DNA of 63,106 nucleotides, filler included, from Octopus bimaculoides (Eukaryota), in NCBI RefSeq assembly GCF_001194135.2. It is 7 parts of 6 records of this genome, joined end to end, with 100 filler letters (N's around TTAATTAATTAA, not from the genome) between each part and the next. Parts side by side here need not be neighbours in the genome. Positions count along the whole stretch, not along the records: positions 22,038 to 32,935 come from NC_068983.1; 6 more parts are not named here. The stretch is one strand, 5' to 3'. The position numbers and the translations under genes are program-made. The stretch's first letter is position 1. The number at the start of each line of letters is the position of its first letter. The notes under the pieces are model-generated. The model did no database searches and was not told where the DNA came from. It was given only the letters and a program-made list of their open reading frames with translations. This document shows positions 1 through 63,106 of this stretch, piece by piece.

Positions 1-949
1 TATATATATAGTAATCAATGAAATTCCAACCTAGTGCGATTTTTGCGTTTTATTATTTACAATTTCTACAATTTTACAATATTGAAATCATAGAGTGGTA
101 TATAAATATGTTTTGTAATAAAACTAGTTGTTTCATGCGCTACGCAGTCACCAAGTTTATGTAGTGACAGTCATGTTTCACAATTGATAACTGTAGTGAA
201 ATGATTAGATTTCTCCTTTAAATACCACCTGATGCGCTCACTCAGACTTAATCATACGAACTGTATTTTAACCAAATAGTATGTGGCTTAGATGTCACGG
301 CTTAGACGTGGGCACTTGAAAGATTCTTTATTTTGCACGCACCTAAAGAAGTAATTGTTTGGTTATATTTTGGAATGTTGTAAACAAAACTCCTGTTTTC
401 ATTGAATGTTATAAACTGCACACTAGTTACGGTGCGGCTTGAACAGCCTATGATGTTTGATTTTGATATTCTTGAAATATTTCTTCAGATCATTTGGAGA
501 TCCTGTGGCACATACAGCGTTCACAAGGTCGAACTGATAGCTATGTGGGATAATCATTAAAAGTGCCCTATTACGTGTCCTTGTTTGAGATTTAAGTCCA
601 GCTTCGAACAGTCAGATTTTGCAACAAAATATACAAGGAGAAAAACATCTATCAAGTTCCTTTACTATTATTATCCTTTTAATATCTACCACACGACCAA
701 TACACACACACAGGCTTATATTCATGTCTTGTCCATTTGCATGTAAACATAAGAACGAAGTCTCGCTCAAAAATATATAAATGTACAATATGTGTGCGCG
801 AACAACATAGCGGAGATATTAACTTAAACGATATTTACAAATTTGGCCGAGTGGAAAATATGATAATATTGCTTGTAATGAGGTTTTAGTGGCTTTACAA
901 TTGCTATCTCGTTCTTGCATTTGTTTATATTCGATTACTATATTATCAT

Positions 950-957
950 CACCATCG

Positions 958-991
<34 letters not shown>

Positions 992-1021
992 TTTTAGCTA
1001 TTGCTGTTGTTGTTGTTGTTG

Positions 1022-1082
<61 letters not shown>

Positions 1083-1112
1083 CATTATTATCATTATTAT
1101 TATTATTAGTAG
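950..1112. repeat. Compound trinucleotide microsatellite (TTA)n/(TTG)n
   Basis: Direct reading. It generates the spurious poly-I/L/N/Y ORFs at 819-1834. Confidence 0.95.
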
Positions 1113-1792
1113 TAGTAGTATCTTCATATTTTTTTCTAACTCGCTCCTCTTTATTTTCGTCTTTTTCATTAAACATTAGTTCTAAGTTTGTGAACATCAG
1201 TGAATATCTGAGTATATTTGTATTTACCATAAGTGTACGGTTACTGTTTTCCTTTTTAAATAAGAGTTTGAATATTCTTACTATTTTTAATACAGACTCG
1301 TACACACACATGAACATGCATGCTAACATACGCCACAAATGTACAGACGCACACATATTTATTATACATATATTGCACTCATACACACACACACACACAC
1401 ACACGCATATTTATTTATATGTATATGTATATATATGTATATATAAATATTTTATGTATGTATGTATGAATGTATGTATGTATCTATGTCTCTCTCTCTC
1501 TCTCTCTCTCTCTNNNNNNNNNNNNNNNNNNNNNNNNNNNNNNNNNNNNNNNNNNNNNNNNNNNNNNNNNNNNNNNNNNNNNNNNNNNNNNNNNNNNNNN
1601 NNNNNNNNNNNNNNNNNNNNNNNNNNNNNNNNNNNNNNNNNNNNNNNNNNNNNNNNNNNNNNNNNNNNNNNNNNNNNNNNNNNNNNNNNNNNNNNNNNNN
1701 NNNNNNNNNNNNNNNNNNNNNNNNNNNNNNNNNNNNNNNNNNNNNNNNNNNNNNNNNNNNNNNNNNNNNNNNNNNNGGAACTTATGCCAGTG

Positions 1793-1835
<43 letters not shown>

Positions 1836-2053
1836 TTATGATCGGTAGTGGTGTCAATTAGACCCAAAGGTTTCAGGTAATGCTGAGTAAGTGCTATGGA
1901 TAGATCGATCATAGTTAAGCTCCAAGTTCAGTGATTATGCGAATAAGGAGTTCAACGTAGGTCACATTTCAGAGTGTGTATATAAGGGTTTACTTTTCGT
2001 AATGAGATAAAAAAAAATCAAGTCTGTGTATGTTTTAGAACATTTATAAATGG

Positions 2054-2089
<36 letters not shown>

Positions 2090-2092
2090 TTA

Positions 2093-2422
2093 TATGGGTA
2101 GAGGAGGTCACCATCAGTAAACAACATGAAATACGATAACAAATGAGTTAAATACGCAAATAACAAAAGGAAAAAATGGAAAACAAGACAAGTAATAAAA
2201 AGAATACAAAGAACCACCGTTCATAGGTGGTCGGCTGGTTACCTGCTCACAATTTCGTTGATTGCTCGAAATGGGGAAGAGATAGACAACCGACGGCTAA
2301 TGAAGAGTCGTTCTTTATATTGTTTGTACTACCTGTCTTGTTTTCTATTTTTTCCTGTCGTTATTTGTGTATTTGTCGTCGTATTTCATGCTGTTTACTG
2401 CTGGTGACATCCTGTACCCATA
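2093..2422. repeat. Foldback / MITE-like element with long imperfect inverted arms
   Basis: 2093-2214 (tatgggtagaggaggtcaccatcagtaaacaacatgaaatacg...caaagaac) is the diverged reverse complement of 2310-2422 (gttcttt...ctggtgacatcctgtacccata). Weaker pairing continues inward. Confidence 0.75.
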
Positions 2423-2822
2423 TATGCATAGTATAGAAAATATGAAATACCACAAGGTATAGAAAATATTCGCCTTTATATATTTATATATTTAATCCTT
2501 TATATTGAACACTCAATATTTCATCTATTCAATAAGACATATTCCATATATTCAATAAGACATTCAATACTTTATTTCATAGTACCATCCATCTTTATTT
2601 TATATTATATATTGTATATTATATTATATATTGTATATTCCATATTCTATATCCCACATTGGTTTTGCAGGAACATAAATAAAACATAAAAAAACAGACA
2701 GTGTTGGAACTATTTTAAACAAAATAATATATTCCTCTATACACAATCATACCCCCCCTTTTTTGTATTTATTTTTACTGGCACATATATATATATATTT
2801 ATATATATATATATACATTATC

Positions 2823-2854
<32 letters not shown>

Positions 2855-3484
2855 NNNNNNNNNNNNNNNNNNNNNNNNNNNNNNNNNNNNNNNNNNNNNN
2901 NNNNNNNNNNNNNNNNNNNNNNNNNNNNNNNNNNNNNNNNNNNNNNNNNNNNNNNNNNNNNNNNNNNNNNNNNNNNNNNNNNNNNNNNNNNNNNNNNNNN
3001 NNNNNNNNNNNNNNNNNNNNNNNNNNNNNNNNNNNNNNNNNNNNNNNNNNNNNNNNNNNNNNNNNNNNNNNNNNNNNNNNNNNNNNNNNNNNNNNNNNNN
3101 NNNNNNNNNNNNNNNNNNNNNNNNNNNNNNNNNNNNNNNNNNNNNNNNNNNNNNNNNNNNNNNNNNNNNNNNNNNNNNNNNNNNNNNNNNNNNNNNNNNN
3201 NNNNNNNNNNNNNNNNNNNNNNNNNNNNNNNNNNNNNNNNNNNNNNNNNNNNNNNNNNNNNNNNNNNNNNNNNNNNNNNNNNNNNNNNNNNNNNNNNNNN
3301 NNNNNNNNNNNNNNNNNNNNNNNNNNNNNNNNNNNNNNNNNNNNNNNNNNNNNNNNNNNNNNNNNNNNNNNNNNNNNNNNNNNNNNNNNNNNNNNNNNNN
3401 NNNNNNNNNNNNNNNNNTATATATATATATATATATATATATTGGAAGAAGGGGAGTAAACCTCAAGTATCACCATCCATTAGA

Positions 3485-3534
3485 CCACCAGACCGTACGG
3501 TTTCGACCTCCTTGTGGTCATCTTCGGTGTGGAC
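3485..3534 (-). ncRNA. Minimal type I hammerhead ribozyme motif, PLE-type, with core substitution U4C (probably inactive)
   Basis: Minus strand: tccaca-CCGAAGA-t-gacc(acaagga)ggtc-GAAA-ccgtacgg-TC-tggtgg. Palindromic stem III, GUC triplet and stem I with one bulge. Confidence 0.65.
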
Positions 3535-5434
3535 ACTCGTCCCCTAGAGATAGTGGTATATATATATATATATATACATGCACACATATATATACATATA
3601 TATATAAAGAAAGAGAAAGAGAGAGAGAAAGAAAGAGAGAGATAGAAAGAAAGAGAGATAGAAAGAAAGAGAGAGAGAAAGAGAGAGATAGTTATGTAGA
3701 TAGATAAATAGATAGATAAAGGAAAGAGCCAAGCATGAAAGTGAAGGAAGAAAGTGAACGTCAAGCAATCCGTCGAAAATATAAACAATAACTTTCAGGA
3801 GCAACAGTGGTTTACTGGTGGGGAAGGTCGTGAGTTTTTCCCATATCAAAGTCCGAGAAGCTGGAAAAAATTGTATTTACTGTTGGCAACCAGAGTTGCT
3901 GAGTATGCGAATAAAAATCCAAATATTAAGGAATGGAGTAGATAAAATTCAGGCTACATATATTTCATAGCAAGCGGAACCTCGGAAGTAGTAATTACCC
4001 AAGCGTGGTGTATACCACAGGCTACTCTTCAGGCCAAGGGTACCTTGATTATATGAAGTAATCTGTTAGGAGATCCATGCTAACTCACGGAGGATTCGAT
4101 GAAAATGCGTAGAACGCACAGTTTGAGTGTGGGGAATATAAGTGTGAAGAGAAATTAAGAATGTGAGAAAAGAAAAAAGAAAATGTATAAGGGAGTGAGA
4201 AAATTTAGAAGTAAATAATTTAAGCGGTGTTATTTAACTGATGGTTTCCAATAGGGCTATATTTTTGTAGTCTAATATACTGATTCATAGAATCATGGAA
4301 ATCTCCTCTAGTGGACCCGGCTAGCAGTCCACATTGTTATCCAATACAAGGAATATAATGCTGAAATTTATGTAGCTGAAATACTGGAGATTCGATCGAT
4401 GAGATTTTTCATGAGGAGAAAAAAAGCCATAAAAGTCAGGATGTATGAGGGGTGAATAGATTTATTTAGCCATTTGTCATTTTTAGGGCGACAAGCGTTT
4501 CGCAGCCTTTATCATGTAATAATTATTTCAGTGCATAATAGTTATAATAGTTATTTTATACGTCTGCACTAATACCATGCTACGCATTATAGCATACAAT
4601 TGTGTATTTACAAATCAGTGCAGATAATGGGAGCTATATGTATTAGTAATAAAAAAAGAAATATTAATAATAACAACAGCAACAACAATAATGATGATGA
4701 TGATAGAGTACATCTGTTTTTGTTTAGTTAGGTGGGTGTATGTATAATCGTTTGTGTGTGTGTGCAGGCGGGCGCACGCACGTATGTGGGTATACATATC
4801 GAAGTTTGTGTACAGAAACCGTATGTTGTCAAATTTATAGACTTCAAGAAACCTTCCACGAAGAATCTCTATGGAAGATTGTCACACTGCAGTAAGTATA
4901 CCGCTGCTGTTTCAATCTTATGTGGTCACTTTATTAATGAACAAATCATGGACACAGGTAGACGTCTATCATCGCCATAGAGGTGCATCACTGGTCTGTA
5001 CCGTTTCACTTTTTATGTATGTAGATGGTAGCTTTCCTCATGAAAAGCTTCACGGATGATCAAGCATACAATATTCAACGAGAACAGAGAAGCTCTGCAG
5101 ACCTTGATTTCGCGAGTAATGTAGGATTCATTTTTACCACATCAACGGCAAAGCGAGTCATAAACACCAGTCTCAACAATAGCAGCAAATAAAACAAAGC
5201 CAACACAAATGAAAATGTTGATTATAGGTGAAGATAAAGAAAGAACATGTCTAGCTGGCTTGCTTACTACCAGAAACTGTTCATCTATTGTGACGGGAGA
5301 AAACTTCCATCCACCGAGTCCCCAAGTGACGGGCCTCAGATATGAAGGTTAGTTGTGAATATAAAAATAAATAGTCCCGGGCCAAACATACCTAGAGGAG
5401 TAAACCGCAATGAAATATAAAATATAAAAAAGTT

Positions 5435-5673
5435 AAGGTGGTGAGCTGGCAGAAACGTTAGCGCGCCGGGCAAAATGCTTAGCGGTATTTCGTCCGCCGC
5501 TATGTTCTGAGTTCAAATTCCGCCGAGGTTGACTTTACCTTTCACCCTTTCGGGGTCGATTAAATAAGTACCAGTTACGCACTGTGGTCGATATAATCGA
5601 CTTAATCCGTTTGTCTGTCTTTGTTTGTCCCCTCTGTGTGTAGCCTCTTGTGGGCAATATAGAAATAAGAAAT
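5435..5673 (+). mobile_element. tRNA-derived SINE, family 1 (near full length)
   Basis: Head ggtgagctggcagaaacgttagc (A-box-like) and gttcaaattcc (B-box). The same body recurs at 16662, 16909, 42975, 54670, 55030 and 58950. Confidence 0.85.
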
Positions 5674-5789
5674 ATAAAATCCCAGCCTTGAATTGTGAGA
5701 AGTTGGTATGCGGTGAATGCAAGCTTCAAGAAACCGATTCATTGGATCTGCGCAATTATTGCTTCACCGTTGATCTTGTCTCTACTAAA

Positions 5790-6470
5790 GTGGGATTGCA
5801 ACCTACATGAAGAGTATGCGACTCCTGTCAGTATCCAACTACTGAACCACCAAAACGACAGGCCTAGGTTGGAACCCGTCCATAAAACAACCGTTGGATC
5901 TTTCACCTGATTGAGCAATAAACCCGCAAACGAGGAAAATTCAGAAAGTGATGTGGTGAAAAGGCTTAGCAACGATGCAGATATTTTCCACTGCTTGCAC
6001 ACGTCCATTGTCCAGCTAATTACGTCTTAAGCTTGGAAGAAGAAGAAGAAGGAGAAGAAGAAGAAGAAGAAGAAGAAGAAGAAGAAGAAGAAGAAGAAGA
6101 AGAAGAAGAAGAAGAAGAAGAAGAAGAAGAAGAAGAAGAAGAAGAAGAAGAAGAAGAAGAAGAAGACATTCAGAGTGTAGATGTCTTCCACAGACTTTAC
6201 TTAGAACATTTGGGCTCGACCTTTTCACGATTGAAGGAGTACTGTAGAGAACTGGGCTGAGCAACTCCTAGAATGCCAACGAAGTGAGACAACAGTGTAT
6301 GATCGACCATTTGCTTGGTATGCCTATGAAGATATCGGTGAAACCTCTCTGAAATGGAAGCCAGAAAAGTGGCGCATGGGGCAAAGCATACCTGCAAATG
6401 TGTGGTTTATGACGGTGGAGGAAGACCAGGCTGACACGAGCCTCCTCTAGGAAAAAACTCAAGACATGCC
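5790..6470 (+). mobile_element. Highly degenerate RTE-like LINE 3' relic interrupted by (GAA)n at 6036-6165
   Basis: Broken translations FT*LSNKPANEENSESDVVKRL, VDVFHRLYLEHLG and WKPEKWRMGQSIPANVWFMTVEED resemble post-RT C-terminal motifs of RTE-type ORF2. Multiple stops and frameshifts. Confidence 0.45.
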
Positions 6471-7654
6471 TTGCGATGATTATCTATGGGGATCAGGAAG
6501 ATCTAAGATAAATATATGCATACAAACATACAAACACACATAGGTGCTTACGTACATATATATATATATATACATATATATTTTAATACGTATGTATATA
6601 CGCACATAATTATAATCATATGCTCTTATGTAAGTACTATGTATGTGTGTGTATATACGTACATATATATATATATATATATATATGTATACATATATAT
6701 GTGTATATATATATACATGCATACATACATACATACACGCACATACATATGTATATATAACTTATAGTTGTGTCTACCTGTGTATGTGTAAAAGTGAGTG
6801 TATATGTGTGCATGCGTTCGTGTAATCTGTTATCCGTACCCTCAGTGCTAAAATGCCATTACTTAGATGTGCTAAGTAAGTATATCCATTTTCATTATAT
6901 TCGATGTTTCACTAGATTAAAATATCGTAATGAGTTTTGATATTAAGCAGGGCACTACTTAACGTTAACTAACATCTGGGATAAAATAGAAGCGTTTCAA
7001 AACTTGGCAACGTTTTGAAAATAACCGCATTTTACCGGAAATAGTGGTTGTTATAAGTACCTTAAAGCATGAATAAATCCTACACATATCTGGTTTTGTT
7101 ATTGCTGTTGTTATTAGTACAAGAAATGCAATAAAAATATTGACAAAAATTAAAAGGTAAAATAAAATGTGATTTGTTATTAGTATTATTAAAGGAAATA
7201 TAATAAATTTGGGTGGGAGAATGGAAGAAACATTAGGGCGTCGAACAAACTGTCTTGTGGTATTGCTGCTGAAATTTTACGTAATGGGTTCAAATCCTGC
7301 TGAGGTTAAGTTCGCCTTTTATACCTCAAGGGGTCAATAAAATGATTACACTCTAACTCTGTAAGTAAAAACTGAACAAGTAACATTTCAGCAAATAAAC
7401 CTAAGTGTGTGTGTGTATGTGCATATATATGTATATCTGTGTGTGTGAGTATGTGTGTGTATGTGTATAGATGTGTGTGTATGCCAATGATAGTGCTTGC
7501 TAAGTTGTGGCACTTCCTGAAATGTTATTTGTTCAGTTTTTACTTGCTGTGTTATAGTGCTCCCCTATAAAATACTGTCCCAGTCTTGTAGTGATGTCTG
7601 TCGTACCTATTTACCCAATCTAAAACCGACCTTTTGCATAAATTAGAAACCAAA

Positions 7655-7866
7655 GTGCCAATCTGGCAGGATCGTTGCTGTGTCGGGAATTGTTTAGCGG
7701 CGTTTGTTCCGGCTCTTTGCATTTTGAGTTCAAACATCACCGACGTTAACCTTTCCTTTCATCCCTCCAGGATCGATAAATTACGGTATAAACCAAATAC
7801 TAGGATCAAAGGAGCCGACTAATTCCTTCTACATCAAAATCACTGGCCTTGTGCCTAAATTAGAAG
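7655..7866 (+). mobile_element. Degenerate SINE (family 1-related)
   Basis: ctggcaggatcgttgc...gagttcaaacatcaccgacgttaacctttcctttcatccctccaggatcgataaa matches the family 1 layout. Confidence 0.65.
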
Positions 7867-7904
7867 CATGGAATATTATTACTCACTTACCTTATTCTTT
7901 ATCA

Positions 7905-8117
7905 AGTTTTCAGCTCTATGTGCCTTGGGTATGTGTTGTGGTTTGTTTTTGATATTGTTATTATTGGTGTATTCAAAGTGCTCTAAATAGGACGTGTACG
8001 AGTCTTAGTAGTGCTATTTTCCGCATGTTATATATATTCGCAAGTCCTGGTTATATATTTGCTTGAATGTTTTTGCGACCATACCTAAAACACCTATTAT
8101 TATAGGCTTCCTTATAC
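7905..8117 (-). mobile_element. R4/Dong-like RLE-LINE 3' end fragment
   Basis: Minus translation PIIIGVLGMVAKTF...PGLANIYNMRKIALLRLVHVLFRAL. Homologous to 17161-17541. Confidence 0.75.
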
Positions 8118-8204
8118 CTATAAGATAATAGATATATAATTATTGTTATTGCTGTTATTGTTGTTGTTGTTGTTGTTGTTGTTGTTCTTCTTCTTCTTCT
8201 TCTT

Positions 8205-8235
<31 letters not shown>

Positions 8236-8896
8236 TTATTATTATTATTATTAGTATTACTATTATTGTTAACTTTGTTGTCGTNNNNNNNNNNNNNNNN
8301 NNNNNNNNNNNNNNNNNNNNNNNNNNNNNNNNNNNNNNNNNNNNNNNNNNNNNNNNNNNNNNNNNNNNNNNNNNNNNNNNNNNNNNNNNNNNNNNNNNNN
8401 NNNNNNNNNNNNNNNNNNNNNNNNNNNNNNNNNNNNNNNNNNNNNNNNNNNNNNNNNNNNNNNNNNNNNNNNNNNNNNNNNNNNNNNNNNNNNNNNNNNN
8501 NNNNNNNNNNNNNNNNNNNNNNNNNNNNNNNNNNNNNNNNNNNNNNNNNNNNNNNNNNNNNNNNNNNNNNNNNNNNNNNNNNNNNNNNNNNNNNNNNNNN
8601 NNNNNNNNNNNNNNNNNNNNNNNNNNNNNNNNNNNNNNNNNNNNNNNNNNNNNNNNNNNNNNNNNNNNNNNNNNNNNNNNNNNNNNNNNNNNNNNNNNNN
8701 NNNNNNNNNNNNNNNNNNNNNNNNNNNNNNNNNNNNNNNNNNNNNNNNNNNNNNNNNNNNNNNNNNNNNNNNNNNNNNNNNNNNNNNNNNNNNNNNNNNN
8801 NNNNNNNNNNNNNNNNNNNNNNNNNNNNNNNNNNNNNNNNNNNNNNNNNNNNNNNNNNNNNNNNNNNNNNNNNNNNNNNNNNNNNNNNNNNNNNNN

Positions 8897-9096
<200 letters not shown>

Positions 9097-9214
9097 GTAT
9101 TACTATTATTGTTAACTTTGTTGTCGTATTTGTTATCTACTGATAATCTTTTTTATTTGATAACTTACTCAGTATCAAAGAAAAAATATACTGTATAGGA
9201 AACGTGTTTATGTG

Positions 9215-9830
9215 TTGCGAAGCATTTTGTATACCATTTGCCTTACGTTTACTATTGCCTGATATGAAAGCATGGCTGCATATGTTTGCTGTGTATGCTG
9301 TGCATTCGTTATCGCGTACCTAAGTCGGTGTGCAAGTGTGCACTCACGAGCATCTGAGTCATCAACTCATTGTCCTCGAAGACTGTCCATTATTGGACCA
9401 AGCAAATGAAAGTCGTACAGCGCGGAATCTGAATTTTATGGTTGATGGAAGATCACTGACCAGACCACTTTTTGCCTAGAATAATATTTTATTGTGTGAT
9501 GTCGTGCGAGATGTCGTGCGAGATGTCGTGCGCTGTCGTTGTAAATATAGCTCTCTGTATCCTAATGGGTTCCCTAAAGTTTTTAGTATCTACTATATTG
9601 TTTGATGTTCACGGTACAGCCACATTCTAAAACGTCAAGGAAAACGATGCTCTTGTTATCATCCAAAGCAGTTAGGATAATATTCTGCACCTATCACTAG
9701 CTCTCGAAAATCTTAGGTCTTGGAGAAGTGGTGTGACGCCATTCCACAGACTGAACCTTCGATTTAGGATCATAAAGACACGCTCATGCTTCACCAGATG
9801 GAAAAAAAGATGTCTTCACTGGCTTCAAAC
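9215..9830 (-). mobile_element. Mariner transposase relic
   Basis: Minus translations YDPKSKVQSVEWRHTTSPRPK (cf. mariner YDPETKQQS.EW) and P*NSDSALYDFHLLGPI (cf. PYSPDLAPSDFHLF). Many stops and frameshifts. Confidence 0.75.
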
Positions 9831-12075
9831 AAAAGGTAGCATAACAAAACAGACTTCCACCTTTCACGGTTTCGAATCACGTGTTTGGTGGTAAGTTACC
9901 CACATTACATGTACTATCCAATCTCTAAAATCTTCCGCCAGATTCTCTAATACATTGTGACTACCACAGTGTAGTATCACAGTAACCTTACATGTGACTC
10001 GTCAGGCGATTCATGTCTGGGTTGTAGATAGTGGATTGTTACTGCGTTGTTTGTCTTCAATGCTAGTGTCCTCTTCCCTAAATTTCCTCGATTTGTTCAC
10101 ATTACTCATCAATATCTGTAATAAATTTCAGATTGAAATTACCAGAAAAGAGAAGAAAATATATATCATTATGTGCACCAGAGAATCAGATACTTTTATA
10201 TCCACATAAGTAATATCATGGAATAAGTTGACAAGACAGCAGTTACAAATCTCGCTAAAATGTACGTTGATTATAAAGTTACATTTTGAAAGTAATAATA
10301 AACACGAAGTATGTTACTGAAAACGGTTACATCAATGAACCATTAACGAGAGTCTTTTTCCTCCTAACCTAAAATTTTATGTTGGATAATGGAAAGGGAA
10401 TTACTTTCAGGAATGAGATCAGAAAAATACAGCACAGACTCCGAAAGTAGAGCATACGCAACTTAAAACCAAAAGTTCCATTAAAGTTGAGAAATCTCTG
10501 CCAACAGAAAGGTACAAGGAAGATGCCGAACAAATATTTAGCTATAAAAGTTGAGGTTGTACAGGAAATCACTCAATATATCTGAAAATACTATGGATAG
10601 TGGAAATAGTACACAAAATTGTTTCGTGTAGCAAAGGAAAATCTTGTTGCTGTTGCTGGAAAAAACATTACTTTTCAGAAAAATATAAACCGGCTGCGTG
10701 TTTAAACATTTTGTAAAAGCATTAAGTAAATTACTTTAAAATATTATGAGTCCAACGAGGTAATAACTTCTAAGAGGGTTATCAGAAAGGAATGAAGCGT
10801 GAGGATGTAATCCGTAACTTTTCATTGATAAATCTGTACTATCTGGAAAAAACAAACAAACAAGTAAAACAAAGAATAACAACAAAACAAAGCAAAAGCG
10901 TGAAAATATAACATTATTACAAAAGGCTGTTTGATTTTATTGTTCATGGATGTTTGTTACAAATATCAATGCTGGAAATGAGAGTTGCCGCTGTTTATGG
11001 AGACACTGAAATAATTGTGAGGTCCACATCGAACATTACAGTTATTTTAAATGAAGGTACACTTTATGTTGACGTGATGCTATGGAAATTTCAGACTGCA
11101 TATTCTAAAGAGACAATGGGTGCTTGAATGAGTGCTACGCGTGCTTCTTTTTATATCAACTCAGAGCCCACTATCTCTATCTTTTCTATGAAAATAATCT
11201 GAAGGTTAGATGCGACTATAGGACAACAACAACAATTTCATAATTTTTCTTTATTTATCAATATGTAGAATACTATACGTAACTTTTTTGTGAGTTAGAT
11301 TTTAGCGTTTCAAGTTGTTGAAGTTGTTCCAATTTATAAGATTTTTACTTTCTAAATCATTCGACACGAAACGAAGTCGTTTTGTTTATTTTCTGCATTT
11401 GTCTCATATGAAATAGTTTTGTAAATTATTCAGCAGTGTTTCTACTCTTTTGCTTATAAGAGCACCTCTATCTAGTTGCTCTCTTTGTCTTTTATATTTG
11501 GAAGTTCATTCTAAATGCTTAACTAATCTCATCTTGGGTATAATAAAATGCAATATGATTCGCATACGTTACGCTGGACGACGGAAACTAAAACAACAAA
11601 CCGAATGGGAGTGAGTGACTGTCAGAGAGGCTATATGCAGCTGAAATGTAATGGGATGTTTTGCACATGAAGTCATCGGTATTTTAATCAATATAACATT
11701 AATTTTGATCGTAGGTTATCATAAATTCATTTTATCAGTTTCACGCACACATACACGCGCACACACACAAACACACATACACGCACACACGCACACACAC
11801 TCGTGCACGCACGCACATACACATACAGACACACACAAGTATATACAAAATTGAATTTTGAGTTCCTTTGTTTTAAAAGTATTTTAATCGAAGATAGAAA
11901 GATAGATAATTGGTGCATATGGTGTTTCATTCAAGCACACCTAAGCAATGAAATAAAGGTATTAATAGATCTTTTACATGATTGAAGCTGATAGTTTTGT
12001 GAGCCAGGTTGGAAATCCCTATGAAGCGCTGGAACTAACGAAATGTGTCCAAATAAATAATACATGAGAAGGGAA

Positions 12076-12868
12076 AAATATCGACTCATCGATGGTGTAT
12101 TACATCACATTTTGATTTTTATATATTTACCCTCCAAAAGTATGAGCTTTCAATGAGCAAGAAAATACAGTGAATCTTGTAATCACGTAATGAGCAATTA
12201 AAATTATCAGTCGCGTAATTAGAAATGCAACAGTTGCATCCTGTTAAATATGAAGGTTTATTTTTCTGTGGGATGGTGCTTTCGTTGGAAATATATACGT
12301 ATACTAACATTTGTAGGAAATGCTGCTTTGTAAGAAATGTAAAAATTATTCCGACGTTGTGTACATAAATATATTTTAACAGGAGAATTATACATGGAAA
12401 TATCACTAAATGTGGATATAATGAGTTCATAAGAGTTACCTGCGACAGAAAAATAAAACGTGCACTCTTTATAGACATTAGCTGCTTAGAGGATGTAAAC
12501 GTTTACTTAAACATAAGAGACAGAAATAAAATTTAGGGACAAATGCTTCGAAATCTAAAAGTCCTTTAACCTAATTATAGATTCACCTTTGTAGGTGTAT
12601 TCCTTAATGCGTTTGGTTAATTTATTAAATGTTTATAAATAAACATGATCGTTTTAGATTTTCAGATAACGAATTTCATAAGCTCTGTAAAATATCGACT
12701 CATCGATACATCACATTTTTATTTTTATATATTTACCTTCCAAAAGTATGAGCTTTTAAAGAAACAAGAACATACAACGAATTATTTAATTGTAACGAGC
12801 AGTTACAATTGCGAGTCGCCTAATTAGAAATACAGCAGCTGCTTTCCACAAAATATGAAAGTTTATTT
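12076..12868 (+). repeat. Diverged direct duplication of about 190 bp (12076-12262 and 12689-12868)
   Basis: Both copies begin aaatatcgactcatcgat and share tatatatttacc.tccaaaagtatgagcttt and taattagaaat.ca.cag.tgc. Confidence 0.8.
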
Positions 12869-13848
12869 GTGTACGCGGAATAATGAATTTATGCAAGATT
12901 TTTCTAAAGTCTATGATGTGACTGTAATATGATTATTGAAGCATTATGTATTGTTTGTAAAGAATAAAATCTTTTGAATGACACAACAATGCACTATAAT
13001 ACAAACAATGGACTATAATAACTGTTGTAATTTAATCACCCATAGTCTGATATGATATTTCGGAATAAAAATTCCTTCTTCAGATATCCCTAGAAATTGA
13101 TAGAGTCGATTATAGTTGTGTCATTCAAAATATTTTATTGATGTCTAAATTCAAATGATAGGATACTGTTGTGTATTTTCATATATAATGTAGTCAGAGG
13201 AATAGGAGTAGCAGAGAACTCTAACGCTGATGTAAGGAACAGAGAACGTTTTCCTCGGGAAAAGAATACATTCCATTAAAGGCATCCAAAAGTTAAATAG
13301 TGGTTGTGAATTGGACAATGGGTTAAATATGTAGCACACAAATACTGGAACTATCGTTGCTACAGGTTTATTACCAGTTCCCGTCCACCAAATTCTAAAT
13401 ACAAAGCCCATGAAGCTACGGTAAAAGGCACTTAGCATAGGTGTGCCGTTCAATGGGGTTCAACCCCAAAATGCGAAGCAAACTTTTTAACTGTACATCC
13501 TTATCTGCGTCTAATCTACTTATTACGATATTAATTAAAAAAGAAAACAAAACAACACATACATATGTTGATATGTATATATGCAAATACAACCACTAAT
13601 AAAAACACAGATCCATCGGTCTTTTTTCATGTTCTAACTTTAAGTCTACTTGTGTATTCATAAATTTGTCATCTTTTATTTTCAATAATCTATTCATTTA
13701 TATACGTATATTTTCTCAGTCTGTCTTCCTGTTAGTCAGTCTGTCTGTCTATCTACCAGTTTTATTCACTATAAACCATGAATACCGTCTACTTCTCTCA
13801 CTGTGTATCTAACTGCCTATTTTTCGTATACTGACTCCATTTATTTAA

Positions 13849-13852
<4 letters not shown>

Positions 13853-13911
<59 letters not shown>

Positions 13912-13930
13912 TGCTCTCTCTTTCCCTGTC

Positions 13931-13977
<47 letters not shown>

Positions 13978-14000
13978 GTTTGTCTGTTTCTGTCTGTTTG

Positions 14001-14066
<66 letters not shown>

Positions 14067-14077
14067 CATCTATCTAT
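13853..14077. repeat. (CT)n / (CTAT)n microsatellite
   Basis: Direct reading. Confidence 0.95.
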
Positions 14078-16661
14078 GCGTCTGTCTGACGTGTTTCTAT
14101 ATCTCTTCCTATTCACTTACCCATTTGTTTTTCATTATTTTCAGTTATTTTATTCATTCTTTCACTATTATCTTGTTTGCCTTCATTCTTACATTCTTAA
14201 CATTTAATTCATTGTTTTATTTCTTTGCTTTTACCGTCTCATTCCTTCTTATATTTTCATTTAATGTTTCATTTAATGTTTCATTATTCCACTTTTATTC
14301 AGTAATTAAATTTTTCACTTACATACATTCCTCCATCCAGTAATCATTTATTCATTTACTTCTTATTTTCTTTCTGTCTCTTTTTAAACCGAAACCACAA
14401 ATGACACATCCACCATTTTGATTGATATGCTTTACATATAAGAGAGCAACATAAATGAAATCTAATAAGGACAAGCAGATAGTTTGATGAGAAAAATTCT
14501 GCCCCGTATTCTCAGTTACCCGTTTTCCACTCGACTCATTCCACCACCCGCCAATTTAATGTCAAGAAGAAGAAAAATGATCTAGTAAGTTTACTCTCAC
14601 TCGACACCCACCCATACAACTCAAGAATGCGCAGTCCTTCTTTATTTAATAGTTAGGAAATTGAAAGCGGATTTATCATTAATGACACTCGGTGAAAATT
14701 CGGTAAATAGCCATCCTCGCAAAATCTGCTGGAATGAACGTCCGGAAACATAACTTATGTTTAATGTGACGTGATTTCTCATACCTTAGCAAGCATTACA
14801 TTGTTTGTCTAAGAAATCAAATTGTTTAAGGTTTCCTGTCTAAGAAATTATCTTAAAATGTTATTTCTATTACGTTTTTCCCCCCTTCGAGATTACACTG
14901 TATTTACCAAATAAATTCAGGTGTGTACAGCATCAGGTTTTAGCGGCTGGTCAGTTTACTTTTGACCTGATGCACTGAAGAATATATCATTGACTTTTGT
15001 TATTGTTACTTTGGTGCTATCTATGATACTTATGTGTTTTGTGTGTAAACTGTCTTATTGTTTTAACATTATGCTGTTCACGCAATATGTTTGTAAACTG
15101 CACTGATTTAAACACAAGGTCTAGTTCATACTATCGGTTTAAGTAATTGATCATTAAATAGCAATAAAATATTTGGTTGAATGTATCGATTTAATCCTTC
15201 TTCTCAAAATTACTGCCTTCTTCCCAAATCTGAAGCGATTATATCTGCAAGGCCATGCATTGAATACCCAGAGCCAGTTCAACTATAACGTTGAGAGTTC
15301 TGGAAAGGGCGTGTGCTGTGTCTAGCGGTTTTCAAAATAATGTTTAAACTTGTGAACATTCGTATAGTTCTAGCTGGTGTTCATATTCTTCTGTTCTCTA
15401 CTGCTTTTCTTCATACACAATTAATCAGTTATTGTTGTTTAAACTTCCATTCAACTAGCTTCCAGTCTTTGTCGAGTTCCGTTTATTTAAAAAGAATTCA
15501 ATCCCCTTGAAAGTAACGTTCTAACTTTGCTAATACTTGAAAACGTTTTACCAGGAAGGGTTAAGAATATACGCCGTTGGATTCAAATTGCTTCTTGTTT
15601 GATTTCGTACATCACATATTGTTAACTAACATACTTCAATAAGAATTCTTCTACAAATGCATATCTTACAGCATACTATTACTAAAACTAGTTGAAGCAT
15701 GCTGTAATATGTTCCTACAATGTCTGCATAGTATTCAATATTTGTGTGATGCATTCGCCCGGTGCCACAATTTGAAACAAATATTTATATGATGGTTAAT
15801 TATAAAATGTAATTATAAAATCTTCATACAACCAATCAATGTAGAATTCTGCAGTCGATTGTCTTTATATTGGTTGTATAGGTTACAATTACCATATCTT
15901 TAACCTTTCTATATTTCTTAACGACCAAGCACTGACCTTTTACGATCAAAATCATTACCTAATATTTAATATATTTATTCAAATCTGACGAATGTATAAA
16001 CACAGATTGACTTTTGTATCCCTAAGATTCATTAGTACAGTTTTGTAAAGGTAGTTTAATCTTTCTAAAACAAAACATTTCTCTTACTGTATATATAACT
16101 AACACTTCTTACTGTATGACTGTCTTAAGTTTTCTATCAATGATATGATAATAATTCCTTTTTTCTTATATTAGCTGGAATCGACCTCAAATCATGATTG
16201 TTAAAAAAATTCATGACTTCTACAAAAGAAAAATCGGTCAAGTCTGTCAATATAAATAATATAGACAACTAAAGGTAAAGAAGGAAACTTGAATTCAGAC
16301 GTTAAAATGAAATTTGTTCTTCTACATTTTCTGACTTTGCACTGCTTTCGAGCCAAGGCGAAAAAGGCTACATAGCTGTTCGATCTTTCGTATTAAATTT
16401 TCTAGAAACTGCAGTGAAATTTCTCGCAAAGGTAATCTTCTTTCTGAAAAAAAAAGTGAAAGGGTATATTTGATAATATGCTTCTAGGCACGCATTGATT
16501 TGAAAAAGCTGGATTGAAATACTTTGATTTATAGGTCTGGTTGCTCAGTGATATCTTGTGGCTAAACAAATACAAAAATTAACACACACAACGAGAACAA
16601 CGACAAGTTAACAACGATATTTACAATAGTCAAAACAACTCAATACATTTTATTATACATC

Positions 16662-16865
16662 TTTCTACTATTAGCACAAGGCCTGAAATTGTGGACGAAG
16701 GGGCTAGTCAATTACACCGACCGCAGTACGTAACTGGTACCTAATTTATCGACCCCAAAAAGTGAAAGGCAAAGTCGACCTCGGCGGAATGAGAACTCAG
16801 AATGTAAAAAATGCCGCTAAGTTTTTTTGCGCGTTGTGCAAACGATTCTGCCATTTCGCCGCCTT
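16662..16865 (-). mobile_element. SINE family 1
   Basis: Reverse complement of the 5435 element (gtcgacctcggcggaat...aactcagaatg...ctgccatttcgccgcctta). Confidence 0.85.
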
Positions 16866-16908
16866 ATTGAATATTATTATTATAATACGAATGATTTATT
16901 GCAAAGAT

Positions 16909-17115
16909 TAAGACGGTGAGCTGACAGAATGCTTAACACGCAGAAAACATTTTTGCAGCGGCATTGTTTTACAGCGATACGTTCTGAGTTCAAATTCCAT
17001 CGGGATCAACTGTACCTTTAATCCTATCTGAATCGATCAAATACGAGCTCGTTCAGCACTGGGGTCGATGTAATCGACTGGTTCCCTTCTTCTCCCAATC
17101 TCAAACCTCGTGCGT
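16909..17115 (+). mobile_element. SINE family 1
   Basis: gacggtgagctgacagaatg...gttctgagttcaaattcc...ggggtcgatgtaatcgactgg. Confidence 0.8.
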
Positions 17116-17160
17116 ATTATTATTATTGTTGCTGTTATTATTATTATTATTATTATTATT

Positions 17161-17539
17161 GTTCAGTAGTTTTATTTTTATAACGTGCTTTCACTTCACT
17201 ACTGAGCGCAGCTCTGTGTGCCTTGGGTATGTGCTTTGGTTTGCTGTGATGCTCTTGTGGTTATAGTATTGAAAGTGCTTTGCGTAGGATATGTGCAGTG
17301 CCCAGTAGTGCAATTTTCTGCATGTTATATATATTTGTAAGTCCTGGTGTTTTTGTTATGTATTTGTCTGAATATTTTTTTTTATTATACCTAAGGCACC
17401 TACTATGATAGGAATTGTTTCTGTTTTTAGATTCCACATTCGAGTTACCTCCATTTCCAGGTCTGTGTATTTTGAAAGTTTTTCCATTTCTTTTAGGGAA
17501 ACGTTGTCATCTGCTGGTATTGATACATCAATTAGAAAG

Positions 17540-17541
<2 letters not shown>
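17161..17541 (-). mobile_element. 5'-truncated R4/Dong-like RLE-LINE inserted in a (TAA)n microsatellite
   Basis: Minus translation CFLIDVSIPADDNVSLKEMEKLSKYTDLEMEVTRMWNLKTETIPIIVGALG...KIALLGTAHILRKALSIL* plus a 3' UTR. (TTA)n lies on both sides (17118-17160, 17541-17575). Confidence 0.9.
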
Positions 17542-17576
<35 letters not shown>

Positions 17577-17583
17577 CACACAC

Positions 17584-17735
17584 ACGAGGGAGTGCTGAAA
17601 ATTTCCTGGCTTTGGGTAAAACAAAATGCGGGAGAACCAGTTAATTACGATTTCCTTGAACATGTCTCCCCCACCCCACCCCATATTCACACACCTATGA
17701 CAGTGATCCTTCAGTTTTTTTCCAAGTCCAGTATA
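17584..17735 (+). mobile_element. Mariner-like terminal fragment
   Basis: Starts acgagggagtgctgaaaatttcctggcttt, typical of mariner TIRs (TACGAGGG...). No matching second end found. Confidence 0.5.
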
Positions 17736-18172
17736 CATATATATATATAAACTCAAATAAAGACAAAAGTAAAGCTGTCCAGGACAAGATCTGAACTCAG
17801 AGAAACAATAATCATGGCATAAATAGGCTAGAGAAAAGAAAAACAAATAACTACAACATAATCAGTAATGCAGAAAGTTATGTTGTCGTGAACGGAAGAG
17901 GACGAGATTGGGATCGCATAATTTGGTATGAAGGAATGTATAAAAACTGATGTACATACAATACAACGTCATAATTCAGTTTTAAGAATACTGGAAAATA
18001 AAATACATAAATGAATAAATATACAAATAAACAATTAAACAATAATAACAACAACGACAACAACAACAACAGCAAAAACAACGGCAGCAACAAAACAACA
18101 AGCATAATGACGACGCTGACAATAATGATAGTAATAATCATGATGATAATAATAATAATAATAATAATAATG

Positions 18173-18224
<52 letters not shown>

Positions 18225-18301
18225 TAACAATATATATATATATATATATATGTATGTGTAGATGTGTAAATATGCCTGTGTGCACGTGTGTATGCGTGTA
18301 A

Positions 18302-18366
<65 letters not shown>

Positions 18367-19869
18367 GTTATAATAAATTTCACCATAAATCAAAGACGCT
18401 AAAACGATTCCACAGACAATCTGGCAATTCGTATGATGAATATATCATGTGATATAAAACGATATTATATTATACCAGACATACATACTTATGCGTATAT
18501 ATGTATATATATATATATANNNNNNNNNNNNNNNNNNNNNNNNNNNNNNNNNNNNNNNNNNNNNNNNNNNNNNNNNNNNNNNNNNNNNNNNNNNNNNNNN
18601 NNNNNNNNNNNNNNNNNNNNNNNNNNNNNNNNNNNNNNNNNNNNNNNNNNNNNNNNNNNNNNNNNNNNNNNNNNNNNNNNNNNNNNNNNNNNNNNNNNNN
18701 NNNNNNNNNNNNNNNNNNNNNNNNNNNNNNNNNNNNNNNNNNNNNNNNNNNNNNNNNNNNNNNNNNNNNNNNNNNNNNNNNNNNNNNNNNNNNNNNNNNN
18801 NNNNNNNNNNNNNNNNNNNNNNNNNNNNNNNNNNNNNNNNNNNNNNNNNNNNNNNNNNNNNNNNNNNNNNNNNNNNNNNNNNNNNNNNNNNNNNNNNNNN
18901 NNNNNNNNNNNNNNNNNNNNNNNNNNNNNNNNNNNNNNNNNNNNNNNNNNNNNNNNNNNNNNNNNNNNNNNNNNNNNNNNNNNNNNNNNNNNNNNNNNNN
19001 NNNNNNNNNNNNNNNNNNNNNNNNNNNNNNNNNNNNNNNNNNNNNNNNNNNNNNNNNNNNNNNNNNNNNNNNNNNNNNNNNNNNNNNNNNNNNNNNNNNN
19101 NNNNNNNNNNNNNNNNNNNNNNNNNNNNNNNNNNNNNNNNNNNNNNNNNNNNNNNNNNNNNNNNNNNNNNNNNNNNNNNNNNNNNNNNNNNNNNNNNNNN
19201 NNNNNNNNNNNNNNNNNNNNNNNNNNNNNNNNNNNNNNNNNNNNNNNNNNNNNNNNNNNNNNNNNNNNNNNNNNNNNNNNNNNNNNNNNNNNNNNNNNNN
19301 NNNNNNNNNNNNNNNNNNNNNNNNNNNNNNNNNNNNNNNNNNNNNNNNNNNNNNNNNNNNNNNNNNNNNNNNNNNNNNNNNNNNNNNNNNNNNNNNNNNN
19401 NNNNNNNNNNNNNNNNNNNNNNNNNNNNNNNNNNNNNNNNNNNNNNNNNNNNNNNNNNNNNNNNNNNNNNNNNNNNNNNNNNNNNNNNNNNNNNNNNNNN
19501 NNNATATATATATATATATATATATATACATACATACATATGTTTATGTATGTATGTATATATATATACATATGTTTATGTATATATATATACACACACA
19601 CACACACATATATATGTACAAATATAAATATATTATTTATTCAAACTTATTTACGTAGATGTAACATTTATATTTATGTGTTCGTGTGTATGTCTGCGTG
19701 CGTGCATGCGTAAGTGTGCTTGGGTGTGTATGTGTGTGCGTAAAAGAGATTCTATTATTCTATTTTATTATCAGTTTGACGCTCAGGACGCGGCTAAGCT
19801 GGGGCAACGCCGGTACCGTTAAGGCTTGTTTATTTTATTTTAGTCTCACTTGTTTTCCTCTTTTAAGAA

Positions 19870-20025
19870 CTGTTCCTGTTGAGTAGTGAATACGCAAGTG
19901 TTGCCGTCCTCGGCAGCTCTTGCCGCGTTGCGATTCATCTGTTATAAGAGATAAAAACTTGCGTAATTGTTGTTTAAACAAATTTACCTCTTCACTTCGT
20001 AAATCCTTGAAGCTGTTTTTCAAGG
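19870..20025 (-). mobile_element. CR1/L2-like LINE extreme 3' relic
   Basis: Minus translation KDLRSEEVNLFKQQLRKFLSLITDESQRG resembles the FK..LD.FL..IPDEP C-terminus of CR1-group ORF2. Confidence 0.45.
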
Positions 20026-21173
20026 TATGATGTAGCTACAGGATTTGAACCCTAAATTGCTACAGCGTGGGAGCCAAGTGGTGAGATCTTTACTGTTATA
20101 CAGACTGGCACCCTGTATATATATATATATATATANNNNNNNNNNNNNNNNNNNNNNNNNNNNNNNNNNNNNNNNNNNNNNNNNNNNNNNNNNNNNNNNN
20201 NNNNNNNNNNNNNNNNNNNNNNNNNNNNNNNNNNNNNNNNNNNNNNNNNNNNNNNNNNNNNNNNNNNNNNNNNNNNNNNNNNNNNNNNNNNNNNNNNNNN
20301 NNNNNNNNNNNNNNNNNNNNNNNNNNNNNNNNNNNNNNNNNNNNNNNNNNNNNNNNNNNNNNNNNNNNNNNNNNNNNNNNNNNNNNNNNNNNNNNNNNNN
20401 NNNNNNNNNNNNNNNNNNNNNNNNNNNNNNNNNNNNNNNNNNNNNNNNNNNNNNNNNNNNNNNNNNNNNNNNNNNNNNNNNNNNNNNNNNNNNNNNNNNN
20501 NNNNNNNNNNNNNNNNNNNNNNNNNNNNNNNNNNNNNNNNNNNNNNNNNNNNNNNNNNNNNNNNNNNNNNNNNNNNNNNNNNNNNNNNNNNNNNNNNNNN
20601 NNNNNNNNNNNNNNNNNNNNNNNNNNNNNNNNNNNNNNNNNNNNNNNNNNNNNNNNNNNNNNNNNNNNNNNNNNNNNNNNNNNNNNNNNNNNNNNNNNNN
20701 NNNNNNNNNNNNNNNNNNNNNNNNNNNNNNNNNNNNNNNNNNNNNNNNNNNNNNNNNNNNNNNNNNNNNNNNNNNNNNNNNNNNNNNNNNNNNNNNNNNN
20801 NNNNNNNNNNNNNNNNNNNNNNNNNNNNNNNNNNNNNNNNNNNNNNNNNNNNNNNNNNNNNNNNNNNNNNNNNNNNNNNNNNNNNNNNNNNNNNNNNNNN
20901 NNNNNNNNNNNNNNNNNNNNNNNNNNNNNNNNNNNNNNNNNNNNNNNNNNNNNNNNNNNNNNNNNNNNNNNNNNNNNNNNNNNNNNNNNNNNNNNNNNNN
21001 NNNNNNNNNNNNNNNNNNNNNNNATGATGATCAACCCGATTCCCACGGATATTACGAACTATTCACTACACATCCCAACGATACAGACTCTGAAGTTAAA
21101 GACACCTTCTTGTGGAAACGCGCGTAGCGATGTATTAAATTTTTATAAATTCCATCTTAGAATTATTATCACT

Positions 21174-21245
<72 letters not shown>

Positions 21246-22315
21246 CATATATATATATATACATATTGCTCCAACATCGCCACAATCAAATAACTCTAGG
21301 GAGTAGAACCTCAGGTCTTTTAGTTCCTCATATAGCATGCTATTAGTGATCTCAGTGCATTTCTTTGATTATCGCGTTTGCCATTCCCTAAAATTTTTCT
21401 TCTTCGCTCCGTTTATCATGCGCGTAGTAATATTCCAACGTTCAAATTTAGAATCAATTATATCGATCTCGGTTATAATCATGGCCCTTCAGCAGTCTGC
21501 TTCTATCCTTCTCCACTCATTAACAAATATAAACCAAAGAGCATTCGGCATTGTTTATCTAATTCCACTAATCCTTTGCACAATTCCACCTTTCCAGAAT
21601 GTAACTAAGTTACCCTTTTCCCTGCAGACATCGATCATTTTCCCAGAGAAGACCAAATAACGCATCATCCGAATTGAATTTGGCAGCTAAGGAATATTTT
21701 ATATCTTGACAGCCATCCTATTACTATCTAAAAAACGATTATATGCTTAAATGGAAACGAAAAAGAAAAACAAACAAGCAATGGAGGGAAATCCTAACAC
21801 TAGATAAAAGAATTGACCTCTATATTTTCCGCAAATTCATGCACATATTCACACACTAATACGTCCATACACTGGCATAAAGCATGTGTGCGTGTATGTG
21901 TGTGAGCGTATATATATATATATATATATATATATATNNNNNNNNNNNNNNNNNNNNNNNNNNNNNNNNNNNNNNNNNNNNTTAATTAATTAANNNNNNN
22001 NNNNNNNNNNNNNNNNNNNNNNNNNNNNNNNNNNNNNATGCTCATATATCATTTGTATTATGTATATATATAATACAAATGATACATGAGCATATGCATG
22101 TATACATACATATATGTACATACCAACATCTACATGTATATATTGATGCATATACGGGTACAAGACGACAAAAAATGAACGGGAACATAAAACGGACTGT
22201 TTTTTACGGATAATAGAATGAACACAGGAAAACAGACAAGTCATCATGGAACACACACACACATACACAACACACACACACACACACAAACACACACAAA
22301 CACACACACACACAC

Positions 22316-22370
<55 letters not shown>

Positions 22371-22800
22371 TGTGAAATTAGATACTAATAAGACTTTTTC
22401 AACACTCATATTATCGTGGTCCTTTTTCAGAAAAGTGCTCAATAAATCAGTTCAACTACATTAAAAATATCAGAGCTGTGACAAAGTTTAGATGATAAAC
22501 TAGGTGAGTGACGAACTCGAAAATATTCTAATATAAAATTGATGTAAATTCTGTTTACCTACTTTTCCAGACACATCTATCAAGTCATGTTTCTTTGCTA
22601 GGATACTAACAAGAGACATCAGCTGATATTTCAATAAAGAAAATATGTGTCGGTATGTCAGCTAAGACAGCTGTCATACGCAGCTGGCAGTTGAACATAA
22701 AAAGGAACAAGAAAACATGTACATATGTAAGTATCTATGTATGAATGTATGTGCATATGGTGTATCTATTCGTATGAATATATGTTACAATATACGTATA

Positions 22801-22858
<58 letters not shown>

Positions 22859-23599
22859 GTTTCTTTTCTATCATTTTTATGAGCTATGTTTTGACTATAC
22901 GCTCGTGAGATATGTGTTCTACGTTTGGAATATTCAAATTTCTCAGTCAATCATCAGAATTTTAAGCAATATTATACTTACATACAGAAACAGTGAATTT
23001 TATTTTATTTTTTATTTATTTATTTATTTTTTTGCTATAGTAGATCTAGTCTAAATCATATAGCCACTACTTCTAGGATTGGAATTTTGAGCATTTTGTA
23101 GACACATCATCAGTCAAATGTTTAAGTATTTTATGTCAAGTGTATATTAGCTTGAAGTTCAATTTACGATCGTACTCTGCTACAAATATTAAATCCATCA
23201 TTAAACACATTTTAGAAGGATATATGCACAGTAAATAACTTGTGTCCCCATTATTACAATTTTGAGGGACGTTGCTCAGAACTACAAGTTAATAATTCTA
23301 GTATGAGTATGATCATCGACAAATAATATGCTACTGACTACATTATAAGTAAACAGCTTAAACAAAAAGGACGGGAAACCAAGATGCTAAATAAATCCAA
23401 GGAGATAATCTTGCATTGTGCATATAGATAATATATATGGAAATGCCAGATATTAGCCCTTCAGAAAGCATTGCAATAGATCACAAATATATGCATGTGC
23501 ATGTAAGTGTGTGAGAGGACGTTTATGTATATAACTACACGCATACATAAAGAGAGAAGGTGAGAGAGAAGTAAAGTGAGAGAGAGAGAGAACATATTT

Positions 23600-25470
23600 T
23601 TATTGCATCTTCCCTCGTCGGGTCTAGTCGACCTCCGTTTCTGTCAATGACTTATCCTAAATATTTTATTTTCGATGAGAAAAATGTGCACTTTACTTCA
23701 CTCTAAGTAAAGCCGTATTCTCTAATTTTTTCGAACACATTTTGCTTGCTCTATATGTTGGTCTCGGGATTCGCTTTTTATGAGTATATCATCCAGATAT
23801 GGAATTGCTAATTCACAGTCCGCTAAAATTTTATCCATAATCTGTTGAAAAATCGACGGTGTGAATTTTAAGCCAAATCGTAACCTATTGTATTTATATA
23901 ATCCTTTATGTGTATTAATTGTTTGGTATTTAGAGCATTCATCGTCTTCTCTAATTTGTAGGTACGCATCAGAGAGATCCAATCTAGAAAATATTTTGTC
24001 ACCGTTTAATTTTGCAAATATAACCTCCGGAGTAGGTAGCGGATAATGGAAGGTTTTTAGACATTCGTTTAAACCAGTGGAAAAATCAGCACACGCTCTG
24101 ATTTTATTATTGTTTCTCAATGTACACAATTTGTGATGCCTATTGAATGTATTTCACTTTTTGGATAACTCTAATTTTTTCTAGTATGTTTAACTCTAAG
24201 TTTATCTGTTCTAACGCTGCGAAAGGTAGAATTCGTTTTGATTTAAACACTGGTATGGCGGTTTCTTTTATTTGAAACTTCGCCTTCGTTTTGGTGCACA
24301 GACGTTATTCATCAGACAGATCTTCAGGAAGAATTCAAAAATTTTCTTTCTTCCAATTCGTCTGACGACTTATTTGTACTGGGGGTAAAACATTTCACAT
24401 TTTTACAGCAAAGCTTAATGGGGAGGTCCCATAAGTTAAATATTTCCACTTAGATTTTTCGAATGAATTCGTCGTATTATTTAACACGAAAACTTTGGCT
24501 TTTAATGTTTGTCCACGAAATGTATCTTCAGTTAACATTTCGCTCTTACAATGTAATTTTTTCCTGAAACACCGGGTGCAATTTTCGAAGTTTCTTTTAA
24601 TCTGGGTCTCCCGATTTTTTCTGTGTATCTGTGTTAATTATCGAGATATCAATGCTCGTATCCAATTGTAAATTTTCGTTTGTGTTATTAATTTTTGCAT
24701 ACACAAATTTCCTTTGAGGTTTCTTCGCATTTCTTGTCACCAATAACTTGTTTGCGTGATTTTTCTATTGAACCGTTTTTTAGGTTTTGTTTTGCTGTGC
24801 GATTTTTCTCACTTATCTTACCATACTTGAAGCGTTTTGTATCTTTAAACAGACAGTTACTTTCAAAATGTAGACCACTGCACCCATAACATGGATTCGG
24901 TCTTGACATTTTTTCTGTTTTCATATCCATTATGGGTCGACACGCATGAATATGAGATCAGTTTTTTCCTTCAGTTTTACCTGCGTCATGTCTAAGATTT
25001 ATGATCCTCTGGCATTCTTCTGCTACTGCCTTTAGAGTTAACTTTTAGTTCTGTAGTTATTTTGTTAAAATCCGGGAAAGTATATCTCCATCTTAGCTTG
25101 CAGTAAATCACTGGGCAAAAAATAGACATATAATCATGTCCAGGGTTAGTTCATTTAATTTGAATTTTTCACACTTTCTGTTAACAACATAACTCCAGCA
25201 AAGGTGATGAAATCGTCATCACCTTTTTTGACCAAATTTAAACGTTGCTGGCAAGTATTGAACTACTTTGAATGAAAATTTTCGACAAAATATTAATTGT
25301 TTCATCGAAACGAATTTCACCTGGTTTGTTCAGCAGAATATAATTACTATATGTTTGGTGTTCGGCAGGGGATAATTTTCTTAAAAGTAGTCGTACATTT
25401 TTCTCGTTCGCCCAAGTTTTACAATTGTCTTTGATGATTTCTTCTTATCTTCGAAAATATGCAGAAACAA
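23600..25470 (-). mobile_element. Ty3/Gypsy LTR retrotransposon relic (gag, zinc knuckle, protease, RT), pseudogenised
   Basis: Gag-like WANEKNVRLLLRKLSPAEHQTYSNYIL at about 25.4 kb, CCHC knuckle CYGCSGLHFESNC at about 24.88 kb, protease LQLDTSIDISIIN at about 24.65 kb, and RT ORF 23722-24129 with CADFSTGLN, LDLSDAYLQI, GLYKYNRLRFGL and YLDD. No RNase H, integrase or LTR seen. Confidence 0.92.
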
Positions 25471-26437
25471 TAATCCCTTCGTCTGCATTGTGATTAGTTG
25501 TATTACATTGGGACTGAACCTCAATTACGTGATAGCACCAATAATGTTCTAAGTACACGGCTATTTCTGCATCACTATAAGTGCATTTGATCTATAAAGT
25601 CTGCTCTCCAAACTATTTTGGTGGTAGCTATATGAAAACTATATATCTCTATATTTCATCGTTTATCAGGGATCTCTGTAAAATTCTAAATGAGAAGCCA
25701 TTGCCACGAAGGATTTAAAATTTATTATTAGTTCCAAATATTTATCAGTATATAGACCTTGTTTGTAATATTCTCAATGGACTTTAGTTTTATCAGCTAA
25801 ATGTTAGGTTAGGCATGTTAAAGAATATATGGATTGGAGATATTTACGTACTCTGTTAAATCAATATATCAAATATTTACTTGCTGGGTATAGTTGCACA
25901 TTATGAACCAATTACATATTTATGTGAATGCAAAATTCAGAAATATTAGTAGCTTGCCTTTTTAGTAATCATAATTTTGCTTTTTCATTTCTCTTGTATA
26001 GACTTTAGAATTATTGTTCCGTTGTTATGATTACTTAAGGCCAGTGCAACAAAGTACATGAATATTTGGTTCTGACGATGTAGTCTTAGGTTCTATTAAA
26101 CCGTTCGGAATGTTTGGTGCCTTTACGATAAGCAGGATCGAACAACACTTCGTAAATGGGGATTTATAGGCAACCATTAAGTATGAAGCTATAGACTAAG
26201 GGTCCTGCTCATTAATGGTGGACAAAATTCAGTGCCCAGATTAATATCAGTATCTGACAACTGTGTGACTTCAGCAAGATCAACTCATGTGCAATAATTT
26301 GTGCAATGTCACCGTTTTGAGGAAAACATTCACTCTCCTTAACAGCTAATCGAGTGTACCTGGAAACTTTATTGCTGCTGTTTTTCGTCCTCTCCCTCCT
26401 CATAGATCCAGGAAAAGTGAATATTCTTATATTTGCA

Positions 26438-26487
<50 letters not shown>

Positions 26488-27432
26488 GAATATGAAGGAT
26501 ATATTTCACTGGTGATCTAAACGAATAGGTACGCTGAGTAAGTGCTATAAATGGCCATTCGTTATGTTCCAAGTTGACGGCAGGAGCGGGACATAGGGAT
26601 CTGCATTAGGGATCCGAGTTAGCAGGTAGATATTGTATTAGAAGAAAAAGACCAACAAAAACTAAGGCAGACGAGTATCTCAAGTCATTTAGAATATTTA
26701 CTTAGGGTAACGTGAATTTGAAGTCTTGCAGCTGTTTCTGGGATATATCCAAGTGAAAGGCTAGCATGACTGCCCTCCCTTATTTCATGCCTCCATCGTA
26801 GATGGGTAGATTTGCAAGTAGATATAATTTTGGATAACGTGTAAAAGAAGTAGATAAGTGAAATACGCAGACTTATCGGACTAGGTGAGTGAAATATATA
26901 ACCGATGTGTATAACCTACATTCGCCACAGGTAGATCACAGACCACGTACGCCTAAGATCAATTATATTACCAACATTGTCACCACATCTTTTCTTAAAT
27001 ATAAATATTGAATTAACAAGCCTTCATATCTCATGGCAGTACGGTTTGATTTCAGGAAATGTTTATACCTCTTTGAGAAATTAGTGAGGCCAATTAACGC
27101 AGTGGTTTCATTTCTGAATTGTCCTATACTTAATTTATAGCATTTCGAGAACAAACGACAGTGTCCTTCCAGGGAAAAGTTCAACGCAGGGAGTAAGCAA
27201 TGTATCACAATATCGAGATATTTCAAAGCTATTAATTTAATTAACTAGTTTCTTGATCTATATCTTCCTGAAGTATTTCATGATAATAAAGAATGTAAAC
27301 TAAGGAAAGACAATGTACTAAAACGAGTTTACAATTTTAATGGATGTTTTCGATATCAGTGAATACTTTCACTGGAAAAAGATACATAAGTTTTGCCAAG
27401 AATTAGCTTTCTCATCGCAGATCGGTGGTTAT

Positions 27433-27477
27433 CGGACGCTGACGAAGGGAAATAACCCTGAAACTCGAGTACGTTCG
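27433..27477 (+). ncRNA. Type I hammerhead ribozyme, unit A (GUA cleavage site after 27471)
   Basis: cggacg-CTGACGA-aggg(aaataa)ccct-GAAA-ctcgag-TA-cgttcg. Stem I is 6 bp, stem II is 4 bp, stem III is palindromic, and all conserved core bases are present. Confidence 0.9.
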
Positions 27478-27783
27478 TGCTACAGATCACGATGAGAGGG
27501 ATAACTTCCCTTGGCAAAACATACAGGACACAGAAGTGTGTCGATAAACCAGCTGGAGGAAATGTTCTCCTGGGGCTAAAAGCAACAGTAACATCCACCC
27601 CTAGGGGTCAGCCACATTTAAGTGGCAATATACTTCACTTTATCGTGCAGTTACTGTTAATACTTCGTTTAGAGAATTAACATTGCTTGTTTTCACTTTT
27701 TCGATATTAGTAAATAATTTCACTGGAAAAAGATACATAAGTTTTGCCAAGAATTAGCTTTCTCATCGCAGATCGGTGGCTAT

Positions 27784-27828
27784 CGGACGCTGACGAAGGG
27801 AAATAACCCTGAAACTCGAGTCCGTTCG
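27784..27828 (+). ncRNA. Type I hammerhead ribozyme, unit B (GUC cleavage site after 27822)
   Basis: Identical core to unit A except that H17 is C. Confidence 0.9.
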
Positions 27829-28438
27829 TGCTACAGATCACGATGAGAGGGATAACTTCCCTTAGCAAAACATACAGGACACAGAAGTGTGTCGATAAGC
27901 CAGCTGGAGGAGATATCCTCCTGGGGCTAAAAGCAACAANNNNNNNNNNNNNNNNNNNNNNNNNNNNNNNNNNNNNNNNNNNNNNNNNNNNNNNNNNNNN
28001 NNNNNNNNNNNNNNNNNNNNNNNNNNNNNNNNNNNNNNNNNNNNNNNNNNNNNNNNNNNNNNNNNNNNNNNNNNNNNNNNNNNNNNNNNNNNNNNNNNNN
28101 NNNNNNNNNNNNNNNNNNNNNNNNTACGTTCGTGCTACAGATCACGATGAGAGGGATAACTTCCCTTGGCAAAACATACAGGACACAGAAGTGTGTCGAT
28201 AAACCAGCTGGAGGAAATGTTCTCCTGGGGCTAAAAGCAACAGTAACATCCACCCCTAGGGGTCAGCCACATTTAAGTGGCAATATACTTCACTTTATCG
28301 TGCAGTTACTGTTAATACTTCGTTTAGAGAATTAACATTGCTTGTTTTCACTTTTTCGATATTAGTAAATAATTTCACTGGAAAAAGATACATAAGTTTT
28401 GCCAAGAATTAGCTTTCTCATCGCAGATCGGTGGCTAT

Positions 28439-28483
28439 CGGACGCTGACGAAGGGAAATAACCCTGAAACTCGAGTCCGTTCG
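28439..28483 (+). ncRNA. Type I hammerhead ribozyme, unit B copy (GUC cleavage site after 28477)
   Basis: Same sequence as 27784-27828. May be a redundant assembly copy. Confidence 0.85.
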
Positions 28484-28719
28484 TGCTACAGATCACGATG
28501 AGAGGGATAACTTCCCTTAGCAAAACATACAGGACACAGAAGTGTGTCGATAAGCCAGCTGGAGGAGATATCCTCCTGGGGCTAAAAGCAACAATAACAT
28601 CCATCTCTAGGGGTCAGCCACATTTAAGTGGCAATATACTTCACTTTATCTTGCAGTTACTGTTAATACCTCGTTTAGAGAATTAACATTGCATGAATAT
28701 ATATATTTTATCGTTTATC

Positions 28720-28895
28720 TTTTACTTGTTCAGTCATTTCACCACAGCCAGGTTGGAGCACCGCCATGGAGAAATTTAACCGCACGAATCAACTCCATGA
28801 GATTAGTACTATCGGTCAGTTTAAGAACCATTAAGCCACGGTGACGTAAACAAAGGAACACCAGTCATCAAGAGGTGGGGGGGGGGCAGACACTT
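28720..28895 (-). mobile_element. Degenerate SINE family 2 3' body
   Basis: ttttacttgttcagtcattt...gttggagcaccgcc...gacgtaaacaaaggaacaccagt is the reverse complement of the 35740-35930 body. Confidence 0.6.
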
Positions 28896-29047
28896 GCTCA
28901 AAGCACACAGACAGTTATCTACATGTATACACGATGATCTTTTAGCTTTCATTTCCAGTGTACGAGATCGACTCAAAAGCCTCGAATTGCAACTCCTTTT
29001 CTATATGTGTGTGTGTAAGAGTGAATGTGTGTGTGCCTGTGTGTGCT

Positions 29048-29147
<100 letters not shown>

Positions 29148-29519
29148 TCTGTGTGTGTATGTGTGTGTGTTTGTCTGTGTGGATTTGCATGTGTGTGGAT
29201 GTGTATGTGTGTTCGAGTTGTAACAGCTTAGCGAATGACTTGATATAATACCAGGTTTTGAAATAGAATAATTATATCATGGTTCAGTCATGTAAGAGAG
29301 AAACAATGATTATACTTACATTACTTTCATTCTGTGTGATAAATGGAAGATAACAGTGTATAATAATGGTAAAAATTTATCTTCCTATTGACACATACAT
29401 GCATAGACACGAACGCACACACACACAGACGCACACACATTTTTGTCTCTCGTAGTCCGAAAAAGAGGCTTCTGCAACTCCTTGCTCAAAAGGATGCACC
29501 AATGTTTCTTTATAGACTA

Positions 29520-29705
29520 AATACATGCGATATATAACAGGTAGAGCATGTACACAGTGTATCACTCCTCAAATACCGAAGTGATCGCAAAGCCACGTAA
29601 TATAAAGTGTTTCCCCCCTGAACAAAATGCCCCAACCTGTCCAAGGATAGAATCAATAATCTTTCGATTGTAAGTGCAGCACCATAACCACCCGGTCATG
29701 CACCA
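29520..29705 (-). mobile_element. Degenerate tRNA-derived SINE
   Basis: Minus head ggtgcatgaccgggtggttatggtgctgcac...gattctatcc has A/B-box-like spacing. Confidence 0.45.
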
Positions 29706-29724
29706 CACATACACTGACAAACAA

Positions 29725-29761
<37 letters not shown>

Positions 29762-29784
29762 TGTGCGTTTGTGTGTGTATGTTA

Positions 29785-29834
<50 letters not shown>

Positions 29835-31137
29835 CGATAGATAGATAAATAGATAGAAAGAGAGATATGCATATATGTACGAAGGTGAGAGTGATAGTTG
29901 TACCCTCGTATGTTAAAAAATGAGTAACACTAGCACGCACACTTCTACTGAATAAAGTTCATATATATGTATAGAGAAACGCACATAGACACATATGTAT
30001 ATACTCTGCACTTAAATGTGAATTTACGTGCGTGTAACTCGTCAAAGAAGAAGTTTACACTCCCTTGCGGTTGCTATGTCTAAAATCTCCAGCCATGTTG
30101 TTTTATAAATCGTTACAACTTGGTAGTTAGAAATATATCGTGAGAGACACTCGTTTCTCGTCAACATCTGTTGCGATAATATGAGTTATGCAGGTTATTT
30201 TACCAAGGACTGGGCTTTATGGAGCCATAAACGTACGGTAGAATGTTTTTTTGCAGCTAGTGCGTATCGCATGTGTCTACAACAATGAAAATTACTGCGT
30301 CATTGAAGGAAGGTATAATTCAGGCGAAACATTCACAAATCTGAAGTCTTCCTTGAACCTGAGTCCTTTGTTCAAGCATCGAATATCTGTATGATATGAA
30401 GTCTTGGTCTCGACTCAGTAACCCAAGTAGGGATGTCAGATAGTCATTAAGTTTTTGACGCGCCAGTACGAAATCCCATGGAATATTATGTTTGTAGTGT
30501 TTTTGAACGAGAAACTAATGTACATCCTCATACAAAATAACTTCAATGGCGATCGTCAATACCCGGTAAATATCTAAAATGAATAAGAACTATTTACTGT
30601 TGGTATGTAAACGAAGTCGGTACGCATTGAAACAGTCATCGAAGCTGTAAGTGGAGCCAAGGATAATCTTATATGCAGAAATATCGGGAGCATGTGCAAA
30701 AATGTATTTCGTACTAGGTTAGAATTGTTTTCTTAACCATCTATATATATCTTCAAATACCTTTGACTCAATCAGGAGTACAAATGTAAAAATTGAAATG
30801 GAAACAAAAAACAAACAAAAACGAAATAATAAATGGTCTTATGAATGAAAAATTGGTAATTGCGTTTATTTCCGCCATGTGACACTTATGAAATCAACGT
30901 GTTGTCTATAGAAAAAGTGCTCTTTCGTACGAGTAAATGCCGATGAAGTCATTTCAAACCTTTCCGATTTCCCTTATCAGAACGGCTAGAAATGGTGCAG
31001 CAATTTGACATGTAAGTAATTGTTACCCAGGAAGAGGATTTTTTTATGTTCAAGAGAGTGTATTTGTAAGAAATTGATGAAATACATATGTATTTCATAC
31101 GAGTAGCAAATTGTGGAGGATGGTATTCACTGTACTT

Positions 31138-31871
31138 GGATCTAGTTAGTTTAAGTCAGAAAATCAGCCCTCTTTTAAAATGAAGTAAAATATCTGAAGA
31201 TTTGTCAAATTGAACATTCATTTCTTATTCACTTGAACCAAAAAATTTATTGAGAAAAAATTGACAAAAAGTTACAGACGTTTAAAAAATCGAAAAACTG
31301 TCTATTTTTAGCCAATAATAAACTTTCGTTGTAGCCAACGGTGTCAAATTTAAGGTTGTATCCTGTGTAAGTTTGTACCCTGTGTGACCTGTTCATTGTA
31401 GGTTTCTAAATAAAGATGTAAACATTATAAAGTCATGTTTTTATTTGTATTTAATTTTTTTGTAATATTAATGTATTTTTATGTATATGAGCAGCTAGGA
31501 TCTAGTTTGATTCATTCAGAAAATCTGCACTTTTTAAAAGGAAGTAAGAAATCTGAAAATTGGTCATATTAATGCAGGTTTCCACGCTTATTCCTGTGAA
31601 GCCATGGACATCTGGAGAAAACGTTTGACGAAAAAGTTACAGACGTTTAAAAATTAAAAACAAAAATGCCTATTTCTAGACAATAATTCGACAGAAATGT
31701 TCTGCGTTGTCGCAGTGTCAACCTAGCAGTGTCAACTTTAAGGTTGTACCCTGTGAAATTTATACTTTAGCATCCAACACGAATACTACATAGCACATAA
31801 AGAATCAGTTTTCAAAATATTTTGCTTTCCTTTAAAAAATGCAGATTTTGTGAGTGACACTGGTTAGATCC
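31138..31871. mobile_element. Two diverged tandem copies of a DNA-transposon/MITE-like unit; the second has imperfect TIRs (31498-31871)
   Basis: Shared ggatctagtt...cagaaaatc, aaaaagttacagacgtttaaaaa and gtgtcaa.tttaaggttgta.cctgtg. The right end gcagattttgtgagtgacactggttagatcc is an imperfect inverse of the left end. Confidence 0.5.
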
Positions 31872-33034
31872 CACATAAATTATGTATGCATACATTCATA
31901 TAATATATTTGGATACTTTGACAAGAATTGAAGACTGGACCAAGCTACATACGTTTAGTACTAGTAAATGCATATTAGTATATTATTAAAACTTAAATTA
32001 CAAATTACATTTATTCTAATTTATATGAACGTATGAGATATTATTAATGAAAATACAGGATTATTTTCTCATTATTCAAGTTGTTATCAATATTGGAGTC
32101 TCAAGAGAGGAGCATTGAAAGAATCGCTGGGGCATCGATAAAGGTTCCTTGCAACATCTCAAAGAGAATTTTGCTTTCGTTCTTCTGATCGATAGAATGA
32201 AATGCCATTTACAACTCGAGATATAATCACCCAAACCTGTCCACTATATTTTAAATCTTATACTTTTAAGAATCCCCAATATATTTTTATGCTCCAAATG
32301 GTAATACCTAGATTGAATAATATTAAATTATGTTAGAATAAATTATATTAGAGGTCATGATTTAGTTGTATATGCCACCAATTCTCAAATATTTAATCTC
32401 TTTATATATGTAAATAGCTTTATTATGAAGTTACTGTTATCTATACATTTATAATGTTTCTTTTACGTAAATTGCATTTCTAGACACAATGCCCTAACCA
32501 CTTCTGCTGAATATAATTATTGTGAAAACTACAGAATTTCCAACATGTAATATATTAGAATTAATAATTTATGTGTTTGTGTTTGAAACATGAGATATTG
32601 GTGTCCAGATTTTGATATTTATAACTATATTTAGAAGTCTCTTTTTATGCAGAATAGGACAGAATCAACTGACCCGATATATTGAACATACATTTATGTT
32701 AGATATCAATCATTTAACATTAAAATAATATGCCTAAGTTGAAATAGTTCGCTTTGTAATGCAACAGCTTGAAGTATTGGGTCCTACTATACTTACGAGT
32801 TGGTCAATAAGTGGAAATAGGTAGCTTGAACAGACCCCGACTCTTTCTCTCTCTCTCTCTTTCTCACTTTCTCTCTCTCACTCTCTATATATGAGCGTGT
32901 GTGTGTGTGTGCGTGTTTAAATATATATATATATANNNNNNNNNNNNNNNNNNNNNNNNNNNNNNNNNNNNNNNNNNNNTTAATTAATTAANNNNNNNNN
33001 NNNNNNNNNNNNNNNNNNNNNNNNNNNNNNNNNN

Positions 33035-33330
33035 NATGAGGTTTTTCGAGCGAGATCGTTGCCGGTGCCCCTGGACTGGCTCTTGTGCAGGTGGCACATA
33101 AAAGACACCATTTTGAGCGTGGCCGTTTTCGTGCGGGTGACACGTAAAATCACCCACTACACTCTCTGAGTGGCTGGCGTTAGGAAGGGCATCCAGCTGT
33201 AGAAACTCTGCCAAATTAGATTGGAGCCTGGTGTTGCCATCCGGTTTCACCAGTCCTCAGTCAAATCGTCCAACCCATGCTAGCATGGAAGGCGGACGTT
33301 AAACGATGATGATGATGATGATGATGATGA
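33035..33330 (+). mobile_element. RTE-LINE 3' UTR / tail fragment ending in (GAT)n
   Basis: taggaagggcatccagctgtagaaactctgcc...ccaacccatgctagcatggaa...gacgttaaacgatgatgat is the same as the 3' end of the 46.3-48.2 kb element. Confidence 0.85.
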
Positions 33331-33752
33331 TATATATATATATATATATATATACAGGGTGGGTGGAAAATAAGTAGGCATTAAAAATTGGTAATAAAAT
33401 CCATGCGTTAAACGATGATGATGATGATGATGAGTGCACCAAAAATGGATATCAGAAACATCTGTAAGTCTACAATGCACAGATAAATGGATGTATAAAG
33501 CCCATTACTTATGCTTCTTCTTGTCTAGTACTCTGTGAAAACAAAGCATATTAGCTTGGTTATGCAACTATGGATTTACAACTGGTGATGGACTTTGACC
33601 TCAGATCTCACTTCAGTATTACCTGGAGTTCTATACCAATCCAAAAGCCTTTTGTTAGCCCGGTGTATTTGTAATCGCAGAGACCTTCAGAAGAATTTTG
33701 CTTGGATTGACAATCCCTTTTTAATAACTCACTATTCTCACATGACTGAATC

Positions 33753-34040
33753 CAAATGTGATCGGTGCCAGGGCCGCCTGACTGGCTCCTGTGCCAGTGG
33801 CATGTAAAAAGCACCATCCAAACACAGCCGATGCCAGTATCCCCTGACTGGCTCCCATGCTGGGGGCATGTAAAAAGCAGCCACTGCACTGTCGGAGTGG
33901 TTGGTACTAGGAAGGGCATCCAGCTGTAGAAACATCACCAGATCAGATTGGAGCAGCTGCTGGCACTCCAGACCTCAGTAAAACCGTCCAACCCATGCCA
34001 GCATGGAAAGTGGACATTAAACAATGATGATGATGATATA
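33753..34040 (+). mobile_element. RTE-LINE 3' UTR / tail fragment with two 66-bp subrepeats
   Basis: Same tail family, with gactggctcc at 33780 and 33846. Confidence 0.85.
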
Positions 34041-35152
34041 TATATATATATATATATATATCCACTAATTCACATATCCGAAAAAGAAGTACACTCTAAA
34101 ACATTAGAGCAGTATTCTTTTATTCTTGTACTCTTTCATTTATTTCAATCGTTTGACTATGGCCATGCTGGAGCACCGCCTTTAGTCAAGCAAATCGACC
34201 CTAAGACTTATTCTTTATAAGCTTAGTACTTATTCTATCGGTCTCTTTTACTGAACCACTAAGNNNNNNNNNNNNNNNNNNNNNNNNNNNNNNNNNNNNN
34301 NNNNNNNNNNNNNNNNNNNNNNNNNNNNNNNNNNNNNNNNNNNNNNNNNNNNNNNNNNNNNNNNNNNNNNNNNNNNNNNNNNNNNNNNNNNNNNNNNNNN
34401 NNNNNNNNNNNNNNNNNNNNNNNNNNNNNNNNNNNNNNNNNNNNNNNNNNNNNNNNNNNNNNNNNNNNNNNNNNNNNNNNNNNNNNNNNNNNNNNNNNNN
34501 NNNNNNNNNNNNNNNNNNNNNNNNNNNNNNNNNNNNNNNNNNNNNNNNNNNNNNNNNNNNNNNNNNNNNNNNNNNNNNNNNNNNNNNNNNNNNNNNNNNN
34601 NNNNNNNNNNNNNNNNNNNNNNNNNNNNNNNNNNNNNNNNNNNNNNNNNNNNNNNNNNNNNNNNNNNNNNNNNNNNNNNNNNNNNNNNNNNNNNNNNNNN
34701 NNNNNNNNNNNNNNNNNNNNNNNNNNNNNNNNNNNNNNNNNNNNNNNNNNNNNNNNNNNNNNNNNNNNNNNNNNNNNNNNNNNNNNNNNNNNNNNNNNNN
34801 NNNNNNNNNNNNNNNNNNNNNNNNNNNNNNNNNNNNNNNNNNNNNNNNNNNNNNNNNNNNNNNNNNNNNNNNNNNNNNNNNNNNNNNNNNNNNAAAAGAT
34901 TATTCCCTGAAGACGTGTATGGCAACTTATATGTTTGACTTAAACTTGACGGTCAAATATAGCTTTATACAGAAATGTTGACATAGGAATAAAATACATT
35001 GATATGGATATTAGCGTCAAATCTCTCTTAAATTTAAAAATTTAAAACTTTGGATATATAAACAAGGAGAACGATCCCTAAGGAGTCTAATTTAGATTTT
35101 TTTGCGGTGAAATCTCCTGCTATATTGGTAACGATTACATAGTTTACTATGA

Positions 35153-35190
<38 letters not shown>

Positions 35191-35191
<1 letters not shown>

Positions 35192-35349
35192 AACCTTGCG
35201 AGTGGATTTGGTAGATGGAAACTGAAAGAAGCCCAATGTATATATATCGGCCTGAGGCTATAGTAGAAGTTACTTGCCCAAGATGCCATGCAGTGGGACG
35301 GAACCAGGAACCATGTGGTTAGTAAGCAAGCTACTTACCACACAGCCAC
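35191..35349 (-). mobile_element. SINE family 2 head with an internally inverted segment
   Basis: 35248-35349 is the minus-strand head, while the adjacent body segment 35191-35247 is in plus orientation. Confidence 0.75.
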
Positions 35350-35510
35350 ATATTTTTTTAGAAAGTTAATTGCTATAACTGGTCAGAGAGTGACCATTGG
35401 TTTTGGACCGATGCAGCGTTTAGCTGTATAGGTGACTTATCAGACTCAAATGGTTGCTCTCTGACCCGCCATAACAATCTACTTCCTAAAAATATATATA
35501 CATATACATA

Positions 35511-35930
35511 GGCACAGGAGTGGCTGTGCGGTAAGAAGCTTGATTCCTACCACAGGGTTCTGGGTTCAGTCTCACTGCGTGGCATCTTGGGCAAGTGTCT
35601 TCTACTATAGCCTCAGGCTGACCAAGACCTTGTGAGTAGATTATTAGACGGAAACTGAAAGATGCCCGTCACACACACACACACACACACATATATACAT
35701 GTGTGTGTGTGTGTGTATTTATGTGTCTGTGTTTGTCCTCCCACCATCGCTTGACAACCGATGTTGGTGTGTTTACATCCATGTAACTTAGCGGTTCAAC
35801 GAAAGAAACCAATTAAATAAGTACCAGGCTTACCAAGAATAAATCCTGGGGTTGATTTGTTCGACTAAAAAGGTGGTGCTCCAGCATGGCCGAAATCATA
35901 TGACTGAAATAAGCAAAAGAATAAAACAAA
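35511..35930 (+). mobile_element. tRNA-derived SINE family 2, full length with internal (CA/TG) microsatellite
   Basis: ggcacaggagtggctgtgcggtaag...gggttcagtc...ctactatagcc...ggaaactgaaaga...ggtgctccagcatggcc...aaaagaataaaa. Confidence 0.88.
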
Positions 35931-36762
35931 ATACATACATACATATATATATAGAGAGAGAGAGTGAGAGATAAAGAAGACAATGAATAATTGCAACACT
36001 GTAAACATCAAATACTGACAGGATACTGTTGTCACGTAAATACCAAATTCAATTAATAACCAATGATCCAACTCACCGATAGCTCTTTGGTGCGGTGTAA
36101 GTATAAAATAGTAACACACAAATGGTATCTAAATTGGCAACACCTGTTTTGGTAGAACTTTATTCCATGTAGTCATAAAAGATTACATAACGTTATGCAA
36201 TTCCACCACCATCAGGTATAATTTAAACAGTCAGCCAGGAGCACAGACTACTTAGGTAGTGTTTTCATGTTGAACATACCGATTCATAGAAGGAGAAAGT
36301 GGGTGTGGTCCAAATAGGCAATTAACAAACATAGAAAATCGTAAAAAAATACAATAAAACAAATCTAGTTTATGATCCATTTCTGTGTTACTGTTTTATA
36401 CTTATGCTCGAGTAAAGATCCACAAATGAGTCAGATCATTGGTTATTAATTGTATTTGGTATTTACATAAATACAGTATCTTATCAGTATTTGATGTCTA
36501 CAATCTTGTATTATTTCATTGTCAGCTCTATGTAATTATGCCTAAACATTTCCTGGTGTCATACATGTTGATTTGCCTTGATTCTTAATGAAACCTTATG
36601 ACTCTGTGTGTCTGTGTGTATATATATATATATCTTAATCATATCAAAGGGAAATGGAAATTAATAAAATTTTCACCTCCAAGTGGCCTGGCGTATAAAA
36701 GTTTTGTCCAAAGACTATGAATTACTCATAAGGTACAGTGTATATTTAAATACATAAGAGGA

Positions 36763-36976
36763 ATCCACTGATGGGATTCCTTACGCTAGAAAGAACTGCT
36801 AGGTTCTAGAACCAGAAAAATAGGGATAAATTCCGAAAGGAACGAAATGAAAAATAAAAATAAAAAATATGGTAAAAGTTTTTATTTTTCATTTCGTTCC
36901 TTTCAGAATTTATCCCTAATTTTGCGGTTCTAGAACCTAGCAGTTCTTTCTAGCGTAAGGAATCCCATGAGTGGAT
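36763..36976. repeat. Near-perfect foldback, about 98-bp arms with an about 18-nt spacer
   Basis: 36763-36860 versus the reverse complement of 36879-36976 differ at only about 5 positions by eye. Confidence 0.92.
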
Positions 36977-37404
36977 ATATATATGTGTGAAAACACAATT
37001 GTCAGTCAAGCTTGTATAGCATGCCATGTGTTTCCAAGCAATTTCCTAGACTCAAATAAGCAACATAGCTGGTATTTTTGGAAAAAAAAACATGAGCGGA
37101 CACAGGTCTTTGATAAAAAAAAAAAAAAAATGAGAAAGGGTGCTGGTATTTGAGAAAACATGAGAAAGAATGAGAAATGCTAAAAGAAAAAAAGTGGAAT
37201 GAGAAAAAAGAAAAATGAAAATTAAGAGCTGTGTACCTTATTCAAATCAGACTGCCCATCAGTTGTGTTTTCACAGCATGAAACTAATAGTAGCTCAAAT
37301 TTAAATCCTGTTTATATTAAATGATATTTATCTCTTGCTGGATAGAGTACGTCTTTTGTTGATCCCATGAATAATAAAACAGTACATAATGTGTGTGCAT
37401 ATGT

Positions 37405-37585
37405 TTACATATATCATCATTTAACATCCATTTTCCAGGTGGGCATGGGTTGGACAGCTTGGCAGGAAATGGCAAGGCCAGGGGCTGCAGTAGGTTCCAT
37501 AGTCTGTTTTGGCTGTTTCTACAGCTGGATGTCCTTACTAATGCCAACTACTTTACAGAATACACTGGGTACTTTTTACATGCTT
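37405..37585 (-). mobile_element. RTE-LINE 3' tail fragment (degenerate)
   Basis: catcatttaacatccattttcc...tttctacagctggatgtccttactaatgccaac is the reverse of the tail family. Confidence 0.75.
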
Positions 37586-38178
37586 AACTGGCTAAATTTT
37601 AGCCATTTCTCCACAGACTGAAAAAAACCAAAAAACAATGAATAACCTTAATCGATTTTTGAACCTTATTGGGTTCTCATCAGAGGTGTCCACATTATTC
37701 TGACAGTCTCCAGAGAAAGAAGCAGCCAAACTGCTTATATACTCAACAAATGCAGCAGTCACTCTATGAAGGAGTCCCTAATTTGCATACCAAAAGTGTT
37801 TAACAGTCTATAAATACCAGTGGCATGTCAATGGGGATCTTAGTCCACACAGTATCAAGGTATGATATAATATATATATATATGTATATGAATACAGTGT
37901 ACATTTAAACACATAAGAGGTATCAATCATAGGATATCTGGCATGCTAGAAGGAATAGCCAAAATCCAAACCACTATTAGGGATAAATTTCGAAGGGAAT
38001 GTAAAATAAAAACATTTACCATCTATTTCCGGGACCATGGTTTCTGACTTTAAATTAGCAAATAAAATAATTTGCTAGGTGAAGTACTATGTAGTCTATT
38101 GACTAATTTTTCTACACGCTAGGCCACTGGTAGCAAAAATTTCTAAAATTTTTTCTTACCCTGATATTATTAATTATA

Positions 38179-38215
<37 letters not shown>

Positions 38216-39444
38216 NNNNNNNNNNNNNNNNNNNNNNNNNNNNNNNNNNNNNNNNNNNNNNNNNNNNNNNNNNNNNNNNNNNNNNNNNNNNNNNNNNNNN
38301 NNNNNNNNNNNNNNNNNNNNNNNNNNNNNNNNNNNNNNNNNNNNNNNNNNNNNNNNNNNNNNNNNNNNNNNNNNNNNNNNNNNNNNNNNNNNNNNNNNNN
38401 NNNNNNNNNNNNNNNNNNNNNNNNNNNNNNNNNNNNNNNNNNNNNNNNNNNNNNNNNNNNNNNNNNNNNNNNNNNNNNNNNNNNNNNNNNNNNNNNNNNN
38501 NNNNNNNNNNNNNNNNNNNNNNNNNNNNNNNNNNNNNNNNNNNNNNNNNNNNNNNNNNNNNNNNNNNNNNNNNNNNNNNNNNNNNNNNNNNNNNNNNNNN
38601 NNNNNNNNNNNNNNNNNNNNNNNNNNNNNNNNNNNNNNNNNNNNNNNNNNNNNNNNNNNNNNNNNNNNNNNNNNNNNNNNNNNNNNNNNNNNNNNNNNNN
38701 NNNNNNNNNNNNNNNNNNNNATATATATATATATATATATATAGGGATAACAAACATATGGAAGTGTTCAGTTAACCTCTATTGCAGTAAATGAACCAAA
38801 TACAACTGTCCTCAAACGGGGACAGTAGGTTAATAAGGGTTAATAATGGTTATATGAAATGTCAAGCTAAAGAATATCAAAATAACTTATATATTATGAA
38901 TAAATAAATAAAATAAGAATAATCATCTACAGAAATGCAGCATCTTATTTTTTAAGAGGGAGTAGAGTTCTCATCTGCTTAGCAGTGTGAAAACAAGAGA
39001 TGGTTACGAGCCCAAAGTTTCCTTGTGGTTTTGGAAATATTGTGTATTTTAATGAAATATATATGAACACAGCTTTCTCTTTCTCTCCCTCTTTCTCTCT
39101 CTCTCTCTCTCTGTTTTTCTCTCTGTTTCTCTCGTTCACTTGGCAATATTCAAATGGAAAATTAAATGAATACATCACATATGCATACACACATACATAT
39201 ATGTACATACATGCAAATATATATGTACAAGCGTATAGACATACATAACATGCACACATACATACTTACATACATGCATCAATACATACATGCATACATG
39301 CACGTACACACACACACACACACTCACATGAATGCAATTCTACTAATCCAAAACCAAACATTGAAGCCTCAGCTGGAATGCTAAATACAAGTTTGTAATT
39401 TTAAAATATCTTTTCCAGCTTTGCAGTTTTAATTTTTCATCACT

Positions 39445-39448
39445 GTTT

Positions 39449-39506
<58 letters not shown>

Positions 39507-39520
39507 CCATNNNNNNNNNN

Positions 39521-39568
<48 letters not shown>

Positions 39569-63106: not shown

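What the first reader, a model, noticed from the sequence alone, without database searches (positions are those of the whole stretch)
27347..28692. Retrozyme-like tandem array: 351-bp units each with an intact hammerhead ribozyme
Seen in sequence: each complete unit reads cggacg-CUGACGA-aggg(aaauaa)cccu-GAAA-cucgag-UA/UC-cguucg, so every conserved hammerhead core base is present. Stem I is 6 bp and stem II is 4 bp. Stem III is a self-complementary CUCGAG too short to fold alone. Established knowledge: minimal type I hammerheads with palindromic stem III occur in Penelope-like elements and in metazoan non-LTR retrozymes or ribozyme satellites (newt satellite 2, Schistosoma Sm-alpha, coral and mussel retrozymes). 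They cleave as dimers (double hammerheads) and release monomers that circularise. Inference: a transcript through adjacent units would be cut after 27471 and 27822, releasing a 351-nt monomer (27472-27822) that could form a circRNA and be retrotransposed in trans. The unit has no meaningful coding capacity. I cannot tell whether this cephalopod family is already catalogued.
Basis: partly seen in the sequence, partly recalled or inferred. Interest (0 to 1): 0.9.

Follow-up and report, generated by a model that had tools for sequence, protein, structure and literature searches.

The report
Octopus hammerhead-ribozyme tandem repeat (retrozyme)
A short tandem array of 351-bp non-coding units, each carrying a complete type I hammerhead self-cleaving RNA motif, is really there and looks like an octopus member of the known animal 'retrozyme' elements that make small circular RNAs; it is a new example of a known kind, and its activity is untested.

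Summary
Window 27347-28692 (+) is a 351-bp tandem array. Three complete hammerhead (HH) motifs lie at 27433-27477, 27784-27828 and 28439-28483, and a fourth is cut by the N gap. A generic type I descriptor finds these three and none in 3000 simulated pieces. The architecture is the canonical metazoan type I HH, not the minimal Penelope-type: helix I of 6 bp plus an internal loop, helix II of 4 bp plus a 6-nt loop, helix III of 2 bp plus a tetraloop within the 8-nt palindrome ACUCGAGU. The 351-nt unit has no coding capacity and 41.6% GC, and it folds far better than shuffles (z = -5.7). These features match the non-LTR retrozymes of Cervera and de la Pena 2020.

Caveats:
- The 10.1-11.1 pair is A-U, not the usual G-C.
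- Rfam 15 reports no hammerhead even at E<=10.
- The 470 nt on each side of the gap are identical, so copy number is uncertain. An in-phase gap would be 232 nt; the N run is 185.
- The only relative found is one Octopus bimaculoides pseudo-protein translated from another copy, so covariation could not be tested.

Cleavage, circularisation and mobilisation are inferred. Verdict: new member of a known kind, moderate interest.

The parts
27347..28692 (+). The whole tandem array of 351-bp units. It runs from unit position 227 to unit position 215-218 and is interrupted by the N gap.
   Evidence: No other copy of the unit lies elsewhere in the piece.
27347..27471 (+). Partial first unit (unit positions 227-351, B-type). 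It ends in hammerhead 1.
   Evidence: 5 differences in 125 nt against the 3' end of unit A.
27433..27477 (+). Hammerhead 1 (GUA). Predicted cleavage between 27471 and 27472.
   Evidence: Its local minimum-energy fold already contains helices I and II.
27472..27822 (+). Complete unit A, the predicted 351-nt excised monomer or circular RNA.
   Evidence: Circular MFE is -105.5 kcal/mol against -75.1 +/- 5.3 for shuffles (z = -5.7). GC is 41.6% and 63% of bases are paired. There is no Pfam domain and no ORF longer than 83 aa.
27760..27783 (+). 5' strand of the helix I extension (9 + 4 + 5 bp) and the UAU side of internal loop 1 of hammerhead 2. Its partner strand is 27829-27852.
   Evidence: The U/C difference at 27429 versus 27780 changes a U-G pair to C-G.
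27784..27828 (+). Hammerhead 2 (GUC). Predicted cleavage between 27822 and 27823.
   Evidence: A competing CGGAC/GUCCG helix is 6 kcal/mol more stable than the enforced hammerhead fold.
27823..27939 (+). Start of unit B (unit positions 1-117), cut off by the gap.
   Evidence: 6 differences in 117 nt against unit A. It is identical to 28478-28594.
27940..28124 (.). Assembly gap of 185 N. An in-phase array would need 232 + 351n nt here.
28125..28132 (+). Remnant of hammerhead 3: U16.1 and A17, then the 3' strand of helix I (CGTTCG). The rest lies in the gap.
   Evidence: H17 = A fits the alternating A-type/B-type unit pattern.
28127..28477 (+). Complete unit A', 351/351 identical to unit A.
28439..28483 (+). 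Hammerhead 4 (GUC). Predicted cleavage between 28477 and 28478.
28478..28692 (+). Truncated last unit B' (unit positions 1-215). This is the end of the array.
   Evidence: 10 differences in 215 nt against unit A. BLAST extends the match to 28695.

Best explanation
This is a locus of a non-autonomous, non-LTR 'retrozyme' family of an octopus: a short dispersed tandem array of 351-bp non-coding units, each ending in a canonical type I hammerhead ribozyme.

Proposed mechanism, step by step:
1. Shown in the sequence: at least 2 and probably 4 hammerheads lie 351 nt apart on the + strand, with all invariant core bases and three helices.
2. Shown in the sequence: the unit is AT-rich and non-coding, and it is predicted to fold into a highly self-paired structure whose main stem is the extension of hammerhead helix I.
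3. Inferred: a read-through or unit-internal promoter makes an oligomeric + strand transcript.
4. Inferred: each hammerhead cuts after GUA or GUC. It acts either alone (helix III of 2 bp plus a UCGA tetraloop) or paired with a neighbouring copy through the 8-nt palindrome ACUCGAGU. [quoted passage not shown]
5. Inferred from PMC7229834: a host RtcB-type tRNA ligase circularises the monomers.
6. Inferred from PMC7229834 and bioRxiv 10.64898/2026.07.22.740005: the RNA is reverse-transcribed and integrated in trans by a Penelope-like element, giving tandem copies at new loci.
For: - Motif and periodicity. Chance expectation is about 0 (0 hits in 3000 simulations).
- Architecture: helix I of 6 bp, then internal loop UAU/U, then 5 + 4 + 9 bp; helix II of 4 bp with loop AAAUAA; helix III inside an 8-nt palindrome with duplex energy -10.7 kcal/mol. 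This equals the 'canonical metazoan type-I HHR' of PMC4209133.
- Circular monomer MFE has z = -5.7 against dinucleotide shuffles, and GC is 41.6%.
- No coding capacity.
- No LTRs or inverted repeats around the array.
- A unit size of 351 bp lies inside the 170-400 nt range of metazoan retrozymes, close to the mussel (350-390) and axolotl (330/350) units (PMC7229834).
- A second, diverged copy exists in Octopus bimaculoides. It is the only hit among 5.8 billion clusters and among 1.84 billion representatives: UniRef A0A0L8IHK6, a 54-aa translation of the minus strand of the unit. Its residues across the hammerhead core (FQGYFPSSASD) are identical to those of the window. U11.1 is fixed by its Gln codon.
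- Its change VLE->VSG in helix III implies U15.3-A16.3 -> C-G if the Ser codon is TCN, which is a pairing-preserving double change.
- Cephalopod genomes carry Penelope elements, and the giant squid has 235 Rfam Hammerhead_1 hits (PMC6962438).
Against: - Rfam 15 covariance models report no hammerhead here, even at E<=10 in a 121-nt search.
- The 10.1-11.1 pair is A-U instead of the highly conserved G-C (PMC4209133). This could lower activity.
- In the GUC copies a competing helix (CGGAC/GUCCG) buries the cleavage site. The hammerhead fold costs +4.3 to +6.0 kcal/mol against the local MFE.
- Within-locus variation gives no significant sign of selection. There is 1 neutral change in 45 compared hammerhead nucleotides against about 2 expected, and no double compensatory change in the rest of the unit.
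- No genomic DNA of other copies could be fetched, so covariation and copy number are untested.
- No Penelope-like ORF was found in the parts of the piece that were scanned.
- No convincing target-site duplication was found; only ATG on both sides.
- Copy number at this locus is uncertain because of the gap.
Confidence: 0.7

Rival explanations
1. It is a decayed or inactive ribozyme satellite. The array descends from a retrozyme or hammerhead satellite, but this family's hammerhead no longer cleaves efficiently. The A10.1-U11.1 pair, the competing fold and the weak helix III would be the causes. The locus would then be just a small dead tandem repeat that makes no circular RNA.
For: - The pair at 10.1-11.1 is A-U.
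- Rfam gives no hit.
- An alternative pairing is more stable than the hammerhead fold.
- The available copies show no statistical excess of conservation in the hammerhead.
- Only one other copy was detectable in the protein databases.
Against: - All 11 invariant core positions plus A15.1-U16.1 and H17 are intact in all three readable copies. The only difference inside the motif is A versus C at position 17, and both are allowed.
- The Octopus bimaculoides copy keeps the core at the amino-acid level, while about 16% of its residues outside the core differ.
- Compensatory changes at 10.1-11.1 occur in the functional cricket satellite hammerheads (PMC2837043).
- Minimum-energy folding never reproduces the hammerhead core, so the energy penalty is not diagnostic.
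Confidence: 0.2
2. It is part of a Penelope-like element, not an independent retrozyme. The 351-bp repeats would be pseudo-LTR or partial-tandem termini of a Penelope-like element whose coding body is deleted or lies outside the piece.
For: - Penelope-like elements carry type I hammerheads in their pLTRs and insert as partial tandems (PMC4209133, PMC8557442).
- Retrozymes are phylogenetically close to pLTRs (bioRxiv 10.64898/2026.07.22.740005).
- The array abuts a short (TA)n run at its 3' side.
Against: - No RT or GIY-YIG coding remnant adjoins the array. The only RT remnant is 3.3 kb away on the opposite strand and sits with a CCHC zinc-knuckle ORF and DUF7083. I read that combination, together with its YLDD motif, as an LTR-type element; that reading rests on my own knowledge.
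- No Pfam domain was found in the + frames downstream.
- The hammerhead has the canonical architecture, not the min-HHR architecture of metazoan Penelope-like elements (against PMC4209133).
- The repeat is a head-to-tail array of whole short units.
Confidence: 0.08
3. It is a chance hammerhead-like motif in an ordinary tandem repeat, multiplied by repeat amplification or by an assembly artefact.
For: - All copies at the locus descend from one unit, so three matches count as one independent event.
- Rfam is silent.
- The 470 nt across the gap are identical, so part of the array could be an assembly duplicate.
Against: - A single match to the generic descriptor is already improbable: 0 hits in 3000 simulated 10.7-kb pieces, both strands.
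- The family-specific 19-base pattern occurs only about as often as chance predicts in 596 Gb of prokaryotic DNA (2 hits).
- The motif sits exactly where a retrozyme hammerhead should, at the base of the unit's main stem, and its helix I continues into a 24-nt extension.
- The motif is kept in a diverged Octopus bimaculoides copy.
Confidence: 0.02

Closest known systems
Metazoan non-LTR retrozymes (Cervera and de la Pena 2020, PMC7229834), especially the Mytilus galloprovincialis units of about 350-390 bp
   Same: - Tandem non-coding units of a few hundred bp, each with one type I hammerhead on one strand.
- GC below 50%.
- No LTR, PBS or PPT.
- A predicted highly self-paired monomer.
- Helix III of 2 bp plus a tetraloop, described there as typical of invertebrate hammerheads.
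- A mollusc host.
   Different: - No sequence similarity to any described family could be tested.
- The A10.1-U11.1 closing pair of helix II.
- Expression and circularity are not shown.
- Only a short array (up to about 4 units) is seen here.
Newt satellite 2 and axolotl Rtz_331/Rtz_353, and Schistosoma Sm-alpha hammerhead repeats
   Same: - Unit size of about 330-350 bp.
- A type I hammerhead with a 6-bp helix I followed by an internal loop.
- A 4-bp helix II with a 6-nt A-rich loop. Here it is AAAUAA; from my memory the Schistosoma loop is CAAAUA.
- A palindromic helix III that allows a double-hammerhead.
   Different: - The amphibian helix III is weaker (1 bp plus a tetraloop in HHR_Amex1), and dimeric cleavage was shown experimentally there.
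- Those families have 10^4-10^5 copies.
- The specific loop 1-loop 2 contacts could not be checked here.
Minimal hammerheads of Penelope-like elements (Cervera and de la Pena 2014, PMC4209133)
   Same: - Type I topology.
- A palindromic stretch at positions 15.2-16.2.
- Presumed dependence on a second copy.
- A likely evolutionary and mobilisation link to Penelope-like elements.
   Different: - Min-HHRs have helix II of 7-8 bp, helix I of 4-5 bp, a bulged base after A9, a G10.1-C11.1 pair and no real helix III.
- They lie in pLTRs that flank an RT-endonuclease ORF.
- None of these features is seen here.
Plant LTR retrozymes and hammerhead viroid-like circular RNAs
   Same: Hammerhead-bounded non-coding units that are thought to propagate through circular RNA.
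   Different: - Plant retrozymes use type III hammerheads inside LTRs, have a PBS and PPT, and measure 600-1000 nt.
- Viroid-like and HDV-like agents carry ribozymes in both polarities.
- Here there is one polarity only and the units are encoded in DNA.

Membership tests
Hammerhead ribozyme, type I | Invariant core: C3 U4 G5 A6 N7 G8 A9, G12 A13 A14, the A15.1-U16.1 pair, and H17 (not G) at the cleavage site | tested here: met
   The sequence CUGACGA...GAAA...U-A/C is present in all three readable copies.
Hammerhead ribozyme, type I | Three helices around the core, with helix I open-ended (type I topology) | tested here: met
   Helix I is 6 bp plus an extension, helix II is 4 bp plus a 6-nt loop, and helix III is 2 bp plus a tetraloop or an 8-bp intermolecular palindrome. 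The generic descriptor gives 3 hits against 0 in 3000 simulations.
Hammerhead ribozyme, type I | The highly conserved G10.1-C11.1 pair closing helix II | tested here: not met
   The pair is A10.1-U11.1 in all copies. U11.1 is also fixed in the O. bimaculoides copy. The pair is conserved but not invariant: compensatory changes at these positions are reported in cricket satellite hammerheads (PMC2837043).
Hammerhead ribozyme, type I | A score above threshold with the Rfam hammerhead covariance models | tested here: not met
   No hammerhead family was reported at E<=10, either in the 10.9-kb piece or in a 121-nt window around the motif.
Hammerhead ribozyme, type I | Covariation of the helices and conservation of the core among homologues | tested here: inconclusive
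   Only one outside copy was found, and it is known only as protein (P0001). Its core residues are identical, and one implied pairing-preserving double change lies in helix III. The within-locus copies are too similar to be informative.
Hammerhead ribozyme, type I | Site-specific self-cleavage that gives 2',3'-cyclic phosphate and 5'-OH ends | not testable with these tools
   This needs in vitro transcription and cleavage assays.
Metazoan non-LTR retrozyme | Tandem repeats of about 150-450 bp, each with one type I hammerhead | tested here: met
   The period is 351 bp, with one hammerhead per unit on the + strand only.
Metazoan non-LTR retrozyme | Non-coding, with no LTRs, and GC below 50% | tested here: met
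   The longest stop-free stretch is 83 aa and has no Pfam match. No flanking direct or inverted repeats were found. GC is 41.6%. PBS and PPT were not searched for specifically.
Metazoan non-LTR retrozyme | The monomer is predicted to form a stable, highly self-paired circular RNA | tested here: met
   Circular MFE is -105.5 kcal/mol with z = -5.7, and 63% of bases are paired.
Metazoan non-LTR retrozyme | Many dispersed genomic loci, optionally with target-site duplications | tested here: inconclusive
   One further copy was inferred in O. bimaculoides. No cephalopod genome is available to the tools. No convincing TSD was found.
Metazoan non-LTR retrozyme | Expression as linear and circular monomeric RNA | not testable with these tools
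   This needs northern blots, RNase R treatment, or divergent-primer RT-PCR.
Metazoan non-LTR retrozyme | Co-occurrence with autonomous Penelope-like elements in the same genome | not tested
   Literature only. Penelope elements are reported in the giant squid (PMC6962438) and Naiad remnants in Octopus spp. (PMC8557442). No Penelope-like element was seen in the scanned parts of this piece.
Penelope-like element min-HHR / pLTR | Helix II of 7-8 bp, helix I of 4-5 bp, a bulged base after A9, and no helix III or a 2-nt one | tested here: not met
   Here helix II is 4 bp, helix I is 6 bp with an extension, there is no bulge, and helix III is present (against PMC4209133).
Penelope-like element min-HHR / pLTR | The repeats flank an RT plus GIY-YIG endonuclease ORF | tested here: not met
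   The only RT remnant is on the minus strand 3.3 kb upstream, with a zinc-knuckle ORF and DUF7083 nearby. The + frames downstream have no domain. The minus frames downstream and the + frames upstream were checked only by ORF length.

The most novel reading that the evidence does not exclude
This octopus family may be a naturally active hammerhead variant with an A10.1-U11.1 closing pair that escapes the Rfam models. It would work as a double-hammerhead through its 8-nt palindromic helix III. The two unit types (GUA-ending and GUC-ending) alternate in a 702-bp higher-order repeat, which could reflect propagation through a dimeric 702-nt circular RNA copied by rolling-circle reverse transcription. 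If so, cephalopods would hold an overlooked, abundant class of ribozyme-made circular RNAs.
Probability: 0.12. Interest if true: 0.55.

Novelty: new member of a known kind. Interest (0 to 1): 0.35.

Why it matters
If it is active, it extends ribozyme-made small circular RNAs (retrozymes) to cephalopods. No paper in the searched library describes them in that group; only a count of Rfam hammerhead hits in the giant squid was found. It also shows that standard Rfam annotation misses this family. The family offers a natural hammerhead with an A-U pair at 10.1-11.1 for structure-function work. It is also a compact, naturally occurring unit that could be studied as a model for making circular RNA in a neurobiologically interesting animal. 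It does not change the current picture of how retrozymes work.

Tried and rejected
- Rfam cmscan of the whole piece and of 121 nt around the motif gave no hammerhead. All listed 'miRNA' hits lie on simple repeats.
- Tandem Repeats Finder did not report the 351-bp period, because fewer than 2 copies lie on each side of the gap.
- I used pseudo-ORFs of the unit as bait to fetch other copies.
  - The 80-aa minus-strand ORF gave one hit, O. bimaculoides A0A0L8IHK6.
  - The encoding DNA of that hit and of the window ORF is not on record.
  - The 72-aa plus-strand ORF found nothing.
  - The other two hits of the representative search are unrelated repeat proteins.
- Pattern scans of metagenome, prokaryotic-genome and viral collections gave only chance matches, 2, 2 and 0. 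The two metagenome matches were inspected and lack complementary helix I strands; I read both as coding sequence.
- A search for a target-site duplication found only ATG on both sides and an ATTTTA about 13 nt away, which is not convincing.
- A search for compensatory changes among the unit variants found none.
- A search for a Penelope-like element in the piece found only a degenerate RT remnant on the opposite strand, which I read as LTR-type.
- I rejected an HDV-like or viroid-like integrated agent, because there is a ribozyme on one strand only and no ORF.
Full report
**1. What is in the sequence**

Window 27347-28692 on the + strand is a head-to-tail array with a 351-nt period. It is interrupted by an N run at 27940-28124. 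Tandem Repeats Finder missed the period because fewer than two copies lie on each side of the gap.

The motif CTGACGA-AGGG-AAATAA-CCCT-GAAA-CTCGAG-T-A/C occurs at 27439-27471, 27790-27822 and 28445-28477. It is on the + strand only, with none expected by chance. With helix I included, the three hammerheads are 27433-27477, 27784-27828 and 28439-28483. A fourth is cut by the gap: only U16.1, A17 and the 3' strand of helix I remain, at 28125-28132.

I wrote a generic type I descriptor: 6-bp helix I, CUGANGA, 4-bp helix II, GAAA, a closing pair for helix III, and UH. It finds exactly these three sites and nothing in 3000 first-order Markov simulations of the piece on both strands.

**2. The gap**

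- The left side ends at unit position 117 and the right side begins at unit position 350.
- The offset across the gap is 655 = 351 + 304. With 185 N the two sides are therefore 47 nt out of phase, and a continuous array needs 232 + 351n nt.
- The 470 nt to the right of the gap are 100% identical to 27470-27939, while adjacent units differ by 4-5%.
- Position 17 alternates A, C, A, C along the array. The simplest reading is two unit types in a 702-bp higher-order repeat: B(227-351)-A-B-A-B(1-215).
- That reading gives 1393 bp if the gap is really 232 nt, which is close to the scaffolder's estimate.
- The alternative is that the two contig ends overlap and the locus is only 691 bp. This cannot be excluded, but it sits badly with a positive gap estimate.
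- In either case two hammerheads flank one complete unit, 27472-27822.

**3. Anatomy of the ribozyme**

- Helix I is CGGACG/CGUUCG, 6 bp with one G-U. After an asymmetric internal loop (UAU on the 5' side, U on the 3' side) it continues for 5 + 4 + 9 further base pairs. This extension is the main stem of the folded unit.
- Helix II is AGGG/CCCU with a 6-nt loop, AAAUAA.
- Helix III can form A15.1-U16.1 and C-G closed by a UCGA tetraloop. The stretch ACUCGAGU is also a perfect 8-nt palindrome that could pair between two copies, with duplex energy -10.7 kcal/mol.

By the definitions in PMC4209133 this is the canonical metazoan type I hammerhead: helix I of 6 bp, helix II of 4 bp, and a short palindromic helix III. 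It is not the minimal Penelope-type motif, which has helix II of 7-8 bp, helix I of 4-5 bp and no helix III.

Three points speak for caution.
- The 10.1-11.1 pair is A-U, whereas G-C is described as highly conserved (PMC4209133). Compensatory changes at these positions do occur in cricket satellite hammerheads (PMC2837043).
- In the GUC copies, CGGAC can pair with GUCCG. This shifts helix I by 3 nt and buries the cleavage site. Enforcing the hammerhead fold costs 4.3 kcal/mol (GUA copy) or 6.0 kcal/mol (GUC copy) against the local minimum.
- Rfam 15 reports no hammerhead, even at E<=10 in a 121-nt search.

**4. The unit**

- The 351-nt monomer has 41.6% GC.
- As a circle its MFE is -105.5 kcal/mol, against -75.1 +/- 5.3 for dinucleotide shuffles (z = -5.7). 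About 63% of bases are paired.
- The longest stop-free stretch in any frame is 83 aa, and none has a Pfam match.
- No LTR-like or inverted repeats flank the array.
- No other copy lies elsewhere in the piece.
- No convincing target-site duplication is present.

**5. Relatives**

No cephalopod genome is reachable with the tools, so I used pseudo-ORFs of the unit as bait.

The 80-aa minus-strand ORF has one hit among 5.8 billion clusters and among 1.84 billion representatives. It is a 54-aa 'uncharacterized protein' of Octopus bimaculoides, UniRef A0A0L8IHK6. This protein is a translation of the minus strand of a diverged copy with a frameshift.

- Across the hammerhead core its residues (FQGYFPSSASD) are identical to those of the window. 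About 16% of its residues outside the core differ.
- Its Gln codon fixes U11.1, so the A-U pair is a family trait rather than a local mutation. Position 10.1 itself falls on a third codon position and is undetermined.
- Its VSG in place of VLE implies C15.3 and G16.3 in place of U and A, if the Ser codon is TCN. That double change preserves pairing in a part of helix III that can only pair in a dimer.
- This is a single observation at the protein level, so I count it as a lead and not as proof.

Everything else led nowhere.
- The encoding DNA is not on record.
- A second bait found nothing.
- Pattern scans of the metagenome, prokaryote and virus collections gave only chance matches.

The host is therefore an octopus or a close relative.

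**6. Surroundings**

- The only coding remnant in the piece is a degenerate retroelement on the minus strand. It comprises RVT_1 at 23677-24072 (E = 2.3e-18), a CCHC zinc-knuckle ORF at 24688-24930, and DUF7083 at 25274-25516. From this combination and a YLDD motif I read it as LTR-type.
- The + frames downstream of the array have no Pfam domain.
- Several microsatellites surround the locus.
- Nothing links the array to an adjacent Penelope-like element.

**7. Interpretation**

The features match, point for point, the metazoan non-LTR retrozymes defined by Cervera and de la Pena (PMC7229834).

- Those are tandem units of 150-450 bp, each with a type I hammerhead. They have low GC, no LTR, PBS or PPT, and self-paired monomers. 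[quoted passage not shown]
- According to that paper, RtcB-type ligase circularises the RNAs and Penelope-like elements probably mobilise them.
- A 2026 preprint argues that they are non-autonomous derivatives of Penelope-like element pLTRs.
- Mussel units measure 350-390 bp. Invertebrate retrozyme hammerheads are described there as having a helix III of 2 bp plus a tetraloop, and the coral and mussel hammerheads tested cleave as monomers.

What is shown here is the motif, the periodicity, the fold potential, the lack of coding capacity and a second octopus copy. Transcription, cleavage, circularisation and retrotransposition are inferred.

**8. Novelty and verdict**

Hammerhead type I hits have been counted in the giant squid genome (235 Rfam matches, PMC6962438), and Penelope elements occur in cephalopods. 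No paper in the searched library describes cephalopod retrozymes.

This is a new member of a known kind. It has two small peculiarities: the A10.1-U11.1 pair with invisibility to Rfam, and an alternating two-type higher-order repeat. A specialist would find it expected rather than surprising.

- Interest: 0.35.
- Confidence that it is a retrozyme-type hammerhead repeat that works, or recently worked, as described: 0.7.
- Confidence that the motif is a genuine hammerhead relative rather than chance: above 0.95.

Noticed in passing
window 27471, 27822, 28126, 28477: Position 17 of successive hammerheads alternates A, C, A, C. The array reads as two unit types in a 702-bp higher-order repeat, starting at unit position 227 and ending at 215 (two periods minus 11 nt). 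This could reflect duplication of a dimer or copying of a dimeric RNA.
   Followed up: partly
window 27784-27788 with 27820-27824 (and 28439-28443 with 28475-28479): In the GUC copies, CGGAC can pair with GUCCG. This shifts helix I by 3 nt and buries the cleavage site. The alternative is 6 kcal/mol more stable than the enforced hammerhead fold, so it may act as a switch against self-cleavage in the circle.
   Followed up: partly
window 23677-25516, minus strand: A degenerate retroelement remnant that I read as LTR-type. It comprises RVT_1 (23677-24072, E = 2.3e-18, motif YLDD), a CCHC zinc-knuckle ORF (24688-24930) and DUF7083 (25274-25516). Stops and frameshifts break it up.
   Followed up: partly
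window 22251-22370 and 29726-29867; also 29006-29212, 26440-26484, 22797-22855: Compound microsatellites (AC)n(ATAG)n and (TG)n(ATAG)n occur twice, about 7.4 kb apart, together with long (TG)n and (TA)n runs. All weak Rfam 'miRNA' matches (mir-297, mir-3149 and others) sit on these simple repeats and are false positives.
   Followed up: no
window 28693-28708: The 3' end of the array abuts a short (TA)n run, ATGAATATATATATTTTA. Some Penelope-like clades prefer (TA)n targets (PMC8557442). This is too short to interpret.
   Followed up: no
P0001 (UniRef A0A0L8IHK6_OCTBM): An annotated 54-aa 'uncharacterized protein' of Octopus bimaculoides is in fact a translation of the antisense strand of this non-coding repeat, running across a frameshift. 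It is therefore a spurious gene model.
   Followed up: yes
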